DNA from: Escherichia coli
GTDB taxonomy: Bacteria > Pseudomonadota > Gammaproteobacteria > Enterobacterales > Enterobacteriaceae
Length of the DNA: 64,000 nucleotides
Assembly: GCF_030013205.1 (NCBI RefSeq)
Contig: NZ_CP122648.1
Direction: 5' to 3' (one strand)
Positions 1-64,000 of this stretch are shown here, one piece after another (positions within the stretch are counted from its first letter, which is position 1; each line of letters starts with the position of its first letter). The translations under genes were made by a program, and so were the position numbers. The notes beneath the pieces are model-generated. The model saw nothing but the letters and a program-made list of their open reading frames with translations. It searched no databases and was not told where the DNA came from.

Positions 1-273
1 CAAAAAAGTGAGCTGTACGGTTAGCGCGCCAACCACGGAAAAAATCAGCAGACTAATGGCATCTTTGTGATTGTTAATAATAGAAAAGATTTTATCGCCA
101 TGAACAAATGACAGCGTCAGCAGAATCAAACCGGCGAATATCAAACGCGTCATAGTCAAAAACTGCGACGACATCTGGCTTTGCTCCATGATGTATTGCG
201 CGCAGACCCCTGAACTTCCCCACAACACGGCGGCAATCAGAACGTTCAGCATCCCCTTTCTGGTGGAACCCAT
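1..273 (-). CDS. yicL: EamA/DMT-family inner-membrane transporter YicL, N-terminal ~91 codons only (gene runs off window start)
   Basis: Minus-strand translation from ATG at 273..271 reads [31 protein letters not shown]...; absent from ORF track because no stop lies in the window; position next to setC fits E. coli synteny. Confidence 0.8.
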
Positions 274-383
274 TTTTCCCTCTGCATACTGTTTTGTCGT
301 TTATGTATGCAGGCATGATAGCAAAAATGGCGAGGATGGCTCTGTTTGCGCCACGCCGATTTTTCTTAGCTCAGACTGGTGAG

Positions 384-1568
384 CTAAATATCTTTAATAA
401 ACAGCAGGCAAATCATCGCAATACCCAGCATTCCTATCGCCAGCCAGAACAACGCGTGGTAGCTCCAGATTTCAACCATAATTCCGTCAACAGAGCCGGC
501 GATAATCCAGCCGACGCGTGAAGTATTTGCATATAACGTTGTCGCAGAGCCTATTTTTTCAGGCATCAGGTCCTGAAAATAAAGCATGCCGATACCACAG
601 AGAATACCAAGGAAGATGGCATTTAGAATTTGCAATTCCAGCTCAACTACCGGAGTCGTCGCCATGAGTACGCTGGCGTAAAAATACATACCACTCACGA
701 TAGCAATGAGCATTAATAGTCGCTTGCCAATACGTTTCATGTAATAGCCTGCGATTAACATCATCGGAATTTCCAGACCGGCAGCAATACCAATCATTTC
801 TCCAGCCAGTTTATCGGTTAGATGCAGTTCATCAATAATAAATAGCGGCATATTTATCATGTAGAGATTATTCGCCGCCCACATCATTGAACAAACCACG
901 AAAAGTAGCCGTGTATCCCGCTTTCTATGGATGGAGGGTAAAATTTCTACGGGTTGGGTAACGACAGGAATATTTCTTTGTATTGATGGCAAAAACAACC
1001 AGACTATCAGCCCGCAAACAACAAATGCGATGGCTGCGGTGAGATACATCACTTTAAAACTAAATCCCATTGCCAGCTCATAAGCGAGCGGTGGCCCGAT
1101 AACCCAGGCAAGCGAGATCTGAGCACGTAAAAATGTACTGAACATGACCGTCTCACGGCCTGTTCTGTCGGCGTGTTCACGGGCGAGGGCGAACATTTGC
1201 GGGTTTGCAGTGGAAGCAAAACTACTCAGAAGTACGCCCGTAGAGAGGAGAATGAAGTAGTTGCGATTCCACGCAAAAAGCGTGCAGGCCAGCACTCCAA
1301 ATAAGCAACATAGCAGAATCAGTAATTTACGGTCGCCTTGTTTATCGGAGTGCCTTGCCAGAAATTGACTGACCAGAATTCCCATAATAGCGCTACCGGT
1401 GAAGAAAAAACCTACCATTATAGGACGAGCTTTCAGTTCATCTGCGAGGAATATACTTAAGGTGGGAGTCTGGAGAGCGCCCGCAATACCAGTCAGAAAG
1501 GCGACAAGTAAAAATGCCGCGGCAGTGAGATCAAGTATTTTTGATGGAGTGGTAGCCGTTTTTTGCAT
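384..1568 (-). CDS. setC: MFS sugar efflux transporter SetC (394 aa)
   Basis: 394-aa polytopic membrane protein from ORF track; recognised as SetC/YicK from sequence and from position adjacent to selC. Confidence 0.85.
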   Translation of the reverse strand: MQKTATTPSKILDLTAAAFLLVAFLTGIAGALQTPTLSIFLADELKARPIMVGFFFTGSAIMGILVSQFLARHSDKQGDRKLLILLCCLFGVLACTLFAWNRNYFILLSTGVLLSSFASTANPQMFALAREHADRTGRETVMFSTFLRAQISLAWVIGPPLAYELAMGFSFKVMYLTAAIAFVVCGLIVWLFLPSIQRNIPVVTQPVEILPSIHRKRDTRLLFVVCSMMWAANNLYMINMPLFIIDELHLTDKLAGEMIGIAAGLEIPMMLIAGYYMKRIGKRLLMLIAIVSGMYFYASVLMATTPVVELELQILNAIFLGILCGIGMLYFQDLMPEKIGSATTLYANTSRVGWIIAGSVDGIMVEIWSYHALFWLAIGMLGIAMICLLFIKDI

Positions 1569-2204
1569 TCTTCTGAATCACCGGGCGACAAAATATAACT
1601 GAGTTACAAATAAGTACCAGTCGAATGAGTATTGTATTAAGAATTTTTGAGTATCGCTGATACAACCAGAAAGCAATGCTAGCGCAATATTATAGGGCCA
1701 GCAATTGAGATTATTAGCAAAAGCATGTTAAGAATTAATCACCGAATTTATATATTAATTATAGTAAGGCAATGAGCTATTTTTGATAGTAAAAATAAAA
1801 CAAGTTGATTTGATATATTAAATGAAAAAATTAATCTTGATGACAGTCTGATTATTGGTGAAGTTTACAGGTCAGTTTTTTTCGCCAGCGGTTAAAGGAA
1901 TAGAATAGTCGTATAAAAAAGGGTGTTATGGAGCGTGTAAAACAATATCTTCACCTTAATGGCGATACAGTTGGCTGTGAGCCAGCAGGGGGCAAATCAC
2001 CTGCAAATAAACACGGCACATGCTGGCGCGCATATCGCGGATGCGTTCGAGGACAGAAGAACCGACAGGCGGATTCTTCAGCAGCTCATCGTCCATCACA
2101 AAACCTTTGACCAGGTATTTCTGAAGCCGATTGAATATTGAGCAGTAGAAAATATCTGGATTGACAGTATTACGAGGGGTTGGAGAACGTATGAAGAGGC
2201 AAAT

Positions 2205-2299
2205 TGGCGGAAGATCACAGGAGTCGAACCTGCCCGGGACCGCTGGCGGCCCCAACTGGATTTGAAGTCCAGCCGCCTCACCGGAGACGACGATCTTCC
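2205..2299 (-). tRNA. selC: tRNA-Sec (selenocysteine, anticodon UCA)
   Basis: Reverse complement reads GGAAGATCGTCGTCTCCGGTGAGGCGGCTGGACTTCAAATCCAGTTGGGGCCGCCAGCGGTCCCGGGCAGGTTCGACTCCTGTGATCTTCCGCCA, the 95-nt E. coli selC sequence with long variable arm and CCA end. Confidence 0.95.
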
Positions 2300-2563
2300 G
2301 CGCCTCGATTGCTACATGGAGGCGGGGCGCATTATAGCTACTTCCTTGAGTTTCTACATCCCCCAGATCAGTTTTTTCCGCCTAATACACGCAGCGTATT
2401 ATCACGAAAGCATTATAATTCATATAAAACCCATATTTTACAATGATATATGAGCGGAATTAACGCTACCACGATCACATAAAACAAGAATCATAAATTA
2501 ATAACCAGATATCGGAATATTCGCTCTCACAGGGATGGTTTACAAAATGCGTTATCGGTCTCA

Positions 2564-2568
2564 GCACC
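2564..2568. repeat. 5-bp target-site duplication GCACC, left copy, flanking IS2
   Basis: GCACC immediately outside the IS2 terminus at 2569; identical pentamer at 3900..3904. Confidence 0.85.
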
Positions 2569-2579
2569 TGGATTTGCCC

Positions 2580-3485
2580 CTATATTTCCAGACATCTGTT
2601 ATCACTTAACCCATTACAAGCCCGCTGCCGCAGATATTCCCGTGGCGAGCGATAACCCAGCGCACTATGCGGATGCCATTCGTTATAATGCTCGAACGCC
2701 TCTGCAAGGTTCTTTGCTGCCGTTAACCCGTCTGGTTTGGGCATGATACTGATGTAGTCACGCTTTATCGTTTTCACGAAGCTCTCTGCTATTCCGTTAC
2801 TCTCCGGACTCCGCACCGCCGTGTTCTTCGGTTCAAGTCCCAACATCCGGGCGAACTGGCGTGTTTCATTAGCCCGGTAGCATGAACCATTATCCGTCAG
2901 CCACTCCACTGGAGACGACGGAAGATCGTTGCCGAAGCGGCGTTCCACCGCTCCCAGCATGACGTCCTGTACTGTTTCACTGTTGAAGCCGCCGGTAGTC
3001 ACCGCCCAGTGCAGTGCCTCACGATCACAGCAGTCCAGCGCGAACGTGACACGCAGTCTCTCTCCGTTATCACAGCAGAACTCGAACCCGTCAGAGCACC
3101 ATCGCTGATTGCTTTCTTTCACGGCCACTCTGCCTGTATGTGCCCGTTTCGATGGCGGTACAGCAGGTTTTCGCTCAAGCAACAGCGCATTCTGGCGCAT
3201 GATCCGGTAAACACGTTTGGCATTGATCGCAGACATACCATCAAGTTCTGCCTGTCTGCGAAGCAGCGCCCATACCCGACGATAACCATACGTGGGCAGC
3301 TCTCCGATAACATGGTGTATACGGAGAAGCACATCCGTATCATCAGTGTGACGACTGCGGCGGCCATCCATCCAGTCATCGGTTCGTCTGAGAATGACGT
3401 GCAACTGCGCACGCGACACCCGGAGACAACGGCTGACTAAGCTTACTCCCCATCCCCGGGCAATAAGGGCGCGTGCGCTATCCAC
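2580..3485 (-). CDS. insD: IS2 transposase OrfB (InsD) frame, 301 aa; expressed as OrfAB fusion by -1 frameshift
   Basis: ORF track protein [30 protein letters not shown]... with DDE integrase-type core; recognised as IS2 InsD. Confidence 0.9.
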
Positions 3486-3808
3486 TTTTTTGCCCGTCCA
3501 TATTCAACGGCTTCTTTGAGGAGTTCATTTTCCATCGTTTTCTTGCCGAGCAGGCGCTGGAGTTCTTTAATCTGCTTCATGGCGGCAGCAAGTTCAGAGG
3601 CAGGAACAACCTGTTCTCCGGCGGCGACAGCAGTAAGACTTCCTTCCTGGTATTGCTTACGCCAGAGAAATAACTGGCTGGCTGCTACACCATGTTGCCG
3701 GGCAACGAGGGAGACCGTCATCCCCGGTTCAAAGCTCTGCTGAACAATTGCGATCTTTTCCTGTGTGGTACGCCGTCTGCGTTTCTCCGGCCCTAAGACA
3801 TCAATCAT
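3443..3808 (-). CDS. insC: IS2 OrfA (InsC) HTH protein, 121 aa
   Basis: [41 protein letters not shown]...; start placed at the internal Met of the 136-aa track ORF to give the 121-aa InsC. Confidence 0.85.
3485..3491 (-). promoter_or_regulatory. Programmed -1 ribosomal frameshift heptamer A-AAA-AAG at the insC/insD overlap
   Basis: Minus strand reads GCA AAA AAG TGG in the InsC frame; the -1 frame continues GTG GAT AGC... which is the InsD N-terminus (MDSARAL). Confidence 0.7.
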
Positions 3809-3899
3809 CTGTTCTCCAATGACTAGTCTAAAAACTAGTATTAAGACTATCACTTATTTAAGTGATACTGGTTGTCTGGAGATTCAGGGGGCCAGTCTA

Positions 3900-3904
3900 G
3901 CACC
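3900..3904. repeat. 5-bp target-site duplication GCACC, right copy, flanking IS2
   Basis: GCACC immediately after the IS2 end at 3899. Confidence 0.85.
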
Positions 3905-3927
3905 CCTATAGCATCAAGGAAAAGCAG

Positions 3928-5310
3928 ATGAAGAGTGAAGTGTTGTCCGTTAAAGAGAAAATTGGTTATGGCATGGGAGACGCCGCCAGCCACATTATTT
4001 TCGATAACGTAATGTTATATATGATGTTCTTTTATACCGATATTTTTGGCATTCCTGCCGGATTTGTCGGAACCATGTTTTTGGTCGCTCGTGCACTGGA
4101 TGCGATTTCCGATCCTTGCATGGGGTTGTTGGCCGATCGAACGCGCTCTCGCTGGGGTAAATTTCGTCCGTGGGTACTGTTTGGCGCACTGCCATTTGGG
4201 ATCGTCTGTGTACTGGCCTATAGCACGCCAGATCTCAGTATGAACGGCAAAATGATCTATGCAGCAATTACTTACACCCTACTTACCTTACTTTATACCG
4301 TCGTCAATATCCCTTACTGCGCATTGGGTGGTGTAATCACCAATGACCCGACTCAGCGTATCTCGCTGCAATCCTGGCGTTTTGTGCTGGCGACCGCGGG
4401 AGGCATGCTCTCTACTGTTCTGATGATGCCACTGGTTAATTTAATTGGCGGTGATAATAAACCACTCGGTTTCCAGGGCGGTATCGCGGTCCTTTCCGTG
4501 GTGGCATTCATGATGCTGGCATTTTGTTTCTTCACCACTAAAGAACGCGTTGAAGCACCACCTACAACGACGTCTATGCGGGAAGATTTACGTGATATCT
4601 GGCAAAACGACCAGTGGCGGATTGTCGGTTTACTAACCATTTTCAATATCCTGGCGGTGTGCGTACGCGGTGGGGCGATGATGTATTACGTCACATGGAT
4701 TTTGGGTACGCCGGAAGTGTTTGTCGCTTTTCTCACCACTTATTGCGTGGGTAACCTGATTGGTTCCGCACTGGCAAAACCGCTGACCGACTGGAAATGT
4801 AAAGTCACTATCTTCTGGTGGACGAACGCCCTGCTGGCAGTGATTAGCCTCGCGATGTTCTTTGTTCCTATGCAGGCCAGCATCACTATATTTGTCTTCA
4901 TCTTCGTGATTGGTGTGTTGCATCAACTGGTGACACCTATCCAGTGGGTAATGATGTCCGATACCGTCGACTACGGCGAGTGGTGCAATGGTAAACGCCT
5001 GACCGGGATCAGTTTTGCTGGCACGCTGTTTGTGCTCAAACTGGGGTTGGCCTTCGGCGGCGCTCTTATCGGCTGGATGCTGGCTTATGGCGGATATGAT
5101 GCGGCAGAAAAAGCGCAGAACAGCGCCACGATTAGCATCATTATTGCGCTATTCACGATTGTTCCGGCGATCTGTTATTTGCTGAGCGCGATTATCGCTA
5201 AACGCTACTACTCACTCACGACGCACAATCTGAAAACCGTTATGGAACAGCTGGCCCAGGGCAAACGCCGTTGCCAGCAACAATTCACCTCTCAAGAAGT
5301 GCAGAACTAA
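3928..5310 (+). CDS. yicJ: GPH-family (glycoside-pentoside-hexuronide:cation symporter) transporter YicJ, 460 aa
   Basis: 460-aa membrane protein MKSEVLSVKEKIGYGMGDAASHIIFDNVMLYMMFFYTDIFG...; directly upstream of yicI as in E. coli. Confidence 0.9.
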   Translation: MKSEVLSVKEKIGYGMGDAASHIIFDNVMLYMMFFYTDIFGIPAGFVGTMFLVARALDAISDPCMGLLADRTRSRWGKFRPWVLFGALPFGIVCVLAYSTPDLSMNGKMIYAAITYTLLTLLYTVVNIPYCALGGVITNDPTQRISLQSWRFVLATAGGMLSTVLMMPLVNLIGGDNKPLGFQGGIAVLSVVAFMMLAFCFFTTKERVEAPPTTTSMREDLRDIWQNDQWRIVGLLTIFNILAVCVRGGAMMYYVTWILGTPEVFVAFLTTYCVGNLIGSALAKPLTDWKCKVTIFWWTNALLAVISLAMFFVPMQASITIFVFIFVIGVLHQLVTPIQWVMMSDTVDYGEWCNGKRLTGISFAGTLFVLKLGLAFGGALIGWMLAYGGYDAAEKAQNSATISIIIALFTIVPAICYLLSAIIAKRYYSLTTHNLKTVMEQLAQGKRRCQQQFTSQEVQN

Positions 5311-5319
5311 GGAACGGCA

Positions 5320-7638
5320 ATGAAAATTAGCGACGGAAACTGGTTGATTCAACCTGGCCTCAATTTGATTCACCCGCTTCAGGTGTTCGAGGTTGAACAG
5401 CAGGGTAATGAAATGGTGGTCTATGCTGCCCCCCGTGATGTGCGTGAACGAACCTGGCAGCTTGATACGCCTTTATTTACGCTGCGCTTTTTCTCCCCAC
5501 AGGAAGGTATTGTCGGTGTACGGATTGAGCATTTTCAGGGGGCGCTGAATAACGGTCCTCATTATCCGCTCAATATTTTGCAGGACGTGAAGGTCACAAT
5601 CGAAAACACAGAACGTTACGCTGAGTTTAAAAGTGGCAACTTAAGCGCGCGTGTCAGCAAAGGTGAGTTCTGGTCACTGGATTTTCTGCGCAACGGCGAA
5701 CGTATTACCGGTAGTCAGGTGAAAAATAATGGCTACGTGCAGGACACGAATAATCAACGAAATTATATGTTTGAGCGGCTGGATCTTGGCGTTGGCGAAA
5801 CAGTTTACGGTCTGGGAGAGCGCTTTACTGCCCTGGTGCGCAATGGCCAGACGGTAGAGACCTGGAACCGGGACGGCGGCACAAGTACTGAACAGGCGTA
5901 TAAAAATATTCCGTTCTATATGACTAACCGTGGTTATGGGGTACTGGTCAATCATCCTCAATGCGTCTCTTTTGAAGTGGGATCGGAGAAAGTCTCCAAA
6001 GTGCAGTTCAGCGTTGAGAGTGAATATCTCGAATACTTTGTTATCGACGGCCCGACGCCGAAAGCGGTACTTGATCGTTATACCCGTTTTACTGGTCGTC
6101 CGGCGCTGCCGCCCGCGTGGTCCTTCGGCCTGTGGCTAACCACTTCATTTACCACCAACTACGACGAAGCGACGGTAAACAGCTTTATCGATGGTATGGC
6201 GGAACGCAATCTGCCACTGCATGTTTTCCACTTTGACTGTTTCTGGATGAAAGCCTTCCAGTGGTGCGATTTTGAGTGGGACCCGCTGACTTTCCCGGAC
6301 CCGGAAGGGATGATCCGCCGCCTGAAAGCGAAAGGGCTAAAAATCTGCGTCTGGATTAACCCCTATATCGGGCAAAAATCCCCTGTCTTTAAAGAGTTAC
6401 AAGAGAAAGGCTATTTACTCAAACGCCCGGACGGTTCGTTATGGCAGTGGGATAAATGGCAGCCAGGTCTGGCGATTTATGACTTTACCAATCCGGATGC
6501 CTGCAAATGGTACGCCGACAAACTGAAAGGTCTGGTCGCGATGGGCGTTGATTGCTTTAAGACCGACTTTGGCGAACGTATTCCAACCGATGTTCAGTGG
6601 TTTGACGGTTCCGATCCGCAGAAAATGCATAACCATTATGCGTACATCTACAACGAACTGGTGTGGAAAGTGCTCAAGGAAACCGTTGGCGAGGAAGAAG
6701 CCGTCTTGTTTGCTCGCTCGGCCTCCGTTGGTGCGCAGAAATTCCCGGTACACTGGGGTGGTGACTGTTACGCTAACTACGAATCAATGGCGGAAAGCCT
6801 GCGCGGTGGTTTGTCTATTGGCCTTTCAGGTTTTGGTTTCTGGAGCCACGATATCGGCGGCTTTGAGAATACCGCTCCGGCGCACGTTTACAAACGCTGG
6901 TGCGCGTTTGGTTTGCTCTCCAGCCATAGCCGTTTACATGGCAGCAAATCTTATCGTGTGCCGTGGGCCTACGATGATGAGTCCTGTGATGTGGTGCGCT
7001 TCTTCACGCAACTGAAATGCCGCATGATGCCGTATCTGTATCGTGAAGCTGCTCGTGCGAACGCGCGGGGTACGCCGATGATGCGGGCCATGATGATGGA
7101 GTTCCCGGACGATCCGGCTTGTGATTACCTTGACCGTCAATACATGTTAGGCGACAACGTGATGGTTGCTCCGGTGTTCACTGAAGCGGGCGATGTGCAG
7201 TTCTACTTGCCGGAAGGTCGCTGGACACATCTGTGGCACAACGATGAACTCGATGGTAGTCGCTGGCATAAACAGCAGCACAGCTTCCTGAGTCTGCCCG
7301 TTTATGTGCGTGATAACACCCTACTGGCGCTGGGCAACAACGAGCAACGTCCCGATTACGCGTGGCACGAAGGCACGGCATTCCAGCTCTTTAATCTACA
7401 AGACGGGCATGAAGCCATCTGTGAAGTGCCCGCTGCTGACGGTTCCGTTCTTTTCACCCTGAAAGCGGCGCGTACTGGCAACACGATTACTGTGACTGGT
7501 GCGGGCGAGGCGAAGAACTGGACACTGTGCTTGCGCAATGTTGTGAAAGTAAATGGTCTGCAAGGTGGTTCGCAGGCTGAAAGTGAGCAGGGACTGGTGG
7601 TGACTCCTCAAGGGAATGCGCTGACAATTACGTTGTAA
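5320..7638 (+). CDS. yicI: Alpha-xylosidase YicI (glycoside hydrolase family 31), 772 aa
   Basis: 772-aa ORF with GH31 hallmarks (WIDMNE-like region ...KTDFGERIP...); recognised as YicI. Confidence 0.9.
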
Positions 7639-7651
7639 TCTATTGAAGAAT

Positions 7652-7683
7652 GCCGGATACGAATGGTTTTGTGTCGTATCCGG
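7652..7683 (+). terminator. Stem-loop (GCCGGATACG ... CGTATCCGG) just after the yicI stop; REP-like or terminator hairpin
   Basis: Perfect 9-10 bp inverted repeat 14 bp after the yicI TAA; no strong U-tract. Confidence 0.45.
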
Positions 7684-7932
7684 TAAATAATCTCACATCT
7701 GGTAATAAATATTTCTTCCATCGTATTTGCGAGCATGATCACGATTATTCATCACGAAAATGTGATCTGTGCCGAAAAATATCTATTAACCGCCCCGTTT
7801 TGTTTTATACATGTCCGGACTACGGACAGATTTTAGTATTGTTGTGAAATTATTCTGCTTTATATTTACCCTCAGAGATGGCAACTGAAGCTCTTCCACA
7901 TGGGGCTTCTTAATCTGTGATAAGGGTAAAAA

Positions 7933-9486
7933 ATGCAAATGATTACCTCGCGACAAAACAGATTATTACGATTCCTTTTACCACGAAGGGAATATACGAC
8001 TATTGTTACGATTGCCGGCTATTTAAATGTTTCGGAAAAAACCATTCAACGTGATTTACGTTTACTTGAGCAATGGCTGGAACAATGGCGAATAACCGTT
8101 GAGAAGCGTGCTGGCGCAGGTGTGATGTTAGACTCGAAGAATATTACTGATTTGCTGCATCTTGATCATTTGTTGGGAGCAGAATGTGAAGAGATTGATG
8201 GTGTAATGAATAATGCCAGGCGCGTTAAAATAGCGTCGCAGTTATTAAGTGAAACACCGAATGAAACGTCGATCAGTAAATTGTCAGAGCGCTATTTTAT
8301 CAGTGGAGCCTCTATTGTTAATGACCTGAGAGTGATTGAGTCCTGGCTTGCGCCGTTGGGGTTATCATTGATCCGAAGCCCAAGTGGTACGCATATTGAA
8401 GGTAGTGAAGGGCAAGTCCGACAGGCAATGGCATTACTGATTAACGGCATTATTAACCATAATGAGCCGCAAGGTGTCGTGTATTCACGTCTGGATCCCG
8501 GAAGTTATAAAGCATTAGTCCATTATTTTGGAGAAGAAGAGGTGTTATTTGTCCAGTCATTGTTACTGGATATGGAAAATGAATTAAGTTGGTCTTTGGG
8601 AGAGCCTTATTACGTTAACATTTTTACTCACATCCTTATTATGATGTATCGCAACACGCACGGGAATGCGTTATCCAGAGAAGAAGATCAAACCAGGCAA
8701 TATGATGAAAATATCTTTAATGTTGCCAGTCAGATGATTCATAAGATAGAACAACGAATTGCACATACATTGCCCGATGATGAAGTCTGGTTTATTTATC
8801 AATATATCATTTCATCAGGTGTGGCGATTGATGGACAAAAAGATGTTAGCATTATTTCACATATGCAGGCCAGCAATGAAGCGCGTCTGATTACCTGGCG
8901 TTTAATTACGGTATTCAGTGACATCGTGGACTGCGATTTTAGTGAAGACAGCGCATTATATGATGGCTTGTTGGTTCATATTAAGCCGCTGATTAACCGA
9001 CTAAATTATCGCATTCATATCCGTAATCCATTGCTGGAAGATATTAAAGCAGAATTAGCGGATGTCTGGCGGTTGACGCAATATGTGGTGAATCAGGTAT
9101 TTAAAACCTGGGGTGAGAATGCAGTGAGCGAGGATGAAGTAGGTTACCTGACCGTTCATTTTCAGGCTGCGATGGAGCGGCAAATTGCCCGTAAACGTGT
9201 ATTACTGGTCTGTTCAACCGGAATCGGAACTTCGCATCTACTGAAAAGCCGTATTCTGCGAGCATTTCCTGAATGGACGATTGTTGATGTTATTTCAGCA
9301 GCGAATTTATCACAGGTTTTGCCTGACAATATCGAACTGATTATTTCGACCATTAATTTGCCTACAGTCACTATGCCGGTCGCTTATGTTACCGCTTTTT
9401 TTAATGATGCCGATATTAAGCGAGTCACTGAAATGGTGATTACGGAAAAATTACATCATGCGACATCTCGGGTCGTTGAAATTTAA
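7933..9486 (+). CDS. PRD-containing transcriptional activator (BglG/LicR/MtlR type) with N-terminal HTH and C-terminal PTS EIIB-like domain, 517 aa
   Basis: N-terminal winged-helix region (TIVTIAGYLNVSEKTIQRDLRLLEQ), central PRD-like regions, C-terminal LLVCSTGIGTSHLLKSRI (EIIB-Gat-like phosphorylatable Cys motif); heads a PTS operon. Confidence 0.7.
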   Translation: MQMITSRQNRLLRFLLPRREYTTIVTIAGYLNVSEKTIQRDLRLLEQWLEQWRITVEKRAGAGVMLDSKNITDLLHLDHLLGAECEEIDGVMNNARRVKIASQLLSETPNETSISKLSERYFISGASIVNDLRVIESWLAPLGLSLIRSPSGTHIEGSEGQVRQAMALLINGIINHNEPQGVVYSRLDPGSYKALVHYFGEEEVLFVQSLLLDMENELSWSLGEPYYVNIFTHILIMMYRNTHGNALSREEDQTRQYDENIFNVASQMIHKIEQRIAHTLPDDEVWFIYQYIISSGVAIDGQKDVSIISHMQASNEARLITWRLITVFSDIVDCDFSEDSALYDGLLVHIKPLINRLNYRIHIRNPLLEDIKAELADVWRLTQYVVNQVFKTWGENAVSEDEVGYLTVHFQAAMERQIARKRVLLVCSTGIGTSHLLKSRILRAFPEWTIVDVISAANLSQVLPDNIELIISTINLPTVTMPVAYVTAFFNDADIKRVTEMVITEKLHHATSRVVEI

Positions 9487-9512
9487 TGTCAGAATTTTAT
9501 GAGGTATGACGA

Positions 9513-9983
9513 ATGGACATAACAAAAATCCTGAATACGAATCGCGTTATTTTAGATATGCAAGCGACGAATAAAGCGGAGGCGATTGAAGAATTAACTA
9601 ATCTTCTCAAAAAAGATGGTGCGATCGATTGTCGGGAAACCTTTATTAAAGATGTCTGGCAGCGCGAAGCGGAAGGCTCGACTGGTTTTGAAAATCATAT
9701 TGCGATCCCGCATGGTAAATCTTCTGCGGTAATTAATACCACGCTGGCTATCGGGCGTACCCGGCAGGATATTCCCTGGGAAACACTGGATGGCAGTAGC
9801 GTACGCTGTATTATTTTATTTGCGGTACGTCTTGAAGATCAAAATACCACTCATATCCGTTTACTTTCCCAGGTCGCGGGCGCGCTTGCAGATGATGACA
9901 TCATAGCGCAATTGCTGGTTGAGACGAGCCCGCAAAAAATCATTGATCTCTTTAGTCAGTATGCACAATCCGATGTCTACTAA
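9513..9983 (+). CDS. PTS EIIA component, fructose/mannitol (type 2) family, 156 aa
   Basis: ...GFENHIAIPHGKSSAV... conserved phospho-His region of EIIA-2 domains. Confidence 0.75.
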   Translation: MDITKILNTNRVILDMQATNKAEAIEELTNLLKKDGAIDCRETFIKDVWQREAEGSTGFENHIAIPHGKSSAVINTTLAIGRTRQDIPWETLDGSSVRCIILFAVRLEDQNTTHIRLLSQVAGALADDDIIAQLLVETSPQKIIDLFSQYAQSDVY

Positions 9984-10000
9984 ATAACAGGGAGTATCTC

Positions 10001-10315
10001 ATGAATATTGTCTGTGTTGCCGCCTGCACGGCGGGTATTGCTCACACCTATATTGCTCGTGAAAAGTTAATTAAAGGGGCAAAAGCACTGGGCCACACCA
10101 TTAAAGTTGAAACCCAGGGAACCATTGGTACAGAAAACGAATTGCAGGCGGCAGAGATCTCTGCTGCTGACGTCGTGATTCTTGCTGTGGATGTGAAAAT
10201 AAAAGGAGAAGAACGTTTTACCAATAAACGCATTGTGCGAGTAAAGACAGAGATCGTCATTAAATCGCCCGTTCAATTTCTTGAAAAGGTCGAAAAATCA
10301 CTGGGAAATAAATGA
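10001..10315 (+). CDS. PTS EIIB component, fructose-like family, 104 aa
   Basis: MNIVCVAACTAGIAHTYIAREKL...: N-terminal CxxCxxGIAHT phospho-Cys motif typical of fructose-type EIIB. Confidence 0.75.
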   Translation: MNIVCVAACTAGIAHTYIAREKLIKGAKALGHTIKVETQGTIGTENELQAAEISAADVVILAVDVKIKGEERFTNKRIVRVKTEIVIKSPVQFLEKVEKSLGNK

Positions 10316-10339
10316 TCCTTATACTGGAGGGATCTTAAT

Positions 10340-11431
10340 ATGAAAGAAAATAAAATTCCGGTTTCACAGGAAATTAAAAAACATTTATTAACCGGCATCT
10401 CGTGGATGATACCCCTTATTGTGGCCGCCGGGATATGTATTGCGTTGGGGCAAGTTCTTGGCGGTACAGATGTTGGTGAAAAAACAGGAACAATCCCGTG
10501 GATGCTTAATCAGATTGGCGGCTGGGGAATGGGGCTGATTGTGCCGCTGATTAGCGCGGCAATTGCCTATTCTATTGCCGATCGTCCCGGATTTGCCCCG
10601 GGCCTGATTGTCGGCTTTCTCTGTGGGCAAATCCATACCGGATTTATTGGCGGTATGTTGGGTGGTTTCCTGGTGGGCTACACCATTTTGCTACTTAAAC
10701 GCTATATTCGCCTGCCGCAGTCGATGCAAGGACTCATGCCAATCATGGTGTTGCCGGTATTAAGCACCATTATCGGTGGGCTGTTAATGATGACGCTGAT
10801 TGGTAAACCCATCGCCTGGTTACAAGAAGCACTGATTCATTTGCTCGAGTCGATGCAGGGCGGATCGCGCTTCCTGATGGGGGCCATACTTGGCGCGATG
10901 GCAACCTTCGATTTCGGTGGTCCGGTCAACAAAACCATGTCGCTGTTTTCCGATGGCTTGCTGGTCAGTGGCGTCTACGGACCAGAAGCCGTGAAATTTG
11001 TCGGCTCAATCATCCCTCCGTTTGGCATCACACTTTCGTTCTTACTGACACGCCATAAATACACCCGTGCGGAGCGCGAGGCGCTGAAAGCCGCGTTTCC
11101 GATGGGGATCTGCATGATCACTGAAGGAGTCATTCCGATCGCCGCGCGTGACCTGTTGCGAGTAGTGGGATCTTGTGTGGTGGCATCGGCGGTCGCGGGC
11201 GGCTTAATCATGGTGTGGGGCGTGGAGAGTCCGGTTCCACATGGCGGCATGTTTGTTGTGCCTCTGTTCACCCATCCTCTGCTGTTTTGCCTGGCGCTGG
11301 GTATAGGCACGGTGATTTGTGGCGTGATGCTTTCACTCTGGAAGAAACCGGTAACGGAACGCGACGAAGAGTTTGACGAACTGAGCGATCAAAAGCTGAA
11401 AGATGAAGAGATCACTTTCACCCTCGAATAA
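10340..11431 (+). CDS. PTS EIIC permease component, fructose-like family, 363 aa
   Basis: Polytopic membrane protein immediately downstream of EIIA/EIIB; Gly-rich TM helices typical of EIIC-Fru. Confidence 0.7.
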   Translation: MKENKIPVSQEIKKHLLTGISWMIPLIVAAGICIALGQVLGGTDVGEKTGTIPWMLNQIGGWGMGLIVPLISAAIAYSIADRPGFAPGLIVGFLCGQIHTGFIGGMLGGFLVGYTILLLKRYIRLPQSMQGLMPIMVLPVLSTIIGGLLMMTLIGKPIAWLQEALIHLLESMQGGSRFLMGAILGAMATFDFGGPVNKTMSLFSDGLLVSGVYGPEAVKFVGSIIPPFGITLSFLLTRHKYTRAEREALKAAFPMGICMITEGVIPIAARDLLRVVGSCVVASAVAGGLIMVWGVESPVPHGGMFVVPLFTHPLLFCLALGIGTVICGVMLSLWKKPVTERDEEFDELSDQKLKDEEITFTLE

Positions 11432-11442
11432 CCGGAGGCCCT

Positions 11443-12294
11443 ATGTTTGCCGATATGAAAAGTATGGTGATGAAAGCCTGGCATGAACATTACGCCTTGC
11501 TGGCGATCAACTGTATGAATCTGGAAAGTGCTCGCGCAGCTATCCGCGTGGCGGAGAAGAATCGCGCTCCGATCATTCTCAATCTCTATCAGGGGCATCT
11601 GGCGCATTTTCCTGCACCCGTCGCGGCGGCAGTGGTTAAAACGCTCGCGGAATCTGCCTCAGTACCGGTCACTCTGGCGCTTGATCATGGCAAAAATCCG
11701 GACTGTATTCGTCAGGCGTTTCGTGCTGGTTTCAGCGGATTAATGATTGATGCTTCTGCTTTTCCCCTGGAGGAAAACGTGCGCCAGACCAAGGCGGTGG
11801 TGGAACTCGCCGCCAGCGCGCAGCTCTGCGTTGAAGGCGAACTGGGCCATCTGGCAGATGCGCCGCGTTACGACCAGGCCGCCAATGCAGACATGATGAC
11901 GCAACCCACTGATGTGGAAGCGTTTATCGCGCAGACAGGCATTGATCTACTGGCCGTCTCGGTAGGCACGGCGCACGGCATGTACGCGCCTGGTGTTGTA
12001 CCTGCTATTGATTTTCAGCGTCTGGCGGAGATTTTCCACTGCTCGAGCGTGCCTCTGGCATTACATGGTGGTAGCGGTACGCCGTTCGATCAGCTCCAGC
12101 TCTGTACGACTCTGGGGGTAGCAAAAATCAACGTGGGGGCGGCCATTTTTGAACGGGGGAAATCCGCGCTCCTGCATACCCTCTGTCACGATATATCCAT
12201 TGAACTGGTGGACGCGCTGAAAGCTATGGAACTGGCCTTCGAAGAAGCGATTACACCGTATTTACAGGCGAGCGGCTCTATCGGCAAAGCCTGA
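11443..12294 (+). CDS. Class II ketose-bisphosphate aldolase (GatY/KbaY/FbaA family), 283 aa
   Basis: Contains LDHG, GTAHG and HGGSG motifs of class II zinc aldolases. Confidence 0.75.
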   Translation: MFADMKSMVMKAWHEHYALLAINCMNLESARAAIRVAEKNRAPIILNLYQGHLAHFPAPVAAAVVKTLAESASVPVTLALDHGKNPDCIRQAFRAGFSGLMIDASAFPLEENVRQTKAVVELAASAQLCVEGELGHLADAPRYDQAANADMMTQPTDVEAFIAQTGIDLLAVSVGTAHGMYAPGVVPAIDFQRLAEIFHCSSVPLALHGGSGTPFDQLQLCTTLGVAKINVGAAIFERGKSALLHTLCHDISIELVDALKAMELAFEEAITPYLQASGSIGKA

Positions 12295-12374
12295 TTCATT
12301 TTCTGTCATGGCCTTTATGCCAGTGCAATAACGCACCGGCAGGGCGGACTACACGCTGAAACTGGAGATTTAAC

Positions 12375-13235
12375 ATGTTAGTTTCGATGAAAGAATTACT
12401 GCAACCTACCCGCCAGCACGGCTTTGCCATTGGCGCATTTAATGTGGCGGATAACTGTTTCCTTCGCGCAGTCGTGGATGAAGCAGAAGCGACAAATACT
12501 CCGGCGATTATTGCCATCCATCCCAGCGAACATGATTTTGTGGGCGATGCCTTTTTCGCTCACGTTCGCGAAATTACCCAGCGTAGTCCGGTCCCGTTTG
12601 TACTGCACCTCGATCATGGTGCCTCTGTAGAGCATGTTTTGCGTGCGATTCGCTGCGGATTTACCTCAGTAATGATCGACGGTTCGCTGCTGCCGTATGA
12701 AGAAAACGTGGCGCTGACCGCAGAAGTGGTTCGCCTCGCTCACGCGGTTGGAGTGTCGGTTGAGGGTGAACTGGGAACCATCGGACAAACAGGAACGTCG
12801 GTAGAAGGTGGTGTTTCACAAGTGACCTACACAGATCCGGCGCAGGCCGCCGATTTTATTGCTCGTACAGGTGCCGACACTCTGGCTGTGGCGATTGGTA
12901 CAGCGCATGGCATCTATCCAAAAGGGATGCAGCCGAAGCTGCAAATGGACATTTTGCGCGACATTGCCGGACGTATTGATATTCCGCTGGTGCTACACGG
13001 TGGTTCGGCAAACCCGGACGCGGAGATTGCTGAATCAGTTACGCTCGGCGTCGGCAAAATCAATATCTCCAGCGATATGAAATACGCCTATTTCCAGAAA
13101 GTGCGTGAAATTCTCGCTAAAGAGAGCTGGTGGGACCCGAACGTCATCTATCCGGATGCGATTAACGCGGCGCGGGAAGTCATTCGCCACAAAATGAAAC
13201 TGTTCGGTTCGCTCGGTAAAGCATCACTGTACTAA
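12375..13235 (+). CDS. Class II ketose-bisphosphate aldolase paralogue (GatY/KbaY family), 286 aa
   Basis: LHLDHG, GELG, GTAHG, LHGGS motifs; second tandem paralogue. Confidence 0.75.
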   Translation: MLVSMKELLQPTRQHGFAIGAFNVADNCFLRAVVDEAEATNTPAIIAIHPSEHDFVGDAFFAHVREITQRSPVPFVLHLDHGASVEHVLRAIRCGFTSVMIDGSLLPYEENVALTAEVVRLAHAVGVSVEGELGTIGQTGTSVEGGVSQVTYTDPAQAADFIARTGADTLAVAIGTAHGIYPKGMQPKLQMDILRDIAGRIDIPLVLHGGSANPDAEIAESVTLGVGKINISSDMKYAYFQKVREILAKESWWDPNVIYPDAINAAREVIRHKMKLFGSLGKASLY

Positions 13236-13240
13236 GCCAG

Positions 13241-13264
13241 AAGGGCGGGGTGACCCGCCTTTTA
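13241..13264 (+). terminator. GC-rich hairpin plus T-run between aldolase 2 and the kinase (possible intra-operon attenuator or partial terminator)
   Basis: GGGCGGG-GTGA-CCCGCCT followed by TTTT, 6 bp after the aldolase stop. Confidence 0.4.
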
Positions 13265-13282
13265 CGCAACAAGGAACGAGAT

Positions 13283-14215
13283 ATGCACTATCTGGGGTTG
13301 GATATTGGTGGGACCAAAATCGCCGCCGTCGTCATGGATGCGCATGGCTGGGAGATTCGCCGTTACCGCTGCCCGACGCAAAAGTCGACATATCAACAAT
13401 TTGTCTCATGCGTTGTGGCGTTTATCGAGCAGATTAGGCGGGACGTTCAACGACCGATGCTGACAGGGATCGCCTTACCCGGCAGTATCTCGCCACTCAC
13501 TGGCCTGATTAAAAACGCGAATATTCAGGTGATTAACGGTCATGCGTTACAGGCTGATTTGCAGCAATTGCTTGGGCAACCGGTGGTGATAGCCAATGAT
13601 GGTAACTGTTTCGCGCTATCAGAAGCTTGCGACGGTGCCGGGCAAGATTATGACGTGGTATTTGGTATTACGCTTGGTACGGGCTGCGGCGGTGGCATTG
13701 CCATCAAGCAACGACCGTTTATAGGGGCCTGGGGAAATGCTGCCGAATGCGGTCATATCACGTTGCCAGGCTATACGGAGCAGGAAGATGGTCCATCAGT
13801 CAGTTGCTATTGCGGCAAACACAACTGCGTGGAGTCGTTTGTTTCCGGCAGCGGTTTTAGTGAACGCTATCAACAGATGACTGGTAACTTGCTCACTCCT
13901 GCGGCGATTGTCACCCTGGCACAACGTGGTGATGCTTGTGCCATGCAGCAGGTGGCACGTTTTCGCCAACAGCTTGCCCGCACGCTGGCAACCATCGTTA
14001 ACGTTGTTGACCCTGGCGTGATTGTGATCGGCGGCGGGCTTTCGAATGTGGAACTGCTTATCACCGCTCTGAACGCAGAAGTTGCTCCACTGGTTTTCAC
14101 CGATCAATTCACCACTCCCATTGTAAAAGCACAGCACGGCGACAGTAGCGGAATGCGTGGCGCTGCCTGGCTTGCTATGCGCAACGGAGAAGCCAATGAA
14201 ACGTTCACAAATTAA
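13283..14215 (+). CDS. ROK-family sugar kinase, ~310 aa
   Basis: MHYLGLDIGGTKIAAV... N-terminal ATP motif and CYCGKHNCVESF zinc-binding ROK signature; start moved to the ATG with AAGGAA Shine-Dalgarno rather than the upstream GTG of the track ORF. Confidence 0.75.
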   Translation: MHYLGLDIGGTKIAAVVMDAHGWEIRRYRCPTQKSTYQQFVSCVVAFIEQIRRDVQRPMLTGIALPGSISPLTGLIKNANIQVINGHALQADLQQLLGQPVVIANDGNCFALSEACDGAGQDYDVVFGITLGTGCGGGIAIKQRPFIGAWGNAAECGHITLPGYTEQEDGPSVSCYCGKHNCVESFVSGSGFSERYQQMTGNLLTPAAIVTLAQRGDACAMQQVARFRQQLARTLATIVNVVDPGVIVIGGGLSNVELLITALNAEVAPLVFTDQFTTPIVKAQHGDSSGMRGAAWLAMRNGEANETFTN

Positions 14216-14876
14216 TTATGTTATTGATAAAGCACATGCCATTGCGCAGACCTTCCGCGTTTGTTTGCCAGAGTTCGCCTATTTTACGGTGGATGACTGG
14301 CTGCAGCTGGAACGGGATAACTGGCAAGAAGTGGTCGACTTACAGCTCGGTTGGGATATCACCGATTTTGGTCGTGGTGATTTCAACCAAACGGGACTAA
14401 CACTGCTAACGATGCGCAACGGCGCGCTGGGGTCGGCGGCATATCCAAAACCGTATGCTGAGAAAATGTTGCAGATCCAACAAGATCAGCAGACTCCTTG
14501 GCATTTTCACACCCACAAAATGGAAGATATCCTCAATCGGGGCGGTGGAGACTTATGCATGCAGTTGGCCTGGGCCAACGAAGCCAATCTCTGTGATGAT
14601 CAACGAGTCATTACCGTGAGTGTTGATGGTCAGCGGCGTACCATGAAACCTGGTGAAACGCTGGTGCTAAAGCCGGGGCAGGGCATTTGCCTGCCGCCGC
14701 GTCTGTATCATCGCTTCTGGGCGGAAAAAGCGTTTGTTCTCGGCTGGGAAATTTCGATGGTAAATGATGACCAACATGATAACCATTTTCTTGAGCCGGG
14801 AGGACGTTTTCCGGCGATAGAAGAAGATGAACCGGTGAAATGGTTATTGTGTAGTGAGTATGCTGTTTTGCGGTAA
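14196..14876 (+). CDS. Cupin-fold sugar isomerase, D-lyxose/D-mannose isomerase-like, ~226 aa
   Basis: Size and His-rich segment (WHFHTHKMEDI) resemble cupin-type D-lyxose isomerases; start taken at the ATG preceded by GGAGA; overlaps the kinase stop. Family assignment is from memory. Confidence 0.5.
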   Translation: MKRSQINYVIDKAHAIAQTFRVCLPEFAYFTVDDWLQLERDNWQEVVDLQLGWDITDFGRGDFNQTGLTLLTMRNGALGSAAYPKPYAEKMLQIQQDQQTPWHFHTHKMEDILNRGGGDLCMQLAWANEANLCDDQRVITVSVDGQRRTMKPGETLVLKPGQGICLPPRLYHRFWAEKAFVLGWEISMVNDDQHDNHFLEPGGRFPAIEEDEPVKWLLCSEYAVLR

Positions 14877-14885
14877 TAGCGGGGA

Positions 14886-14909
14886 CGCTAACGTTGATAT
14901 CCGTTAGCG
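14886..14909. terminator. Palindromic hairpin (CGCTAACG-TTGATATC-CGTTAGCG) between convergent island operon and yicH
   Basis: Perfect 8-bp stems with an 8-nt loop in the 42-bp spacer; could act bidirectionally. Confidence 0.45.
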
Positions 14910-14918
14910 CCCGCGTAT

Positions 14919-16628
14919 TTACTGCACCGGCTCCGTCGATGTAACTTCGCCACTGGAAACGACGCCTGCATTCATGGTTTGAGTCACTTGCTGCTTTGTG
15001 GCGTTCACGGCATGCAATTGCCCGCTAACCGTAGGTTTCAGCGGGACATTGGCCTGAATATCGCCACTGGCAGTAAGCTGAATATTGCCGTCGCCAGTCA
15101 ACGGTAATTCAGGCCATCCCCACTGTTGCAAAATATTCACCGGCACACCGCGTCCATTCAGGCTGATATGGGTCTGACGTTGTGGCGTTTGTGAAACACT
15201 GGCGGTGGCTTCCAGAATGCCTTTTTCAGTAAATGCACTCAGTTCGCTGATATTCACCGTGCTGCTGTTGGCGGTCAGCGCCAGCGATGGGCGACGAACA
15301 TCAACACGATTGAATGTCGCGGCGGCGGCATTCAGATTCGCCGAACCACTCCAGACGCCCCATTTATGATCGGTAACCAGCGTCAGGTTGGCACCGTAAC
15401 CATCGAGCGCGGTGAGCTGCCACGGGAAGTCAGGGTCGATATCAATGATCAGATTGCGGCTGGCGCTAAATCTCTTCAGTTGCAGGCTGTTTAACCAGCC
15501 GGGTGTCGTTTCCATCCACAACTGTTGCCAGTTTTTCGGCAAGGTATATTCCAGCCCGGCAATTGCCGCATCATCAAGGATCAACGTTTTCCCGTTGCGC
15601 AGCCAGTTCCCGGACGTTCTGACCATGCCCCCTTCCCAGCGGCTGGTGAACTGGCGCAGTGCTACGCCCTGCGGGGAAAATTCTGCGTTTATAATCAGAT
15701 CAAATAAATGCAGCGAGCCATAAATAAACTCGCTAGCGTTCATCGACAGTTTGCCTTCCTGTGTCTGCCAGTCATCTTTACTGAAGGTCATGTTGCGCAA
15801 GCTGAGATCGAGGTCGGTCACCGCCCAGTCCGGACCTTGCAAACGAGCATCGATCACTTCCAGGCGACCAATCTGCAACGACGGGACAGAGCGTAATGGC
15901 GCAAAGAAGTCGGTTAGCGATTTTTCGCTTTGTAGACGGATATCCGCCAGCCGCAGATTTTCCACTTGCCAGCTGCCGTCGGCGTTACGCTGCGCGTTTC
16001 CGGTTAATGTCCCGCGGGCGATGTCGGCACCCAGGTTAGTCAGCGTAACGCGATCGTTATCAATACTGCCTTCAATCAGTACATTGGTGGCAGGAACATC
16101 ATTGAGCGAAAGCGATCCGGCACTAAACTGAATCTGCGCCTTCGTACCCAGCACTTTACCGGCTTCTGGTGACCACGGAACCACGCCGCCATTTACCCGC
16201 TGCGCGCTCAGTTTCCATTCGCTATTCGGGCTATTAAACGCCATATCACGCAGTTGCAGACGATCGGCTTTGAACGGTAGCGGCGCGGTCTGGTCGGTGA
16301 GATTCAGCGTCCCGTTTTCCAGCAGGATGGTATCGACATGGCGTGGTTCGGTCAGTTGCCGACTGCTTAGCGCAATGTCGACACTTTTTGCCACCAGGGT
16401 CGCGGGCTGACCATCACGGCCGAACGTGACGTTCTCCAGCACGATATGAGATGGCGCGGAAAAACGGTGATCCATCGCCCCGAAGGCCAGATGATAGTCG
16501 CTATTCTCGGAAACCCATGCGCTGATATGTTCTGCTCCCCAGCGGGTTTGCAGAAGAAAATAGAGGCCAGCGATCACCACTAACAGAGCGATGAAAATGT
16601 AGAGAAGCAGCTTCCCAATAAATTTCAT
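14919..16628 (-). CDS. yicH: AsmA-family protein YicH, 569 aa
   Basis: N-terminal signal-anchor MKFIGKLLLYIFIALLVVIAGLYF; start taken at the internal Met of the 577-aa track ORF. Confidence 0.85.
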   Translation of the reverse strand: MKFIGKLLLYIFIALLVVIAGLYFLLQTRWGAEHISAWVSENSDYHLAFGAMDHRFSAPSHIVLENVTFGRDGQPATLVAKSVDIALSSRQLTEPRHVDTILLENGTLNLTDQTAPLPFKADRLQLRDMAFNSPNSEWKLSAQRVNGGVVPWSPEAGKVLGTKAQIQFSAGSLSLNDVPATNVLIEGSIDNDRVTLTNLGADIARGTLTGNAQRNADGSWQVENLRLADIRLQSEKSLTDFFAPLRSVPSLQIGRLEVIDARLQGPDWAVTDLDLSLRNMTFSKDDWQTQEGKLSMNASEFIYGSLHLFDLIINAEFSPQGVALRQFTSRWEGGMVRTSGNWLRNGKTLILDDAAIAGLEYTLPKNWQQLWMETTPGWLNSLQLKRFSASRNLIIDIDPDFPWQLTALDGYGANLTLVTDHKWGVWSGSANLNAAAATFNRVDVRRPSLALTANSSTVNISELSAFTEKGILEATASVSQTPQRQTHISLNGRGVPVNILQQWGWPELPLTGDGNIQLTASGDIQANVPLKPTVSGQLHAVNATKQQVTQTMNAGVVSSGEVTSTEPVQ

Positions 16629-16716
16629 GGTCTTCCATCCCGTGAAATGCACATAAGGGAGTTATGCACGATTTACGCGCAATCCTCAAGGCGGGAATGG
16701 TGAAAGAGGTGAGACT

Positions 16717-16741
16717 GCGGCGGTAATTATCTTACCGCCGC
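16717..16741 (-). terminator. Hairpin (GCGGCGGTAA-TTATC-TTACCGCCGC) downstream of xanP
   Basis: 10-bp inverted repeat 8 bp beyond the xanP stop. Confidence 0.4.
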
Positions 16742-16748
16742 CAGTGAA

Positions 16749-18140
16749 TTACTGTTTTTCTGGTGGGAAAATCAGATTCAGCACGATGGCAGTAATACCG
16801 CCCGCGGCGATCCCGGAGGAGAGCAGGTTTTTCAGCCACTCAGGGGCAAACTGCAAAATCAGCGGCTGCTGAGAGACGCCCAGACCAACCGCCAGCGACA
16901 GCGCGATAATCAGAATCGCCCGACGGTTCAGCGGCTCACGAGACACAATGCGCACACCGGAGGCGGCGATGGTGCCAAACATTACAAGCGTTGCGCCGCC
17001 CAGAACCGGTTCTGGAATATGTTGTACAAAACCGCTCACTGCCGGGAACAGACCCAGCACGATCAACATCAGCGCGACGACAAAACCGACATAGCGGCTG
17101 GCAACCCCGGTCAACTGGATCACTCCGTTGTTCTGCCCGAAGCAGGAGTTCGGGAAGGTGTTAAACACCGCCGAAACAAACGAGTTCAGGCCGTTTGCTA
17201 GCACGCCGCCTTTCAGGCGTTTCATGTACAGCGGACCGGACACTGGCTGTTCGGAAACGTCAGAGGTCGCCGTGATATCGCCAATGGTTTCCAGTGAAGT
17301 GATCATAAAGACCAGCATCAGGGGTAGCAGCAGACTCCATTCGATGCCAAGACCGTAATAGAGCGGCGTTGGTACCATAATCAGTTCTTGCGTCATCGGT
17401 TCGTTGCTTTCTGGCAACATGCCCATAAACCACGCCAGCGCATATCCGGCCGCCATCGCAATCACCAGTGAGGCCACGCGCAAATATGGGTTACGCTGAC
17501 GGTTAAGCAGGATAATTAAGGCTAAGACCACGCCCGCCAGCAGCAGATTTTTCGGTGCGCCGAAGGTGTTATCGCTCATGGCTGCGTAACCGCCGCCAAT
17601 GGACGTTAACCCAACCTGAATTAGCGACAGGCCGATAATCATCACCACAACGCCAGAAACTAGCGGCGTAATAATGCGGCGCGCCAGATGCAGAACGCGG
17701 GAGATCACCATCTCAGTGCAACTTGCCAGCATCAACGTGCCGAACAAAGCCGCCATCATGGTAGGAACATCAGCACCACCGGTTTTCAGCGCGGTACCGC
17801 CCATAATCAGCGGGGCAACAAAGTTGAAGCTGGTGCCCTGAATAGACAACAGCCCGGAGCCAACCGGACCCCAGGCCTTAATTTGAATAATCGATGCCAC
17901 ACCGGAGGCAAACAGCGACATACTAATAATGTGTTGCGTGTCTTGTGCCGGTAAACCCAGCGCCTGGCAGATTAATAGCGCTGGCGTGATCACCGCAACG
18001 AACATCGCCAGCAAATGCTGACAGGCGGCAAACAGAGTTTGAGGAAGCGGCGGACGATCTTCAAGACGGTAAATCAGTTCGCTGTTTTGAGTCTGCGCAA
18101 CCGGTTGCGCATTTTCTGACTCGAGGGTGGAAACAGACAT
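16749..18140 (-). CDS. xanP: Xanthine:H+ symporter XanP (NCS2 family), 463 aa
   Basis: [35 protein letters not shown]...; start at the Met giving 463 aa. Confidence 0.9.
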
Positions 18141-18418
18141 CGAAAACAATCCCGTGGTAGCAAAGCGGGCATTTTAGCTGACCGAAAGAGAAAAGCAAAC
18201 GTTTGCTACGGCCTCTGCTAAATATTTAAATGAGATAAATGCACTTTTTTATATAACTTTTGGTATTTTTCTGCTTAAAATCCATGCCATTTGTTCATTA
18301 ACAGCTGAGAATTTGACCCAGGAAAGCATAACTCGATACCCGTCATAGTTCATAAGTTGCCACTGCGCGATGAAGTATGACGAGTATGAAAGAGTGATGC
18401 GGATACAAAGGAGTAACT

Positions 18419-19624
18419 ATGTTTCATCTCGATACTTTAGCAACGCTTGTTGCCGCAACGCTGACGTTGCTGCTCGGGCGTAAGTTGGTCCATTCCGTCT
18501 CCTTTTTGAAGAAATACACCATACCGGAACCTGTTGCGGGTGGTTTGTTGGTGGCGCTGGCGCTACTGGTACTGAAAAAAAGCATGGGCTGGGAAGTCAA
18601 CTTTGATATGTCCCTGCGCGATCCGTTAATGCTGGCTTTCTTCGCCACCATTGGCCTGAACGCCAACATTGCCAGTTTGCGTGCCGGTGGGCGTGTGGTT
18701 GGCATCTTCTTGATTGTGGTTGTTGGTCTGTTGGTGATGCAAAATGCCATTGGCATTGGTATGGCTAGCCTGTTAGGGCTTGATCCGCTGATGGGGCTGT
18801 TGGCCGGTTCTATTACGCTTTCCGGCGGTCACGGTACGGGCGCTGCGTGGAGTAAATTGTTCATTGAACGCTATGGCTTCACCAATGCGACGGAAGTGGC
18901 GATGGCCTGTGCGACGTTTGGTCTGGTGCTGGGCGGCTTGATTGGCGGTCCGGTAGCGCGCTATCTGGTGAAACACTCCACCACGCCGAACGGTATTCCG
19001 GATGACCAGGAAGTCCCGACGGCGTTCGAAAAGCCGGATGTGGGCCGCATGATCACCTCGCTGGTGCTGATTGAAACTATCGCGCTGATTGCTATCTGCC
19101 TGACGGTGGGGAAAATTGTTGCGCAACTTTTGGCTGGCACTGCTTTTGAACTGCCGACCTTCGTCTGTGTACTGTTTGTTGGCGTGATTCTGAGCAACGG
19201 TCTGTCAATGATGGGCTTTTACCGCGTCTTTGAGCGTGCGGTATCCGTGCTGGGTAACGTAAGCCTGTCGTTGTTCCTGGCGATGGCGCTGATGGGGCTG
19301 AAACTGTGGGAGCTGGCTTCGCTGGCGCTGCCGATGCTGGCGATTCTGGTGGTACAGACCATCTTCATGGCGTTGTATGCCATCTTCGTTACCTGGCGCA
19401 TGATGGGCAAAAACTACGATGCGGCGGTGCTGGCTGCGGGTCATTGTGGTTTTGGCCTCGGTGCAACGCCAACGGCAATCGCCAACATGCAGGCGATCAC
19501 TGAACGTTTTGGCCCGTCGCACATGGCGTTCCTGGTAGTGCCGATGGTCGGTGCGTTCTTTATTGATATCGTTAACGCGCTGGTGATTAAGCTGTATTTG
19601 ATGTTGCCGATTTTTGCCGGTTAA
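18419..19624 (+). CDS. gltS: Sodium/glutamate symporter GltS, 401 aa
   Basis: MFHLDTLATLVAATLTLLLGRKLVHSVSFLKKYTIPEPVAGG...; 401 aa. Confidence 0.92.
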   Translation: MFHLDTLATLVAATLTLLLGRKLVHSVSFLKKYTIPEPVAGGLLVALALLVLKKSMGWEVNFDMSLRDPLMLAFFATIGLNANIASLRAGGRVVGIFLIVVVGLLVMQNAIGIGMASLLGLDPLMGLLAGSITLSGGHGTGAAWSKLFIERYGFTNATEVAMACATFGLVLGGLIGGPVARYLVKHSTTPNGIPDDQEVPTAFEKPDVGRMITSLVLIETIALIAICLTVGKIVAQLLAGTAFELPTFVCVLFVGVILSNGLSMMGFYRVFERAVSVLGNVSLSLFLAMALMGLKLWELASLALPMLAILVVQTIFMALYAIFVTWRMMGKNYDAAVLAAGHCGFGLGATPTAIANMQAITERFGPSHMAFLVVPMVGAFFIDIVNALVIKLYLMLPIFAG

Positions 19625-19626
19625 AA

Positions 19627-20493
19627 ATGAAAAAGCGTCGGAAGGAACCGGAAACGCTACGTGAACACTGTCGCCATATTTTTGGTGACGAGCCGCCAGT
19701 GCTCTGTGTATGGGAAACGGAATTTGATTACGCAGATGCCGAACTCAAGGCGCTGGCGGCTAAAGAGTGGCAACAGATAGGCGAATGGGATTTGAGTGCT
19801 TACTATGTACTCAATCTCGTTTATAACGAACCGATGCAAATAGAGCTGTTTCGCTATCTGTTTCCGCTATGCCTGGCGCAATGGCATGAAACCGTTTTAG
19901 CTGGCGGTTATGGTGATCACTTCGAAGAATCCTTAATGAAGGCATTGCGTCGGCCCTATCTCTGGCAGGAGATGATGAATGCTTCCCAACGCCAGCAGGT
20001 ACGGCAATTTTTACTGGAAACCGCGTTGCAGCGTATGGATAACGAGCGTGGTTTCAATAATGTTCTTTGCTGGCTGGCGGTGTTCAATACTCTGGGCGGG
20101 GCCGCGCCGTTAATTCATTCTCTCTGGTCAAGCTGGTGGGTGCTGGATACGCCGGGAAAAGCGGTGTGTGCTATTCAGTATGCCGCGCATCTAATTTATC
20201 CCATAGAAGCCAATCCGTTATGGTCGCAAGAATGGTTAGGCTGGGGGCATCCATTAGGTCATAAAGATGGCTGGTCCTCTGAGAATCGCGCTTTTCTTCG
20301 CCAAATGTTAACACCTGAAATGATTGTGGCTGGCGTACAGGCAGCGGCTGAAATTCTGCGTGGTGAACCGGAAGGCGCAATGGCGGCGCGAATTGCGCAG
20401 GATGCGTATGAGGCAGTGGATATCATCACTATCCAGATTGAAGATTTACTGCGTGACTTGTCTTGTGATGAGTCTGGTCATGCGTTGGAGTAG
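19627..20493 (+). CDS. Hypothetical protein, 288 aa, no recognisable domain
   Basis: ATG 3 nt after the gltS stop; C-terminus overlaps the recG stop by 16 bp; E. coli-like codon usage; Trp-rich, no predicted TM segments. Confidence 0.6.
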   Translation: MKKRRKEPETLREHCRHIFGDEPPVLCVWETEFDYADAELKALAAKEWQQIGEWDLSAYYVLNLVYNEPMQIELFRYLFPLCLAQWHETVLAGGYGDHFEESLMKALRRPYLWQEMMNASQRQQVRQFLLETALQRMDNERGFNNVLCWLAVFNTLGGAAPLIHSLWSSWWVLDTPGKAVCAIQYAAHLIYPIEANPLWSQEWLGWGHPLGHKDGWSSENRAFLRQMLTPEMIVAGVQAAAEILRGEPEGAMAARIAQDAYEAVDIITIQIEDLLRDLSCDESGHALE

Positions 20494-22559
20494 CGTTCTG
20501 TTTCTGGCATCCAGCGTTCTATCAGGGCTTTTGCCTGTTGTGGGTAACGTTCGTGAATATGTCGCGCCAGGCGCTGAACTTCCGGGATCATCGCCTGGTC
20601 GCGCAGTAAATCCGCCACTTTAAACTCAGCATTACCCGTCTGACGCGTACCTAACAGTTCACCCGGTCCGCGAATCTCTAAGTCTTTCTGTGCAATCACA
20701 AAACCGTCGTTGCTGTCGCGCAGCACTTGCAGCCGAATTTGCGCGGTTTTGGAGAGCGGCGTTTTGTAGAGCAGCACGCAGTGAGAAGCCACCGCACCAC
20801 GACCTACACGCCCGCGAAGCTGGTGTAACTGCGCCAGACCCAGACGCTCAGGGTTTTCGATAATCATCAGACTGGCGTTAGGCACATCAACACCGACTTC
20901 AATAACGGTAGTGGCAACCAGCAGGTGTAGTTCACCTTGTTTAAACGACGCCATCACCGCCTGTTTCTCGGCAGGTTTCATCCGCCCGTGTACCAGGCCG
21001 ACGTTCAGTTCCGGCAACGCCAGTTTCAACTCTTCCCAGGTAGCTTCCGCCGCCTGCGCTTCCAGTAACTCTGACTCTTCAATCAACGTACAAACCCAGT
21101 ACGCCTGACAACCTCCAGTCATGCAGGCGTGGCGCACGCGGTCAATGATGTCGGTACGGCGAGTATCAGGAATAGCGACCGTAGTCACTGGCGTGCGGCC
21201 TGGCGGCAGTTCATCAATGACCGAGGTGTCGAGATCAGCATACGCAGTCATCGCCAGCGTGCGGGGGATCGGCGTGGCGGTCATGATCAACTGATGCGGA
21301 TGGAAGCCTTGCTGCTGGCCTTTCTCCCACAATGCCAGACGCTGATGCACGCCAAAGCGATGCTGTTCGTCGATAATCACCAGCGCCAGGCCGTTAAACT
21401 GCACCTGTTCCTGGAAGATGGCGTGTGTTCCGACAATCATCTGCACCTGACCGCTGGCGATGGCTTCCTGCTGTGCCAGCCGCGCTTTACCTTTCTGCTT
21501 ACCGGCGAGCCAGCCCACTTCGATACCGAGCGGTGCAAACCAGTTACGGAAGTTATTGGCGTGCTGTTCGGCGAGTAATTCGGTTGGTGCCATCAATGCC
21601 ACCTGTTTGCCGTGGGCAATCGCACGCAGCGCGGCGAGGGCAGCGACCAGCGTTTTACCGGAACCTACATCGCCCTGTACCAGGCGCATCATCGGCGCAT
21701 CCAGCGCCATATCGCGCTCGATCTCCGCCACCACGCGTGCCTGTGCGCCCGTTGGCTTGAACGGTAAGGCTGCGAGGAGTTTATTTTTCAGCGCGTCATT
21801 GGCGCTAAGCGGCTGGGCATGGAAACGTTGTGCACCAGCGCGTAACGCCAACATGCTGAGGTTGTGCGCAAGCAGTTCTTCCAGAATCAGACGGCGTTGT
21901 GCTGGATGCTGCCCGGTTTCGAGATCGCTAAGCTGTAGCGTCGGCGGCGGGCGGTGCAAAGTGCGCAACGCTTCCGGTAGCGTCATCATTCCTTGTGACA
22001 GTTCCGGCGGCAGGAGTTCTTCAATGGCGCAGGTGTCGAGCAGATCCAGCGCCTGATCGGTTAATTTACGCAGCGTGGCCTGCTTTACGCCTTCCGTAGT
22101 TGGGTAAACCGGCGTGAGCGTTTCCTGTAATTCTGGCGTGCTGAGATCGCCCTGCACGCGGTATTCCGGGTGGATCATCTCCGCACCATATTTACCGCGC
22201 TTTGCTTCGCCATAAGCCAGTACACGGCGGCCCGTCGCCAGGCTATTTTTCATTGCCGCGCTGAAATTGAAAAAGCGCATGGTGAGAATGCCGGAACCGT
22301 CGCTGATCTGGCAGGTCATCATCCGCCGACCGCCGAAGGAGATATTGCAGTTCAGCACTTCGCCTTCCACCGTGGCATAAACACCCGGCAGTAGTTCTCC
22401 GATGGGGTAGAGATGGGTGCGATCTTCGTAGCGCAGGGGAAGGTGTAAGAGTAGATCCTGCACGGTATGCAGGTTGATTTTCGCCAGTTTGTTACTAAGT
22501 GCTGCGCCAACGCCCGTTAGGGAACTGAGTGGGACAGCATCTAACAGGCGACCTTTCAT
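20478..22559 (-). CDS. recG: ATP-dependent DNA helicase RecG, 693 aa
   Basis: MKGRLLDAVPLSSLTGVGAALSNKLAKINLHTVQDLL... with Walker A GDVGSGKT and DEQH box; start at the internal Met of the track ORF. Confidence 0.95.
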   Translation of the reverse strand: MKGRLLDAVPLSSLTGVGAALSNKLAKINLHTVQDLLLHLPLRYEDRTHLYPIGELLPGVYATVEGEVLNCNISFGGRRMMTCQISDGSGILTMRFFNFSAAMKNSLATGRRVLAYGEAKRGKYGAEMIHPEYRVQGDLSTPELQETLTPVYPTTEGVKQATLRKLTDQALDLLDTCAIEELLPPELSQGMMTLPEALRTLHRPPPTLQLSDLETGQHPAQRRLILEELLAHNLSMLALRAGAQRFHAQPLSANDALKNKLLAALPFKPTGAQARVVAEIERDMALDAPMMRLVQGDVGSGKTLVAALAALRAIAHGKQVALMAPTELLAEQHANNFRNWFAPLGIEVGWLAGKQKGKARLAQQEAIASGQVQMIVGTHAIFQEQVQFNGLALVIIDEQHRFGVHQRLALWEKGQQQGFHPHQLIMTATPIPRTLAMTAYADLDTSVIDELPPGRTPVTTVAIPDTRRTDIIDRVRHACMTGGCQAYWVCTLIEESELLEAQAAEATWEELKLALPELNVGLVHGRMKPAEKQAVMASFKQGELHLLVATTVIEVGVDVPNASLMIIENPERLGLAQLHQLRGRVGRGAVASHCVLLYKTPLSKTAQIRLQVLRDSNDGFVIAQKDLEIRGPGELLGTRQTGNAEFKVADLLRDQAMIPEVQRLARHIHERYPQQAKALIERWMPETERYSNA

Positions 22560-22564
22560 GGCAC

Positions 22565-23254
22565 TTACCCTGCAGCCTGCATAGTAGCCCACCAGTCGGC
22601 ATCAGCTTCGATCTCGCCTTGCTGATTGACGTGGGGATAAGGCAGGCCTTTGCGTTTTGCGACTTTCGCCAGCACCGGATAGCCGCCTTCAAACAACAGG
22701 CGTTGTTGCTCTGCTTCCGGCAACATGCTGTTTTCACGCAGGTACATGCCTGCATTTTGCCGCTGACGCTGGGCTTCGTAAAGAATGAGGGCTGAGGCAA
22801 CGGAAACATTCAGCGACTGCACCATGCCGATCATCGGAATGATGATGTCCTGATCCGCCAGGGCCAATGCTTCCTGCGTGATGCCCGTTTTCTCCTGTCC
22901 CATCAAAATGCAGGTCGGGCGAGTGTAATCAATTTCGCGGAAATCGACAGCGTTATCAGAAAGATGGGTTGCCAGAATCTGCATGCCCTGGCCTTTCAGA
23001 TGAGCGACGGCATCGCCAATGGTGCGGTGCGTTTTCACCTGTACCCAGCTGTTACTACCCGCAGCTGCCGAAGCCATGGTGCGCATCCGGCTACCAGGCC
23101 AGACAGCATGAACTTCATGTACACCAACAGCATCTGCGGTACGAATAATCGCAGAAACGTTATGAGGTTTGTGGACCTGCTCCATGCAGACGGTCAGATC
23201 AGGCTGCCGCCTGGCGAGCATTTCGCAGATACGTGCATAACGTGTTGGGTTCAT
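22565..23254 (-). CDS. trmH: tRNA (guanosine18-2'-O)-methyltransferase TrmH (SpoU), 229 aa
   Basis: MNPTRYARICEMLARRQPDLTVCMEQVHKPHNVSAIIRTADAVGV... Confidence 0.92.
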   Translation of the reverse strand: MNPTRYARICEMLARRQPDLTVCMEQVHKPHNVSAIIRTADAVGVHEVHAVWPGSRMRTMASAAAGSNSWVQVKTHRTIGDAVAHLKGQGMQILATHLSDNAVDFREIDYTRPTCILMGQEKTGITQEALALADQDIIIPMIGMVQSLNVSVASALILYEAQRQRQNAGMYLRENSMLPEAEQQRLLFEGGYPVLAKVAKRKGLPYPHVNQQGEIEADADWWATMQAAG

Positions 23255-23260
23255 AAAACA

Positions 23261-25369
23261 TTAATTTCGGTTTCGGGTGACTTTAATCACGTCTGGCATC
23301 ACGCGGATTTTGCGCATGATATTCGCCAGATGCACACGGTCACGGGCGGTCAGACGAATAAAGGCGCTGTAGACGCGACCATCTTTCTCTTCCGTATTCA
23401 AACTTTGAATATTCGAGGTGGTGGTGTTAATTGCCGCTGTCAGGTTTGCCAGCGCGCCCTGATGATTGAACATCTCCACCTTGATTTCGGTGATGAACTC
23501 CTGCGCCGTCTCTTTATCCCATTCCACAGCCATAAACTTCTCTGGCTCTTTCTGGTAGCCACGGATGTTACGGCAGGATTCATGGTGGATCACCAGACCT
23601 TTACCGGGGCTGACGTGGGCGATAATCGGGTCGCCAGGAATAGGGCGGCAGCATTTCGCAAAGGTGATCAGCACGCCATCGGCACCTTTAATGGGCAGAT
23701 GTCCGTGACTTTGGGTTGCCGGTGGAATGGAGGCGTCCCCATGTTGCAGATTTTTCGCGACCACCACGCTCATTGCGTTACCAAGGCCGATTTCAGCCAG
23801 CAGATCGTCAAGCGTTGCCAGCTTCATGCGGTCCAGCTCGCGCTGAATATTTTCCTGCGGGATTTCATTCAGCTTACGGCTACCACCCAACGCATGGTTG
23901 AGCAGACGACGGCCCAGGCTTACAGAATCATCACGCTTGAGGTTTTTCAGCAACTGACGAATTTTGGCGCGCGCTTTCGAGCTAACGACAAAGTTCAGCC
24001 ACGCGGCATTCGGGCGAGCGCCCGGTGCGGTAATGATTTCAACGGTTTGACCGCTAGTAAGCGGCTGCGACAGCGGGTAAGGCTGGCGGTCAACGCGTGC
24101 GCCCACGCAGGCATGACCGATATCGGTATGCACTGCATAAGCGAAGTCGACGGGCGTTGCACCGGCAGGCAGCTCGACAATTCGCCCTTCCGGTGTGAAA
24201 ACGTAAATCTCATCCGGGAAGAGATCGGATTTAACGCTCTCGATAAATTCAAACGAGCTACCGGCGCTCTGTTGCAGCTCCAGCAGGCTTTGCATCCAGC
24301 GCTGGGCGCGGATTTGTGCGGTAGTACTGGTTTCGCCGTGCTCTTTATAAGCCCAGTGCGCGGCAACACCCATCTCCGCCATCTGATCCATATCTTCGGT
24401 ACGGATCTGGACCTCAACCGGCACGCCGTGCGGGCCAATCATCGAGGTGTGCAAAGACTGATAGCCGTTCGCTTTTGGAATGGCGATATAGTCTTTCACG
24501 CGGCCCGGACGCGGCTTGTACAGGCTATGCATTTGCCCGAGCACGCGATAACAGGTGTCGGAATCATTGACGATCACGCGGAAAGCGTAGATGTCCATGA
24601 TTGAGTGAAAACGCTGCTCTTTGAGCACCATTTTGCAGTAAATCGAATAAAGATGCTTTTCGCGACCACTGACGCGGCACGGTATTCCCGCTTCCTGCAA
24701 ACGCCCTTCGATTTCAGAAAGAATCTTCTGGATCATCTCTTTACGGTTGCCGCGCGCGGCTTTCACCACTTCTTTGATTACGCGATAACGGTTGGGATAC
24801 AGCGCCTCAAAACCCAGCTCTTCGAGTTCGGTTTTAATGTGGTGGATACCTAAACGGTGCGCCAGCGGGCTGTAAATTTCGAGTGTTTCACGGGCGATGC
24901 GGCGACGTTTGTCCGGGCGAAGTGAGCCCAGCGTGCGCATGTTGTGGGTACGGTCGGCAAGTTTGATGAGAATGACGCGGATATCCTGCACCATCGCCAT
25001 AATCATCTTGCGAAAGTTTTCGGCCTGCGCCTCTTTCTTATCGCGGAACTTGAGTTTATCAAGTTTCGACACCCCCTCTACCAGCTCGGCGACGCTTTTA
25101 CCAAAAAGCTGTTCCATGTCCTGGTAGGTGGCGGGAGTATCTTCAATCACGTCATGCAGCAGCGCCGCCATAAGCGTTTCATAGTCGAGTTTCATCTCGG
25201 CCAGAATGCAGGCAACCGCCACCGGGTGCGTGATATAGGGTTCACCGCTTGAACGTGTTTGCCCCTCGTGAGCATCACGTGCAACGAGATACGCCTGCCG
25301 CAGACGCTTGATTTGGTCTTCCGGCAGGTAGGTTTGAATCAGTTGATTCAGGCTTTCAAACAGATACAA
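23261..25369 (-). CDS. spoT: Bifunctional (p)ppGpp synthetase/hydrolase SpoT, 702 aa
   Basis: MYLFESLNQLIQTYLPEDQIKRLRQAYLVARDAHEGQTRSSGEPYITHPV... HD and synthetase domains. Confidence 0.95.
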   Translation of the reverse strand: MYLFESLNQLIQTYLPEDQIKRLRQAYLVARDAHEGQTRSSGEPYITHPVAVACILAEMKLDYETLMAALLHDVIEDTPATYQDMEQLFGKSVAELVEGVSKLDKLKFRDKKEAQAENFRKMIMAMVQDIRVILIKLADRTHNMRTLGSLRPDKRRRIARETLEIYSPLAHRLGIHHIKTELEELGFEALYPNRYRVIKEVVKAARGNRKEMIQKILSEIEGRLQEAGIPCRVSGREKHLYSIYCKMVLKEQRFHSIMDIYAFRVIVNDSDTCYRVLGQMHSLYKPRPGRVKDYIAIPKANGYQSLHTSMIGPHGVPVEVQIRTEDMDQMAEMGVAAHWAYKEHGETSTTAQIRAQRWMQSLLELQQSAGSSFEFIESVKSDLFPDEIYVFTPEGRIVELPAGATPVDFAYAVHTDIGHACVGARVDRQPYPLSQPLTSGQTVEIITAPGARPNAAWLNFVVSSKARAKIRQLLKNLKRDDSVSLGRRLLNHALGGSRKLNEIPQENIQRELDRMKLATLDDLLAEIGLGNAMSVVVAKNLQHGDASIPPATQSHGHLPIKGADGVLITFAKCCRPIPGDPIIAHVSPGKGLVIHHESCRNIRGYQKEPEKFMAVEWDKETAQEFITEIKVEMFNHQGALANLTAAINTTTSNIQSLNTEEKDGRVYSAFIRLTARDRVHLANIMRKIRVMPDVIKVTRNRN

Positions 25370-25387
25370 GGGCGACCCGCTTTGTGA

Positions 25388-25663
25388 TTAACGACGACCT
25401 TCAGCAATAGCGGTAACGGCTTGTAATTCAGCGGCTTCCTGCTCTTGCTGTTCCTGGCGTTCGCGAACGTCGAGGATCTGGTTGTTGATCAGACCTTCTT
25501 CGATTTCGCGCAGCGCGATTACAGTGGTTTTATCGTTTTCTTCCGGTACCAGCGGATCCTTTCCGCCTACCTGCATCTGACGAGCGCGACGCGCGGCGAC
25601 CAGTACCAGGTCAAAACGGTTACCAATTTTCTCTACAGCGTCCTGAACAGTTACGCGTGCCAT
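25388..25663 (-). CDS. rpoZ: RNA polymerase omega subunit, 91 aa
   Basis: [43 protein letters not shown]... Confidence 0.95.
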
Positions 25664-25717
25664 ACTTAAAAAGCTCCACAGGTGAAGAAATGACTGGGCA
25701 TGATACTGAAATCAGGT

Positions 25718-26464
<747 letters not shown>

Positions 26465-26465
26465 A

Positions 26466-26505
<40 letters not shown>

Positions 26506-26506
26506 C

Positions 26507-28895
<2,389 letters not shown>

Positions 28896-29185
28896 GGTTA
28901 TCTCCCTAAAAATCTGTCTGGCAGGGTAGCGATTTGTACGCATTGTCACGATTGAGATTTTTTAAGGTGAGAGGAAATTGATAATTTTTAGTTATGTGAA
29001 ATCGTTGTTTTCTGTAGCGTAGATGCATTCTTCTGACTTCTTGTCTGAGAAAATACATAAGAAAAAGTAGGTTAAAACTGAGGGGTGGAAAAGAAAGGTG
29101 CAATGTTAGCCATTGTGTTCACTGCACCTGGACCTTGGCTTACGCATCGGGTGTCTCAATCAACAAAAAGAGTTTTTAGTTTCTG

Positions 29186-30010
29186 CTATTTTTTCTCTGT
29201 AATTTTTACACTGTTTTCCAACTGCTTGATGCTGACCTGCGGGGTCGGCAACTCCTCAGGCATGGTTCCGCCAAGTTCCTGAATGGTTTGCCTCACCTTG
29301 CTACCCACGTCAAAGTGTGTGGTATTAGCTTGCTGTTTTGAATTCACGCCATCCCGCTTGAGTTTTTCTTCTGTTTGGGTAGCTCGAAAGAGATTAGCCG
29401 CCAGTTCTGTTGAACCCATATGATCCAGGATCTTCTGACTCTTTTTCAGCCCCTTCCGCTGATGGATGGCTTTCTGATCTAATCCACCATACAGTCCCCG
29501 GTAACCATGATTCTGAAATATGGCGAAATCGATAGCTGTCGCTACCCCAGCTTGCTGCGCTGCCTCAACTAATTGTTTGTTATGTTCTTTCAACTCATTT
29601 CTCAGAAAAAGACGCTTTTCGTCTTCACGAAGTTGCCTGAAAGCTTCATCGTCAGCCAGCTCCTGCCGTCGGGTCTGGATAGCAAAATAAGTTTGTCCTG
29701 CCGCAATAACCGGTTTCGCAGGGTCGCCGTTTTGTACTACCAGGTAACAGGCATAGCGGGAGAGTACGATGTCTTTTAATGCTCTTTTGGCATTTGAGCC
29801 AATTTTGACCATATCGAGGATCTCCTCGAAATGGTCATCAATTGTGTGACCACTATTCAGACAAGCTTCTTTGGCGCGCGTTAATACAGGTATAAAGTGA
29901 CGATACTCTGAATAACCCAGTAGTTTTCCAAGTTGTCTTGCTGACCATTGTTCTGCTCCGTTTGCATTAATCAGCTTTATCTCTTCAAAAGGTTGATGAT
30001 GTTCGTTCAT
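29186..30010 (-). CDS. dinD: DNA-damage-inducible protein D, 274 aa
   Basis: MNEHHQPFEEIKLINANGAEQWSARQLGKLLGYSEYRHF...; LexA box lies upstream. Confidence 0.9.
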   Translation of the reverse strand: MNEHHQPFEEIKLINANGAEQWSARQLGKLLGYSEYRHFIPVLTRAKEACLNSGHTIDDHFEEILDMVKIGSNAKRALKDIVLSRYACYLVVQNGDPAKPVIAAGQTYFAIQTRRQELADDEAFRQLREDEKRLFLRNELKEHNKQLVEAAQQAGVATAIDFAIFQNHGYRGLYGGLDQKAIHQRKGLKKSQKILDHMGSTELAANLFRATQTEEKLKRDGVNSKQQANTTHFDVGSKVRQTIQELGGTMPEELPTPQVSIKQLENSVKITEKK

Positions 30011-30053
30011 TGCCCACTCCATGTGATATCGATTGCAAGGAAAGTAAGTCTAC

Positions 30054-30073
30054 AACTGTGTTTATATACAGTT
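30054..30073 (-). promoter_or_regulatory. LexA (SOS) box upstream of dinD
   Basis: AACTGTGTTTATATACAGTT matches the CTGT-N8-ACAG consensus, ~45 bp upstream of the dinD start. Confidence 0.85.
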
Positions 30074-30231
30074 GTAAGTATCTCACGTTCTCACTGCGCT
30101 GGGCAAAAAAACATCGCAAAATCTGGAGCAGGCACGCAAAACAGAATTGAATGTTGCGGGGAGGAAAAATGCCGCTCTGTTTGAGTGGGCGGCATTTGTG
30201 AAGGCTGAAAAGGAAGAATTGGCGTTACGAG

Positions 30232-31095
30232 TTATTCAATGTTCTGGATCTGCTCGCGCATCTGCTCAATCAACACTTTCAGCTCGATGGCAGAATTCGT
30301 CACTTCGGCATTGATAGATTTCGACGCAAGAGTGTTCGACTCGCGGTTGAACTCCTGCATCATAAAGTCCAGACGACGACCAACCGCTTCTTTTTTCTTC
30401 AGAATGTTGTAGGTCTCTTTGACATGCGCTTCGAGGCGGTCCAGTTCTTCGGCAACGTCAATTCGTTGTGCCAGCAGAACCAACTCCTGCTCCAGACGGT
30501 TGTTTTCCAGTTGCACCTGAGCATCTTCCAGCTTCGCGACCAGACGCTCACGTTGCCATTGCAGGATTTCCGGCATATGGGCGCGGACTTTGACCACTTC
30601 GGCGGTGACGCCTTCCAGACGCTGCTCGATCAATGCTTTCAGCGCCTGACCTTCGGTTTCGCGTGCGACGATAAAGTCGTCCAGCGTACCATCCAGCGCC
30701 GCGAGAATTTCAGCGGCAATCGCGTCGAGATCCTGCTCCTGGGCTGCCATTACGCCCGGCCAGCGCAGAATATCAACCGGATTTATTTCCCCTTCGTCGC
30801 TCTGCATTTTTACCCAGTTCGCGGCGGTTACCAGCTGTTTAGCCAGTTTTTCGTTGAGGATCAGCTCACCTTGTGCGCTAACATCTGGTTCATAGCGCAG
30901 GGTACATTCCACTTTACCGCGCGTCAGGCGAGAACGAATACGCTCGCGAACGACAGGTTCAAGGCTACGGAACTGCTCCGGCAGACGAAAGTAAGTTTCC
31001 AGATAACGCTGGTTTACCGAGCGCATTTCCCAGGTTGCGCTCCCCCATTCACCCTTGATTTCACGCCGGGCGTAGGCGGTCATACTGCGGATCAT
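30232..31095 (-). CDS. yicC: YicC-family protein (UPF0701), 287 aa
   Basis: MIRSMTAYARREIKGEWGSATWEMRSVNQRYLETYFRLPEQFRSLEP... Confidence 0.9.
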   Translation of the reverse strand: MIRSMTAYARREIKGEWGSATWEMRSVNQRYLETYFRLPEQFRSLEPVVRERIRSRLTRGKVECTLRYEPDVSAQGELILNEKLAKQLVTAANWVKMQSDEGEINPVDILRWPGVMAAQEQDLDAIAAEILAALDGTLDDFIVARETEGQALKALIEQRLEGVTAEVVKVRAHMPEILQWQRERLVAKLEDAQVQLENNRLEQELVLLAQRIDVAEELDRLEAHVKETYNILKKKEAVGRRLDFMMQEFNRESNTLASKSINAEVTNSAIELKVLIEQMREQIQNIE

Positions 31096-31221
31096 AGACG
31101 TTCCTGTTTATAAAAGGAGAGGTGGAAGGATTATAGCCATCGATGCCTTGTCAGGATAGGAATAACCGCCGGAAGTCCGTATAATGCGCAGCCACATTTG
31201 TTTCAAGCCGGAGATTTCAAT

Positions 31222-31938
31222 ATGCGTCCAGCAGGCCGTAGCAATAATCAGGTGCGTCCCGTTACCCTGACTCGTAACTATACAAAACATGCAGAAGGCT
31301 CGGTGCTGGTCGAATTTGGCGATACCAAAGTATTGTGTACCGCCTCTATTGAAGAAGGCGTGCCGCGCTTCCTGAAAGGTCAGGGCCAGGGCTGGATCAC
31401 CGCAGAGTACGGCATGCTGCCACGTTCTACCCACACCCGTAACGCGCGTGAAGCGGCGAAAGGTAAGCAGGGTGGACGCACCATGGAAATCCAGCGTCTG
31501 ATCGCCCGTGCTCTTCGTGCGGCAGTAGATTTGAAAGCGCTGGGTGAGTTCACTATTACGCTGGACTGCGACGTGCTTCAGGCTGATGGTGGCACGCGTA
31601 CCGCTTCGATTACGGGTGCCTGCGTGGCGCTGGCAGATGCGCTACAGAAGCTGGTGGAAAACGGCAAGCTGAAAACCAACCCGATGAAAGGGATGGTAGC
31701 CGCAGTTTCTGTCGGGATTGTGAACGGCGAAGCGGTTTGCGATCTGGAATACGTTGAAGACTCTGCCGCTGAAACGGACATGAACGTGGTGATGACTGAA
31801 GACGGGCGCATCATTGAAGTGCAGGGGACGGCAGAAGGCGAGCCGTTCACCCATGAAGAGCTTCTCACCTTGTTGGCGCTGGCCCGAGGGGGAATCGAAT
31901 CCATTGTAGCGACGCAGAAGGCGGCGCTGGCAAACTGA
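31222..31938 (+). CDS. rph: Ribonuclease PH, intact 238 aa
   Basis: [46 protein letters not shown]... through ...[15 protein letters not shown]; full length, unlike the truncated MG1655 rph-1 allele. Confidence 0.93.
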
Positions 31939-31945
31939 TTTTTAA

Positions 31946-31971
31946 GGCGACTGATGAGTCGCCTTTTTTTT
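31946..31971 (+). terminator. pyrE attenuator (intrinsic terminator hairpin plus T-run) in the rph-pyrE spacer
   Basis: GGCGACT-GATG-AGTCGCC followed by TTTTTTTTT, ~35 bp upstream of the pyrE ATG. Confidence 0.85.
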
Positions 31972-32003
31972 GTCTGTAGAAAAGTAAGATGAGGAGCGAA
32001 GGC

Positions 32004-32645
32004 ATGAAACCATATCAGCGCCAGTTTATTGAATTTGCGCTTAGCAAGCAGGTGTTAAAGTTTGGCGAGTTTACGCTGAAATCCGGGCGCAAAAGCCCCT
32101 ATTTCTTCAACGCCGGGCTGTTTAATACCGGGCGCGATCTGGCACTGTTAGGCCGTTTTTACGCTGAAGCATTGGTGGATTCCAGCATTGAGTTCGATCT
32201 GCTGTTTGGCCCTGCTTACAAAGGGATCCCGATTGCCACCACAACTGCCGTGGCGCTGGCGGAGCATCATGACCTGGACCTGCCGTACTGCTTTAACCGC
32301 AAAGAAGCAAAAGACCACGGTGAAGGCGGCAATCTGGTCGGTAGCGCGTTACAAGGACGCGTAATGCTGGTGGATGATGTGATCACCGCCGGAACGGCGA
32401 TTCGCGAGTCGATGGAAATTATTCAGGCCAATGGCGCGACGCTTGCTGGCGTATTGATTTCGCTCGATCGTCAGGAACGGGGGCGCGGCGAGATTTCGGC
32501 AATTCAGGAAGTTGAGCGTGATTACAACTGCAAAGTGATCTCTATCATCACCCTGAAAGACCTGATTGCTTACCTGGAAGAGAAGCCGGAAATGGCGGAA
32601 CATCTGGCGGCGGTTAAGGCCTATCGCGAAGAGTTCGGCGTTTAA
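32004..32645 (+). CDS. pyrE: Orotate phosphoribosyltransferase, 213 aa
   Basis: [43 protein letters not shown]... Confidence 0.95.
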
Positions 32646-32652
32646 AGAAACT

Positions 32653-32676
32653 CGCCGGATGAAAAGTCATCCGGCG
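32653..32676. terminator. Hairpin (CGCCGGATGA-AAAG-TCATCCGGCG) between convergent pyrE and slmA
   Basis: 10-bp inverted repeat between the two stop codons. Confidence 0.6.
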
Positions 32677-32681
32677 TCATA

Positions 32682-33278
32682 TTACTGCAACTGTGCGGCA
32701 ATTAGCGGCCAGCGGGCGTCAAAATCATCCGTCGGGCGGTATTTAAACTCGCTGCGGACAAAGCGTGACAGCATACCTTCACAGAAGGCCAGGATCTGGC
32801 TTGCCAGCAGGGTTTCATCGGTGGTGTAACCTTCACCCTCACGCATTCTCTTTTCGCGCAATACCTGACGCAACTGCGCTTCAATACGCTCGAACAGCTG
32901 GTTGATGCGCCCTTGCAGGCGATCCTGTTCAAACATTAGTGCATGACCAGTGAGGATGCGGGTCAGGCCAGGATTACGCTCACCAAAACCGAGAAGCAGC
33001 AACACAATCAGACGCAGGCGCGCTGTGGTGTCCTTCTCATCTTTCAGAATCAGATTGATGCGAGTAATCAGGCTATCTTCGATAAACTCAATCAGGCTAT
33101 CGAACATGCGGGTCTTACTGGGGAAGTGGCGATACAGTGCCGCTTCGGAAACGCCGACAGAGGCGGCCAGTTTTGCCGTCGTGATACGTTGGCTTCCATC
33201 GCTGGATTCCAGCATCAGCGCCAGAGACTGAAGTATTTCCTCGCGACGGTTCCTTTTCGCAGTTTGTTTTTCTGCCAT
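32682..33278 (-). CDS. slmA: Nucleoid occlusion factor SlmA (TetR family), 198 aa
   Basis: [52 protein letters not shown]...; start at the internal Met. Confidence 0.92.
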
Positions 33279-33384
33279 GTTACAAAATACCCCTGAAAAT
33301 AAGCACTTGCCAGGCGGCACCCACGCTATGACCGCAAACGAAATGTTTGCGGCTATGTTATGACGTTATTCGGATGCGTATGTG

Positions 33385-33843
33385 TTACTGACGACCAGAG
33401 TGACCAAAGCCGCCTTCACCGCGGTCGGTGGCGTCGAAATCTTCCACCAGATTAAATTCAGCCTGTACTACCGGAACAAAAATCATCTGGGCGATGCGTT
33501 CGCCAGGTTGAATGGTGAAGCTGTCCTGACCACGGTTCCACACGGAAATCATCAACTGGCCCTGATAGTCAGAATCGATCAATCCTACCAGGTTACCAAG
33601 CACGATACCGTGCTTATGTCCCAATCCGGAGCGCGGTAGCATCATTGCCGCCAGTGAAGGATCGGCAATATGAATCGCCAGCCCGGTCGGAACCAGCGTA
33701 GTGTCACCCGGAGCCAGTTCTACGGCGTCGTCGAGACAGGCACGCAGGTCAAGTCCGGCAGAGCCAGAGGTGGCATAAGTCGGGAGCGGAAATTCCTTCC
33801 CAACGCGCGGGTCCAGAATCTTAACGTCGATTTTTTTCATCAT
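33385..33843 (-). CDS. dut: dUTP diphosphatase, ~151-152 aa
   Basis: M(M)[35 protein letters not shown]...; first or second Met start. Confidence 0.93.
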
Positions 33844-35041
33844 AACGGGTCACGATCTCGTCGAGTAATAATTGGCCAAGGAGCTCTTTGCGCTCAAGCG
33901 GTAAGACTTTATCTCCGTCCTGCCAGAAAAGGTGTAATGCGTTGTTGTCGCTGTTAAATCCTTGAGTTGGCTGGGAAACATCGTTCGCGCAGATCAGATC
34001 AAGGTTTTTACGGATACGTTTTTGCCGGGCGTATTCTTCCACATTATTTGTTTCGGCGGCAAATCCAACGACGTAGGGTCGATGGTCTTTTAGTGCGGCA
34101 ACGCCTGCGACGATATCGGGGTTTTTAACCATTTTTATTGTTAATTCATCACCCTGCGTGGCCTGCTTTTTGATTTTCTCTGGGGCCACGGTAGCTGCGC
34201 GATAATCCGCCACGGCGGCACAGCCGATAAAAATATTTTGCTGCTGTACAGAAGCATTCACGGCCGCTTCCATTTCCAGCGCGGTCATCACATCAACACG
34301 TTTAACAAACGGTGGCGTCGGTAGTGAAACCGGACCTGATACCAGCGTGACGTTCGCGCCACGACGGGCAGCGGCGGCGGCGATAGCAAAACCCATCTTG
34401 CCTGAGCTGTGATTAGAGATATAACGCACCGGATCGAGCGGTTCACGCGTCGGGCCGGCGGTAATCATAATGTTCAGATGTTTCAGGTCGTTGACGGGCG
34501 AAAAATGCGCTACCGCCATATCAACAATGGTTAACGGATCGAGCATTCGCCCAGGGCCGATATCACCACAAGCCTGACTGCCACTGTCTGGCCCCCAGAT
34601 GAGCAAACCACGGGAAGCAAGCACCTCTAAATTATGCTGCGTGGCAGCGGCACGGTACATCTGCTGGTTCATGGCGGGGAGCACGGCTACAGGCGCAGGT
34701 GTGGCCAGACAAATCGTCGATACCAGATCATTCGCCATTCCGGCAGCAACACGGGCAATCAAATCTGCCGTGGCAGGGGCGAGAATCACTAAATCAGCCC
34801 ATTTACCCAGCTCAATATGGCCCATAGCGGCTTCGGCTGCCGGGTCCAGCAGACTGTCGGAAACGGGATAACCAGAAACCGCCTGCAAGCTAAGTGGGGT
34901 GATAAAGGCTTTTGCCGCTTCGGTCATGGCTACGCGGACGTCGGCCCCGCGATCGCGCAAACGACGCACCAGTTCAGGGGTTTTATAGGCAGCAATACCG
35001 CCGCTGACGCCGAGAACGATTTTTTTACCGGCCAGGCTCAT
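33821..35041 (-). CDS. coaBC: Bifunctional phosphopantothenoylcysteine decarboxylase/synthetase CoaBC (Dfp), 406 aa
   Basis: [37 protein letters not shown]...; start at the internal Met of the 430-aa track ORF. Confidence 0.93.
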
Positions 35042-35212
35042 GATGATTTTTCCTGTTAGGTGACACCAGAAGTTGGCGATTTTATCACAATACTTTTGTT
35101 GTCGTGCCTTCACCTGAGAATCACTTTGCGAGGCGCTTTCCAGGATTGAAAACTGGCCGTCGATTTAACGGAACGGCTATGACAGGATGCGAGCACCACA
35201 AAGGAGGTGAAG

Positions 35213-35881
35213 GTGAAAAACAATTCACAGCTGTTGATGCCGCGCGAAAAAATGCTGAAGTTTGGTATTAGCGCCTTAACGGATGTCGAGCTGCTGGCGC
35301 TATTTCTGCGTACCGGAACGCGCGGTAAAGATGTATTAACCCTGGCAAAAGAGATGCTGGAGAATTTCGGCTCTCTTTATGGCTTGTTAACCTCTGAATA
35401 TGAACAATTTAGTGGCGTTCATGGAATTGGCGTGGCGAAATTTGCCCAGTTAAAGGGGATTGCTGAACTGGCGCGGCGTTACTACAACGTGCGGATGCGT
35501 GAAGAAAGCCCTTTACTCAGCCCGGAGATGACGAGGGAATTTTTACAAAGCCAGCTCACGGGTGAGGAGCGGGAGATCTTTATGGTGATCTTTCTCGACT
35601 CCCAACACCGGGTTATAACGCATAGCCGCCTTTTTTCCGGCACGCTAAACCATGTTGAAGTCCATCCTCGGGAAATTATCCGCGAAGCGATAAAAATAAA
35701 TGCCTCGGCGCTGATCCTTGCACATAATCACCCTTCGGGTTGTGCTGAACCCAGTAAAGCGGATAAACTCATTACTGAACGGATAATAAAGAGTTGTCAG
35801 TTCATGGATTTACGCGTGCTCGACCATATCGTGATTGGGCGTGGAGAGTATGTTTCTTTTGCCGAACGCGGCTGGATTTAA
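35213..35881 (+). CDS. radC: RadC/YicR-family JAB-domain protein (UPF0758), ~222 aa
   Basis: ...[33 protein letters not shown]... HNHPSG JAMM motif; start at the second GTG with AAGGAGG Shine-Dalgarno (track ORF starts 6 nt earlier). Confidence 0.85.
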
Positions 35882-36076
35882 CCCGCTATGCGCGATCCTT
35901 CGGGATCTTTGTCTGTTCGGGACTTGAGCACATCGCTGAGTCAGCGTATACTACGCCACCTTTGAGAATCTCGGGTTTGGCATTTGGGCCTGGCAATCGA
36001 GAGTTCACATAGAACTGCGATGACCGGGCTGTAAAGCCTGACGAGGCGCCAATACCCCATACGAAGCTCGAGCTAA

Positions 36077-36334
<258 letters not shown>

Positions 36335-36351
36335 GTACTTAGAGGAAATAA

Positions 36352-36522
<171 letters not shown>

Positions 36523-36540
36523 TTCTCGCTTTGATGTAAC

Positions 36541-36568
36541 AAAAAACCTCGCTCCGGCGGGGTTTTTT
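36541..36568 (+). terminator. Probable intrinsic terminator after rpmG
   Basis: AAAAAACC...GC-rich stem...GGTTTTTT symmetric element about 20 bp after the rpmG stop. Confidence 0.6.
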
Positions 36569-36619
36569 GTTATCTGCTTGCCCCCATATTGACTGCATCT
36601 GTTCATTCCTGGAGATGCT

Positions 36620-37429
36620 ATGCCTGAATTACCCGAAGTTGAAACCAGCCGTCGCGGCATAGAACCGCATCTCGTTGGTGCAACCATTCTTCATGCGGTG
36701 GTGCGCAACGGACGCTTGCGCTGGCCGGTTTCAGAAGAGATCTACCGTTTAAGCGACCAACCAGTGCTTAGCGTGCAGCGGCGGGCTAAATATCTGCTGC
36801 TGGAGCTGCCTGAGGGCTGGATTATCATTCATTTGGGGATGTCTGGCAGCCTGCGCATCCTTCCAGAAGAACTTCCCCCTGAAAAGCATGACCATGTTGA
36901 TTTGGTGATGAGCAACGGTAAAGTGCTGCGCTACACCGATCCGCGCCGCTTTGGTGCCTGGCTGTGGACCAAAGAGCTGGAAGGGCACAACGTGCTGGTC
37001 CATCTTGGACCGGAGCCGCTTAGCGACGATTTCAACGGTGAGTACCTGCATCAGAAGTGCGAGAAGAAAAAAACGGCGATTAAACCGTGGCTGATGGATA
37101 ACAAGCTGGTGGTAGGGGTAGGGAATATCTATGCCAGCGAATCTCTGTTTGCGGCGGGGATCCATCCGGATCGGCTGGCGTCATCACTGTCGCTGGCAGA
37201 GTGTGAATTGCTGGCTCGGGTGATTAAAGCGGTGTTGCTGCGTTCGATTGAGCAGGGCGGTACAACGCTGAAAGATTTTCTGCAAAGCGACGGTAAACCG
37301 GGCTATTTCGCTCAAGAATTGCAGGTTTACGGGCGAAAAGGCGAGCCGTGTCGTGTGTGCGGTACGCCGATTGTGGCGACTAAACATGCGCAGCGGGCAA
37401 CGTTTTATTGTCGGCAGTGCCAGAAGTAA
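36620..37429 (+). CDS. mutM: Formamidopyrimidine-DNA glycosylase (Fpg), 269 aa
   Basis: [20 protein letters not shown]... N-terminal PELPEVE catalytic motif and C-terminal zinc finger CxxC...CxxC. Confidence 0.96.
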
Positions 37430-37438
37430 TTCATGCGC

Positions 37439-37460
37439 GCCGGATGGCATACCATCCGGC
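37439..37460. terminator. Hairpin (GCCGGATGG-CATA-CCATCCGGC) between convergent mutM and coaD
   Basis: 9-bp perfect inverted repeat in the 38-bp spacer. Confidence 0.6.
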
Positions 37461-37467
37461 ATAAACG

Positions 37468-39232
<1,765 letters not shown>

Positions 39233-39583
39233 AGTAAATAGCTGACTTATGGATGTGCTGGGGATTCTATGTATTTAGCTGTGGCTTTACCATTACTTTT
39301 CCCGTTTTTGACTTAAATAGCAATTTACCCGCCAATTCTTGCTGAACATCTATACTTTTTTTGTATTTTTATGCGATTCATTGATTTCTGCAGTACGTGC
39401 AGGAAGGAATCGCAGAGCAACAGTGAAAGAATATGGTTGCTAATGATTTTATTTGATTGATTTCTTTATTGAAAATCAACAATGTGCTTAAAAATCATTC
39501 GGGTCGGATTGCCGCGAAAGAAGTGATACACTAGCGCGTCAATATCAGTGCGGTATCAGTATTCAGGTAGCTGTTGAGCCTGG

Positions 39584-39595
39584 GGCGGTAGCGTG
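39584..39595 (+). promoter_or_regulatory. ops element (GGCGGTAGCGTG) within the JUMPstart leader of the waaQ operon; RfaH recruitment site
   Basis: Exact GGCGGTAGCGTG ~50 bp upstream of the waaQ start in the waaA-waaQ divergent region. Confidence 0.85.
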
Positions 39596-39644
39596 CTTTT
39601 TCTGCTTCACCTTAATCGGATAATCTCAACAAAAAGAGTTACTT

Positions 39645-40703
39645 GTGGATAAGCCATTTCGAAGAATTTTGCTCATTAAGATGCGTTTTCATGGGGATAT
39701 GTTATTAACTACTCCCGTCATTAGTTCGCTGAAAAAAAATTACCCTGACGCAAAAATCGATGTGCTGCTTTATCAGGACACCATCCCGATCCTGTCTGAA
39801 AATCCAGAGATTAACGCGCTCTACGGCATAAAAAATAAAAAAGCAAAAGCCTCAGAAAAAATTGCCAACTTTTTTCATCTCATCAAGGTATTACGTGCCA
39901 ATAAGTATGACCTTATCGTCAATCTTACCGATCAATGGATGGTTGCTATACTGGTTCGCTTATTAAATGCCCGTGTGAAAATTTCCCAGGATTATCATCA
40001 TCGGCAGTCTGCTTTTTGGCGTAATAGTTTCACTCATTTGGTGCCGTTGCAGGGTGGAAATGTGGTGGAAAGTAACTTATCCGTGCTGACGCCATTGGGA
40101 GTTGATTCGTTGGTGAAGCAGACAACCATGAGTTACCCGCCTGCAAGCTGGAAACGTATGCGTTGCGAACTTGATCACGCTGGTGTTGGACAAAATTATG
40201 TGGTTATCCAACCTACGGCGCGGCAAATCTTCAAATGCTGGGACAACGCCAAGTTTTCCGCTGTGATTGATGCCTTACATGCTCGTGGTTATGAAGTCGT
40301 TCTGACGTCCGGCCCAGATAAAGACGATCTGGTCTGCGTCAATAAAATTGCGCAGGGATGCCAGACGCCACCAGTAACGGCGCTGGCCGGAAAGGTGACC
40401 TTCCCGGAACTTGGTGCGTTAATCGATCATGCGCAGCTGTTTATTGGCGTTGATTCCGCACCGGCGCATATTGCCGCAGCAGTTAATACGCCGCTGATAT
40501 CGCTGTTTGGTGCGACAGACCATATTTTCTGGCGTCCCTGGTCAAATAACATGATTCAATTCTGGGCGGGAGATTACCGGGAAATGCCAACGCGCGATCA
40601 GCGTGACCGAAATGAGATGTATCTTTCGGTTATTCCGGCGGCAGATGTCATTGCTGCTGTCGATAAATTACTGCCCTCCTCCACGACAGGTACGTCGTTA
40701 TGA
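39645..40703 (+). CDS. waaQ: LPS heptosyltransferase III WaaQ (GT9), ~340-352 aa
   Basis: ...RILLIKMRFHGDMLLTTPVISSLKKNYPDAKIDVLLYQDT...; track ORF begins at a GTG; true start not resolved. Confidence 0.88.
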   Translation: MDKPFRRILLIKMRFHGDMLLTTPVISSLKKNYPDAKIDVLLYQDTIPILSENPEINALYGIKNKKAKASEKIANFFHLIKVLRANKYDLIVNLTDQWMVAILVRLLNARVKISQDYHHRQSAFWRNSFTHLVPLQGGNVVESNLSVLTPLGVDSLVKQTTMSYPPASWKRMRCELDHAGVGQNYVVIQPTARQIFKCWDNAKFSAVIDALHARGYEVVLTSGPDKDDLVCVNKIAQGCQTPPVTALAGKVTFPELGALIDHAQLFIGVDSAPAHIAAAVNTPLISLFGATDHIFWRPWSNNMIQFWAGDYREMPTRDQRDRNEMYLSVIPAADVIAAVDKLLPSSTTGTSL

Positions 40704-41824
40704 TCGTTGCTTTTTGTTTATATAAATATTTTCCCTTTGGCGGTTTGCAGCGCGATTTTATGCGTATTGCTCAGACAGTCGCCGCCCGAGGTCATCATGT
40801 TCGGGTTTATACCCAGTCGTGGGAAGGCGAATGTCCTGATGTATTTGAACTGATCAAAGTGCCGGTTAAATCGCATACCAATCACGGGCGCAATGCGGAG
40901 TATTTTGCCTGGGTGCAAAAACATTTACGCGAACATCCCGTCGATAAAGTCGTTGGATTCAACAAAATGCCGGGGCTGGACGTTTATTATGCCGCTGATG
41001 TTTGTTATGCCGAGAAAGTAGCGCAGGAAAAAGGCTTTTTCTATCGCCTGACGTCACGTTATCGCCATTATGCCGCCTTTGAGCGGGCAACCTTCGAACA
41101 GGGCAAGCCGACACAGCTGCTGATGCTGACAGATAAGCAAATCGCCGATTTCCAGAAACATTATCAGACTGAAGCGGAGCGTTTTCATATTCTGCCACCG
41201 GGGATTTATCCTGATCGTAAATATAGCCAGCAGCCAGCTAATAGCCGTGAAATCTTCCGTAAGAAGAATGGAATAACCGAACAACAATATTTATTGTTGC
41301 AGGTCGGTTCAGACTTCACGCGTAAAGGTGTCGATCGTTCCATTGAAGCACTTGCTTCGTTACCGGATTCGCTGCGCCACAACACATTGCTATATGTTGT
41401 TGGGCAGGATAAACCGCGAAAATTTGAGGCGCTGGCAGAAAAACGCGGCGTGCGCAGTAATGTTCACTTCTTCTCGGGGCGCAACGATGTCTCGGAATTA
41501 ATGGCGGCGGCGGATTTATTACTGCATCCTGCCTACCAGGAAGCGGCGGGAATTGTGCTGCTGGAAGCGATTACTGCAGGATTACCGGTACTAACAACAG
41601 CCGTTTGTGGCTATGCGCCTTATATTGTCGAGGCCAATTGCGGCGAGGCTATTGCTGAGCCATTCCGCCAGGAAACATTGAATGAGATTTTACGCAAAGC
41701 GTTAACGCAATTTTCATTGCGCCAGGCCTGGGCGGAAAATGCGCGACATTATGCTGATACACAAGATTTATACAGTCTGCCAGAGAAAGCGGCGGATATC
41801 ATAACGGGTGGTCTGGATGGTTGA
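40700..41824 (+). CDS. waaG: LPS glucosyltransferase I WaaG (GT4), 374 aa
   Basis: [43 protein letters not shown]... Confidence 0.93.
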
Positions 41825-42614
41825 ACTTAAAGAGCCGTTTGCCACGTTATGGCGCGGAAAAGATCCTTTTGAGGAAGTTAAAACTTTGCAGGGTGAGGTA
41901 TTTCGTGAACTGGAAACTCGCCGTACTCTGCGCTTTGAAATGGCGGGCAAAAGCTATTTTCTCAAATGGCATCGCGGCACGACCCTGAAAGAGATAATCA
42001 AAAATTTACTCTCATTGCGGATGCCAGTATTAGGCGCAGACCGCGAATGGAATGCGATTCATCGACTGCGGGATGTCGGCGTTGATACTATGTATGGGGT
42101 GGCATTTGGCGAAAAAGGCATGAATCCGCTTACCAGAACTTCATTTATTATTACCGAAGATCTGACACCAACCATAAGTCTGGAAGATTACTGTGCTGAC
42201 TGGGCGACTAACCCTCCAGATGTTCGCGTAAAGCGTATGCTTATTAAGCGTGTCGCGACGATGGTGCGCGATATGCATGCTGCGGGCATTAACCACCGTG
42301 ACTGTTATATCTGTCATTTCCTGCTGCACTTGCCTTTTTCCGGTAAGGAAGAGGAGTTAAAAATTTCGGTAATTGACCTGCACCGGGCGCAGCTTCGCAC
42401 GCGCGTTCCACGTCGTTGGCGCGATAAAGATCTTATAGGGCTTTATTTTTCTTCGATGAATATTGGCCTGACTCAGCGGGATATCTGGCGGTTTATGAAA
42501 GTGTATTTTGTCGCCCCGCTTAAAGACATTCTCAAGCAGGAACAAGGGCTGCTGTCGCAAGCAGAAGCAAAAGCCACAAAAATCAGGGAAAGAACGATTC
42601 GAAAATCGTTGTAA
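41817..42614 (+). CDS. waaP: LPS core heptose(I) kinase WaaP, 265 aa
   Basis: [54 protein letters not shown]... Confidence 0.93.
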
Positions 42615-42629
42615 TTTCCGGAGAGAAAT

Positions 42630-43646
42630 ATGAGTGCCCACTATTTTAATCCACAAGAGATGATCAATAAGACAATCATCTTCGATGAAAGGCCAGCGGC
42701 GTCAGTGGCATCATCATTCCATGTTGCTTATGGCATTGATAAAAACTTTCTTTTTGGTTGTGGTGTTTCAATCACGTCAGTTTTGTTACATAACAACGAC
42801 GTGAGTTTTGTTTTCCACGTTTTTATTGATGATATCCCTGAAGCCGATATCCAGCGTTTAGCCCAATTGGCGAAAAGCTATCGTACCTGTATCCAGATCC
42901 ATCTAGTAAATTGTGAACGGCTTAAGGCATTACCGACGACCAAAAATTGGTCTATTGCCATGTATTTCCGTTTTGTAATTGCAGATTACTTTATTGATCA
43001 ACAAGATAAGATCCTTTACCTGGATGCTGATATCGCCTGTCAGGGAAACTTAAAGCCGCTGATAACAATGGATCTTGCCAATAACGTTGCTGCTGTTGTT
43101 ACTGAACGCGATGCTAACTGGTGGTCGTTACGGGGTCAAAGTCTGCAGTGTAATGAACTTGAAAAGGGTTACTTTAATTCAGGTGTCCTGTTAATTAATA
43201 CACTAGCGTGGGCGCAGGAGTCCGTTTCTGCTAAAGCGATGTCGATGCTTGCTGATAAAGCCATCGTTTCCCGTTTAACCTATATGGATCAAGATATCCT
43301 TAATCTTATCCTGTTAGGGAAAATTAAATTCATTGATGCTAAATACAATACGCAATTTAGTTTAAATTATGAATTAAAAAAATCATTTGTTTGTCCAATT
43401 AATGATGAAACCGTATTAATTCATTATGTCGGCCCGACAAAACCCTGGCATTACTGGGCCGGTTATCCAAGTGCGCAACCTTTTATCAAAGCCAAAGAAG
43501 CATCGCCCTGGAAAAATGAACCGTTAATGCGGCCAGTTAACTCAAACTATGCTCGTTATTGCGCCAAGCATAATTTTAAACAAAATAAACCAATTAACGG
43601 GATAATGAATTATATTTATTATTTTTATTTAAAGATAATAAAATGA
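42630..43646 (+). CDS. waaO: GT8 outer-core alpha-glycosyltransferase, first after waaP (WaaO-like, Glc II transferase), 338 aa
   Basis: GT8 hallmarks YGIDKNFLFG, DxD region (LYLDADI) and TKPWHYWAGYPSA; positional equivalent of waaO. Confidence 0.6.
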   Translation: MSAHYFNPQEMINKTIIFDERPAASVASSFHVAYGIDKNFLFGCGVSITSVLLHNNDVSFVFHVFIDDIPEADIQRLAQLAKSYRTCIQIHLVNCERLKALPTTKNWSIAMYFRFVIADYFIDQQDKILYLDADIACQGNLKPLITMDLANNVAAVVTERDANWWSLRGQSLQCNELEKGYFNSGVLLINTLAWAQESVSAKAMSMLADKAIVSRLTYMDQDILNLILLGKIKFIDAKYNTQFSLNYELKKSFVCPINDETVLIHYVGPTKPWHYWAGYPSAQPFIKAKEASPWKNEPLMRPVNSNYARYCAKHNFKQNKPINGIMNYIYYFYLKIIK

Positions 43647-43662
43647 AATTGAGAAAAGTTAA

Positions 43663-44658
43663 ATGAATGAATTTATAAAAGAACGGTTTTCGTATTTAGC
43701 AGATAATAAAAAAGAAAACGCCCCAGAGCTAAATGTTTCCTACGGTATCGATAAGAATTTTTTGTATGGTGCTGGCGTTTCAATTTCTTCCGTTTTGATT
43801 AATAATTCAGATATTAATTTTGTCTTTCATGTTTTCACTGATTATGTGGATGATGATTATTTAAAGTCATTTAATGAAACAGCAAAACAATTTAATACCT
43901 CAATTATTGTATATTTAATTGACCCCAAATACTTTGCTGATCTGCCGACGTCACAGTTTTGGTCGTACGCGACATACTTCAGGGTATTGTCTTTTGAATA
44001 TCTGAGTGAAAGTATTTCCACACTGCTGTATCTGGATGCCGATGTTGTTTGTAAAGGAAGCCTGAAACCTCTCACAGAAATTATATTTAAAGATGAGTTT
44101 GCTGCGGTCATTCCTGACAATGATAGTACTCAGGCGGCATGTGCAAAACGCCTCAACATTCCCGAAATGAATGGACGTTATTTCAATGCAGGCGTTATCT
44201 ATGTCAATCTTAAAAAATGGCATGAAGCAAATTTGACACCGTATTTACTCAAACTTTTACGAGGGGAAACTAAATATGGCTCTCTTAAATATTTAGATCA
44301 GGATGCGTTGAATATCGCATTTAATATGAATAATATCTACCTTGCGAAGGATTTTGATACTATTTATACCCTGAAAAACGAACTTTATGATCGTAGTCAT
44401 CGAAAGTATCAGCAAACCATTACCGATAAAACAGTGTTGATTCACTATACAGGGATAACTAAACCATGGCATAGCTGGGCTGGATATCCGTCTGCATCAT
44501 ACTTTAATATCGCGCGTGAACAATCTCCCTGGAAGAAATATCCTCTTAAAGAGGCGCGGACTGTTGCAGAAATGCAGAAACAATATAAGCATCTGTTTGC
44601 CCATGGTGAGTATATTAAAGGCATAACTTCATTAATTAAGTACAAGCTTAAGAAATAA
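43663..44658 (+). CDS. waaT: GT8 outer-core alpha-glycosyltransferase, second paralogue (WaaT-like in R1/R4 nomenclature), 331 aa
   Basis: YGIDKNFLYGAG, LYLDADV, TKPWHSWAGYPSA; symbol assigned by gene order only. Confidence 0.5.
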   Translation: MNEFIKERFSYLADNKKENAPELNVSYGIDKNFLYGAGVSISSVLINNSDINFVFHVFTDYVDDDYLKSFNETAKQFNTSIIVYLIDPKYFADLPTSQFWSYATYFRVLSFEYLSESISTLLYLDADVVCKGSLKPLTEIIFKDEFAAVIPDNDSTQAACAKRLNIPEMNGRYFNAGVIYVNLKKWHEANLTPYLLKLLRGETKYGSLKYLDQDALNIAFNMNNIYLAKDFDTIYTLKNELYDRSHRKYQQTITDKTVLIHYTGITKPWHSWAGYPSASYFNIAREQSPWKKYPLKEARTVAEMQKQYKHLFAHGEYIKGITSLIKYKLKK

Positions 44659-44667
44659 ATTACTATT

Positions 44668-45360
44668 ATGATTACAAGTATACGCTATCGCGGCTTCTCA
44701 TTTTATTACAAAGATAATGATAATAAATATAAAGAAATCTTTGATGAAATACTGGCCTATAATTTTAAAACAGTAAAAGTATTACGTAATATTGATGATA
44801 CCAAAGTATCGTTGATTGATACGAAATATGGTCGCTATGTTTTTAAAGTCTTTGCCCCGAAAACGAAAAGGAATGAACGTTTTTTAAAATCTTTTGTAAA
44901 AGGTGACTACTATCAGAATTTGATCGTTGAAACCGATCGTGTCAGAAGTGCAGGTCTTACTTTTCCTAATGATTTTTATTTTCTGGCTGAGCGTAAAATT
45001 TTCAACTATGCCAGTGTTTTTATCATGCTTATCGAGTATGTCGAGGGCGTAGAGCTCAATGATATGCCGATTATTCCAGAAAATGTTAAAGCAGAAATTA
45101 AGGCTTCAATGGAAAAATTGCATGCCTTAAATATGCTATCGGGCGACCCACACCGGGGTAACTTTATCGTTAGTAAAGATGGTGTCAGGATAATTGACCT
45201 ATCCGGTAAAAGCTGTACGGCAGAGCGGAAAGCTCGTGATCGTCTGGCCATGGAACGTCACCTGGGTATTGCCAACGAAATAAAAGATTATGGCTACTAT
45301 TCAGTAATCTACAGAACCAAACTACGCAAATTTATTAAAAAATTAAAAGGCAAAGCGTAA
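44668..45360 (+). CDS. waaY: LPS core heptose(II) kinase WaaY, 230 aa
   Basis: Small kinase-like protein (…SGDPHRGNFIV…IDLSGK…) between outer-core glycosyltransferases, as in known waa clusters. Confidence 0.8.
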   Translation: MITSIRYRGFSFYYKDNDNKYKEIFDEILAYNFKTVKVLRNIDDTKVSLIDTKYGRYVFKVFAPKTKRNERFLKSFVKGDYYQNLIVETDRVRSAGLTFPNDFYFLAERKIFNYASVFIMLIEYVEGVELNDMPIIPENVKAEIKASMEKLHALNMLSGDPHRGNFIVSKDGVRIIDLSGKSCTAERKARDRLAMERHLGIANEIKDYGYYSVIYRTKLRKFIKKLKGKA

Positions 45361-45385
45361 ACCACACAGTCAAAACGGAACCAAC

Positions 45386-46414
45386 ATGGATTTATTAGCT
45401 GAGAGTATTACTGAAGTCGCTGTCTCTGGGGAAATTGCTAACACCGATCGTGTGTTAAATATCGCTTACGGTATTGACCGTAATTTTTTATTTGGTGCGG
45501 CCGTATCTATGCAATCAGTTGTTATGCATAACCCGGACCTTGCGGTTAAGTTTCATCTCTTTACCGACTACATTGATGAAGATTATCTACAACGTGTTAA
45601 CGCTTTTACCAGCAAAAATGCTAACGTTGAAGTAAGAATTTATAAAGTCTCCAGTGCCTTTATTGATATTTTCCCCAGCCTGAAACAGTGGTCTTATGCA
45701 ACATTCTTCCGTTTGGTTGCGTTCCAGTATCTGAGTGAAACTATTGAAAATCTGTTATATATCGATGCTGATGTCATCTGTAAAGGCTCATTAGCTGGAT
45801 TGCTTGATATTAATTTTGATGGCGATAAGTTCGCAGCTGTTATTAAAGATGTGCCTTTTATGCAGGAAAAACCAGCGAAGCGTCTGGCTATAGAGGGACT
45901 TCCAGGTAATTATTTCAACGCCGGTGTAGTATATCTGCAGCTTGAAGCATGGGCGAAAAATGATTTTATGAATAAAGCCATTGCTATGCTGGCAAGTGAC
46001 CCGCAGCATACGAAGTATAAATGCCTTGATCAGGATATTTTAAATATTCTGTTCTTTGGTCATTGTATTTTTATTAGCGGCGATTATGATTGCTTTTATG
46101 GCATTGACTATGAGTTAAAAAATAAAAGCGATGAAGATTATAAAAAGACCATTACCGATGATACTAAGCTGATTCATTATGTTGGCGTAACGAAGCCCTG
46201 GAACGACTGGACGAATTATCCCTGCCAGAAGTATTTTAATGAGGCTTATCAGGCTTCTTGCTGGAATGATGTGGCGTTTATTCCAGCCACGAATGAAAAG
46301 CAGTATCAAGTGAAATCCAGACATTTGAAAAGAAATGGTAAAATTGCATCTTCATTTTACTATTTCATGCTCTATTATAGTAAGAAAATAGCGCGTAAGC
46401 ATTTTTCCAAATAA
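45386..46414 (+). CDS. waaW: GT8 outer-core alpha-glycosyltransferase, third paralogue (WaaW-like), 342 aa
   Basis: YGIDRNFLFGAA, LYIDADV, TKPWNDWTNYP; symbol assigned by gene order only. Confidence 0.5.
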   Translation: MDLLAESITEVAVSGEIANTDRVLNIAYGIDRNFLFGAAVSMQSVVMHNPDLAVKFHLFTDYIDEDYLQRVNAFTSKNANVEVRIYKVSSAFIDIFPSLKQWSYATFFRLVAFQYLSETIENLLYIDADVICKGSLAGLLDINFDGDKFAAVIKDVPFMQEKPAKRLAIEGLPGNYFNAGVVYLQLEAWAKNDFMNKAIAMLASDPQHTKYKCLDQDILNILFFGHCIFISGDYDCFYGIDYELKNKSDEDYKKTITDDTKLIHYVGVTKPWNDWTNYPCQKYFNEAYQASCWNDVAFIPATNEKQYQVKSRHLKRNGKIASSFYYFMLYYSKKIARKHFSK

Positions 46415-46445
46415 TTATTAAGATTAATCATCCAGAGATTTTTTA

Positions 46446-47213
46446 ATGAACTTGCCCATTTATATTGTCTCACTTAAAAGAGATATTGAGCGAAGAAATA
46501 AAATAAATGATGTTTTTCATCGATTAAATATTAATTTTGATTTTTTTGATGCCATAGATGCTAAAGACCCTCAAAATAAAGAAATTATTGATAAAATGAG
46601 ATTAAGTGGTGTCGGCGCAGAAATGACTGATGGAGAAATTGCTTGTACATTAAGTCATCAGCTTATATATCAGGATATGATAGATAAAAATATAGAATGG
46701 GCAGTCATTCTCGAGGATGATGTTATCGTCAATGAGAAATTTAAAAAATTTCTGCAATATTTTAATCTTTCTGAAAAAGACAAGTTAAAACATAATAATT
46801 TGTATTTGCTTGGAGGACAGAAAGGATTACATGATTATCCGGTATTGGGGCAAAGCCTTTTTAGTAAAGTTAAGGTAAGTACTTGTACTTTTCGGCGTGT
46901 TAATTTCAATAAAAATAAAATTCGGCGTACATGTTCATATTTGATGAATAAAGATATGGCACAAAAGTTGCTCAAATTGACAAAGGATTATGGCACCTAT
47001 CGAGCTGATAGCTGGAAGTTAATGCATCAACATAATATTATAAAAGAGTTTTATTTAGACGAAATAATATTACATCCTATTTTAAATGAGTTTAATAGTC
47101 ATCTTGAAAGTGAAAGGCTATTAACATCGGAAAAAAAACAACCTAGAACAAGGCTTCAGAAAAGAATGAAGTTTATACGCTCCTGGATAAAGGTGGCTTT
47201 TTTTCTCTTTTGA
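46446..47213 (+). CDS. GT25-family LPS beta-glycosyltransferase (WaaV/WaaX-like; Lic2A/LgtB-like), 255 aa
   Basis: IYIVSLKRDIERR ... FFDAIDA ... TLSHQ ... ILEDDV motifs typical of GT25; cannot tell WaaV (R1) from WaaX (R4) by eye. Confidence 0.65.
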   Translation: MNLPIYIVSLKRDIERRNKINDVFHRLNINFDFFDAIDAKDPQNKEIIDKMRLSGVGAEMTDGEIACTLSHQLIYQDMIDKNIEWAVILEDDVIVNEKFKKFLQYFNLSEKDKLKHNNLYLLGGQKGLHDYPVLGQSLFSKVKVSTCTFRRVNFNKNKIRRTCSYLMNKDMAQKLLKLTKDYGTYRADSWKLMHQHNIIKEFYLDEIILHPILNEFNSHLESERLLTSEKKQPRTRLQKRMKFIRSWIKVAFFLF

Positions 47214-47252
47214 AATGAGATTGTTAATTTCAATTTGTTGTGAGATATTAAC

Positions 47253-48506
47253 GTGGAAGTAAAAATTGAGCAATTTCGAAATAATAGCTGTAATTTTATT
47301 TTTTTATTGTATTTAATCGGTTTGTTGTTTGTGCCAATTGATCTTAATATCACCACTAAAATAATTAATGCGACAGGTGCATTTTCTCTTTTCTTATTAA
47401 TTGTAAATAAAAAGCATAATTATAATAAAAATGTCATTATATTAATTCTTGGTTTACTTCTTTTGGGTGCAATGAACCTTATATGGTATGAATTTTATAA
47501 AACAGAAGATGTAGTATATAGAAATGCTTATCGAGGCTACCTTGAGTCTGGAAAACTATTAGTATTTAGCTCGTTGACATTTTTATTACTAAGTAAAAAT
47601 AAATTCAGGCAAAATGAAAAACTACATTTTATTTCAGCTATCTTAGTTCAAATAATCATGCTATGTAGAGCATATTATCAAGGGATATATTTGCATGCAG
47701 ACCGCATTCCCCTCTCCGCCATGAATGGGAATATTGGTCAGATGGGGGCAGCGACTATTGCGGCTTATGTGATTACATTTACAACTTTATATTCTTCAAT
47801 TGTATTCATAAAAATGCAATCGAAATATAAATGCTTTCTATTTTATGCTAACTTTGCTTTAAGCTTTGCAGCAGTAATGATGACAGGAACGCGTGCGGCA
47901 ATTTTCACATTCCCACTTATGATTATGGTCATATTATTTCTTCAGCATCGTGATCAAAAAGTGTTTTTATTTAAAGGATTGAGTGGTGTTTTTATATTGC
48001 TACTTGCTTGTGGTTTGATATTTAATAAGGAAATTGATAGGCGAATTAATTCATTAAAAGCTGATGTTATTTCATATGCTACAAAAAATAACAGTCAATC
48101 CTCGGTCGGAGCACGTTTTGCAATGGTTAATGCAGGAATTAAAGGAAGTCCTGATGGTTTTAATTGGCAATCTCTTGAGCAGCGTGCTGAAAAGATAAAA
48201 GCATTAAGTGCAGAAAATAATATTTATAGTGGAGCTTTATTATTCCTTGATGTACATATGCATAACGAAATTGTGGAATCTCTTTCCACGAAAGGAAAAA
48301 TTGGTCTTCTTGTTCTTATTATGTTCTATGTTGCAATGATCTATTACTGTATACGAGAGAAAAAATATATACTCTTGGTTTTCCCTGCTTCTATTATGTT
48401 ATTTGGCATTAGTGATGTCATTACACATGCTAAACCAATACCGGCATCGTGGATTGTGTGCCTCTTCCTGTCTATATCGTTTTTGAGTAAAAATGAACCA
48501 CAATAA
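47253..48506 (+). CDS. waaL: O-antigen ligase WaaL, ~417 aa, not the K-12 allele
   Basis: Polytopic membrane protein with a large periplasmic loop, last gene of the outer-core operon, convergent with waaC; track ORF starts at a GTG so the true start is uncertain. Confidence 0.8.
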   Translation: MEVKIEQFRNNSCNFIFLLYLIGLLFVPIDLNITTKIINATGAFSLFLLIVNKKHNYNKNVIILILGLLLLGAMNLIWYEFYKTEDVVYRNAYRGYLESGKLLVFSSLTFLLLSKNKFRQNEKLHFISAILVQIIMLCRAYYQGIYLHADRIPLSAMNGNIGQMGAATIAAYVITFTTLYSSIVFIKMQSKYKCFLFYANFALSFAAVMMTGTRAAIFTFPLMIMVILFLQHRDQKVFLFKGLSGVFILLLACGLIFNKEIDRRINSLKADVISYATKNNSQSSVGARFAMVNAGIKGSPDGFNWQSLEQRAEKIKALSAENNIYSGALLFLDVHMHNEIVESLSTKGKIGLLVLIMFYVAMIYYCIREKKYILLVFPASIMLFGISDVITHAKPIPASWIVCLFLSISFLSKNEPQ

Positions 48507-48553
48507 TAAAAGCGTTGACTAAGTAAGTGGGTATAATGCCCACTTACTATTTA

Positions 48554-49513
48554 TTAAATTAATGTGATTTTTTTATAAACAGCCGCTGCTTCTAAATTAT
48601 TTAAATTCATTAGCGGAGCCCTACAAACCACCTGATTCTTCCCATATCCGCCAATTAATCCCGGATCGGTTGGTCCATAAACCGTGATATTCGGTCTATC
48701 CAGTGCCGCCGTTAAATGGCTTAACCCCGTATCCACCGACACTACAAATTTAGCCCCGGCCAGTACGCGGGCAACGCCTTCCAGACTCATCTTCGGCAAT
48801 ACTTCAACATAAGCAAATCCTTCCGCCAGTCGTTTCGCCCGTTCTTCCTCATGCGGCGCGCCCCACGGAAGTTTAATCCGTATTCCTGAATCAGCCAGTA
48901 AACCAATCAATTCTCGCCAGTGTTCTTCCGGCCAGTGTTTATCATCACGGGTCGTCGCATGAAGAAATACGGCATATTCGCCAGCATCTGTAGGCAGGTT
49001 CGTCAGGAAATGTTGTGCGATAGCATAATCACCCTGGGTTTGCGGTTTGCTATAGCCCAAACTTTTGGCAAACAGTTCGCGGGTGCGTTCTACGGCGTGC
49101 TGCTGTTTTGCAATATGATGCTTACGATTGTAAAACAGGCTGGCTAACGGTTCTCGAACGGTTTGCCAGTCCATGCCATGCTTTACGCCATGCGCCAGAC
49201 GCGTCACCAGCGCCGCGCTTTTTACCAGCCCCTGAGCGTCGATAACTGCGTCATAGTTCTCTGCTTGTAGCGCTTCACGAAACGCTTTGCGTTCAGCTTT
49301 TATGGGGGCCGAGAACCAGGCTTTACGCCAGCGACGTATTGCCACAGGAATAACTCGCTCAACGGCGGCGTGCCAGGAAGGAATCTGTGCGAACCCTTCT
49401 TCCACCACCCAGTCAAACTTAATCCCTGGGATTGCCTGCTGGGCATCAGTGAGTGCGGGCAGCGTATGGAGAACATCGCCCATCGACGATGTTTTAACGA
49501 TCAAAACCCGCAT
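48554..49513 (-). CDS. waaC: LPS heptosyltransferase I WaaC, 319 aa
   Basis: MRVLIVKTSSMGDVLHTLPALTDAQQAIPGIKFDWVVEEGFAQIPSWH... Confidence 0.93.
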   Translation of the reverse strand: MRVLIVKTSSMGDVLHTLPALTDAQQAIPGIKFDWVVEEGFAQIPSWHAAVERVIPVAIRRWRKAWFSAPIKAERKAFREALQAENYDAVIDAQGLVKSAALVTRLAHGVKHGMDWQTVREPLASLFYNRKHHIAKQQHAVERTRELFAKSLGYSKPQTQGDYAIAQHFLTNLPTDAGEYAVFLHATTRDDKHWPEEHWRELIGLLADSGIRIKLPWGAPHEEERAKRLAEGFAYVEVLPKMSLEGVARVLAGAKFVVSVDTGLSHLTAALDRPNITVYGPTDPGLIGGYGKNQVVCRAPLMNLNNLEAAAVYKKITLI

Positions 49514-49516
49514 CCG

Positions 49517-50563
49517 TCAGGCTTCCTCTTGTAACAATAGCGCGTTGAGTTCTTCCAGTACGCGCTGGGGAGTAATGTCGATCAAGCTCTGGTGATAACC
49601 CTCCGCAGCGTCACCTTTACGCACTTTGTGATAGCCGGTAATCAGACGGATCACGCGCGCTTTATGGGATAGCGGTGGTGTGAAGTCCGGGCTACTCGGA
49701 CCATACAGGGCAACCAGCGGACGATTGAGCGCCGCCGCAACGTGCATCAGACCAGAATCGTTAGTAACAATGGCTTTACAGGCTGCAATCAGGATAACCG
49801 CTTGATCAAGCTGTGTTTCCCCCGCCAGGTTCCGGCACCATGCCTGCTGCTCGGTATTCAAAGCGGCAAGAATCTCATTGCCCGCTTCATGATCTTTCGC
49901 CGAGCCAAACAGAACCACCTGATAACCTTCATCAATCAGCTGCTTTGCCAGCTCCGCATAGTGGTAGTGTGGCCAGCGTTTTGCCGGACCAAACTCCGCA
50001 CCCGGGCAAAAGCCAATCATCGGACGTTCTGATGAAAGCGAAAATTGATTACAGGTATATGATTTTTCACCTTCGCTCACCTGCAACTGCGGCCATAACA
50101 ATGGCTGCGGCAGATCTTGTGCTGTACGCATAATGCCTTTGTCATAGGCCAGCGCGACATAGCGTTCCACCATTAGCGGCCAGGCTTCTTTATCGAGCAC
50201 GCGTACATCGTTAAGTAAACCGTAGCGCATCTCGCCGCGCCAGCCGGTGCGATGAGGAATACCCGCGAAGAAAGGCACTAATGCGGATTTGAAGGAGTTG
50301 GGTAAGACGTAGGCGCGGTCGTAGCGCTTTTCACGCAGACTATGACCCAGTTTGCGGCGTTCGCCGATTTCCAGCGCTCCGTGACCGAGAGGCATAGGAA
50401 TAGCTTCGTTAACTTCCGGCATCCGCGATAATAATGGACGGCACCATGCCGGTGCCATCACGTCGATTATCGCCTGGGGATAGCGCGCCTGGAGCGTGCG
50501 ATAGAGACTTTGCGACATCATCATGTCGCCAACCCAAGACGGGCCGACCACCAGTATTTTCAT
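49517..50563 (-). CDS. waaF: LPS heptosyltransferase II WaaF, 348 aa
   Basis: MKILVVGPSWVGDMMMSQSLYRTLQARYPQAIIDVMAPAWCRPLL... Confidence 0.93.
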   Translation of the reverse strand: MKILVVGPSWVGDMMMSQSLYRTLQARYPQAIIDVMAPAWCRPLLSRMPEVNEAIPMPLGHGALEIGERRKLGHSLREKRYDRAYVLPNSFKSALVPFFAGIPHRTGWRGEMRYGLLNDVRVLDKEAWPLMVERYVALAYDKGIMRTAQDLPQPLLWPQLQVSEGEKSYTCNQFSLSSERPMIGFCPGAEFGPAKRWPHYHYAELAKQLIDEGYQVVLFGSAKDHEAGNEILAALNTEQQAWCRNLAGETQLDQAVILIAACKAIVTNDSGLMHVAAALNRPLVALYGPSSPDFTPPLSHKARVIRLITGYHKVRKGDAAEGYHQSLIDITPQRVLEELNALLLQEEA

Positions 50564-50572
50564 GCAGAGCTC

Positions 50573-51505
50573 TTATGCGTCGCGATTCAGCCAGGTCATG
50601 TATTCCGTTACGCCTTCGGCAACGGTTTTGAACGGTTTGTCGTAACCCGCCGCGCGCAGATTTGTCAGATCTGCCTGAGTGAACGCCTGATAGCGGCCTT
50701 TCAGTTTATCCGGGAACGGAATGTATTCGATTTGGCCTTTCTTGTGATAAGCAAGCGTAGCATCTGCTACAGCCTGGAAGGATTCCGCACGACCAGTACC
50801 GAGGTTGAAGATGCCGGAAACGCCATTTTCCAGGAACCACAGGTTTACATCTGCCACGTCGCCTACGTAAACGAAGTCGCGTTTGAAGTTCTCGCTACCT
50901 TCGAACAGCTTCGGCGATTCACCGTTATTAAGCTGGGTGTTGAGATGGAAAGCGACGCTCGCCATACTGCCTTTATGGCCTTCACGCGGTCCATAAACGT
51001 TGAAATAGCGGAAGCCAACAATCTGCGAGTTCGCTTCTGGCAGGATTTGACGAACATATTCATCAAACAGGAATTTTGAGTAACCGTAGACATTCAACGG
51101 TTTTTCGTACTCGCGGGATTCAATAAAGTCGGAGGTGCGTCCGCCGTAGGTGGCTGCGGAAGAGGCATACAGGAACGGGATTTCGCGCTCCAGACAGTAG
51201 TGCAGCAGCTCTTTGGAGTATTGATAGTTGTTATCCATCATATACTTGCCATCCCACTCGGTGGTGGAAGAGCATGCGCCTTCGTGGAAAATCGCTTCGA
51301 CATCACCGAACTCTTCGCCAGCCATAATCTGGATCAGGAAGTCTTCCTTATCCATATAGTCCGCGATATCCAGATCCACCAGGTTCACAAACTTGGTGCC
51401 GTCTTTCAGGTTATCCACCACCAGAATATCGGTGATGCCTTTGTCATTCAGGGCCTTAACGATGTTGCTGCCGATAAAGCCCGCGCCGCCGGTAACGATG
51501 ATCAT
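50573..51505 (-). CDS. hldD: ADP-L-glycero-D-manno-heptose 6-epimerase, 310 aa
   Basis: [50 protein letters not shown]... Confidence 0.95.
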
Positions 51506-51718
51506 AACTGTAACCTTCGAATTATGGAGTCAGAGACAATCTCAGACACGAATGCTTCTATCATATCACTACACGGCGTTGGCTTCAGCCATTCGCCAAA
51601 AGTGAGATTGATGGACGTTATTTATCCTGAATTTTGCAGAAGTGTTAACGCGTCATCTCGTCGCGACCTATAAGTTTGGGTAATATGTGCTGGAATTTGC
51701 CCTGTCTGGAGAATCGCA

Positions 51719-52915
51719 ATGCGTGGAGAATTTTATCAGCAGTTAACCAACGATCTGGAAACCGCACGGGCGGAAGGGTTGTTTAAAGAAGAGCGCATTA
51801 TTACGTCTGCGCAGCAAGCAGATATCACTGTGGCTGATGGAAGCCACGTCATTAACTTTTGTGCCAATAACTATCTCGGACTGGCGAATCATCCGGATCT
51901 GATTGCGGCGGCAAAGGCGGGAATGGATTCTCACGGTTTCGGCATGGCTTCGGTGCGTTTTATTTGCGGCACTCAGGACAGCCATAAAGAGCTTGAACAA
52001 AAACTGGCGGCCTTCCTGGGGATGGAAGATGCGATTCTCTACTCTTCCTGCTTTGATGCTAACGGTGGCCTGTTCGAAACGCTGTTAGGCGCGGAAGACG
52101 CCATTATCTCCGACGCACTGAACCACGCGTCTATTATTGATGGTGTGCGTCTGTGCAAAGCTAAACGCTATCGTTATGCCAACAACGATATGCAGGAGCT
52201 GGAAGCACGTCTGAAAGAAGCGCGTGAAGCCGGTGCGCGTCATGTGCTGATTGCCACCGATGGTGTGTTCTCGATGGACGGCGTGATTGCCAACCTGAAA
52301 GGTGTTTGCGATCTCGCAGATAAATATGATGCCCTGGTGATGGTAGATGACTCACACGCGGTAGGTTTTGTCGGTGAAAACGGTCGTGGTTCCCATGAAT
52401 ACTGCGATGTGATGGGCCGGGTCGATATTATCACCGGCACGCTCGGTAAAGCGCTGGGCGGGGCTTCTGGTGGTTATACCGCGGCGCGCAAAGAAGTGGT
52501 TGAGTGGCTGCGCCAGCGTTCTCGTCCGTACCTGTTCTCCAACTCGCTGGCACCGGCCATTGTTGCCGCTTCCATCAAAGTGCTGGAGATGGTTGAAGCG
52601 GGTAGCGAGCTGCGTGACCGTCTGTGGGCGAACGCGCGTCAGTTCCGTGAGCAAATGTCGGCGGCGGGCTTTACCCTGGCGGGAGCCGATCACGCCATTA
52701 TTCCGGTCATGCTTGGCGATGCGGTAGTAGCGCAGAAATTTGCTCGTGAGCTGCAAAAAGAGGGGATTTACGTCACCGGTTTCTTCTATCCGGTCGTTCC
52801 GAAAGGTCAGGCGCGTATTCGTACCCAGATGTCTGCGGCGCATACCCCTGAGCAAATTACGCGTGCAGTAGAAGCATTCACGCGTATTGGTAAACAACTG
52901 GGCGTTATCGCCTGA
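51719..52915 (+). CDS. kbl: 2-amino-3-ketobutyrate CoA ligase (glycine C-acetyltransferase), 398 aa
   Basis: [59 protein letters not shown]... Confidence 0.95.
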
Positions 52916-52924
52916 GGATGTGAG

Positions 52925-53950
52925 ATGAAAGCGTTATCCAAACTGAAAGCGGAAGAGGGCATCTGGATGACCGACGTTCCTGTACCGGAACTCGGGCATA
53001 ACGATCTGCTGATTAAAATCCGTAAAACAGCCATCTGCGGGACTGACGTTCACATCTATAACTGGGATGAGTGGTCGCAAAAAACTATCCCGGTGCCGAT
53101 GGTCGTGGGCCATGAATATGTCGGTGAAGTGGTAGGTATTGGTCAGGAAGTGAAAGGCTTCAAGATTGGCGATCGCGTTTCTGGCGAAGGCCATATCACC
53201 TGCGGTCACTGTCGCAACTGTCGTGGCGGTCGTACCCATCTGTGCCGCAACACGATCGGCGTCGGTGTTAACCGTCCGGGCTGCTTCGCCGAGTATCTGG
53301 TGATTCCGGCGTTCAACGCCTTCAAAATCCCTGACAATATCTCCGATGATCTGGCTTCCATTTTTGATCCCTTCGGTAACGCCGTGCATACCGCGCTGTC
53401 GTTTGATCTGGTGGGCGAGGATGTGCTGGTCTCTGGTGCAGGCCCGATTGGTATTATGGCGGCGGCGGTGGCGAAACACGTTGGTGCACGTAACGTGGTG
53501 ATTACTGATGTTAACGAATACCGCCTTGAGTTGGCGCGTAAAATGGGTATCACCCGTGCGGTTAACGTCGCTAAAGAGAACCTCAATGATGTGATGGCAG
53601 AACTGGGCATGACCGAAGGCTTTGATGTCGGTCTGGAAATGTCCGGTGCGCCACCAGCGTTTCGTACCATGCTCGACACCATGAACCACGGCGGTCGTAT
53701 TGCGATGCTGGGTATTCCACCGTCTGATATGTCTATCGACTGGACCAAAGTGATCTTTAAAGGCTTGTTCATTAAAGGTATTTACGGTCGTGAGATGTTT
53801 GAAACCTGGTACAAGATGGCGGCGCTGATTCAGTCTGGCCTCGATCTTTCGCCGATCATTACCCATCGTTTCTCTATCGATGATTTCCAGAAGGGCTTTG
53901 ACGCCATGCGTTCGGGCCAGTCCGGGAAAGTTATCCTGAGCTGGGATTAA
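52925..53950 (+). CDS. tdh: L-threonine 3-dehydrogenase, 341 aa
   Basis: [50 protein letters not shown]... Confidence 0.95.
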
Positions 53951-53958
53951 CACAAACA

Positions 53959-53982
53959 AGGGCTGGTATTCCAGCCCTTTTT
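53959..53982 (+). terminator. Intrinsic terminator of the kbl-tdh operon
   Basis: AGGGCTGG-TATT-CCAGCCCT followed by TTTTT, 8 bp after the tdh stop. Confidence 0.8.
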
Positions 53983-54188
53983 CCTGAGGATAATCTGTTA
54001 AATATGTAAAATGCTGTCAGTAAAATAAAGAATGGGTAATTGCGCTGATCTCTTATATAGCTGTTCTCATTATCTCTCTACCCTGAAGTGACTCTCTCAC
54101 CTGTAAAAATAATATCTCACAGGCTTAATAGTTTCTTAATACAAAGCCTGTAAAACGTCAGGATAACTTCAGAGGTAGTCGGTAATTT

Positions 54189-55223
54189 ATGATGAACAGC
54201 ACCAATAAACTTAGTGTTATTATTCCGTTATATAATGCGGGTGATGATTTCCGCACTTGTATGGAATCTTTAATTACGCAAACCTGGACTGCTCTGGAAA
54301 TCATTATTATTAACGATGGTTCAACGGATAATTCTGTTGAAATAGCAAAGCATTACGCAGAAAACTATCCGCACGTTCGTTTGTTGCATCAGGCGAATGC
54401 TGGCGCATCGGTAGCGCGTAATCGTGGGATCGAGGTGGCGACGGGCAAATATGTCGCTTTTGTCGATGCTGACGATGAGGTCTATCCCACCATGTACGAA
54501 ACGCTGATGACCATGGCGTTAGAGGACGACCTCGACGTGGCGCAGTGCAACGCTGACTGGTGTTTTCGTGAAACGGGAGAAACCTGGCAATCCATCCCCA
54601 CCGATCGCCTTCGCTCAACCGGCGTATTAACCGGCCCGGATTGGTTGCGGATGGGGCTTTCTTCCCGCCGTTGGACTCACGTTGTCTGGATGGGGGTTTA
54701 TCGCCGCGATGTTATTGTTAAAAATAACATTAAATTTATTGCCGGATTACATCATCAGGATATTGTCTGGACAACAGAATTTATGTTTAATGCGCTGCGT
54801 GCGCGATATACCGAGCAATCGTTATATAAATATTATCTGCATAATACGTCAGTGAGTCGGTTGAATAGACAAGGGAATAAAAACCTTAATTATCAACGTC
54901 ACTATATTAAGATTACCCGACTGTTGGAAAAGTTAAATCGCGATTACGCAGACAGAATAGTGATTTACCCGGAATTTCATCAACAAATAACTTACGAAGC
55001 ATTGCGTGTTTGCCATGCGGTGCGCAAAGAGCCGGATATTCTTACCCGCCAACGGATGATTGCCGAGATATTTACTTCCGGTATGTATAAGCGCCTGATT
55101 ACTAATGTGCGCAGCGTGAAGGTGGGTTACCAGGCGTTACTGTGGTCTTTCCGCTTATGGCAATGGCGCGACAAAACGCGGTCGCACCATCGCATTACGC
55201 GTAGCGCCTTTAATTTGCGCTAG
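54189..55223 (+). CDS. waaH: GT2-family glycosyltransferase WaaH (YibD), 344 aa
   Basis: MMNSTNKLSVIIPLYNAGDDFRTCMESLITQTWTALEIIIINDGSTDNS... DxD motif VDADD. Confidence 0.88.
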   Translation: MMNSTNKLSVIIPLYNAGDDFRTCMESLITQTWTALEIIIINDGSTDNSVEIAKHYAENYPHVRLLHQANAGASVARNRGIEVATGKYVAFVDADDEVYPTMYETLMTMALEDDLDVAQCNADWCFRETGETWQSIPTDRLRSTGVLTGPDWLRMGLSSRRWTHVVWMGVYRRDVIVKNNIKFIAGLHHQDIVWTTEFMFNALRARYTEQSLYKYYLHNTSVSRLNRQGNKNLNYQRHYIKITRLLEKLNRDYADRIVIYPEFHQQITYEALRVCHAVRKEPDILTRQRMIAEIFTSGMYKRLITNVRSVKVGYQALLWSFRLWQWRDKTRSHHRITRSAFNLR

Positions 55224-56169
55224 CGTTAAGTTTTGCCGCTTCGGGCTGTTTGCCCCAGCCTTGCCACTGATGTTGGAAGTAAACGATCAGCGTGCTCTGG
55301 CTGATGCTTTCGCTTAATACTTCAAAGAAGCGATTAGCATAAACAGGTTCTATCGGTTTCTTCGGTTTGCACAGCTTCACGCCACGGAACGGATTACGCG
55401 GTGTGTCAGGCACAGTGTTTTTCGGCGGTGTAGACGTATCAACCTGCGGTTCATTCAGCAAGCTGCTGGCTTTCACCAGCGTAATGTCTGGCGGCAGGTT
55501 ATAAACCATCTGTTGTAGCACGCGTACCGTTGAAGGGTGAGGATGCCCAATGGCAATGGTTGAACCGTTGCGACGCGCCAGATCAATTGCGCGATTGAAC
55601 TGCACACGGATGTCCGCTTCATTTTGCGAATCGTCGAGGAACACTTTCCGTTTGATCACCTTCACGCCAGTGCCTTGCGCTGCGCGCATCGCCTGGGTAT
55701 TACCGATGGTTACGCTGTCGAGGAAGTAAAGATTGTAACGCTCCAGCGCCTGCATCACTTTCTGCATACCAAACAGGTTAGAGGTCATCTTGCTGCCCAT
55801 GTGGTTGTTGATCCCCACGGCATAGGGCACGTTATTGACCGCACTACGAATAATGCGCTCAATTTCGTCGCTGCTCATCTCCGGGCGTAGCGTATTTTTC
55901 TCCAGCGGCTGTTTACTCAGTGGTGCCATCGGTAGATGAATCAACACTTCGTGACCGCTGTTATGCGCTTTGGTCGCCATCTCTCTGGCGTGTGGTGAAT
56001 CGGGTAATACAGCGACGGAGATAGCGGAAGGCATCGCCAGCACCTGGTTTTCGTTGTGCGGGCGATACCCAAAATCATCAATGACGATGGCAAGTTTGCC
56101 AGCAATTACGGGGGAGGAGAGCGCCAACAGAGCGGCAAATGCAAGAACGTTACGACGAAATGGAAACAA
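55210..56169 (-). CDS. yibQ: Divergent polysaccharide deacetylase family protein YibQ, 319 aa
   Basis: MFPFRRNVLAFAALLALSSPVIAGKLAIVIDDFGYRPHNENQVLAMP... Confidence 0.88.
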   Translation of the reverse strand: MFPFRRNVLAFAALLALSSPVIAGKLAIVIDDFGYRPHNENQVLAMPSAISVAVLPDSPHAREMATKAHNSGHEVLIHLPMAPLSKQPLEKNTLRPEMSSDEIERIIRSAVNNVPYAVGINNHMGSKMTSNLFGMQKVMQALERYNLYFLDSVTIGNTQAMRAAQGTGVKVIKRKVFLDDSQNEADIRVQFNRAIDLARRNGSTIAIGHPHPSTVRVLQQMVYNLPPDITLVKASSLLNEPQVDTSTPPKNTVPDTPRNPFRGVKLCKPKKPIEPVYANRFFEVLSESISQSTLIVYFQHQWQGWGKQPEAAKLNASAN

Positions 56170-56172
56170 AAC

Positions 56173-57432
56173 TTATCTTCCCAACCACGGCTGTGGATTG
56201 ACCGCCTGACCCTGGCGGCGAATTTCGAAATAGAGTGAAGGCCGACCCTGACCGCCACTGCTGCCCACCAGTGCAATCGGCTGGCCCGCGCGAACCTGCG
56301 AACCAACGCTCACCAGTGCGCTCTGATTATAGCCGTAAAGACTCATGTCGCCTTTACCATGCTCAACCACCACCACCAGACCGTAGCCTTGCAGCCAGTC
56401 AGCCAGAATCACCCGACCGTCGGCAATTGCTTTAACTTCAGTACCTTCAGAGGCACCGATAACCATTCCTTTCCAGCGTAATTCGCCCTGTAGCTGCTCG
56501 CCATAGCGATGCAGCGTCGGCCCGCGAACTGGCCAGAATGCCTGACCACGCGGCGCACCCAGGCCACCAGTTCGGGACATCAGCGATTTTTCGCTTTCGG
56601 TCGGTTTGTAGGTGGTGCCTTTGCGCGTCGCTTCTTTCTGGCGGTCGCGAACCGCCTGGGCCTCACGCGCTTCTCGTTCAGCACGCGCTTTCGCCGCGGC
56701 TTCCGCACGGGCAATGCTGTTACGCAGACGGGATTCGTTGGCGCGCAGCTCGCTCAACTGTTGCTGACCTTGCTGGATGGAAGACTCCAGCCCTGCCAGC
56801 GTCTTTTTACGCTCGTTCAGCGCCTGGGTCAGCTTCGCCTGTTGGGCGCGCTGCTCATACAACAGCGTTTGTTGCTCGCTCTGTTTCTCTTCCAGCTCGG
56901 CGCGTTGCATAGCGACTTCTTCACGCGTTTGTTTCAACTGAGCAATGGTTTCTTGTCGCGCCTGGTTGAGATAGCCGAAATAAGCCTGTAAACGCTGTCC
57001 ACGCTGGCTTTCTTCACCGCTGAGAATCAGCTGAATACCGGTATGCTCGCCCTGACGGAATGCGGCATCCAGTTGTGCGGCGAGGCTGCGCTCCTGGGCG
57101 GCTTTTTGCTGCTCCAGTTTGGCAATCGACGCGTTCATCTCATCAATCTGTTTATTCAGTTGATTGAGCGTGTTTTGCGTTTCGCGCAGTTTGCGAGTGG
57201 CTTCCGAGATCGCTTCTTCCTGCTTTTTCAATTGTGCGAGCAGGCTTGCGCGTTGTTGTTGCTTTTGGCGTACCGCGCGCTCTTTCGCGGCGATATCGGC
57301 CTGAATAGATTTGAGTTGGTCACGCTCATCCGCGTGGGCGGAAAAGGCGCACAACAATACGCCAGCGCTAAGAACGCTGGCGTAGATGATGGGCCTGATT
57401 GCAAACCTGCGCGGTTTCACGGCCCGTGTCAT
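56173..57432 (-). CDS. envC: Murein hydrolase activator EnvC, 419 aa
   Basis: MTRAVKPRRFAIRPIIYASVLSAGVLLCAFSAHADERDQLKSIQ... coiled-coil plus C-terminal LytM domain; start at the internal Met. Confidence 0.92.
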   Translation of the reverse strand: MTRAVKPRRFAIRPIIYASVLSAGVLLCAFSAHADERDQLKSIQADIAAKERAVRQKQQQRASLLAQLKKQEEAISEATRKLRETQNTLNQLNKQIDEMNASIAKLEQQKAAQERSLAAQLDAAFRQGEHTGIQLILSGEESQRGQRLQAYFGYLNQARQETIAQLKQTREEVAMQRAELEEKQSEQQTLLYEQRAQQAKLTQALNERKKTLAGLESSIQQGQQQLSELRANESRLRNSIARAEAAAKARAEREAREAQAVRDRQKEATRKGTTYKPTESEKSLMSRTGGLGAPRGQAFWPVRGPTLHRYGEQLQGELRWKGMVIGASEGTEVKAIADGRVILADWLQGYGLVVVVEHGKGDMSLYGYNQSALVSVGSQVRAGQPIALVGSSGGQGRPSLYFEIRRQGQAVNPQPWLGR

Positions 57433-57465
57433 GGTATTAATCGCCTTTCCCCTCATGGGGAGGGA

Positions 57466-59010
57466 TTATTCCACGATGAACAGCGGCTTACCAGTCATCT
57501 CTTGCGGGATTTCCATACCCATCAGCGACAACATGGTCGGCGCGATGTCAGAAAGTTTGCCGCCTTCAACCGCTTTCACGTTCTTATCACCAACGTAAAT
57601 CAGCGGAACTGGCAGGTTGGTGTGTGCCGTGTGTGCCTGACCCGTTGCCGGATCGCGCATCTGTTCAGCGTTACCGTGGTCAGCGGTGATCAGCAGTTGT
57701 CCACCCACGGACTCAACCGCTTTCGCGACTTCTTCCACGCAGTGATCCAGCGCTTCAACCGCTTTAACCGCCGCTTCCATCACCCCGGTGTGACCTACCA
57801 TGTCGCCGTTCGGATAGTTACAGATAATGGTGTCGTATTTGCCGCTCTTGATTGCCGCAACCAGTTTTTCGGTCAGCTCTGCGGAGCTCATTTCCGGTTG
57901 CAGATCGTAGGTAGCCACTTTCGGTGAGTTGATCAGAATGCGATCTTCGCCTTTGAACGACTCTTCTACGCCACCGTTGAAGAAGAAAGTAACGTGGGCA
58001 TATTTTTCGGTTTCGGAAATACGCAACTGAGTTTTGTCGTTTTTCGCCATCCACTCGCCGAAGGTGTTAACCAGGGACGCTGGTGGGTAAGCAACCGCAG
58101 TTTTGATGTCAGCGGCGTATTCGGTCAGCATCACGAAATCGACGTTAACCACTTTCTTGCGCGCGAAGCCATCGAAATCAGCGTTCACGAATGCACGAGT
58201 GATTTCACGCGCGCGGTCAGCACGGAAGTTCATGAAAATCAGCGCATCGCCGTCTTCCATTGCCGCGTCTGGCTGACCTTCTGCACGAATAACGGTCGCT
58301 TTCACGAATTCGTCGTTTTCGTCGCGAGCATAAGCAGCCTGCAAACCAGCAACGGCGGTATCGGCCTGGAACTCACCCTGCGCCAGAGTCAGCAGGTCAT
58401 AAGCTTTTTCAACGCGATCCCAGCGGTTATCGCGGTCCATGGCGTAGTAACGACCAATGATGGACGCTACGCGGCCTTTACCCAGCGCGGCAAATTTCTC
58501 TTCGAATTTTTTCAGCGAGGATTCAGCACTGCGCGGCGGAGTGTCGCGACCGTCAAGGAATGCGTGCAGGTAGATTTTTTCTGCGCCGCGTTCAGCGGCC
58601 AGTTCTACCATCGCCATGATGTGATCTTCGTGGCTGTGTACGCCGCCTGCGGAGAGCAGACCCATAATGTGAACTGCTTTGCCTGCGTTTTTCGCTTTAT
58701 CTACCGCGCCAGTCAGTACCGGGTTAGCGAAGAAAGCGCGATCTTTGATTTCAACGTCCAGACGAGTCAGGTCCTGATACACGATGCGGCCGGCACCCAG
58801 GTTAACGTGACCTACTTCGGAGTTACCCATCTGACGGTCAGGCAGACCGACTTCCAGACCGGAAGCGTCGATCAGGGTATGCGGACGATTGGCCCACAGT
58901 GCATCCATTACCGGGGTTTTAGCACTAAAAATGGCGTTATCCTGCTGTTCTTCACGATAGCCATAGCCATCCAGAATCACCAGTACCATAGGTTTTTTAG
59001 AAACCGACAT
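57466..59010 (-). CDS. gpmI: 2,3-bisphosphoglycerate-independent phosphoglycerate mutase, 514 aa
   Basis: [44 protein letters not shown]...; the 562-aa track ORF has a spurious 48-codon upstream extension. Confidence 0.94.
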
Positions 59011-59254
59011 TGCGACAACCTCATACTCAAGAGTCAAAATTTGCGTAATTTTACTACAGCTGAATCGATAAAATAGCCTCTGAAGATCAAAATATACGAC
59101 CGCTCGCGGCAAGCCGATGCCAGATTTGCGCTTTTTTTTCGTCGTGCCCCGCAAAATTGCATTCCAGTTAACGCGCTGGCTGTATTTGCCGCACCGCGCA
59201 GGTATACTCCTTTCCTGGTTTTTTTAATCACTACGTCGGGAGTTGTTACCCCCC

Positions 59255-59686
59255 ATGCAAGAAATTATGCAATTTGTTGGCCGTCATCCCATACTGAGTA
59301 TCGCCTGGATCGCGTTACTGGTGGCGGTTCTTGTGACTACGTTTAAGAGCCTGACCTCGAAAGTGAAGGTGATTACTCGTGGTGAAGCTACGCGTCTGAT
59401 CAACAAAGAAGATGCTGTGGTTGTGGATTTACGTCAGCGTGATGACTTCCGTAAAGGCCATATCGCAGGTTCTATCAACCTGTTGCCGAGCGAAATCAAA
59501 GCCAACAATGTTGGTGAGCTTGAGAAGCACAAAGACAAACCGGTTATCGTGGTAGACGGTTCTGGCATGCAGTGCCAGGAGCCTGCAAACGCGCTGACGA
59601 AAGCTGGTTTTGCGCAAGTATTCGTGCTGAAAGAGGGCGTTGCTGGCTGGGCTGGCGAAAACTTACCTCTGGTGCGCGGCAAATAA
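59255..59686 (+). CDS. yibN: Rhodanese-domain inner-membrane protein YibN, 143 aa
   Basis: [53 protein letters not shown]... Confidence 0.9.
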
Positions 59687-59827
59687 TTTACCTGTCGTCT
59701 TTCATGATGCAGGCCGTTAGCTGCAATTAGGCCCCCAGCGACTTATTGTTATAAGCTTCTGGGGACACTCCATTTTGCAGCCGCCCTGCAACAAGAAATT
59801 TCAGGGTAAAAAAACAGGAGCTAAGTT

Positions 59828-60079
59828 ATGGCCAATGTTGAAATCTATACCAAAGAAACCTGCCCGTATTGCCATCGTGCGAAAGCACTGCTGAGCAGCA
59901 AGGGCGTGAGTTTTCAGGAGTTGCCGATCGATGGCAACGCCGCTAAGCGTGAAGAGATGATCAAACGCAGCGGTCGCACCACGGTTCCCCAGATTTTTAT
60001 TGACGCACAGCACATTGGCGGCTGTGATGACTTGTATGCATTGGATGCACGTGGTGGACTGGATCCCCTGCTGAAATAA
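59828..60079 (+). CDS. grxC: Glutaredoxin 3, 83 aa
   Basis: [83 protein letters not shown]. Confidence 0.96.
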
Positions 60080-60141
60080 CGTGTGAACGTTGGCATTACA
60101 TTGCGCAGTATTTAAGGACAACACTTAAGGGTTTTCTACAC

Positions 60142-60609
60142 ATGTCAGAACAAAACAACACCGAAATGACTTTCCAGATCCAACGTATTTATACCAAGGA
60201 TATTTCTTTCGAAGCGCCGAACGCGCCGCACGTTTTCCAGAAAGATTGGCAGCCAGAAGTTAAACTTGATCTGGATACGGCATCTTCTCAACTGGCAGAT
60301 GACGTTTACGAAGTGGTACTGCGTGTTACCGTAACGGCCTCCCTGGGCGAAGAAACCGCGTTCCTGTGTGAAGTTCAGCAGGGCGGTATTTTCTCCATCG
60401 CGGGTATCGAAGGCACCCAGATGGCACATTGCCTGGGTGCATACTGCCCGAACATTCTGTTCCCGTATGCTCGTGAGTGCATCACCAGCATGGTATCCCG
60501 CGGTACATTCCCGCAACTGAACCTTGCGCCGGTTAACTTCGATGCGCTGTTCATGAACTATTTGCAGCAGCAGGCTGGCGAAGGTACTGAAGAACATCAG
60601 GATGCCTGA
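60142..60609 (+). CDS. secB: Protein-export chaperone SecB, 155 aa
   Basis: [64 protein letters not shown]... Confidence 0.97.
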
Positions 60610-61628
60610 TGAACCAACGTAATGCTTCAATGACTGTGATCGGTGCCGGCTCGTACGGCACCGCTCTTGCCATCACCCTGGCAAGAAATGGCCACGAGGT
60701 TGTCCTCTGGGGCCATGACCCTGAACATATCGCAACGCTTGAACACGACCGCTGTAACGCCGCGTTTCTCCCCGATGTGCCTTTTCCCGATACGCTCCAT
60801 CTTGAAAGCGATCTCGCCACTGCGCTGGCAGCCAGCCGTAATATTCTCGTCGTCGTACCCAGCCATGTCTTTGGTGAAGTGCTGCGTCAGATTAAACCGC
60901 TGATGCGTCCTGATGCGCGTCTGGTGTGGGCGACCAAAGGGCTGGAAGCGGAAACCGGGCGTCTGTTGCAGGACGTGGCGCGTGAGGCGTTAGGCGATCA
61001 AATTCCGCTGGCGGTTATCTCTGGCCCAACGTTTGCGAAAGAACTGGCGGCAGGTTTACCGACGGCCATTTCGCTGGCCTCTACCGACCAGACCTTTGCC
61101 GATGATCTCCAGCAGCTGCTGCACTGCGGCAAAAGTTTCCGCGTTTACAGCAACCCGGATTTCATTGGCGTGCAGCTTGGCGGCGCGGTGAAAAACGTCA
61201 TTGCCATTGGCGCGGGGATGTCCGACGGTATCGGTTTTGGTGCGAATGCGCGTACGGCGCTGATCACCCGTGGGCTGGCTGAAATGTCGCGTCTTGGCGC
61301 GGCGCTGGGGGCCGATCCTGCCACCTTTATGGGCATGGCGGGGCTGGGCGATCTGGTGCTTACCTGTACCGACAACCAGTCGCGTAACCGCCGTTTTGGC
61401 ATGATGCTCGGTCAGGGCATGGATGTACAAAGCGCGCAGGAGAAGATTGGTCAGGTGGTGGAAGGCTACCGCAATACGAAAGAAGTCCGCGAACTGGCGC
61501 ATCGCTTCGGCGTTGAAATGCCAATAACCGAGGAAATTTATCAAGTATTATATTGCGGAAAAAACGCGCGCGAGGCAGCATTGACGTTATTAGGTCGTGC
61601 ACGCAAGGACGAGCGCAGCAGCCACTAA
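60609..61628 (+). CDS. gpsA: NAD(P)H-dependent glycerol-3-phosphate dehydrogenase, 339 aa
   Basis: [55 protein letters not shown]... Confidence 0.96.
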
Positions 61629-61707
61629 ACCCAGGAAACCTTTGTTACCGCTATGACCCGGCCCGCGCAGAACGGGCCGGTCATTATCTCATCGTGTGGA
61701 GTAAGCA

Positions 61708-62529
61708 ATGTCGTGTGAAGAACTGGAAATTGTCTGGAACAATATTAAAGCCGAAGCCAGAACGCTGGCGGATTGTGAGCCAATGCTGGCCAGTTTTTAC
61801 CACGCGACGCTACTCAAGCACGAAAACCTGGGCAGTGCACTGAGCTACATGCTGGCGAACAAGCTGTCATCGCCAATTATGCCTGCCATTGCTATCCGCG
61901 AAGTGGTGGAAGAGGCCTACGCCGCCGACCCGGAAATGATCGCTTCTGCGGCCTGTGATATTCAGGCAGTGCGTACCCGCGACCCGGCAGTCGATAAATA
62001 TTCGACTCCATTGTTATATCTGAAAGGTTTTCATGCCTTGCAGGCCTATCGTATCGGTCACTGGCTGTGGAATCAGGGCCGCCGCGCACTGGCAATATTT
62101 CTGCAAAACCAGGTTTCTGTAACGTTCCAGGTTGATATTCACCCGGCAGCAAAAATTGGTCGCGGTATCATGCTTGACCACGCCACGGGCATCGTTGTGG
62201 GTGAAACGGCGGTGATTGAAAACGACGTATCGATTCTGCAATCTGTGACGCTTGGCGGTACGGGTAAATCTGGTGGCGACCGTCATCCGAAAATTCGTGA
62301 AGGTGTGATGATTGGCGCGGGCGCGAAAATTCTCGGCAATATTGAAGTTGGGCGCGGCGCGAAGATTGGCGCAGGTTCCGTGGTGCTGCAACCGGTGCCG
62401 CCGCATACCACCGCCGCTGGCGTTCCGGCACGCATTGTCGGCAAGCCGGATAGCGATAAACCGTCAATGGATATGGATCAGCATTTCAACGGTATTAACC
62501 ATACGTTTGAATATGGGGATGGGATCTGA
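61708..62529 (+). CDS. cysE: Serine O-acetyltransferase, 273 aa
   Basis: MSCEELEIVWNNIKAEARTLADCEPMLASFYHATLLKHENLGSALSYMLANKL... hexapeptide repeats. Confidence 0.96.
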   Translation: MSCEELEIVWNNIKAEARTLADCEPMLASFYHATLLKHENLGSALSYMLANKLSSPIMPAIAIREVVEEAYAADPEMIASAACDIQAVRTRDPAVDKYSTPLLYLKGFHALQAYRIGHWLWNQGRRALAIFLQNQVSVTFQVDIHPAAKIGRGIMLDHATGIVVGETAVIENDVSILQSVTLGGTGKSGGDRHPKIREGVMIGAGAKILGNIEVGRGAKIGAGSVVLQPVPPHTTAAGVPARIVGKPDSDKPSMDMDQHFNGINHTFEYGDGI

Positions 62530-62543
62530 CGTCCTGTGATTGT

Positions 62544-62571
62544 GCCGGATGCGATGTAATCATCTATCCGG
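62544..62571. terminator. REP-like hairpin (GCCGGATG...CATC..ATCCGGC) between convergent cysE and trmL
   Basis: Imperfect inverted repeat in the 52-bp spacer. Confidence 0.5.
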
Positions 62572-62581
62572 CATACAGTAA

Positions 62582-63055
62582 CTAATCTCTCAACACCGCT
62601 CCCGGATATCCCAGCTGCCGCCAGGCTTCATACACCACGACCGACACCGCATTGGACAGGTTCATGCTGCGGCTGTCCGGCACCATTGGAATGCGAATTT
62701 TTTGTTCAGCGGGCAGGGCATCAAGAATGCTTGCTGGCAGGCCGCGCGTTTCCGGGCCGAACATCAGATAATCGCCATCCTGATAGCTTACGGCGCTGTG
62801 AGCAGGCGTACCTTTCGTGGTGAGGGCAAACAGGCGCTGGGGATTTTCTGCTTCGAGGAACGCGCGATAGTCATGATGACGCGTAACGGCGGTAAACTCG
62901 TGATAGTCCAGCCCCGCGCGGCGCAGGCGCTTATCGTCCCAGGCAAATCCCATTGGTTCGATGATATGCAGACGAAAGCCGGTATTAGCGCAAAGACGGA
63001 TGATGTTGCCAGTATTTGGCGGAATTTCTGGTTCGTAAAGTACGATGTTTAGCAT
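62582..63055 (-). CDS. trmL: tRNA (cytidine/uridine34-2'-O)-methyltransferase TrmL (YibK), 157 aa
   Basis: [54 protein letters not shown]... Confidence 0.93.
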
Positions 63056-63102
63056 ACTGCCCCCTTAGTGCGGGGGCAGGATAGCAGATATTCGTCTAAC
63101 CC

Positions 63103-64000
63103 TTAAGCTGCATTCCCTTTCGCCATCGGAGCCAGTGCCGCAGGCAACTCTTTATCCAGCCCCTGCACCAGCGAATCTTGCGTAATTTCGCTAATCGATT
63201 TCGCGCCAGTCAGCGTCATTGCCACTTTCATCTCTTTCTCGATCAGGTTCAGTAGATTGGCCACGCCCGCCTGGCCCGCTGTTGCCAGCGCATACAGGAA
63301 AGCACGACCCAGCAGTACGGTGTCGGCACCGAGCGCAATCATACGCACGACATCAAGCCCGTTACGAATCCCGCTATCTGCCAGAATGGCAATATCACCT
63401 TTCACCGCATCCGCAATAGCGGGCAATGCACGAGCGGAAGAGAGTACACCGTCCAGCTGGCGGCCACCGTGGTTAGAAACCACAATCCCATCAGCACCAA
63501 AACGTACTGCATCGCGCGCATCTTCCGGATCGAGGATCCCTTTGATCACCATCGGACCATCCCAGAAATCGCGGATCCACTCAAGGTCTTTCCATGAGAT
63601 GGACGGATCGAAGTTATTCCCCAGCCAGCCGATGTAATCTTCCAGTCCGGTCGGTTTGCCGAGGTAAGCCGAAATATTACCTAAATCATGTGGACGACCG
63701 TTCAGGCCCACATCCCACGCCCATTGCGGATGCGTCACCGCCTGCAAGTAACGGCGCATTGCCGCATTTGGGCCGCTCATACCCGAGTGTGCATCACGGT
63801 AACGCGCGCCCGGTGTCGGCATATCCACGGTGAAAACCAGCGTCGAGCAGCCTGCCGCTTTTGCTCGCTCCAGCGCGTTACGCATAAAGCCGCGATCGCG
63901 CAGCACATAAAGCTGGAACCACATCGGACGTTTAATGGCTGGAGCGACTTCTTCAATCGGGCAAACGGAAACCGTCGAGAGAGTAAACGGAATGCCATGC
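63103..64000 (-). CDS. lldD: L-lactate dehydrogenase (FMN-dependent), C-terminal ~300 codons; N-terminus lies beyond window end
   Basis: Frame is open to the window edge; C-terminal sequence ...[31 protein letters not shown]; the track ORF (63103..63924) simply starts at an internal Met. Confidence 0.9.

Follow-up and report, generated by a model that had tools for sequence, protein, structure and literature searches.

A decayed rhuM fragment in the selC-setC spacer of Escherichia coli, probably a trace of old mobile DNA at the selC attachment site

Results

Layout, composition and existing annotation of the selC-setC spacer

We analysed a 64 kb stretch of E. coli DNA (the window) in which the tRNA-Sec gene selC is followed on the minus strand by setC, and the features that the argument needs are given here by window coordinates.

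384-1568, minus strand: setC, sugar efflux transporter of 394 aa (open reading frame)
1569-1760, minus strand: native setC upstream region of ~190 bp, the part of the AT-rich half nearest setC (by homology to the E. albertii-type locus L138)
1761-1960, no strand: orphan, extremely AT-rich DNA with 20-30% GC (by composition)
1961-1997, minus strand: weak colinear rhuM tail, about codons 172-184, after a 9-bp deletion (alignment A1)
1998-2127, minus strand: internal rhuM fragment, codons 118-168 of a ~340-aa RhuM-family protein (PF13310, blastn, alignment)
1956-2255, minus strand: 99-aa ORF with a TTG start inside selC (list of open reading frames)
2128-2204, no strand: Escherichia-specific segment of 77-78 bp between selC and the rhuM fragment (by homology to L138)
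2193-2228, minus strand: attachment-site core of current selC islands, the last 24 nt of selC plus ~10-12 nt of flank (by the limits of matches)
2205-2299, minus strand: selC, tRNA-Sec gene, anticodon UCA (ARAGORN; Rfam RF01852, 83.8 bits)
2570-3900, minus strand: complete IS2 of 1331 bp between selC and yicJ (inverted repeats 2577-2609 and 3858-3890)

Given the coordinates of selC and setC, the spacer on the 3' side of selC is 1569-2204, the 636 bp that an earlier note on this DNA had stated, and its first base directly adjoins the CCA end of selC. The name of setC comes from a RefSeq genome, CFSAN018748, whose spacer is 100% identical to that of the window and in which the gene is annotated by name; compared with the E. 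albertii-type locus (L138 8554-9744), the setC of the window shows 79% nucleotide identity. Since CFSAN018748 has selC and yicJ without IS2, the IS2 insertion is recent; this copy is 100% identical to annotated IS2 copies, lies ~270 bp upstream (on the 5' side) of selC and is not part of the relic described below.

Evaluating base composition, we found the spacer to be 38% GC against 49.7% for the whole window, and the two-part structure that had been proposed for it held up: 29.2% GC for 1620-1920, with a minimum of 20-23% at 1700-1850 that just 0.13% of the 150-bp windows in the 64 kb reach, and 48.5% GC for 1930-2160, within which the rhuM part (1961-2127) is 53.9% GC. Elsewhere in the window, 43253-48102 is a very AT-rich run (150-bp windows of 27% GC or less), which NCBIfam matches (LPS 3-alpha-galactosyltransferase, RfaY kinase) identify as the waa (rfa) LPS core biosynthesis cluster.

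Adjacency to a tRNA 3' end and deviating composition are two marks of a tRNA-linked island, and others were looked for as well. A search for an integrase ORF in the selC-setC interval found none, in agreement with the earlier note, whereas occupied selC sites in other genomes do carry integrases. No second copy of the 24-nt selC 3' end, with up to 3 mismatches, was found in the 64 kb, and the degenerate direct repeat that the earlier note had proposed to look for was likewise not found. With no integrase, att repeat or other island gene in the window, an origin from an integrated element has to be argued by comparison with other genera.

The feature between the two genes is already known, as yicT/b4653 in K-12 and, in RefSeq E. 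coli genomes, as a pseudogene of rhuM. In the K-12 reference (NC_000913.3), pseudogene yicT (b4653) occupies 3836425-3836556, which places it 109-240 bp past selC and is equivalent to about 1965-2096 of the window; in a spacer-identical genome PGAP annotates a "rhuM" (RhuM family protein) pseudogene at L001 4430-4558, corresponding to 1998-2126, and in a K-12 derivative the PGAP rhuM pseudogene bears the note "internal stop". Both the position between selC and setC and the sequence agree (the K-12 spacer is 95.9% identical to that of the window), such that locus, strand and sequence are the same and nothing essential differs. Because the window allele lacks a TAA found in K-12 and has one C fewer in a run of C, its open frame is longer (99 aa) and its C-terminus different. 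Among the papers searched, none was found to treat yicT or a rhuM relic in E. coli.

An internal fragment of rhuM

The earlier note had quoted a minus-strand frame that looked like coding sequence, and that frame is exactly present in the 99-aa ORF. We found that it scores 37.8 bits (E=1.7e-9) against the Pfam family PF13310 (Virulence_RhuM), whose gathering cut-off is 33.7, and covers profile positions 50-105, i.e., 56 of 252; with neither a complete domain nor a full-length ORF (~340 aa), it represents a pseudogene fragment of the RhuM family. At the nucleotide level, identity to intact rhuM genes is 82-88% over 130 bp with E-values down to 2e-29, and the ungapped counts are 115/130 (88%) for E. 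albertii, 108/130 (83%) for Salmonella and 106/130 (82%) for P. vulneris. By blastn the fragment hits Salmonella rhuM (L007 10351-10503) with E=6e-22 and matches that of Phytobacter (L010) as well, and it also aligns with the rhuM of Enterobacter and Morganella.

Residues aligned to RhuM are 118-168 in the window and 118-182 in K-12, less the 8 residues lost to a 24-bp in-frame deletion (residues 142-149, AVPDYFDE). A deletion junction of the fragment reads GGTTCTTCTGTCCTCGAACGC. A second deletion, of 9 bp, follows codon 168, and beyond it the weak tail at 1961-1997 continues in a reading frame that varies among E. coli alleles; a tblastn match of Salmonella RhuM to the K-12 allele runs to residue 182, only 18/32 positions of the tail match E. 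albertii, and shuffle tests of the tail were modest (27/1000). No other rhuM piece was found in the spacer in any frame. Judged by these alignments, only ~130-167 bp of the spacer is demonstrably rhuM, and ~350 bp of the 5' part and ~480 bp of the 3' part of the gene have been lost from the E. coli locus. The 99-aa ORF is the rhuM frame extended by chance at both ends and is not a gene.

Candidates for further rhuM sequence were tried and rejected. An extension of the fragment towards selC was suggested by a weak tblastn likeness ('RSPTPRNT') in segment 2128-2204, for which DNA-level shuffles score as well, and the segment showed no similarity to the rhuM 5' region (~30% identity in alignment A1). 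A second piece at ~1945-1965 (codons ~212-230) emerged from one K-12-versus-Salmonella alignment (1/1000 shuffles) and was rejected because it did not repeat with other rhuM genes or the E. albertii flank. A metagenome contig (L005, ENA ERZ22666167) appears to join a longer rhuM N-terminus to the E. coli relic: its positions 1-240 hold the reverse complement of one rhuM variant and a second rhuM N-terminus, followed by the relic and setC. The joint carries a palindrome, the contig end is a fold-back of another rhuM variant and the first 240 bp have no match in complete E. coli genomes; the contig looks fold-back or chimeric, and we treated it as an assembly chimera.

The reading of the spacer as ordinary intergenic or promoter DNA, and of the frame as an ORF that arose by chance where GC is higher, is already refuted by the PF13310 match above the curated cut-off and by the nucleotide identity to intact rhuM, and NCBI and K-12 curators annotate a pseudogene here, so that we give it virtually no credence even though the frame lacks a consensus start and begins inside selC, the spacer has no RNA family or unusual fold, and the part closest to setC is indeed a conserved upstream sequence.

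Decay among E. coli alleles

Comparing six E. coli alleles (alignment A1), we found that both internal deletions and the fragment end points are common to all those sampled, and that the alleles otherwise differ by 5-7 substitutions per 130 bp and by a range of disruptions. Past codon 168, a 1-bp indel in the run of C residues yields two C-termini, 'ICPLLAHSQLYRH' versus 'IFPPADSQPTVSPLR'; the K-12 allele has an in-frame TAA stop; and just selC-ward of the fragment the ST3 allele has a 1-bp insertion and the HS4 allele a 15-bp deletion. Gene callers predict 60 different short "proteins" here, of 43-116 aa, with ORF ends that vary by genome. Given the frameshifts, stop codon and deletions that set these alleles apart, the rhuM fragment is dead; judged by its sequence, it is a non-functional pseudogene piece with no sign of function.

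These alleles also bear on whether the frame is instead a live small gene, a truncated RhuM-derived peptide of ~50-100 aa kept for its function. Such a gene would fit the retention of the 24-bp in-frame deletion in the sampled alleles, the open core (118-168) of the window and the many short proteins that gene callers predict; the K-12 stop, the frameshifting indels right after codon 168 that give differing C-termini and predicted lengths of 43-116 aa, the start that is not conserved, the coverage of 56/252 PF13310 positions and the ~1740 genomes without the fragment altogether argue against it, and we regard it as very improbable.

Nor did we see an RNA element in the spacer: an Rfam scan returned tRNA-Sec and no other RNA family, the fold of the 265 nt after selC was unremarkable (z-score -0.40), and on these two results such an element was ruled out. 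Terminator-like matches in the spacer were weak.

The flanks of the fragment

On the setC side, the AT-rich half of the spacer begins with DNA shared with the E. albertii-type locus. Window 1722..1647 aligns with L138 8418-8490 at a score of 56 that 0/500 shuffles reached, window 1759..1699 aligns with L138 8384-8440 at a score reached by 7/500 shuffles, and the setC blastn match to L138 itself extends to 1581. We infer a setC promoter or leader role for 1569-1760 rather than reading it directly from motifs, since a search for a minus-strand consensus promoter in the spacer found none.

The remaining AT-rich DNA (1761-1960) showed no significant similarity to the E. albertii, Salmonella, Phytobacter and P. 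vulneris loci or to rhuM, and it may be the last trace of a lost element. A plasmid or phage source for the AT-rich part was sought and set aside, the plasmid and phage collections giving just misfiled or contaminating E. coli DNA and a 47-bp low-complexity Fusobacterium match. Among these records, two "Campylobacter phage" genomes, A18a (MG065686.1, 68927-69559) and A11a (MG065691.1, 104564-105196), contain the E. coli selC-setC spacer, in both cases 95.9% identical to the window, the same value as for K-12, and most likely reflect contamination by E. coli K-12 or chimeric assembly. Three PLSDB records (NZ_CP141089.1, NZ_OL790696.1 and CP061233.1), which are E. coli "plasmids" of 1.0-4.9 Mb with the chromosomal selC-setC spacer, are evidently mislabelled chromosomes or chromosome fragments.

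On the selC side, 2128-2204 is homologous to L138 8095-8170 (score 50, 0/1000 shuffles). This L138 counterpart of the 78-bp segment directly follows an att-like repeat and lies outside the element that holds the intact rhuM. E. albertii, Phytobacter and P. vulneris all share the conserved selC flank itself (2193-2204).

Intact rhuM beside selC in other genera

An intact rhuM was found shortly after selC, and oriented alike, in six other genera or species: Salmonella, Phytobacter, P. vulneris, E. albertii, Enterobacter and Morganella. The E. albertii, P. vulneris, Enterobacter and Morganella loci came from a scan of genome contigs with a degenerate motif of variable gap, in which the matches listed were mostly intact rhuM of unrelated phyla and included no further Escherichia species with the relic. 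The layouts, in the coordinates of each locus, are these.

Salmonella (L007): selC 7008-7102, rhuM 10001-11023, intact (340 aa), same orientation, with DUF4942 fragments between
Phytobacter (L010): selC 9017-9111, rhuM 10001-11029
P. vulneris (L030): selC 803-897, rhuM 1147-2175; selC 3'-end repeat 2280-2303 (21/24 positions)
Enterobacter ENT03 (L070) and Morganella (L062): selC present, rhuM ~200 bp downstream
E. albertii-type (L138): selC 5179-5273, rhuM 6931-7968, intact, 345 aa; selC 3'-end repeat 8073-8094, 105 bp after the intact rhuM
Salmonella, selC 3'-end repeat: 11141-11159

The E. albertii-type locus, from a sister species of E. coli, thus has a full rhuM between selC and setC; its genes run selC, integrase fragment, DUF4942, rhuM, setC, yicL, yicS. 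In Salmonella (L007), rhuM is followed by an autotransporter and then a Trans_reg_C regulator, the SPI-3 order, which we take to be misL and marT. The SPI-3 gene set at selC is sugR-rhuM-rmbA-misL-fidL-marT-slsA-cigR-mgtBC, and the presence of rhuM in this pathogenicity island was reportedly described by Blanc-Potard et al. in 1999. E. coli shows only the rhuM fragment of this set, with setC as the next gene. The SPI-3 rhuM and the fragment share Pfam family, selC side and orientation, at 83% identity over the retained 130 bp; they differ in that the Salmonella gene is intact and 2.9 kb from selC behind DUF4942 fragments, whereas E. coli keeps codons ~118-184, followed by setC.

In three genera, a degenerate repeat of the 24-nt selC 3' end lies 105-118 bp past the rhuM stop, and in two of them, E. 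albertii and P. vulneris, the ~50-90 bp that precede the repeat share homology with the right arm of CP4-like selC islands from E. coli. The selC 3'-end repeat and this conserved right arm indicate that rhuM is the last gene inside a selC-integrated element in these genera. The same repeat was searched for after rhuM in Enterobacter ENT03, Morganella and Phytobacter and was found in none of them, so rhuM could also be a chromosomal gene that has long stood beside selC. In E. albertii TW07627 (L137), too, no selC repeat was found after rhuM, and an IS1 is there instead. In that locus (L137 10695-13060, CH991859.1) the intact rhuM and the IS1 are followed by envC-like, gpmI, grxC, secB, gpsA and cysE, genes that map far away in E. 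coli, with setC and yicL missing, which suggests an IS1-mediated deletion or rearrangement.

A further occupant was seen in Phytobacter, where L011 1-9111 (AP025334.1) is a P4-like satellite (psu, ogr/delta, alpA, primase) integrated at selC, with a 22/24 selC-end repeat at 9088-9111 directly before a bhsA-like gene and rhuM; this satellite represents reuse of the same site in another genus.

As for the ancestral gene of the fragment, RhuM-like proteins occur in restriction-modification loci and have been proposed to be toxin domains (PMC3710099). The ancestral gene belongs to the same family as the RhuM-like proteins of type I restriction-modification and defence loci described there, for which function is proposed for intact proteins only; the fragment, covering 56/252 positions, cannot be assumed active. 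One metagenomic RhuM relative lies directly after hsdS and hsdM.

Present-day selC islands and the distribution of the spacer

Among 5426 complete E. coli genomes, we found the spacer in 3684 (with a coverage of at least 80% in 3617 of these), the setC 5' part plus spacer in 3766, and selC plus the adjoining 300 bp of spacer as one contiguous stretch in 2487. In ~1200 genomes the spacer is present and separated from selC by an island with the 24-nt selC repeat. Matches in island-bearing genomes end at window 2193-2195 on the selC side and run through 2228 on the far side, such that the far-side match includes the 24-nt repeat of the selC end; in alignment A1, this selC end is repeated beside island DNA in two genomes (L012 9301-9324), and in one example a CP4-like island (CbtA/YeeU ... 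DUF4942) abuts the repeat. Islands insert between selC and the spacer and leave the spacer at their far end, which places the relic outside present islands and makes it older than them.

CP4-57-like E. coli islands (integrase-CbtA/YeeU-DUF4942, alone or beside LEE) use the same attachment site, and the right arm before their attR is homologous to DNA after rhuM in E. albertii and P. vulneris. Those examined contain no rhuM, and the relic lies outside them.

Some ~1740 of the 5426 genomes lack the spacer, and a nearly equal number lack the setC 5' part. Where examined, spacer absence was tied to loss of the setC 5' end after island gain and not to an "empty" site: an O157:H7 genome has selC, an integrase, a prophage remnant, LEE and then a 174-bp 3' stub of setC, and in another genome 55 bp is all that remains of the spacer, the rest having given way to IS1 copies and an integrase fragment.

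There is a second variable region a few kb away from selC. Right after yicS, the present lineage (L001 1-155 and L012 1-4820) carries type III secretion genes (SycD/LcrH chaperone, YopB/SseC translocon, IpaD/SipD tip protein), and K-12, per the Z142-6 layout, has nepI after yicS instead.

Discussion

Bringing these comparisons together, we interpret the spacer as a mosaic that old mobile DNA left behind at the attachment site in selC, whose GC-rich core is a non-functional internal fragment of rhuM (yicT), and we place the probability of this reading at about 85%. The earlier suggestion that the spacer is the decayed edge of a former selC-associated element thereby gains support: the frame is a RhuM-family fragment, and rhuM lies downstream of selC elsewhere. 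The same note had held that a frame without protein similarity, in a spacer identical in all E. coli whatever their islands, would be ordinary intergenic DNA; neither was the case, and the protein similarity to the RhuM family is clear.

What kind of rhuM locus left the fragment is a narrower question. The fragment and the intact E. albertii and Salmonella genes might derive from one insertion, mostly deleted in E. coli, as their shared selC-setC position and orientation and the highest identity, to E. albertii, would suggest. The gene orders conflict with this: the E. albertii type runs rhuM, att-like repeat, 78-bp segment, setC, and E. coli runs selC, 78-bp segment, fragment, setC, and a single deletion cannot convert either order into the other. 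With the fragment beyond the 78-bp segment as seen from selC and the E. albertii rhuM before it, no single deletion links them, and a common insertion therefore seems to us unlikely.

Somewhat better placed, although still improbable in our view, is the reading of the relic as the remnant of a vertically inherited chromosomal rhuM next to selC rather than of an integrated element. It draws on P. vulneris, Enterobacter ENT03, Morganella and Phytobacter, where rhuM sits 180-900 bp from selC with no integrase, and in three of those four with no selC repeat after it, and on identities that broadly follow relatedness (E. albertii 88%, Salmonella 83%, P. vulneris 82%). It has to contend with the selC 3'-end repeat and conserved island right arm that follow rhuM in P. 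vulneris, E. albertii and Salmonella, with neighbours that differ from genus to genus, and with the standing of RhuM-family genes as typical cargo of restriction-modification and defence loci (PMC3710099).

Under the preferred reading, an integrated element, the course of events may have been as follows. An E. coli ancestor would have carried a selC-integrated, rhuM-bearing element, from which deletions would have removed rhuM codons 1-117 together with everything up to the short selC flank, and also everything after about codon 184. The AT-rich DNA that remains would then comprise ~190 bp of native setC upstream sequence and ~200 bp of orphan sequence. Since then the sampled alleles have gained their frameshifts, stop codon and small deletions; current islands integrate into the selC 3' end (~2193-2228), pushing the whole spacer to their far end, and some island gains, e.g., that of LEE in O157:H7, also deleted the spacer and most of setC. 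The fragment itself would now do nothing, and the live roles of the spacer would be the attachment-site core and, presumably, the setC promoter.

Because no simple deletion leads from the E. albertii arrangement to that of E. coli, we assume an older, separate rhuM-bearing occupant. A more tentative extension, which we consider possible and rather doubtful, is that selC in Enterobacterales has repeatedly been occupied by one element family with rhuM as the last gene inside the right att, the E. coli fragment belonging to an older generation than the E. albertii and Salmonella copy. If true, this layered reading would explain why the fragment lies beyond the 78-bp segment that follows the E. 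albertii att-like repeat. This two-generation reading would be the one mildly new element, yicT itself being annotated already.

The finding explains the composite look of the selC-setC spacer in K-12-like E. coli and matters little beyond bookkeeping; in practice, annotators should not count the 99-aa ORF as a gene. It confirms that even an "empty" selC site bears the scar of earlier mobile DNA, and the comparative layout illustrates how tRNA-linked islands stack and decay. Should the layered reading be true, rhuM would be the conserved "terminal cargo" of a family of selC-specific elements, and the spacer would record successive integrations in layers.

Follow-up and report, generated by a model that had tools for sequence, protein, structure and literature searches.

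What lies between selC and yicJ in this stretch of Escherichia coli DNA, how it arrived there, and what it does to the genes on either side are the questions that the locus raises. A first-pass annotation of the window (the whole 64,000-nt stretch of DNA that was analysed, from contig NZ_CP122648.1 of assembly GCF_030013205.1) had placed there a complete 1331-bp IS2 with intact insC and insD and the A6G frameshift heptamer, while allowing that the termini or the length might be wrong and that the element might be a different member of the IS3 family. We aligned the element base by base to IS2A of E. coli K-12 MG1655 (NC_000913.3, 381260-382590, annotated as 'insertion sequence:IS2A'). The two are of equal length and identical at 1327 of 1331 positions (99.7%). 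The four substitutions comprise A32G in IRL, two synonymous changes in insD and P85S, the single change in the InsD protein; the InsC protein is that of K-12 InsC1, with no residue changed. Both products were recognised by models specific to IS2: NCBIfam NF006928 ('IS2 repressor TnpA') matched InsC with 275.8 bits (cut-off 229), and NF006918 ('IS2 transposase TnpB') matched InsD with 724.1 bits (cut-off 597). In addition, InsD matched the Pfam families rve (E=2.9e-18), rve_3 (E=3.4e-18) and HTH_21 (E=2.1e-10), and it is this domain-level match that assigns a predicted DDE catalytic domain to OrfB. The insD frame overlaps that of insC in the -1 frame, the ORF containing insC being listed as 3853/3808->3443, and in the matching genomes RefSeq annotates the two together as a two-piece CDS, 'IS3-like element IS2 family transposase, programmed frameshift' (2580..3808). 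The coordinates of these and the other features discussed here are collected in the table.

Table. Features of the selC-yicJI region in the window, in order of position.
Feature	Position	Strand	Basis or detail
sigma-24 promoter/TSS counterpart for yicJI	1823..1857	+	-10 TCTGA 1847-1851; TSS G 1857
selC (tRNA-Sec)	2205..2299	-	ARAGORN; Rfam RF01852, 83.8 bits
Probable selC core promoter	2331..2359	-	-10 TATAAT 2336->2331, G+C-rich discriminator next to it; sequence match only
GCACC, left copy of target-site duplication	2564..2568	.	Direct reading and script indexing
IS2, complete, IS3 family	2569..3899	-	1331 bp; base-by-base alignment to K-12 IS2A
IRR, 41 bp, donor end, low-coordinate side facing selC	2569..2609	-	Identical to the IRR of PMC3299598
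insD / orfB, DDE (rve) catalytic domain (predicted), 301 aa	2580..3485	-	NCBIfam 'IS2 transposase TnpB', Pfam
insC / orfA, IS2 repressor/DNA-binding protein, 121 aa	3443..3808	-	NCBIfam 'IS2 repressor TnpA'
A6G slippery heptamer AAAAAAG	3485..3491 (3491->3485)	-	IS positions 409-415; predicted -1 frameshift site for OrfAB (InsCD)
IRL, 42 bp, recipient end, high-coordinate side adjoining yicJ	3858..3899	-	IRL of PMC3299598 save A32G
GCACC, right copy of target-site duplication	3900..3904	.	Direct reading and script indexing
Residual native DNA upstream of yicJ, CCTATAGCATCAAGGAAAAGCAG	3905..3927	+	Direct reading; identical in K-12
yicJ, GPH-family transporter	3928-5310	+	Intact ORF
yicI, alpha-xylosidase	5320-7638	+	Intact ORF

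The ends of the element were compared with the published IS2 termini, a 41-bp IRR and a 42-bp IRL (Lewis et al., 2012; PMC3299598). The IRR of the window copy, TTAAGTGATAACAGATGTCTGGAAATATAGGGGCAAATCCA (2609->2569, minus strand), agrees with the published sequence throughout and, by this match, contributes the half of the minicircle junction promoter that points outward. Given the 17-bp spacer in the literature, we infer that the -35 element of this promoter within IRR is TGGAAA (2590->2585). The IRL reads TAGACTGGCCCCCTGAATCTCCAGACAACCA[G]TATCACTTAA (3899->3858), and the single substitution in it, A32G, falls at window position 3868; the predicted weak inward promoter P_IRL sits just inside this end. 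Exactly 1331 bp (2569-3899) lie between two copies of GCACC, which were found where perfect direct repeats had been proposed and of which the empty site has one. With insCD running leftwards on the minus strand, the transposase does read away from yicJ, as had been stated. There is no second IS2 end or copy within the window. K-12 IS2A is alike in its length of 1331 bp, its 41- and 42-bp inverted repeats, the overlap of orfA with orfB and the A6G frameshift window; it too is flanked by a 5-bp target duplication, although of a different sequence (ATTAC, as opposed to GCACC), and it differs from the window copy in the four substitutions and in the site of insertion. All six of the sequence-level hallmarks by which IS2 is recognised were found, namely length and identity, inverted repeats, reading frames, A6G, rve and the 5-bp duplication, so that every defining IS2 feature that can be checked in silico is present. 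The possibility of wrong termini or of another IS3-family member is answered in the same way, since the inverted repeats, the length of 1331 bp and the IS2-specific models all fit IS2. We conclude that the element is IS2 itself rather than a relative, and that its anatomy shows no departure from the family.

How IS2 moves has been established for the element generally. A weak promoter just inside IRL, P_IRL, is repressed by OrfA; the transposase, OrfAB, is made by -1 frameshifting at A6G; and transposition proceeds through a figure-of-eight and then a minicircle, in which the abutted IRR and IRL form a strong junction promoter with an obligatory 17-bp spacer (PMC3299598). Carried over to the window copy, this scheme predicts that P_IRL would weakly transcribe orfA (insC) and that a -1 ribosomal frameshift at the A6G heptamer would yield OrfAB. 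The 3' end of IRR would then be cut and joined beside IRL to give the figure-of-eight, which would be resolved to the minicircle, and the abutted ends would create the strong junction promoter. Integration of the minicircle through staggered cuts would leave a 5-bp duplication, here GCACC; a duplication of this kind is the expected footprint of IS2 integration.

If the element arrived by transposition, related genomes should hold the uninterrupted site. We rebuilt that site by joining positions 2300-2568 to 3905-4200 with one GCACC kept, and used the resulting 565 bp as a query. Of 5426 complete E. coli genomes, 5408 contain the rebuilt site as one uninterrupted match, in many cases at 100% identity, and K-12 also has the empty site with a single GCACC. 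In about eight further genomes, among the matches listed, the query matched in two places, and in these few the selC-yicJ spacer may be interrupted as well. Matches across both IS2 junctions were found in only 7 of the 5426 genomes, all from pigs: six Belgian porcine ETEC (ETEC1748, 4067, 4069, 4070, 4071 and 4079) and the Korean swine strain K_EC180. One of them, ETEC4079, shows no mismatches to the window and two indels over 49 kb. The 24-kb right flank is 100.0% identical in at least eight further strains from pigs or wild boar, with bit scores that differ from that of the self-match by no more than about 30; these relatives are ETEC4068, 4075, 1701, 6333 and 6334, the O139:H1 strains W13-16 and P15-25, and EC556-type strains (98% covered). 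None of these flank-identical strains is among the seven carriers, and the empty site was read directly in ETEC4068 only. The search for an empty site in related isolates, which the first-pass annotation had suggested, was thus carried out on genome sequences, and this sister strain matched the rebuilt site with 0 mismatches over 408 bp. Because the flanks are the same as those of IS2-free sisters and the empty site holds a single copy of GCACC, the insertion appears to be a transposition inside one porcine E. coli clone.

We considered whether the feature might be something other than a genuine IS2 insertion. Misassembly at IS copies is a classic problem of short-read data, although we found no specific support for this here, and the same junctions recur in all seven complete assemblies, which are independent and come from two countries; moreover, the perfect 5-bp duplication agrees with the single-copy empty site. 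A different IS3-family element is at odds with the 99.7% identity to IS2A and with the IS2-specific NCBIfam matches, and import by recombination is at odds with flanks identical to those of IS2-free sisters. Identity, junctions and flanks rule out these three candidates, and an origin other than IS2 transposition is extremely improbable.

Copies of the same IS2 variant, 100% identical, are present at other loci in the same clone. In K_EC180 a further IS2 copy, at position 3041548, is flanked by another 5-bp duplication, GAGAT, and in ETEC1701 an identical copy lies within a fimbrial usher gene. We infer from these multiple identical copies that the variant with A32G and P85S is transposition-proficient, and the donor was probably a resident copy of this repeatedly moving variant. 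The suggestion that the element is probably still mobile finds support in the identical copies with differing duplications elsewhere in the clone. That the insertion is relatively recent is likewise upheld, both by the presence of the element in 7 of 5426 genomes and by the empty site in a near-identical sister. Measured against the diversity of E. coli as a whole it would be recent, yet there would have been time for it to reach both Europe and Asia. In all, we hold it very probable that a complete, apparently functional IS2 transposed into the selC-yicJ spacer of one porcine clone.

On the yicJ side, counting confirmed that 28 bp (3900-3927) separate the end of IS2 from the yicJ ATG at 3928; discounting the duplication leaves 23. 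The Shine-Dalgarno sequence AAGGAA (3916-3921) is inside the residual 23 bp, and the ribosome-binding site of yicJ would stay in place after the insertion. Judged by its length, the 23-28 bp that is left would have no room for a leader together with a -35/-10 promoter, and the native upstream promoter DNA is pushed away by 1336 bp. This geometry, with so short a residue, sustains the earlier view that the native yicJI promoter is probably displaced.

The same annotation had described the DNA between selC and yicJ as a divergent control region split by the element. The spacer is split, and it has been reported as a region that binds RNAP(sigma-70) and is bound by H-NS, with promoter hexamers that are computational only (Shimada et al., 2014; PMC3946193). 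The picture was incomplete, however, in that the mapped sigma-24 TSS sits outside the 270-bp spacer. This is the sole experimentally mapped yicJI TSS that we found, at K-12 position 3836664 on the reverse strand (Reg-Seq source data; PMC7567609), and collinear alignment places it at position 1857 of the window, with a good sigma-E -10 (TCTGA) ahead of it. Transcription from this promoter, which is located beyond selC, runs through the tRNA gene in the antisense direction, and the distance from the TSS to the yicJ ATG, 735 nt in K-12, is 2071 nt in the window. Among published surveys, yicJ is included with the active sigma-E promoters, with no sequence printed (Rhodius, 2011); the main text of an earlier study has no mention of yicJ (Rhodius, 2005). 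The -35 core of the sigma-24 promoter is GAAC in K-12 and GAAA in the lineage of the window, including the IS2-free sister, and an exact 60-mer with the GAAA-type promoter is present in 340 of 5426 genomes. Even before the insertion, the sigma-24 route to yicJI may have been a weak one.

The most likely effect of the insertion, and the one towards which we lean, would be polar, with yicJI expression lowered or lost. A transcript that started at a promoter further upstream could reach yicJ only by running through 1.3 kb of IS2, which would go untranslated and be read antisense to insCD. The end that faces yicJ is IRL, for which no outward promoter is documented, and as the native residue would be too short for a promoter, reduced expression is favoured. 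The insertion of IS2 in the gal leader is a classical polar insertion, and a long untranslated IS is expected to exert a polar effect. In such classical cases the element likewise lies between the promoter and the first gene, and polarity would be expected here by analogy.

Conversely, IS2 could activate yicJI from a promoter reading outward from IRL or from a hybrid of IS2 and flank, in which case expression would be constitutive and free of native control. IS2 is known to switch on ampC, acrEF and neoR, and the ampC and acrEF insertions resemble the present one in being intergenic, shortly upstream of a start codon, and bordered by a 5-bp duplication (PMC9330008, PMC9783932). They differ in the end that is involved: the documented route uses an outward -35 in IRR, which is where the outward -35 of the IS3 family resides, and not in IRL (reviewed in PMC9330008), whereas in the window yicJ faces IRL. 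A consensus scan for promoters and terminators over positions 2150-4050 returned nothing, but was insensitive: the probable selC promoter itself went undetected. The best outward candidate in a rough PWM scan at the IRL end was TTAAGA-17-GATACT (3841-3869, plus strand), whose score of 6.7 is to be read against the best scores per random 200 nt of the genome (median 5.8, 90th percentile 8.3). Weak promoter-like hexamers inside IRL do point toward yicJ, and a background-level candidate within IRL may be counted in favour of activation, but in this rough scan no promoter above genomic background was found from IRL toward yicJ. Nor was a fusion promoter, defined by a -35 that points out of the IS end and a -10 in the flank, 16-18 bp apart and upstream of the affected gene, found on the yicJ side; the best candidate across the junction, the -35 TTCAGG with the -10 TATAGC (3907-3912), would place the transcription start within the Shine-Dalgarno sequence. 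We regard activation as unlikely.

It is also possible, although we would not expect it, that the insertion is neutral, with yicJI being poorly expressed or silenced by H-NS most of the time and IS2 a hitchhiking marker of the clone. The H-NS binding reported in the yicJ-selC spacer (PMC3946193) is consistent with this, as is a sigma-24 -35 core that had already changed in the lineage, IS2-free sisters included. Furthermore, the yicJ and yicI ORFs are intact in the carriers, with no carrier-specific decay, and the persistence of the insertion across two continents, together with the intact ORFs, fits neutrality equally well. Yet fitness defects are attributed to a delta-yicJI mutant of another strain (Reperant, 2011, as cited in PMC11157272), and, with IS2 only 23 bp before the start codon, every possible promoter is taken away, so that some change in transcription would be hard to avoid should the operon ever be expressed. 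Polar loss of yicJI expression is favoured over neutrality, which comes next, and activation is the least likely of the three readings.

Relaxed selection on yicJI in the carriers was considered and rejected, on counts too small for interpretation. The YicI substitution A762T (relative to ETEC4068) is not confined to carriers, T762 also being found in the non-carrier W13-16, and the YicJ substitution M321I is private to one genome.

We think it hardly likely that a porcine ETEC subclone gained an adaptive regulatory mutation with this insertion. Should it be so, yicJI would have been cut off from the sigma-24/H-NS region, the use of xyloglucan oligosaccharides (isoprimeverose) would be rewired in the pig gut, and persistence in both Belgium and Korea would reflect selection and not drift. 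Co-transcription with yicJI, if it occurs, would extend the rewiring to the frz-like sugar operon downstream.

Insertion of IS elements in promoter regions is a textbook class of mutation. The event described here is of an already known kind, involving no new element or mechanism, and seven RefSeq genomes already have the insertion in their annotation. Its practical value is limited to that of a subclone marker and of a natural experiment on the yicJI promoter region. As a marker, it would cleanly identify one pig-associated ETEC subclone (O139:H1-related background). As an experiment, the carriers ETEC4079 and ETEC1748 and the sisters ETEC4068 and ETEC4075 would form a natural near-isogenic pair for yicJI expression, the comparison of which could clarify the poorly defined architecture of the yicJI promoter.

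The first-pass annotation had held effects on both yicJI and selC to be plausible. The geometry bears out the part that concerns yicJI; for selC an effect is unlikely, with the promoter more than 200 bp off. The distance given for the other end of the element was accurate: selC has its 5' end at 2299, and 270 bp upstream of this, on the minus strand that both share, comes the end of IS2 (2569). The -10, discriminator and -35 of the probable selC core promoter are identical to those of K-12 and separated from the IS2 end by 210-233 bp, and it is because this promoter is unaltered and so distant that we consider IS2 unlikely to affect selC. An altered selC expression could in principle arise by read-through from insCD, from a fusion promoter at IRR, or through loss of upstream activating DNA. 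In keeping with the first two, insCD shares its strand with selC, IRR with its outward -35 faces selC, and the consensus scan, insensitive as it was, detected no terminator-like site between insCD and selC. However, with the -35 at its predicted position, the flank hexamer at the 17-bp position is GTGCTG (2567->2562), which is no -10, and no fusion promoter was found at the IRR junction toward selC. In addition, P_IRL is weak and repressed by OrfA (PMC3299598). Together with the unchanged -10 and -35, this leaves an effect on selC only a small chance of being real. Read-through from P_IRL into selC is possible, and would merely add a 5' leader to the transcript. A 5' leader added to a tRNA is removed by RNase P.

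The sigma-24 promoter and transcription start site assigned to yicJI in K-12 have a counterpart in the window, which lies on the far side of selC and reads antisense through this tRNA-Sec gene. The -35 core of the promoter is GAAA in the window (A1827), as opposed to the conserved GAAC of K-12. The GAAA allele is also found in the IS2-free sister strain ETEC4068, and an exact 60-mer carrying it was present in 340 of the 5426 complete E. coli genomes searched. Within yicJ itself, a G to A change at position 4890 (+), in codon 321, results in the substitution M321I in YicJ. This substitution is absent from K-12, from the non-carrier ETEC4068 and from ETEC1748, which carries IS2 between selC and yicJ, and is therefore private to the ETEC4079-type genome; a single change of this kind does not suffice as evidence of relaxed selection.

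Features in the window and in the IS2 carrier K_EC180
Feature	Position	Strand	Remarks
Sigma-24 promoter/TSS counterpart, assigned to yicJI in K-12	1823-1857	+	K-12 3836664, reverse strand
rhuM-family gene fragment	1998-2126	-	RefSeq annotation; between setC and selC
Perfect 11-bp hairpin, GCCGGATACGA...TCGTATCCGGT	7652-7684	+	Immediately 3' of yicI stop codon
Seven-gene sugar cluster	7933-14876	+	Between yicI and yicH
coaBC/dut junction	~33821-35041	-	
JUMPstart RNA element	39557-39595	+	RF01707, 55.2 bits; upstream of rfaQ, LPS core operon
Second IS2 copy, 100% identical	K_EC180 3041548-3042878 (L005, the extracted locus, 3001-4331)		

The second IS2 copy of K_EC180 is flanked by a 5-bp duplication with its own sequence, GAGAT, and sits in a degraded island together with IS1, a DUF3987 pseudogene and inovirus Gp2-like genes. 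This is plausibly a donor-type copy for the selC-yicJ insertion. On the other side of selC, the rhuM-family fragment looks like what remains of an island that was once associated with selC. The yicT pseudogene occupies this position in K-12, whereas in the close relative W13-16 (O139:H1) a tyrosine recombinase adjoins selC instead (4395-5501 of the extracted locus, L010).

Downstream of yicI, the sugar cluster codes for a BglG-type antiterminator, PTS components IIA, IIB and IIC, two aldolases, a ROK protein and a lyxose/mannose isomerase. K-12 lacks the cluster, and its yicH directly follows yicI. In gene content and size, the cluster resembles the ExPEC 'frz' operon (PMC12928451). In the gap between yicI and the BglG gene, a single weak terminator-like hairpin (7812-7828) was the only terminator-like element found. 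No T-tract follows the 11-bp hairpin next to the yicI stop codon, which may be a REP-like or mRNA-stabilising stem.

Two indels, of which the first lies near position 33836, are the only differences between the window and the RefSeq sequence of ETEC4079. In the window coaBC is an intact open reading frame of the expected 406 codons, and in ETEC4079 it is annotated by RefSeq as a pseudogene lacking the C-terminus; this discrepancy probably stems from an assembly or consensus error in one sequence or the other. The JUMPstart element occupies its expected, ordinary position.

Follow-up and report, generated by a model that had tools for sequence, protein, structure and literature searches.

What is the eight-gene block that separates yicI from yicH in this Escherichia coli chromosome, and which sugar does it serve? 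The window analyzed here is the whole stretch of 64,000 nucleotides from GCF_030013205.1 (NZ_CP122648.1). A preliminary description had proposed an accessory island whose substrate is not revealed by the sequence; both points stand, but the status of the locus as a named, published operon was missed. The block is almost certainly frz, a PTS-dependent accessory operon for carbohydrate use that is on record from extraintestinal pathogenic E. coli (ExPEC; Rouquet et al. 2009, J Bacteriol 191:4427, as cited in PMC12928451, PMC8777976, PMC6727828, and PMC3325963). This assignment follows from agreement in site, size (∼7.2 kb), gene set, absence from K-12, and identity to LF82. In PMC12928451, GR 27 (yicH..yicI) of strain BEN2908, 7,227 bp in length, is stated to be the frz operon, which is given as present in LF82 and absent from MG1655. 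BEN2908 frz and the window share site and gene set, the block spanning about 7,230 bp in the latter. In LF82 the yicI-yicH site is occupied by the same eight genes, with per-gene nucleotide identity to the window of 95.6 to 99.7%; the LF82 allele differs by 2 to 4.4% in the regulator, EIIA, and EIIB genes, by 0.3 to 0.8% from EIIC through the ROK kinase, and by 1.5% in the isomerase. As judged by profile and structure-relative searches, the gene set also matches the list that the 2009 description is said to contain (a PTS activator, fructose-subfamily EIIA/B/C, two class II ketose-bisphosphate aldolases, a ROK kinase, and a cupin protein). Literature searches with frzA/frzC-type gene names returned only papers on Myxococcus Frz and vertebrate Frzb, none of them relevant. 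The observation is real but not a discovery, and it adds nothing to the catalogue; what is added here is a same-site module in Citrobacter, a split between core and accessory genes, and promoter-region elements conserved across five genera.

As had been described, the stretch from the yicI hairpin to the yicH stop codon holds eight intact genes on the plus strand (Table 1), and the reading frames agree with the RefSeq annotation of the 100% identical genome K_EC180. Intergenic gaps, correctly characterized before as mostly under 30 bp, are 26, 17, 24, 11, 80, 47, and -20 bp in gene order. The raw list of reading frames offered longer upstream starts for the last two genes (13250 for the kinase and 14157 for the isomerase), but the RefSeq annotation and the alignment with PDB 3kmh both favor the shorter starts. 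Folding bore out the terminator hairpin that had been placed after yicI. It is kept at the occupied site and, as a homologous hairpin, at the K-12-type empty site, and it delimits the insertion on the left. A stronger hairpin directly precedes the yicH stop codon (14919–14921); it is missing from the K-12-type site, forms part of the inserted block, and probably acts as a bidirectional terminator. Folding gave no significant structure for the 80 nt that separate the two aldolase genes (z -1.5), and no RNA families were found in the block with Rfam.

Table 1. Positions of genes and sequence elements in and around the frz block, counted from the first letter of the window.
Feature	Position	Strand	Details
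yicI 3′ hairpin	7651..7685	+	12-bp stem; fold -18.3 kcal/mol, z -3.47
TGTGA pentamer	7761..7765	+	Invariant across five genera (alignment)
Inverted repeat TGTCC-N7-GGACA	7812..7828	+	Arms invariant, spacer variable
Invariant element TTTAGTAT	7832-7839	+	Five-genus alignment
Weak -35-like element TTGTTG	7839-7844	+	16-nt spacer to -10-like element
-10-like element TATATT	7861-7866	+	Read from sequence and alignment
Probable Mga/MtlR/LicR-class transcriptional activator, 517 aa	7933..9486	+	Pfam, NCBIfam, RefSeq CDS
PTS EIIA, fructose/mannitol family, 156 aa	9513..9983	+	TIGR00848, 126.9 bits (cut-off 103.5)
PTS EIIB, fructose family, 104 aa	10001..10315	+	TIGR00829, 99.4 bits (cut-off 76.85)
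PTS EIIC, fructose family, 363 aa	10340..11431	+	TIGR01427, 311.5 bits (cut-off 157.55)
Class II aldolase paralogue 1, 283 aa	11443..12294	+	Divergent; below all NCBIfam cut-offs
Class II ketose-bisphosphate aldolase paralogue 2, 286 aa	12375..13235	+	Subfamily NF006042/PRK08185
ROK-family sugar kinase, 310 aa	13283..14215	+	NF007108, 316.7 bits (under cut-off of 443)
Cupin D-lyxose/D-mannose-family sugar isomerase, 226 aa	14196..14876	+	Start overlaps kinase gene by 20 nt
Strong hairpin between convergent isomerase and yicH genes	14879..14916		Folded over 14870-14925: -30.2 kcal/mol, z -4.98

The family calls previously made from motifs (a PRD-type activator, separate fructose-like EIIA, EIIB, and EIIC, two tandem class II ketose-bisphosphate aldolase paralogues, a ROK kinase, and an isomerase resembling D-lyxose/D-mannose isomerases) survived searches with NCBIfam and Pfam profiles and comparison with the PDB. 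In the regulator, a Pfam scan located HTH_11, Mga, two PRD, and PTS_IIB-like domains and detected neither a CAT RNA-binding domain nor a C-terminal EIIA domain; the protein ends 19 residues past the EIIB-like domain. Activators of the MtlR/LicR/ManR class combine HTH, Mga, two PRDs, EIIB-like, and EIIA-like domains, the last of which is absent from the frz regulator. The RefSeq product name, a BglG/SacY-type antiterminator, was ruled out by the presence of HTH_11 and Mga DNA-binding domains without a CAT domain. EIIA, EIIB, and EIIC each exceed the NCBIfam subfamily-domain cut-off for the fructose (Fru) family, EIIA with an IAIPHG motif and EIIB with an N-terminal CTAGIAHTY motif that includes the active-site Cys. 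Profiles and motifs show that these three proteins make up a full Enzyme II of the fructose family, its phosphorylation motifs intact. Among NCBIfam equivalogs, every substrate-specific Enzyme II model (FruA, MngA, FrwC, and others) scored far below its cut-off. The cryptic fructose-like PTSs of K-12 (frv, frw, and fry) are likewise fructose-family Enzymes II without an assigned substrate, and the FrwC-type model was among the best matches of frz EIIC (262.8 bits versus an equivalog cut-off of 426). These systems differ from frz in their associated genes, and frz EIIC lies below all of the equivalog cut-offs.

Upstream of the regulator gene, the promoter region was aligned across E. coli, Citrobacter, Raoultella, Pantoea, and Brenneria. 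The inverted repeat with invariant arms is a candidate operator for the Mga/PRD activator, and the elements from 7832 to 7866 form a putative activator-dependent promoter. A simple scan also flagged the repeat as terminator-like, a class of match that does not rise above chance, and both terminator-like and promoter-like matches in the block fall below shuffle expectation. Reading the repeat as an RNA terminator was rejected since the hairpin lies upstream of the predicted -10; a conserved DNA palindrome is the better description. The TGTGA pentamer is a possible CRP half-site. CRP-site calls from a consensus scan are unsupported (19 matches in the window versus 25.6 expected), and conservation of the pentamer across genera is the one remaining argument for the half-site.

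The second aldolase exceeds both its subfamily cut-off (NF006042, 525.9 bits versus 405) and that of TIGR00167 (259.5 versus 215.6), while the first falls just below the latter (198 versus 215.6). Both keep LDHG, GTAHG, and LHGGS, so that the metal and catalytic motifs of the metal-dependent class II family (PF01116), the catalytic Asp-His and two more His ligands, are retained, and models for tagatose- and fructose-bisphosphate aldolases score them similarly. The paralogues, 33% identical, diverged anciently, and a recent tandem duplication was rejected on that figure. The order of a PTS and then a class II ketose-bisphosphate aldolase is reminiscent of the D-tagatose/galactitol pathways (a fructose-family or galactitol PTS with GatY/KbaY), which employ a kinase of the PfkB type and a partner subunit, GatZ/KbaZ. 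The frz operon differs in its ROK kinase, second aldolase paralogue, and isomerase, and both aldolases score below the cut-offs for GatY and KbaY. The kinase carries the ATP-binding DxGxT motif (DIGGTK) and the zinc motif CxCGxxxC/His, has no DNA-binding (HTH) domain, and is closest to Mak fructo/mannokinase and NagK (NCBIfam; PDB NagK relatives), below the cut-offs of both. The isomerase aligns over its full length with PDB 3kmh (E 2.4e-66), clear homology at the family level, without reaching the equivalog cut-off of NF051472 (273.2 bits versus 350). D-lyxose isomerase Z5688 of E. coli O157:H7 (PDB 3kmh/3mpb) belongs to the same cupin family, and its metal-binding HxH...E and downstream H are conserved in the frz protein. 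Z5688 is a paralogue at another locus, and the same substrate cannot be assumed because of the score below the equivalog cut-off.

Comparison among genera divides the operon into two parts. Pantoea clusters consist of the regulator, EIIA/B/C, and two aldolases, with neither kinase nor isomerase; Brenneria has the Pantoea-type set plus a ROK gene, and a metagenomic relative (L013/L014) adds isomerase, ROK, and a type I phosphomannose isomerase. The conserved core is the regulator, the PTS, and the two aldolases, and the kinase and isomerase are accessory. In Listeria monocytogenes, the lineage-variable cluster lmo2133-lmo2138 contains two class II aldolases with fructose-family EIIC, EIIB, and EIIA; PMC2996996 describes lmo2133-2137 as homologous to the ExPEC operon, and the genes it lists include no ROK kinase and no cupin isomerase. 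A Salmonella cluster without a PTS brings together a class II aldolase and a member of the frz-type isomerase family with an MFS transporter, a mutarotase, an alcohol dehydrogenase, and a PfkB kinase. Amino-acid identity of the frz genes exceeds nucleotide identity across genera, indicating apparent purifying selection, with the four metabolic enzymes conserved alongside the PTS.

At least 80% of the block is present in 1,601 of 5,426 complete E. coli genomes, and the EIIC gene in 1,605 of these (∼30%). That the block is accessory and that yicI and yicH adjoin in K-12, both stated in the preliminary description, agrees with the empty site of a K-12-type (O16:H48) genome, where the two genes are adjacent and 52 bp apart. 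Citrobacter carries the module at the same yicI-yicH site, and nucleotide identity to Citrobacter is 72 to 82% for frz genes versus 76 to 84% for the flanking yicI, yicH, and xanP. Because the site is shared and the divergence resembles that of flanking core genes, the locus is probably old at this site and was lost from K-12-like and many other E. coli lineages rather than recently imported. Neither flanking direct repeats nor an integrase or IS element within the block was found, and a mobile-element origin at the site was rejected accordingly. An IS2 lies nearby, upstream of yicJ, and is unrelated to the block. A recently acquired, pathogenicity-associated island would sit well with the patchy distribution and with the association of frz with virulent ExPEC that is reported in PMC12928451. 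GC3 is 38 to 42% in frzR, EIIA, and EIIB, 50 to 58% in the other operon genes, and 57 to 63% in the flanks; the low values of the first three genes could mean a foreign or mosaic origin, which weakens the reading as an ancestral locus. The module is located elsewhere in the chromosome of Raoultella, so that it has moved at least once, and within a nif cluster in Brenneria. Set against the identical Citrobacter insertion site, the core-like divergence, and the lack of integrase, IS element, and flanking repeats, a recent island is doubtful.

Beyond assignment to a PTS family, we infer the metabolic steps from sequence. The activator would be controlled by the PTS phosphorelay through its PRD and EIIB-like domains and would activate the operon that encodes it through an activator-dependent promoter with the conserved TGTCC-N7/8-GGACA site. 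Enzyme II would import and phosphorylate a sugar, most likely a ketose or one of mannose/lyxose configuration, and the aldolase pair would split the sugar phosphate into DHAP and a second fragment. Kinase and isomerase would be accessory, feeding a related aldose or ketose, in unphosphorylated form, into this pathway or into central ones. From the enzyme set, the preliminary description had drawn a linear route of import, isomerization, second phosphorylation, and cleavage, but the fit to the families is awkward and the route is only one possibility. In it, the isomerase would turn the PTS sugar phosphate into a ketose, and the ROK kinase would add a second phosphate to give a ketose-1,6-bisphosphate that is cleaved to two triose phosphates; the pair could be of the D-talose/D-tagatose or D-mannose/D-fructose type, with the isomerase converting the sugar phosphate or the free form. 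The operon encodes all four activities, the second aldolase exceeds a ketose-bisphosphate aldolase cut-off, both paralogues resemble tagatose-/fructose-bisphosphate aldolases, and D-lyxose isomerases accept mannose-configured aldoses, including D-talose. We nevertheless consider this route somewhat unlikely, because the nearest characterized relatives of the isomerase (3kmh) and kinase (Mak and NagK) use unphosphorylated sugars and because Pantoea combines the PTS with both aldolases without kinase or isomerase, so that these are not obligatory between import and cleavage. Moreover, ROK kinases of the Mak/NagK type typically phosphorylate C6, and the second kinases of known bisphosphate routes are of the PfkB type.

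The Pantoea core also suits a route in which a ketose 1-phosphate formed by the PTS, possibly of more than six carbons, is cleaved directly by the aldolase pair to DHAP and a free mannose- or lyxose-configured aldose. Where present, the isomerase and the ROK kinase, joined in one relative by a phosphomannose isomerase, would salvage this aldose. The accessory genes, including the type I phosphomannose isomerase of the metagenomic relative, all encode free-sugar enzymes, and the gene set of the PTS-less Salmonella cluster fits ketose monophosphate cleavage. A similarly close relative of the frz aldolases, the E. coli class II aldolase YdjI (6ofu), is known to cleave a ketose 1-phosphate. Such a scheme is drawn purely from gene content, however, and leaves the need for two aldolases unexplained; we know of no ketose 1-phosphate substrate of this kind for E. 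coli, and housekeeping kinases in Pantoea could supply a second phosphate. On balance it appears unlikely. The operon might instead be mainly sensory, with Enzyme II and the PRD activator informing other genes (the fim switch, for example) of the state of nutrients or stress, and with little role as a pathway for growth substrates. Consistent with this, the phenotypes given for frz in PMC12928451, PMC8777976, PMC6727828, and PMC3325963 are better fitness under low oxygen in late stationary phase and in gut colonization, and a type 1 fimbriae switch biased to ON, rather than growth on a defined sugar. The regulator has PTS-regulated domains, and no substrate assignment for frz was found in the searchable literature. 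A sensory role is hard to square with four intact metabolic enzymes that different genera keep together with the PTS, apparently under purifying selection. In the 2009 study the metabolic enzymes are also reported to contribute to the phenotypes, and a chiefly sensory operon seems quite improbable. As a bolder and still less probable proposal, the frz core may catabolize a host- or diet-derived ketose, possibly larger than a hexose, through its 1-phosphate formed on import, with release of DHAP and a free mannose/lyxose-configured aldose that is salvaged by the accessory isomerase and ROK kinase.

The frz operon is a recognized ExPEC-associated fitness determinant, and the question of its substrate is an old one. 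The sugar, once known, would link a metabolic operon to stress survival, gut colonization, and expression of type 1 fimbriae, and its relevance perhaps extends to Listeria lineages I and II, where the core is also present. The split between core (PTS and two aldolases) and accessory genes (kinase and isomerase), together with the conserved operator-like palindrome, narrows the experiments. Direct cleavage of a 1-phosphate, if true, would amount to a novel pathway linked to a PTS, and it would account for the lack of any standard carbon source tied to this ExPEC-fitness operon.

The 7.2-kb block between yicI and yicH is the frz operon, so called in extraintestinal pathogenic E. coli, and the locus is already known as a named operon with published phenotypes. 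In the genome of ExPEC strain BEN2908, a recent analysis describes GR 27 'yicH..yicI' as a 7,227-bp feature corresponding to the frz operon; LF82 and the other ExPEC and AIEC strains compared there have the region, and MG1655 does not (PMC12928451, 2026; citing Rouquet et al. 2009, J Bacteriol 191:4427). The LF82 locus carries the same eight genes, of equal lengths, between yicI and yicH, with per-gene nucleotide identity to the window of 95.6–99.7%. The abstract of Rouquet et al. 2009 reportedly names exactly the gene set found here. According to the citing papers, the frz genes are transcribed as a single operon, aid late stationary-phase survival under oxygen restriction, contribute to intestinal colonisation, adhesion and internalisation, and bias the type 1 fimbriae switch to ON; by hybridisation, frz was found in 5% of non-pathogenic avian strains versus 75% of the most virulent group (PMC12928451, PMC8777976, PMC6727828, PMC3325963). 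The literature searched, papers citing the original frz study among them, yielded no substrate assignment for frz.

The eight same-strand genes proposed for 7684–14912 in the preliminary description were borne out by open reading frames and by RefSeq annotation of E. coli K_EC180 (swine faeces), the annotation reference, which is 100% identical over the block. Kinase and isomerase reading frames in the raw list reach upstream GTG codons at 13250 and 14157; the shorter starts are preferred because of the RefSeq starts and the 3kmh alignment, which begins at an internal Met of the isomerase, and with these starts the two genes overlap by 20 nt. Intergenic gaps in 5′ to 3′ gene order are 26, 17, 24, 11, 80, 47, and −20 bp. 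A hairpin marks each block edge, the right one being the stronger and lying directly before the yicH stop codon (14919–14921). The yicI–yicH spacer of a K-12-type O16:H48 genome measures only 52 bp, retaining the yicI hairpin and lacking everything from ∼7686 to 14916, in agreement with the earlier proposal that the block is accessory relative to K-12. Elsewhere in the window, an IS2 element on the minus strand (2580–3853; orfA 3443–3853, orfB 2580–3485) sits between the tRNA-Sec gene selC (2209–2299) and yicJ (3928); in K-12-type genomes selC lies immediately 5′ of yicJ. A JUMPstart RNA element on the plus strand (Rfam RF01707, 55 bits; 39557–39595) lies shortly before a long plus-strand gene run from 39645, which is presumed to be the waa cluster for the LPS core.

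Features of the frz block and its upstream region (window coordinates)
Feature	Position	Strand	Basis or remark
yicI 3′ hairpin, left block edge	7651–7685		12-bp stem; −18.3 kcal/mol, z −3.5
TGTGA pentamer	7761–7765		invariant in five genera
Inverted repeat TGTCC-N7/8-GGACA	7812–7828		invariant in five genera
TTTAGTAT	7832–7839		3′ of inverted repeat; invariant in five genera
−10-like TATATT with weak −35	7861–7866		invariant in five genera
Regulator gene	7933–9486	+	ORFs, RefSeq annotation of K_EC180
EIIA gene	9513–9983	+	ORFs, RefSeq annotation of K_EC180
EIIB gene	10001–10315	+	ORFs, RefSeq annotation of K_EC180
EIIC gene	10340–11431	+	ORFs, RefSeq annotation of K_EC180
Aldolase 1 gene	11443–12294	+	ORFs, RefSeq annotation of K_EC180
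Aldolase 2 gene	12375–13235	+	ORFs, RefSeq annotation of K_EC180
ROK kinase gene	13283–14215	+	RefSeq start of K_EC180
Isomerase gene	14196–14876	+	RefSeq start of K_EC180, 3kmh alignment
Stronger hairpin, right block edge	14879–14916		14870–14925 folded: −30.2 kcal/mol, z −5.0

At least 80% of the block was present in 1,601 of 5,426 complete E. coli genomes and the EIIC gene in 1,605, and partial islands are therefore rare. Carriers include ATCC 25922, LF82, an ST648 strain, and an O6:K2:H1 strain. The frz locus is essentially chromosomal and present once per genome. Among the 1,608 EIIC matches, a single one came from a plasmid record; two copies were present in one genome.

An old locus lost from many E. 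coli lineages is favored over a recent import. In Citrobacter the eight genes occupy this same site, bounded by the yicI and yicH homologs, with xanP, gltS, and recG following; nucleotide identity between E. coli and Citrobacter is 72–82% for the frz genes and 76–84% for yicI, yicH, and xanP, consistent with core-like divergence, and the block contains neither an integrase nor an IS element and is not flanked by direct repeats. This reading is weakened by the different chromosomal place of the module in Raoultella, by a seven-gene frz-like cluster lacking the isomerase amid the nitrogenase (nif) cluster of a Brenneria-like contig (L012, 5440–11757), and by the low GC3 of the first three genes (38–42% for regulator, EIIA, and EIIB; 50–58% for the other five; 57–63% for flanking core genes), so that composition changes sharply within the operon (7933–10315 versus 10340–14876). 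Divergence from LF82 is mosaic, with regulator, EIIA, and EIIB differing by 2–4.4%, similar to flanking core genes, and EIIC through the ROK kinase by just 0.3–0.8%, which suggests recombination inside the block.

Profile searches and homologue comparison showed the family calls of the preliminary description to be right. EIIA, EIIB, and EIIC pass the cut-offs of NCBIfam fructose-family subfamily-domain profiles (126.9 versus 103.5, 99.4 versus 76.85, and 311.5 versus 157.55 bits, respectively), and the phosphorylation motifs are whole (IAIPHG in EIIA, CTAGIAHTY in EIIB). As judged from sequence, the fructose-family phosphorelay is complete and apparently functional. None of the three reaches a substrate-specific NCBIfam equivalog cut-off (FruA, MngA, FrwC-type, and others), in keeping with the earlier statement that the sequence does not reveal the sugar. 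In the Pfam scan the regulator shows HTH_11 and Mga domains, a pair of PRDs, and a PTS_IIB-like domain; it lacks the C-terminal EIIA-like domain usual in the Mga/MtlR/LicR class, and is predicted to be a DNA-binding activator of that class. RefSeq names it a "BglG family transcription antiterminator," which is misleading, since the scan detected no CAT RNA-binding domain.

By profile, aldolase 2 genuinely belongs to the ketose-bisphosphate aldolase subfamily (TIGR00167, 259.5 versus 215.6 bits; NF006042, 525.9 versus 405), and aldolase 1 is divergent and falls under every NCBIfam cut-off. The two paralogues share only 33% identity, ruling out recent duplication. LDHG, GTAHG, and LHGGS motifs, which presumably hold the catalytic Asp and three His ligands as in AgaY-type enzymes, are present in both, and the two class II aldolases are potentially active. 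The kinase belongs to the ROK family, lacks an HTH domain, and is nearest to Mak and NagK. The isomerase is a cupin with full-length homology to 3kmh, the D-lyxose isomerase of E. coli O157:H7 (E 2.4e-66), but its 273 bits lie under the NCBIfam equivalog cut-off of 350. The sequence shows the operon to encode a PTS-regulated activator, a sugar kinase, and a sugar isomerase.

Upstream intergenic DNA was compared among E. coli, Citrobacter, Raoultella, Pantoea, and Brenneria; three elements are invariant and the rest has diverged. The region is read as a putative activator-dependent promoter, in which the inverted repeat would be the likely operator. A simple promoter/terminator scan of the block and a CRP consensus scan of the window each gave matches no more frequent than chance.

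The PTS would import and phosphorylate a sugar, and the aldolases would split the phosphorylated product. A linear order of import, isomerisation, second phosphorylation, and cleavage, as initially proposed, is possible but fits poorly with the use of free sugars by the closest characterised homologues of isomerase and kinase, and with clusters that lack both enzymes. In an alternative suggested by gene content, the aldolases would act directly on a ketose 1-phosphate, and the freed aldose would be salvaged by the accessory enzymes; the class II aldolase YdjI is a precedent for such cleavage. A mainly sensory role of the system is a further option, consistent with the published frz phenotypes.

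Within the isomerase family, a more distant protein occurs in Salmonella enterica (L007, 5455–14541), where an integrase-adjacent island without a PTS encodes an MFS transporter, mutarotase, Lyx-family isomerase, class II aldolase, PfkB kinase, zinc alcohol dehydrogenase, and DeoR regulator, as a PTS-independent variation on the combination of isomerase, kinase, and aldolase. A second PTS unit (L013/L014, 1–4470) lies beside the distant frz-like cluster of a metagenomic relative; it combines one class II aldolase with a fused EIIABC and a PRD regulator that bears an EIIA domain, and the pairing of PTS with class II aldolase therefore recurs. Among frz-like clusters, those of Pantoea contain only regulator, EIIA, EIIB, EIIC, aldolase 1, and aldolase 2, that of Brenneria adds the ROK kinase, and that of the metagenomic relative adds isomerase, ROK kinase, and a type I phosphomannose isomerase. 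In Listeria monocytogenes, lmo2133–2137 is described as the homolog of the ExPEC operon and listed with two aldolases plus EIIC, EIIB, and EIIA (PMC2996996). These gene contents indicate that the PTS and the aldolase pair are the conserved functional unit, to which kinase and isomerase are add-ons.

What the first reader, a model, noticed from the sequence alone, without database searches (positions are those of the whole stretch)
7733..7768. Candidate operator upstream of the island regulator: ATCACGA direct repeats plus ATCAC-N6-GTGAT palindrome
The putative promoter region of the PTS island contains GATCACGATT and CATCACGAAA half-sites followed by the palindrome ATCACGAAAATGTGAT. The half-sites are in the opposite order to a CRP site (TGTGA-N6-TCACA), so this is probably not CRP. 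Such repeat structure suggests a dimeric regulator operator, possibly for autoregulation of the PRD activator or an unknown repressor.
Basis: seen in the sequence. Interest (0 to 1): 0.3.

Follow-up and report, generated by a model that had tools for sequence, protein, structure and literature searches.

The report
CRP-type sites upstream of frz promoter
The repeats sit in the control region of the known E. coli "frz" sugar-uptake island, but comparison with 30 related islands shows the proposed palindrome is a chance pairing of parts of two neighbouring catabolite-regulator (CRP)-type sites, an ordinary arrangement, while the island's own regulator most likely binds a different, better-conserved palindrome about 50 bp downstream.

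Summary
As a class such patterns are common. The window holds 94 perfect 5+5 inverted repeats with a 6-nt spacer.

The locus is the known frz operon of extraintestinal pathogenic E. coli. It lies between yicI and yicH and is present in about 1600 of 5426 complete genomes.

Comparison with 30 orthologous loci (97-53% regulator identity) shows the inner ATCAC, the left arm of the palindrome, is not conserved. The outer TCAC and the GTGATC are invariant, but each belongs to a different 16-mer:
- S1, TGCGAgcatgaTCACG, 7728-7743.
- S2, TGTGATctgtgCCGAA, 7761-7776.

S1 fits a CRP matrix built from 127 RegulonDB sites: 10.7 bits here and 7.9-13.2 bits in 22 orthologues. Its spacer varies freely. S2 keeps a fixed distance of 48-51 bp from a third element, S3.

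S3 is TGTCC-N7/8-GGACA at 7812-7828, just upstream of a conserved -35/-10. S3 travels with the regulator as far as Vibrio, so it is the better candidate for the regulator's own operator.

My reading is cAMP-CRP co-activation upstream of an activator-dependent promoter. Nothing here was tested by binding or expression. It is an ordinary architecture and of low interest.

The parts
7733..7768 (.). It covers the spacer and right half of S1, a non-conserved linker that holds the second ATCACGA copy, and the left half of S2.
7728..7743 (.). S1: CRP-type 16-mer TGCGAGCATGATCACG (TGnGA-N6-TCAC). The inferred centre is about -137.5 relative to the inferred start site.
   Evidence: PWM 8.1 bits (127 sites) or 10.7 bits (98 refined sites). 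That is the 67th-73rd percentile of known sites, and only 6 positions in the 64 kb score as high. It scores 7.9-13.2 bits in 22 orthologues, with core bases invariant and the spacer free. It is the top position for mean PWM score across the alignment, and random palindromic matrices reach that score in 0.2% of trials. It shares TGCGAGCATG with the RegulonDB bglG CRP site.
7751..7757 (.). It is specific to the E. coli lineage and not conserved.
   Evidence: It reads ATCGCGA in Escherichia sp., and AGCGTGA, GTCCAAA, CCGCGAA and others elsewhere. Pairing is 39%.
7761..7776 (.). S2: TGTGATCTGTGCCGAA. The left half TGTGATC is invariant and preceded by an A-tract; the right half is weak. The inferred centre is about -104.5.
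   Evidence: 8.0-8.4 bits in this window and 0.7-8.4 bits in close orthologues. It lies 48-51 bp upstream of S3 in all 16 Enterobacterales taxa tabulated. In Pectobacterium, Brenneria, Pantoea and Erwinia the equivalent site has two halves, scores 8.2-12.2 bits, and is the first- or second-ranked hit in 620 bp of upstream sequence.
7800..7838 (.). S3 block: palindrome TGTCCGGACTACGGACA (7812-7828) with conserved flanks (TTGTyTTATTT on the 5' side, GATTTTAGTA on the 3' side). This is the predicted operator of the PRD activator FrzR, centred at about -53.
   Evidence: It is the only TGTCC-N7/8-GGACA in the window, against 0.03 expected. It is present with ATTTAGTATTG in all 31 loci, including Vibrio and Celerinatantimonas. 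It is a perfect 18-bp palindrome in Superficieibacter and K. aerogenes. The closest analogue is the B. subtilis MtlR operator, 42 bp long and 7 bp from the -35 (PMC3217849).
7839..7844 (+). Inferred -35 hexamer TTGTTG. It matches 3 of 6 consensus bases, as expected for an activator-dependent promoter.
   Evidence: TTGnnn is conserved directly after TTTAGTA in all loci. It falls below the threshold of the tool's promoter scan.
7861..7866 (+). Inferred -10 hexamer TATATT. The start site is inferred at about 7873-7874.
   Evidence: TATATT, TAGATT or TACATT is conserved 17 bp after the -35 in all other taxa, and 16 bp after it in E. coli. No start-site data are available.
7887..7909 (+). Hairpin in the inferred 5' leader (GAAGCTC...GGGCTTC).
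   Evidence: -14.9 kcal/mol for the whole leader, z = -1.4. The stem changes to GGAGCG/CGCTTC and GGAGCT/AGCTTC in other genera (read by eye).
7933..9486 (+). frzR: a 517-aa regulator with HTH_11, an Mga HTH domain, two PRD domains and an EIIB-like domain.
7652..7684 (+). Hairpin after the yicI stop codon, shared in a variant form with K-12-type genomes. Island-specific DNA begins just after it.
   Evidence: -18.3 kcal/mol, z = -5.2

Best explanation
The flagged bases belong to the distal part of the control region of the frz operon promoter.

The promoter itself is inferred: -35 TTGTTG at 7839, -10 TATATT at 7861, start near 7873. It has a weak -35 and is preceded directly by a conserved block of about 40 bp with the palindrome TGTCC-N7/8-GGACA (S3). 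This block is the most likely binding site of the island's own PRD-type activator FrzR, which would then also control its own synthesis.

Two CRP-type sites lie further upstream on roughly the same helical face:
- S2, TGTGATctgtgCCGAA, centre about -104.5.
- S1, TGCGAgcatgaTCACG, centre about -137.5, 33 bp from S2.

cAMP-CRP bound there would couple frz expression to carbon limitation. It would act together with promoter-proximal FrzR, as CRP does from about -103 to -107 at other promoters that have a second activator.

Shown here: sequence, conservation pattern, matrix scores, co-occurrence with the regulator. Inferred: the start site, which protein binds which site, and the direction of regulation.
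For: - Locus identity. The island is the frz operon between yicI and yicH.
- Conservation pattern. Homology among 22 loci starts abruptly at about 7723. TTTGnGA, TCAC and TGTGATC are invariant, while the S1 spacer and the S1-S2 linker vary.
- CRP matrix. It was built from 127 RegulonDB cores in Table S4 of PMC3105977. S1 scores 8.1/10.7 bits and S2 8.0/8.4 bits. There are four hits of at least 8 bits in 7639-7932 against 0.21 in dinucleotide shuffles, and 0 of 2000 shuffles reach four.
- S1 in orthologues. It scores 7.9-13.2 bits. Superficieibacter has TGTGAtcgctaTCACT and Escherichia sp. has TGCGA..TCACA. It is the best conserved-score position, P about 0.002 against random palindromic matrices.
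- S2 position. The S2-equivalent lies 48-51 bp upstream of S3 in all 16 Enterobacterales taxa tabulated. It is a two-half site and the first- or second-ranked hit in Pectobacterium, Brenneria, Pantoea and Erwinia.
- Precedents. TGCGA and TCACG half-sites and one-half sites are present among accepted CRP sites (bglG, xylA, srlA, yiaK, acs). Activator sites at -103.5 to -107.5 are listed for prpB, yiaK, nagB, dcuB and gltA.
- S3. S3 plus -35/-10 is conserved in all 31 loci.
- Regulator type. FrzR has DNA-binding HTH/Mga domains and no RNA-binding CAT domain.
Against: - There are no binding, start-site or expression data. The two primary frz papers (PMC2698472 and Reperant 2011) could not be read, so a mapped promoter or a reported CRP box may already exist or may contradict the inferred start.
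- A two-mismatch CRP core is common by chance: 19 in the window against 25.6 expected.
- As a full CRP site, S2 is weak in many close orthologues, down to 0.7 bits. Its invariant TGTGATCTG could serve another protein.
- Positions -104.5 and -137.5 are too far for direct class I/II contact and depend on an inferred start.
- The S2-to-start distance varies by 3 bp among taxa.
- Vibrio and Celerinatantimonas loci lack both sites.
- The matrix was trained on a list that includes misaligned or weak sites.
Confidence: 0.55

Rival explanations
1. ATCAC-N6-GTGAT, with the ATCACGA direct repeats, is the operator of a dimeric regulator. That regulator would be FrzR acting on its own promoter or an unknown repressor, not CRP.
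For: The strings exist and are invariant in four E. coli allele classes. The exact palindrome is unique in the window. The register scores far below CRP sites.
Against: The left arm is not conserved even in Escherichia sp. at 97% regulator identity (ATCGC). Only 39% of pair cells are formed in 23 orthologues, against 27-59% in slid controls, with no double changes. This pattern class is abundant by chance. The regulator travels with S3, not with this site.
Confidence: 0.04
2. S1 and S2 form one large dyad-symmetric distal operator of about 45 bp, from 7728 to 7776, for a single multimeric regulator. That could be a second, distal FrzR site, since Mga/AtxA-type regulators bind long, poorly defined sites. 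It could also be another sugar-specific factor.
For: The S1-S2 spacing is exactly 33 bp in the 22 close loci (window + L002-L022) plus K. aerogenes, Izhakiella and Mangrovibacter. The long inverted repeat pairs the S1 spacer and right half with the S2 left half and spacer. It is formed in 75% of cells against 31-51% when slid, with 5 pairs changed on both sides. The S2 right half is a poor CRP half.
Against: The spacing is 36 bp in Erwinia. S1 is absent in Pectobacterium and Pantoea, where S2 alone is a self-symmetric CRP-like 16-mer. Both sites are missing in Vibrio and Celerinatantimonas, which keep FrzR and S3. Two adjacent self-symmetric sites of the same motif are expected to look mutually symmetric. 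The structure was derived from the E. coli sequence, which inflates the slid-control contrast (caveat stated).
Confidence: 0.15
3. The conserved bases act for another reason. They could be a second promoter, an UP-like or A-tract bending element, or sites for a nucleoid protein (Fis, IHF, H-NS) or an unrelated regulator that recognises TGTGATCTG.
For: An A-tract and AAATATCT flank S2 and are conserved. S2 conservation is concentrated in TGTGATC plus its flanks rather than in a full dyad. The region is AT-rich island DNA.
Against: No -35/-10 pair is conserved around S1/S2. The S1 information profile (TG.GA, free 6-nt spacer, TCAC) is that of CRP. Random matrices rarely fit as well.
Confidence: 0.16
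4. The inverted repeats act as RNA or DNA hairpins. They would be a terminator or attenuator for transcription reading through from yicI, or a target for antitermination by the 'BglG-family' regulator.
For: As RNA, 7725-7780 folds to -14.4 kcal/mol (z = -2.8). S3 followed by a T-run is flagged as terminator-like at -9.5 kcal/mol (z = -2.7). RefSeq names the regulator 'BglG family transcription antiterminator'.
Against: FrzR has HTH and Mga DNA-binding domains and no CAT domain. Rfam gives no match even at E = 10. Upstream genes differ in identity and orientation among taxa (divergent parC in Erwinia, Pantoea and Brenneria), so read-through cannot be the conserved context. The S3 stem is only 5 bp in many taxa and its T-run is the conserved -35 flank. 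The inner pairs of the S1-S2 fold are mostly unpaired in orthologues.
Confidence: 0.05

Closest known systems
cAMP-CRP sites far upstream of a promoter that also needs a specific, promoter-proximal activator. Examples in the RegulonDB list of PMC3105977 Table S4 are yiaK at -105.5, prpBCDE at -103.5 and nagB at -104.5. uhpT at -103.5 is from my own memory.
   Same: - A 16-bp TGnGA-N6-TCAC dyad with a free spacer.
- Scores within the range of accepted sites.
- An inferred position of about -104.5, with a second site one CRP-site length plus 17 bp further up.
- A weak -35, and a specific activator site between CRP and RNA polymerase.
   Different: Nothing has been tested by binding or genetics. 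The start site is inferred. S2 has only one good half in E. coli and its closest relatives. A 33-bp tandem spacing is not one of the classical tandem arrangements (for example 52-53 bp at CytR-regulated promoters, from my memory).
bglG promoter CRP site (TGCGAGCATGGTCATA, -61.5; RegulonDB entry in PMC3105977 Table S4).
   Same: S1 (TGCGAGCATGATCACG) shares the first ten bases, TGCGAGCATG, and 13 of 16 positions. This shows that a TGCGA half-site is compatible with an accepted CRP site.
   Different: The position relative to the promoter differs. The bgl operon is controlled by an RNA-binding antiterminator, whereas frz has a DNA-binding PRD activator.
Operator of the B. subtilis PRD activator MtlR (PMC3217849), and by extension of ManR/LicR-class regulators.
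   Same: Both are a short palindrome inside a conserved block of about 40 bp that ends a few bp upstream of a weak -35. Both regulators have HTH, Mga, two PRD domains and an EIIB-like domain, and both control their own gene as well.
   Different: The half-site sequences differ: TGTCC..GGACA here, against TTGTCACA..TGTGCCAA in the mtlA primers of that paper. FrzR is about 140 aa shorter than its Firmicute relatives. The global co-regulator would be CRP rather than CcpA/cre. FrzR binding is untested.
Sxy-dependent CRP-S sites (TGCGA-N6-TCGCA). The consensus is from my memory of Cameron and Redfield 2006; sbmC, ppdD and hofM are the examples listed.
   Same: The left half of S1 is TGCGA, with C at the third core position.
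   Different: Only one half has it. The other half is TCAC(G/A/T), and orthologues have TGTGA or TGAGA at the same place. It is therefore an ordinary CRP-type site.

Membership tests
CRP (CAP) binding site | 16-bp dyad TGTGA-N6-TCACA, with G at core position 2/4 and C at 13/15. | tested here: met
   S1 is TGCGA-N6-TCACG, matching 8 of 10 core bases with both key G and both key C present. S2 is TGTGA-N6-CCGAA, with a perfect left half and 2 of 5 in the right half. The discriminating bases are of CRP type, not FNR type (sequence reading).
CRP (CAP) binding site | Matrix score within the range of accepted sites and rare in background. | tested here: met
   S1 scores 10.7 bits, the 73rd percentile of the refined set, with only 6 positions as good in 64 kb. 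S2 scores 8.4 bits, the 45th percentile. The region holds 4 hits against 0.21 in shuffles. For S2 in close orthologues the result is inconclusive, at 0.7-8.4 bits.
CRP (CAP) binding site | Core half-sites conserved in orthologues while the 6-bp spacer drifts. | tested here: met
   For S1, T, G, G, A and T, C, A, C are invariant in 26 loci and the spacer columns carry little information. The conserved-score test gives P about 0.002.
CRP (CAP) binding site | A position compatible with activation relative to a mapped start site. | tested here: inconclusive
   The start is inferred from the conserved -10. The centres would be about -104.5 and -137.5. The first matches listed activator sites at -103.5 to -107.5.
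CRP (CAP) binding site | cAMP-dependent binding of CRP, and crp/cya dependence of expression. | not testable with these tools
   K-12 lacks the island, so published K-12 SELEX and ChIP data cannot cover it. No paper in the held library links frz to CRP.
Its palindrome is not conserved. S1 and S2 are absent in the Vibrio and Celerinatantimonas loci, which keep the regulator.
Operator of an MtlR/ManR/LicR-class PRD activator (applied to S3, 7800-7838) | A short palindrome within a conserved block of about 40 bp ending a few bp from a weak -35, co-occurring with the regulator. | tested here: met
   TGTCC-N7/8-GGACA plus nnATTTAGTATTG is present in 31 of 31 loci. Binding itself cannot be tested here.
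BglG/SacY/LicT-type antitermination (RAT plus terminator) | A regulator with an N-terminal CAT RNA-binding domain, and a RAT element overlapping a terminator in the leader. | tested here: not met
   Pfam finds HTH_11, Mga, two PRD domains and PTS_IIB, and no CAT domain. Rfam finds nothing in 7600-8000 at E up to 10.
   The right arm is invariant and the left arm is not. Pairing is 39%, with 0 pairs changed on both sides, no better than slid controls.

The most novel reading that the evidence does not exclude
The frz control region would be the first worked-out example in Proteobacteria of an Mga/AtxA/MtlR-class PRD activator with a defined operator. That operator is TGTCC-N8-GGACA-nn-ATTTAGTA abutting the -35, conserved from E. 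coli to Vibrio. In Enterobacterales only, it would have been placed under cAMP-CRP through one or two upstream sites at a fixed distance. A Gram-positive-style PTS regulator would thus have been rewired from CcpA to CRP control in an ExPEC fitness island.
Probability: 0.4. Interest if true: 0.35.

Novelty: new member of a known kind. Interest (0 to 1): 0.18.

Why it matters
frz is a fitness- and virulence-associated metabolic island of extraintestinal pathogenic E. coli whose inducing sugar and regulation are still unclear. A concrete map of its control region (promoter, predicted FrzR operator, CRP-type sites) gives direct targets for reporter fusions and footprinting. It also suggests that the reported late-stationary-phase and nutrient-limitation phenotypes could be routed through cAMP-CRP. 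Beyond that the architecture is textbook: a global catabolite regulator upstream of a pathway-specific activator.

Tried and rejected
- **Literature.** The original frz paper (PMC2698472) is not held. The yicJI paper is not in the library. No held paper links frz with CRP. I could not check whether a promoter or a CRP box was already published.
- **Promoter scan.** The tool found none in 7500-8100 because the -35 matches only 3 of 6 bases. The promoter was assigned from conservation instead.
- **Rfam.** A permissive search of 7600-8000 found nothing.
- **CRP consensus with 2 mismatches.** This is uninformative on its own: 19 found against 25.6 expected. I replaced it with a matrix from published sites and with cross-species tests.
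- **FNR and CRP-S readings of S1.** Both were rejected on the discriminating bases and on the orthologue variants.
- **Dam GATC sites (7737-7740 and 7764-7767).** The first is specific to E. coli, and the second is simply part of TGTGATCT. I did not pursue this.
- **Small ORFs (7650-7847 on the + strand, 7786-7956 on the - strand).** Homology starts only at about 7723 and the alignment contains single-base indels, so these are not coding.
- **Other copies of S3 in the window, for example near yicJ.** None were found beyond chance.

Full report
**Where we are**

The window is E. coli chromosome near selC. It carries yicJ (3928-5310) and yicI (5320-7638). A 7.2-kb island follows, and then yicH lies on the minus strand.

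The island encodes:
- a 517-aa regulator (7933-9486);
- EIIA, EIIB and EIIC of a fructose-family PTS;
- two class II aldolases;
- a ROK kinase;
- a lyxose-isomerase/cupin protein.

This is the frz operon of extraintestinal pathogenic E. coli. It is described as genomic region GR27 in strain BEN2908 and cited to Rouquet et al. 2009. It is present in about 1600 of 5426 complete E. coli genomes. Genomes of the K-12/B type (represented by the B-derived strain T7 Express) have only 52 bp between yicI and yicH. The island starts just after a hairpin that both genome types share, at 7652-7684.

**The observation**

The strings are exactly as reported:
- ATCACGA at 7738-7744 and 7751-7757;
- ATCAC-N6-GTGAT at 7751-7766.

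The exact palindrome is unique in the window, against 0.07 expected. That figure is post hoc. The 7-mer is not enriched, at 11 found against 8.7 expected. The window contains 94 perfect 5+5 inverted repeats with a 6-nt spacer and 154 exact 7-mer direct repeats within 30 nt.

**Conservation**

I collected two sets of orthologous loci.
- 21 loci at 97-70% regulator identity: Escherichia sp., Kosakonia, Phytobacter, Citrobacter, Superficieibacter and Buttiauxella.
- 9 more at 73-53% identity: K. aerogenes, Izhakiella, Mangrovibacter, Pectobacterium, Brenneria, Erwinia, Pantoea, Vibrio and Celerinatantimonas.

The flanking genes differ among these taxa. Upstream homology begins abruptly at about 7723.

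- The outer TCAC (7739-7742) and TGTGATC (7761-7767) are invariant.
- The inner ATCACGA copy is not conserved. It reads ATCGCGA in Escherichia sp. and AGCGTGA, GTCCAAA or CCGCGAA elsewhere.
Slid controls give 27-59%, and there are no double changes.

**Re-parsing the conserved bases**

The conserved bases fall into two 16-mers whose centres are 33 bp apart:
- S1, TGCGAgcatgaTCACG (7728-7743);
- S2, TGTGATctgtgCCGAA (7761-7776).

To test whether they resemble CRP sites, I built a symmetric weight matrix. It used 127 unique RegulonDB CRP cores listed in Table S4 of Shimada et al. 2011 (PMC3105977). I also made a refined version from the 98 sites that scored above 2 bits.

| Element | All 127 sites | Refined 98 sites | Note |
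|---|---|---|---|
| S1 | 8.1 bits | 10.7 bits | 67th-73rd percentile of known sites; 6 positions as good in 64 kb |
| S2 | 8.0 bits | 8.4 bits | 45th percentile in the refined set |

The 294-bp intergenic region holds four hits of at least 8 bits, against 0.21 in dinucleotide-preserving shuffles. None of 2000 shuffles reached four.

Across 22 orthologues S1 scores 7.9-13.2 bits. Superficieibacter has TGTGAtcgctaTCACT and Escherichia sp. has TGCGA..TCACA. The core bases are invariant and the spacer drifts.

S1 is the best position for mean score over the alignment, at 9.7 bits. Random palindromic matrices of equal information reach that value in 0.2% of 3000 trials.

Accepted CRP sites include TGCGA and TCACG halves and sites with one good half: bglG TGCGAGCATGGTCATA, xylA, srlA, yiaK and acs. 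A bare two-mismatch consensus match is not significant by itself. The case therefore rests on the matrix plus conservation.

**S2 and the third element, S3**

As a full dyad, S2 is weak in many close relatives, at 0.7-8.4 bits. Its position, however, is fixed. It lies 48-51 bp upstream of S3 in all 16 Enterobacterales taxa tabulated.

In four genera the equivalent site has two good halves:
- Pectobacterium, CGTGATCGCGGTCTCA;
- Brenneria, TGTGATCGTGCGCTCA;
- Pantoea, TGTGACCGCGCTCGCA;
- Erwinia, TGTGATCTGCCTCCCA.

There it scores 8.2-12.2 bits and is the first- or second-ranked hit in 620 bp of upstream sequence.

S1 is more variable in its distribution:
- It lies 33 bp upstream of S2 in Enterobacteriaceae and Mangrovibacter.
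- It lies 36 bp upstream in Erwinia.
- It is missing in Pectobacterium and Pantoea.
- Vibrio and Celerinatantimonas have neither site.

**S3 and the promoter**

S3 is TGTCCGGACTACGGACA (7812-7828). It is the only TGTCC-N7/8-GGACA in the window, against 0.03 expected.

It is followed by GATTTTAGTA and then TTGTTG (-35, 7839-7844). A 16-bp spacer and TATATT (-10, 7861-7866) come next. This whole arrangement is conserved in all 31 loci, including Vibrio. The promoter spacer is 17 bp in all other taxa. S3 is a perfect 18-bp palindrome in Superficieibacter and K. aerogenes.

The -35 matches only 3 of 6 consensus bases, which is why the scan tool reports no promoter. That weakness suits an activator-dependent promoter.

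FrzR carries HTH_11 and Mga DNA-binding domains, two PRD domains and an EIIB-like domain. It has no CAT RNA-binding domain. Its nearest solved relatives by sequence are AtxA, AcpB and the PRD domains of LicT.

The B. subtilis MtlR operator is a conserved 42-bp block with a short palindrome, 7 bp from the -35. It behaves as a class II-type activator site (PMC3217849). S3 matches that design and travels with the regulator, so it is the better candidate for the operator of the PRD activator.

**Model**

With an inferred start near 7873, the centres would be:
- S3 at about -53;
- S2 at about -104.5;
- S1 at about -137.5.

CRP activator sites at -103.5 to -107.5 are listed for several promoters in the RegulonDB table.

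I therefore read the region as cAMP-CRP co-activation upstream of FrzR. The steps not shown here are the start site, who binds where, and the sign of regulation.

**Rivals**

- *One large dyad operator spanning S1 and S2.* This has some support. The long inverted repeat is formed in 75% of cells against 31-51% when slid, with five pairs changed on both sides. It is undercut by the Erwinia spacing, by the loss of S1 in Pectobacterium and Pantoea, and by the absence of both sites where FrzR and S3 persist. Two adjacent sites of one palindromic motif are also expected to mirror each other.
- *RNA hairpin, terminator or antiterminator readings.* These have modest fold energies. They lack an RNA-binding domain in the regulator, an Rfam match and a conserved upstream transcription context.
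- *Another promoter, a bending element or a nucleoid-protein site.* This cannot be excluded for S2.

**Limits**

The two primary frz papers could not be read, and no held paper links frz to CRP. The promoter may already have been mapped. K-12 lacks the island, so K-12 CRP SELEX and ChIP data are silent on it.

**Verdict**

The sequence observation is real, but the pattern was mis-parsed. It is wrong on the operator and probably wrong on CRP. The architecture is ordinary, so interest is low.

Noticed in passing
L026 2606-3375 (E. coli strain N54, NZ_CM165885.1); equivalent to window position about 7805: An IS1A element is inserted 12 bp upstream of the S3 palindrome, with a 9-bp target duplication GCTTTGTTT. 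It moves the two CRP-type sites about 0.8 kb away from the frz promoter, which makes it a natural 5'-deletion variant in a CSF isolate.
   Followed up: partly
L011, L012, L013, L015, L020 (Citrobacter youngae, portucalensis, braakii, sp. wls619): between the leader hairpin and the ribosome-binding site of the frzR orthologue: An insertion of about 125-200 bp lies in the 5' leader (…TAACCTAAATAATTCGAGTTGCAGGAAGGCGGCGAC…GTGACTGGGGTGAGCG…). From memory it looks like an ERIC/IRU-type repeat. L012 carries a longer version.
   Followed up: no
window 7887-7909: A hairpin in the inferred frzR leader (GAAGCTC…GGGCTTC) appears to keep its pairing through different sequences in other genera: GGAGCG/CGCTTC in Citrobacter and GGAGCT/AGCTTC in Kosakonia. 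Its role is unknown, and it is not a canonical terminator.
   Followed up: partly
window 7916-7931: TGTGATAAGGGTAAAA overlaps the frzR ribosome-binding site and gives the highest CRP-matrix score in the intergenic region, at 10.0-11.6 bits. It is partly conserved: TGTGATAAGGGTAAAT in Citrobacter and TGTAATAAGGG in Superficieibacter. This is probably conservation of the translation-initiation region, but a downstream CRP site is not excluded.
   Followed up: partly
window 7812-7866 versus L003-L036: E. coli and Escherichia sp. carry two single-base deletions relative to nearly all other taxa. The S3 palindrome is 17 bp instead of 18 bp, and the -35/-10 spacer is 16 bp instead of 17 bp. Erwinia also has a 17-bp palindrome. 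The effect on activator geometry is unknown.
   Followed up: no
window 7773-7812 versus L023-L025: The window's allele of the frz upstream region is a minority type: 263 of about 1600 genomes are at least 99% identical to it. The main allele differs at 9 of 181 positions, and the differences cluster between S2 and S3. They include the S2 right half, which is CCGAA here and CTGAA or TTGAA elsewhere.
   Followed up: partly
L028, L029, L008 (K. aerogenes, Mangrovibacter, Citrobacter sp. MGH106) versus L033-L035: The frz-like operon lies directly downstream of a yicI-like GH31 gene in several other genera as well. In Brenneria, Erwinia and Pantoea it lies next to a divergently oriented parC. The linkage with yicJI may therefore be ancestral in Enterobacteriaceae rather than a feature of E. 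coli insertion.
   Followed up: no
P0102-P0120 (Bacillus, Paenibacillus, Priestia homologues, 653-684 aa) versus window 7933-9486: Firmicute relatives at about 40% identity are some 140 aa longer at the C-terminus than FrzR. In frz a separate 156-aa EIIA gene follows the regulator directly. Pfam did not name the extra Firmicute segment, so a split-domain relationship remains only a guess.
   Followed up: partly
window 7682-7697: GGTAAATAATCTCACA is a further CRP-matrix hit, at 8.1-8.6 bits. It lies in the E. coli-specific part of the island flank and has no counterpart in other genera.
   Followed up: no

Follow-up and report, generated by a model that had tools for sequence, protein, structure and literature searches.

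A PRD-containing activator that ends in an EIIB-like domain and lacks the EIIA-like domain of its longer counterparts, in an operon with a free-standing EIIA, raises the question of whether it is a reduced or unusually wired member of the MtlR/LicR-type regulators or an ordinary protein in its native form. The gene lies in a 64,000-nt stretch of Escherichia coli DNA (RefSeq assembly GCF_030013205.1, contig NZ_CP122648.1; hereafter the window), and the original prediction, made from the letters alone, had suggested an unusual phosphorelay for its induction control. We find that this is the already described regulator gene of the published frz operon of ExPEC/APEC (strain BEN2908; Rouquet et al. 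2009, J Bacteriol 191:4427). More specifically, both frz typing primers (PMC6238794) match within the gene with 0 mismatches, at 8338-8357 (+) and 9161-9180 (-), and the segment that they bound in the window is 843 bp, the published product size, which identifies the gene as frz. The ORF is real and has coordinates identical to those of RefSeq CDS WP_001177975.1. The frz locus of the window measures about 7.2 kb, in agreement with the 7227-bp region reported for strain BEN2908. By Pfam and NCBIfam, the gene content of eight consecutive ORFs agrees with what we take to be the published frz list: an activator, the three components of a fructose-type PTS, a pair of class II aldolases, a ROK kinase and a cupin protein. 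The BEN2908 activator is reportedly 'of the MgA family'; it is the same gene as ours, and no difference between the two was detected. Outside the primary frz paper we found no fuller description of the regulator in the literature, the other frz papers giving phenotypes only.

The frz operon is an accessory fructose-family PTS/aldolase/kinase/isomerase operon (Table 1). Its island sits between yicI and yicH; of 5426 complete genomes, 1601 carry the entire locus. The window matches E. coli chromosomes at 100% identity, and a cluster of 517-aa regulators at 98% identity holds 3599 member sequences. The strain from which the window comes is closest to swine ETEC isolates. The regulator is the first gene of the operon; 26 nt separate its stop codon (9484-9486) from a complete gene for a free-standing EIIA, as had been predicted, which scores 126.9 bits against TIGR00848 (cut-off 103.5). 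The second aldolase matches NF006042 at 526 bits. A promoter and terminator scan and a repeat search of the 290 bp upstream of the regulator returned no convincing sigma-70 promoter or operator, and no signal rose above chance; the yicI terminator probably accounts for the hairpin at 7653-7683.

Table 1. Positions of the frz regulator gene, its domains and the downstream operon genes in the window.
Feature	Position	Strand	Product and sites	Evidence
frz operon regulator gene	7933..9486	+	ATG start; 517 aa; five-domain PRD-containing activator without EIIA domain	ORF and translation, Pfam
DNA-binding region	7951..8439	+	HTH_11, aa 7-63; Mga-type HTH, aa 100-169	PF08279 E=2.7e-14; PF05043 E=1.9e-13
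PRD1	8497..8814	+	~aa 189-294; His233 (8629-8631); second canonical site is Tyr291 (8803-8805)	
PRD2	8875..9183	+	~aa 315-417; His349 (8977-8979); His409 (9157-9159)	Pfam PRD, aa 324-413
EIIB(Gat)-like domain	9193..9483	+	aa 421-517; Cys427 (9211-9213) in loop VCSTGIGTSH	
Free-standing fructose-type EIIA	9513..9983	+	156 aa; His67 (9711-9713) in IAIPHG	PF00359 E=1e-34
Free-standing fructose-type EIIB	10001..10315	+	104 aa; Cys9 (10025-10027)	PF02302 E=6e-19; TIGR00829 above cut-off
Fructose-type EIIC	10340..11431	+	363 aa	TIGR01427 311 bits, above cut-off
Two class II ketose-bisphosphate aldolase genes	11443-12294, 12375-13235	+		PF01116 E=2e-75, 8e-91
ROK-family sugar kinase	RefSeq start ~13283, end 14215 (region 13250..14876)	+		PF00480 E=3e-74
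Cupin D-lyxose/D-mannose isomerase	RefSeq start ~14196, end 14876	+		PF07385 E=2e-86

Annotation with Pfam recovered two PRD stretches in the regulator and no EIIA, that is, neither a complete canonical domain set nor a PRD-less protein, and the natural full form is HTH, Mga-HTH, PRD1, PRD2 and EIIB(Gat)-like domain, with no EIIA-like domain. The HTH with a Mga-like HTH and the two PRDs with conserved histidines are features of MtlR/LicR/ManR-type activators. Alignment to the PRDs of LicT places His233 on the His of 'DHINFAIQR' and Tyr291 on that of 'FIALHIVNA', leaving PRD1 with one canonical His and not two, while in PRD2 His349 aligns with the His of 'FVTHLKFFAQR' and His409 with that of 'YLTIHIER'. 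Across an alignment of 32 sequences spanning Gammaproteobacteria, Bacillales and Sebaldella, His233 and His349 are invariant and Tyr291 is nearly so; His409 is kept in the clade of short regulators and is Tyr in several long relatives.

The C-terminal module had been called EIIB(Gat)-like, and this label withstood closer inspection. PTS_IIB (PF02302) matches aa 422-498 with 24.2 bits, just above the cut-off of 23.6, and the motif LLVCSTGIGTSHLL is present. C427, S428, G430, G432 and H435 are invariant in the 32-sequence alignment. When the C-terminal 101 aa were searched alone, the best PDB sequence match was the galactitol EIIB GatB (5gqs; E=0.04), end to end and with the Cys aligned, which makes the label appropriate. 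The AlphaFold model has a strand at 422-427, a helix at 431-444 and four strands in all, and BLASTP found no similarity between this domain and the operon's own EIIB. On these comparisons, the domain of the regulator is Gat-like, not Fru-like.

Is an EIIA-like domain really missing, and is this unusual? The last residue of the regulator, aa 517, comes immediately after the EIIB-like fold, and Pfam returned no match to PTS_EIIA_2 (PF00359) in it; in the AlphaFold model a single helix (aa 492-516) closes the protein straight after the four-stranded fold, leaving no room for a further domain. The predicted absence is therefore genuine, since relatives at 38-44% identity, 653-684 aa long, carry about 140 extra aa that fold as an EIIA(Mtl/Fru) domain. 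Full-length orthologues nevertheless measure 514-536 aa in Enterobacterales, Vibrio and Celerinatantimonas. Among the 150 closest relatives, taken as representatives of 50%-identity clusters, 46 are 470-540 aa long, too short for an EIIA domain; the Cys loop is kept in 39 of these 46, and PTS_EIIA_2 was absent from all 10 short representatives scanned. About a third of the closest relatives thus also do without EIIA, which makes such a regulator ordinary, and the EIIA-less architecture, judged by these comparisons, is the native full form of the frz regulator, conserved and common. The data did not bear out a single loss of EIIA in Gammaproteobacteria: under Fitch parsimony, 144 representatives require a minimum of 8 changes between the long and short states. 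In a quick neighbor-joining tree, built without support values, the frz regulator falls in a clade of 27 leaves, 26 of them short. Given the number of state changes, the domain may have been lost repeatedly on this tree.

The long relatives help to place the frz protein. Those from Bacillales and Paenibacillus (for example, 653 aa in Peribacillus and 662 aa in Paenibacillus) are 38-44% identical to it over the whole 517 aa, and their operons resemble frz in encoding a free EIIA, EIIB, EIIC and class II aldolase, that of Peribacillus also a ROK kinase and lyxose-isomerase-like genes. They differ from the frz regulator in their EIIA-fold tail, in which no His is conserved. The EIIA nature of the tails was settled by structure prediction and Foldseek together with one Pfam match, Pfam detecting EIIA in only 1 of 13 tails. 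The short form has a recurrent setting too: in Pantoea, in Selenomonadaceae and on one metagenomic contig, a short regulator again shares a cassette with a free EIIA, EIIB, EIIC and class II aldolase. Here and in six other loci the regulator is the first gene of a PTS operon.

How might such a regulator be controlled? In MtlR, phosphorylation of PRD2 (His342) by HPr renders the protein active, whereas phosphorylation by EIIA(Mtl) at Cys419, in the EIIB(Gat) domain, renders it inactive (PMC3217849, PMC11537053, PMC8560693). The induction switch of MtlR is thus the EIIB(Gat)-like Cys, phosphorylated by the free EIIA of the transporter, with the HPr site in PRD2 (PMC11537053, PMC3217849). B. subtilis MtlR, as also ManR and LicR, is like the frz regulator in its HTH_11 and Mga HTH, its two PRDs with canonical His, its EIIB(Gat)-like domain with a regulatory Cys (Cys419 in MtlR, Cys427 in frz) and its linkage to a PTS operon with a free-standing Mtl/Fru-family EIIA. 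Unlike MtlR, the frz regulator has no C-terminal EIIA(Mtl)-like domain (the MtlR His599 region) and has Tyr291 at the second His position of PRD1. Because the PRD2 HPr site and the EIIB Cys are both invariant, we predict that the canonical wiring is retained without the EIIA-like domain, and the frz regulator probably shares the HPr-to-PRD2 and EIIA-to-Cys logic of MtlR. The suggestion of an unusual phosphorelay finds no support in this comparison, nor in the conservation and frequency of the EIIA-less form.

Our favored view, which we hold to be reasonably likely, is that of a pathway-specific frz activator with activation by HPr at PRD2, inhibition by EIIA at Cys427 and a dispensable EIIA-like domain. 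By homology, P~His-HPr would phosphorylate His349 of PRD2, and possibly His409, and this would be required for activity, so that frz expression would follow the general supply of PTS sugars. Without frz substrate, P~EIIA(Frz), encoded by the next gene, would pass its phosphoryl group to Cys427 of the EIIB-like domain and turn the regulator off; the free-standing EIIA is the probable phosphoryl donor. When the substrate is transported, phosphoryl groups would drain to the sugar, leaving Cys427 dephosphorylated, and the operon, including the regulator gene itself, would be activated. The EIIA-like domain, already His-less in the long relatives, would be dispensable for this circuit. One element may not carry over from B. 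subtilis MtlR, in which the two C-terminal EII-like domains have a further role, since through them the EIIB domain of the permease tethers the regulator to the membrane (PMC8560693): as the EIIA-like domain is missing and the operon EIIB is soluble and free, not fused to a permease, such tethering may be absent or different in frz.

The domain count also invites comparison with the Mga/AtxA family of regulators (PCVRs), defined by the order HTH, HTH, PRD, PRD and EIIB-like, without an EIIA-like domain (PMC8560693). The five-domain layout of this family (AtxA, 4R6I; MgaSpn, 5WAY; E. faecalis, 3SQN; AcpB; MafR) is identical to that of the frz regulator, whose best full-length Foldseek matches are AtxA (4r6i), the E. 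faecalis Mga-family protein (3sqn) and MgaSpn (5way), and its N-terminal half matches the NCBIfam model AcpB/EbpR/MafR (NF053736) with E=5e-23. Moreover, the fim switch moves towards OFF when frz is deleted (PMC8777976), and the Cys of the EIIB domain has been implicated in dimerization of AtxA and RivR (PMC8560693). The regulator could on these grounds have a broader role, for example in phase switching of type 1 fimbriae, with an EIIB-like domain that only dimerizes, a Cys that accepts no phosphoryl group and HPr alone acting on the PRDs. We regard this as unlikely. The NF053736 match scores 82.3 bits, below the cut-off of 130, and covers aa 5-164 only; full-length identity to PTS-operon-linked ManR-like proteins reaches 38-44%, whereas AtxA is matched only at E=2e-6. 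The PCVRs of Gram-positive pathogens act as stand-alone regulators of virulence genes rather than of an adjacent PTS operon, and their PRD histidines are poorly conserved, 'not spatially conserved' in the words of PMC8560693; the frz regulator, in contrast, is gammaproteobacterial, its gene heads a PTS operon in every relative examined, its PRD histidines lie at the canonical LicT/MtlR positions and its Cys loop is invariant. The fim effect, in addition, was seen for deletion of the operon, not of the regulator. We class the protein with the DNA-binding PRD regulators, MtlR/ManR/LicR-like by sequence and Mga/AtxA-like in domain count.

A second alternative concerns the free EIIA, which could act as a dedicated, physically associated partner of the regulator, a domain supplied in trans to replace the lost His-less tail. 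It would bind stably, and its phosphorylation state would be sensed by binding rather than by phosphotransfer to Cys427. The two genes are indeed close neighbors: of seven loci examined from different phyla, six show a gap of at most 26 nt or an overlap, and in all six same-strand loci the gene directly after the regulator encodes a free EIIA whose IAIPHG His is intact, the EIIA operon of the seventh being divergent from the regulator. A Vibrio locus has two tandem EIIA paralogues after the regulator, and the His-less tail of the long relatives suggests a binding rather than a catalytic role. We nonetheless consider this partnership improbable, and the replacement of a lost tail that it implies quite doubtful, since long relatives that bear the tail also have an adjacent free EIIA, which is therefore not a replacement. 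The free EIIA also scores above the cut-off of the transporter-EIIA model and keeps its catalytic His, the PHG motif being retained in 8 orthologous EIIAs that are 44-64% identical to it, and the invariant Cys P-loop argues for phosphotransfer. If the partnership were real, regulator and EIIA would be a conserved pair of sensory genes that had travelled between Firmicutes and Gammaproteobacteria along with the transporter, and the duplicated Vibrio EIIAs would have divided the work, one copy serving transport and the other regulation.

Two further readings carry hardly any weight next to the preferred one, a native MtlR-like activator without an EIIA-like domain. That the gene is a longer regulator truncated or split by nonsense mutation, frameshift or gene fission, with the downstream EIIA as its former C-terminal domain, might be suggested by that gene lying 26 nt downstream on the same strand and belonging to the Pfam family (PTS_EIIA_2) of the MtlR/LicR-type C-terminal domain; it is a most remote prospect and for practical purposes refuted, as a length of 514-536 aa is kept over many genera and thousands of sequences and the tail coexists with a separate free EIIA in the long relatives, which shows that the free EIIA is not a split-off domain. 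Moreover, the free EIIAs are 44-64% identical among themselves, whereas no similarity of the tails to them was detected (hhalign against a five-sequence alignment of free EIIAs gave a probability of 0.8%, which taken alone says little about the nature of the tails). The EIIA gene also comes with an RBS and a start of its own, its product fits the transporter IIA model over the full length, and the operon would otherwise lack an EIIA for transport. The RefSeq product name, 'BglG family transcription antiterminator', implies a BglG/LicT-type RNA-binding function, to which PRD matches to the GlcT and LicT models and a weak terminator-like hairpin upstream (7812-7828) might lend color, but this has next to no likelihood and is refuted by domain content: the N-terminus is HTH_11 plus Mga HTH with no CAT RNA-binding domain by Pfam, the scores fall far short (GlcT 65 bits against a cut-off of 320, LicT 46 against 300, in the PRDs only, and BglG 24 against 322), and one terminator-like site was found where 1.9 are expected by chance.

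The regulator and the frz operon are thus already known, and there is nothing unusual in the architecture. The significance lies mainly in correct annotation, the RefSeq name being misleading for a protein with DNA-binding HTH domains and no CAT, and frz being an accessory sugar operon and a marker of ExPEC/APEC fitness and virulence. As far as the sequences tell, EIIA-less, Cys-retaining PRD activators paired with a free EIIA are a large and widespread group; this breadth, together with the tail without conserved His in the long cousins, points to the EIIA-like domain as the part that MtlR-type regulators can most easily do without. As a minimal system native to E. coli, the frz regulator could be a useful model of how phosphorylation of a Cys controls a PRD activator.

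The regulator ORF translates as a real gene, and many stops interrupt the opposite strand. A Pfam search found its domains as listed in the table, and PTS_EIIA_2 was not found in the 517-aa protein. The loop motif quoted in the original prediction is present, with its cysteine at residue 427. When the last 101 residues were searched alone, the top-ranking PDB sequence was that of GatB, the galactitol EIIB (5gqs, E=0.04), which aligned end to end with regulator KRVLLVCSTGIGTS opposite KQVLVACGAGIATS, so that the label 'EIIB(Gat)-like' is fair. An AlphaFold model (32-sequence alignment, mean pLDDT 77) has five domains and closes with a four-stranded EIIB-like fold and a single terminal helix (residues 492-516). 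Its best full-length structural matches were AtxA (4r6i), an E. faecalis protein (3sqn) and MgaSpn (5way), all EIIA-less Mga/AtxA-type proteins. The prediction of a PRD regulator that ends in an EIIB(Gat)-like module and lacks an EIIA-like domain is thus borne out, as is that of a free-standing EIIA: a spacer of 26 nt with a GAGG ribosome-binding site separates the regulator stop codon from a complete gene for a Mtl/Fru-family EIIA (PF00359, E=1e-34), whose score for the fructose IIA model TIGR00848 also exceeds the cut-off.

Features of the regulator, its operon and the surrounding DNA
Feature	Nucleotides (strand)	Residues	Details
Regulator ORF	7933-9486 (+)	517 aa	ATG start
HTH_11		7-63	Pfam
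Mga-type HTH		100-169	Pfam
PRD, two stretches		best 324-413	Pfam, total 105 bits
PTS_IIB		422-498	Pfam, 24.2 bits (cut-off 23.6)
H233, PRD1		233	aligns with His of LicT DHINFAIQR; invariant
Y291, PRD1		291	aligns with His of LicT FIALHIVNA; nearly invariant; Tyr, not His
H349, PRD2		349	aligns with His of LicT FVTHLKFFAQR; invariant
H409, PRD2		409	aligns with His of LicT YLTIHIER; conserved in short clade, Tyr in several long relatives
C427 codon	9211-9213	427	EIIB-like loop
frz primer site	8338-8357 (+)		zero mismatch
frz primer site	9161-9180 (-)		zero mismatch
EIIA(Frz)	9513-9983 (+)	156 aa	free-standing
EIIA(Frz) His67	9711-9713	67	
Inverted repeat	7653-7683		perfect, 10 bp (CCGGATACGA ... 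TCGTATCCGG)
ROK kinase start	13250		GTG, ORF call; RefSeq ~13283 (kinase and isomerase genes together span 13250-14876)
Isomerase start	14157		GTG, ORF call; RefSeq ~14196
Hypothetical ORF	19627-20493 (+)	288 aa	WP_063086436.1
tRNA-Sec selC	~2206-2300 (-)		
IS2 (IS3 family)	~2581-3809 (-)		just upstream of yicJ

The regulator gene is an already published E. coli accessory regulator. It is followed in the operon by fructose-family EIIA, EIIB and EIIC, two class II ketose-bisphosphate aldolases, a ROK kinase and a cupin D-lyxose/D-mannose isomerase, and RefSeq places the locus between yicI and yicH. The frz operon was described as a 7227-bp genomic region of the ExPEC/APEC strain BEN2908 that promotes fitness and type 1 fimbriae. 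The abstract of Rouquet et al. 2009 on frz reportedly lists 'a transcriptional activator of PTSs of the MgA family'. Both frz typing primers match inside the regulator gene and span 843 bp, the published product size (PMC6238794), which ties this ORF directly to the published operon. Over 7.4 kb surrounding the gene, the sequence is 100% identical to that of chromosomes from E. coli isolated from swine, and of 5426 complete E. coli genomes, 1601 carry the whole locus (at least 80% of the query). The ROK kinase and isomerase genes, whose ORF-call starts lie upstream of the RefSeq ones, overlap under either set of starts. On its left, the frz insertion is bounded by an inverted repeat just past the yicI stop, probably a REP-like element or the terminator of yicI.

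Elsewhere in the window, selC has the IS2 element on one side and a rhuM fragment on the other, and the region resembles what is left of a selC-associated island. The ORF right after gltS, which RefSeq labels only 'hypothetical protein' and for which no Pfam match was found, overlaps at its 3' end with the end of recG, a gene on the opposite strand, and may be a small accessory insertion.

The unusual phosphorelay wiring suggested from the domain layout was not supported. The layout is a variant that is already known and common. HMMER, run exhaustively against 1.84 billion representatives, returned 6382 homologues; among the best 150 of these, 46 are 470-540 aa long, with no space for EIIA, 69 are 626-720 aa long, and the VC(S/T)xGxGT loop is kept in 39 of the 46 short ones. 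Ten short representatives were scanned: all carry HTH_11, Mga and two PRDs, nine carry PTS_IIB and none carries an EIIA domain. On a quickly built NJ tree with 144 representatives and without support values, Fitch parsimony gave at least eight short/long state changes, and the frz regulator fell in a clade of 27 leaves, 26 of them short. Of the short relatives that are not frz orthologues, three were examined (from Selenomonadaceae, from an unassigned metagenomic contig, and a paralogue in Pantoea agglomerans), and each stands first in a cassette that also holds a free EIIA, EIIB, EIIC and class II aldolase. Firmicutes (Peribacillus, Paenibacillus), Selenomonadaceae and Gammaproteobacteria have the same type of cassette, with a fructose-type EIIA (loci L002, L003, L006, L007 and L008 in other genomes). 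The free EIIAs of relatives share 44-64% identity with the E. coli EIIA, all with the IAIPHG histidine, and this identity across the three groups suggests that the whole cassette spread horizontally. In Vibrio salinus (L004), the regulator orthologue is followed by two tandem free EIIA paralogues (10584-11051 and 11651-12118 of that locus; 57% and 64% identity to the E. coli EIIA, PHG histidine in both), and ribulose-phosphate epimerase, transaldolase and transketolase take the place of the aldolases.

Alignment showed that the candidate phosphorylation sites of the regulator are conserved, and the EIIB-like loop has C427, S428, G430, G432 and H435 as invariant residues. The four aligned LicT histidines are His100, His159, His207 and His269. 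The spacing of H233, Y291, H349, H409 and C427 mirrors that of H230, H289, H342, H399 and C419 in B. subtilis MtlR (PMC8560693). In MtlR, His342 of PRD2 is phosphorylated by HPr~P, a step required for activity, Cys419 of the EIIB(Gat) domain is phosphorylated by free EIIA(Mtl), which inactivates the protein without substrate, and deletion of the transporter genes makes expression constitutive (PMC3217849, PMC11537053). By this precedent H349 would be the target of HPr~P and C427 that of EIIA(Frz) phosphorylated at His67. Neither step needs an EIIA-like domain, so its absence would require no rewiring. MtlR is also tethered to the membrane by its permease, via its EII-like domains (PMC8560693); the frz regulator, in contrast, lacks the EIIA-like domain and its operon EIIB is a free soluble protein, and this tethering layer may differ.

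Salmonella, Klebsiella, Citrobacter, Pectobacterium, Brenneria, Erwinia, Pantoea, Vibrio and Celerinatantimonas have orthologues with 51-98% identity. Every full-length orthologue has 514-536 aa, and one 98%-identical 517-aa cluster holds 3599 member sequences. More distant relatives, with 38-44% identity and from Bacillales, Paenibacillus and Sebaldella, have 653-684 aa, aligning across all 517 residues and then continuing for about 140 more. The tail, modelled from 13 sequences (pLDDT 83), adopts an EIIA(Mtl/Fru) fold with 1xiz, 3oxp and 1a3a as top PDB matches; only two of its residues are invariant, neither of them histidine, and only 1 of the 13 tails reached the Pfam EIIA model. Free-standing EIIA, EIIB and EIIC and an aldolase also adjoin these long regulators, so EIIA(Frz) is not a split-off regulator domain. 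The tight adjacency of the regulator and EIIA genes and the EIIA duplication in Vibrio hint at a stable complex in which EIIA serves as a domain in trans, although the long relatives have both tail and free EIIA. A global role like that of the Mga/AtxA-type virulence regulators, with a purely structural cysteine, is possible but less likely than MtlR-like control: the gene is operon-linked in every relative examined, the histidines occupy canonical positions, and the protein scores below the AcpB/EbpR/MafR model cut-off. The missing EIIA domain is not an accident, and truncation or fission of a longer regulator is refuted by the length kept across orthologues and by the long relatives holding tail and free EIIA together. 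An antiterminator function is refuted by the two DNA-binding HTH domains and by the lack of any CAT RNA-binding domain in Pfam and NCBIfam searches.

The analysis has two useful by-products. The name that RefSeq gives the product, 'BglG family transcription antiterminator', is misleading, given those HTH domains and no CAT domain, and within the subfamily the EIIA-like tail of the long relatives, which lacks a conserved histidine, appears to be the expendable domain.
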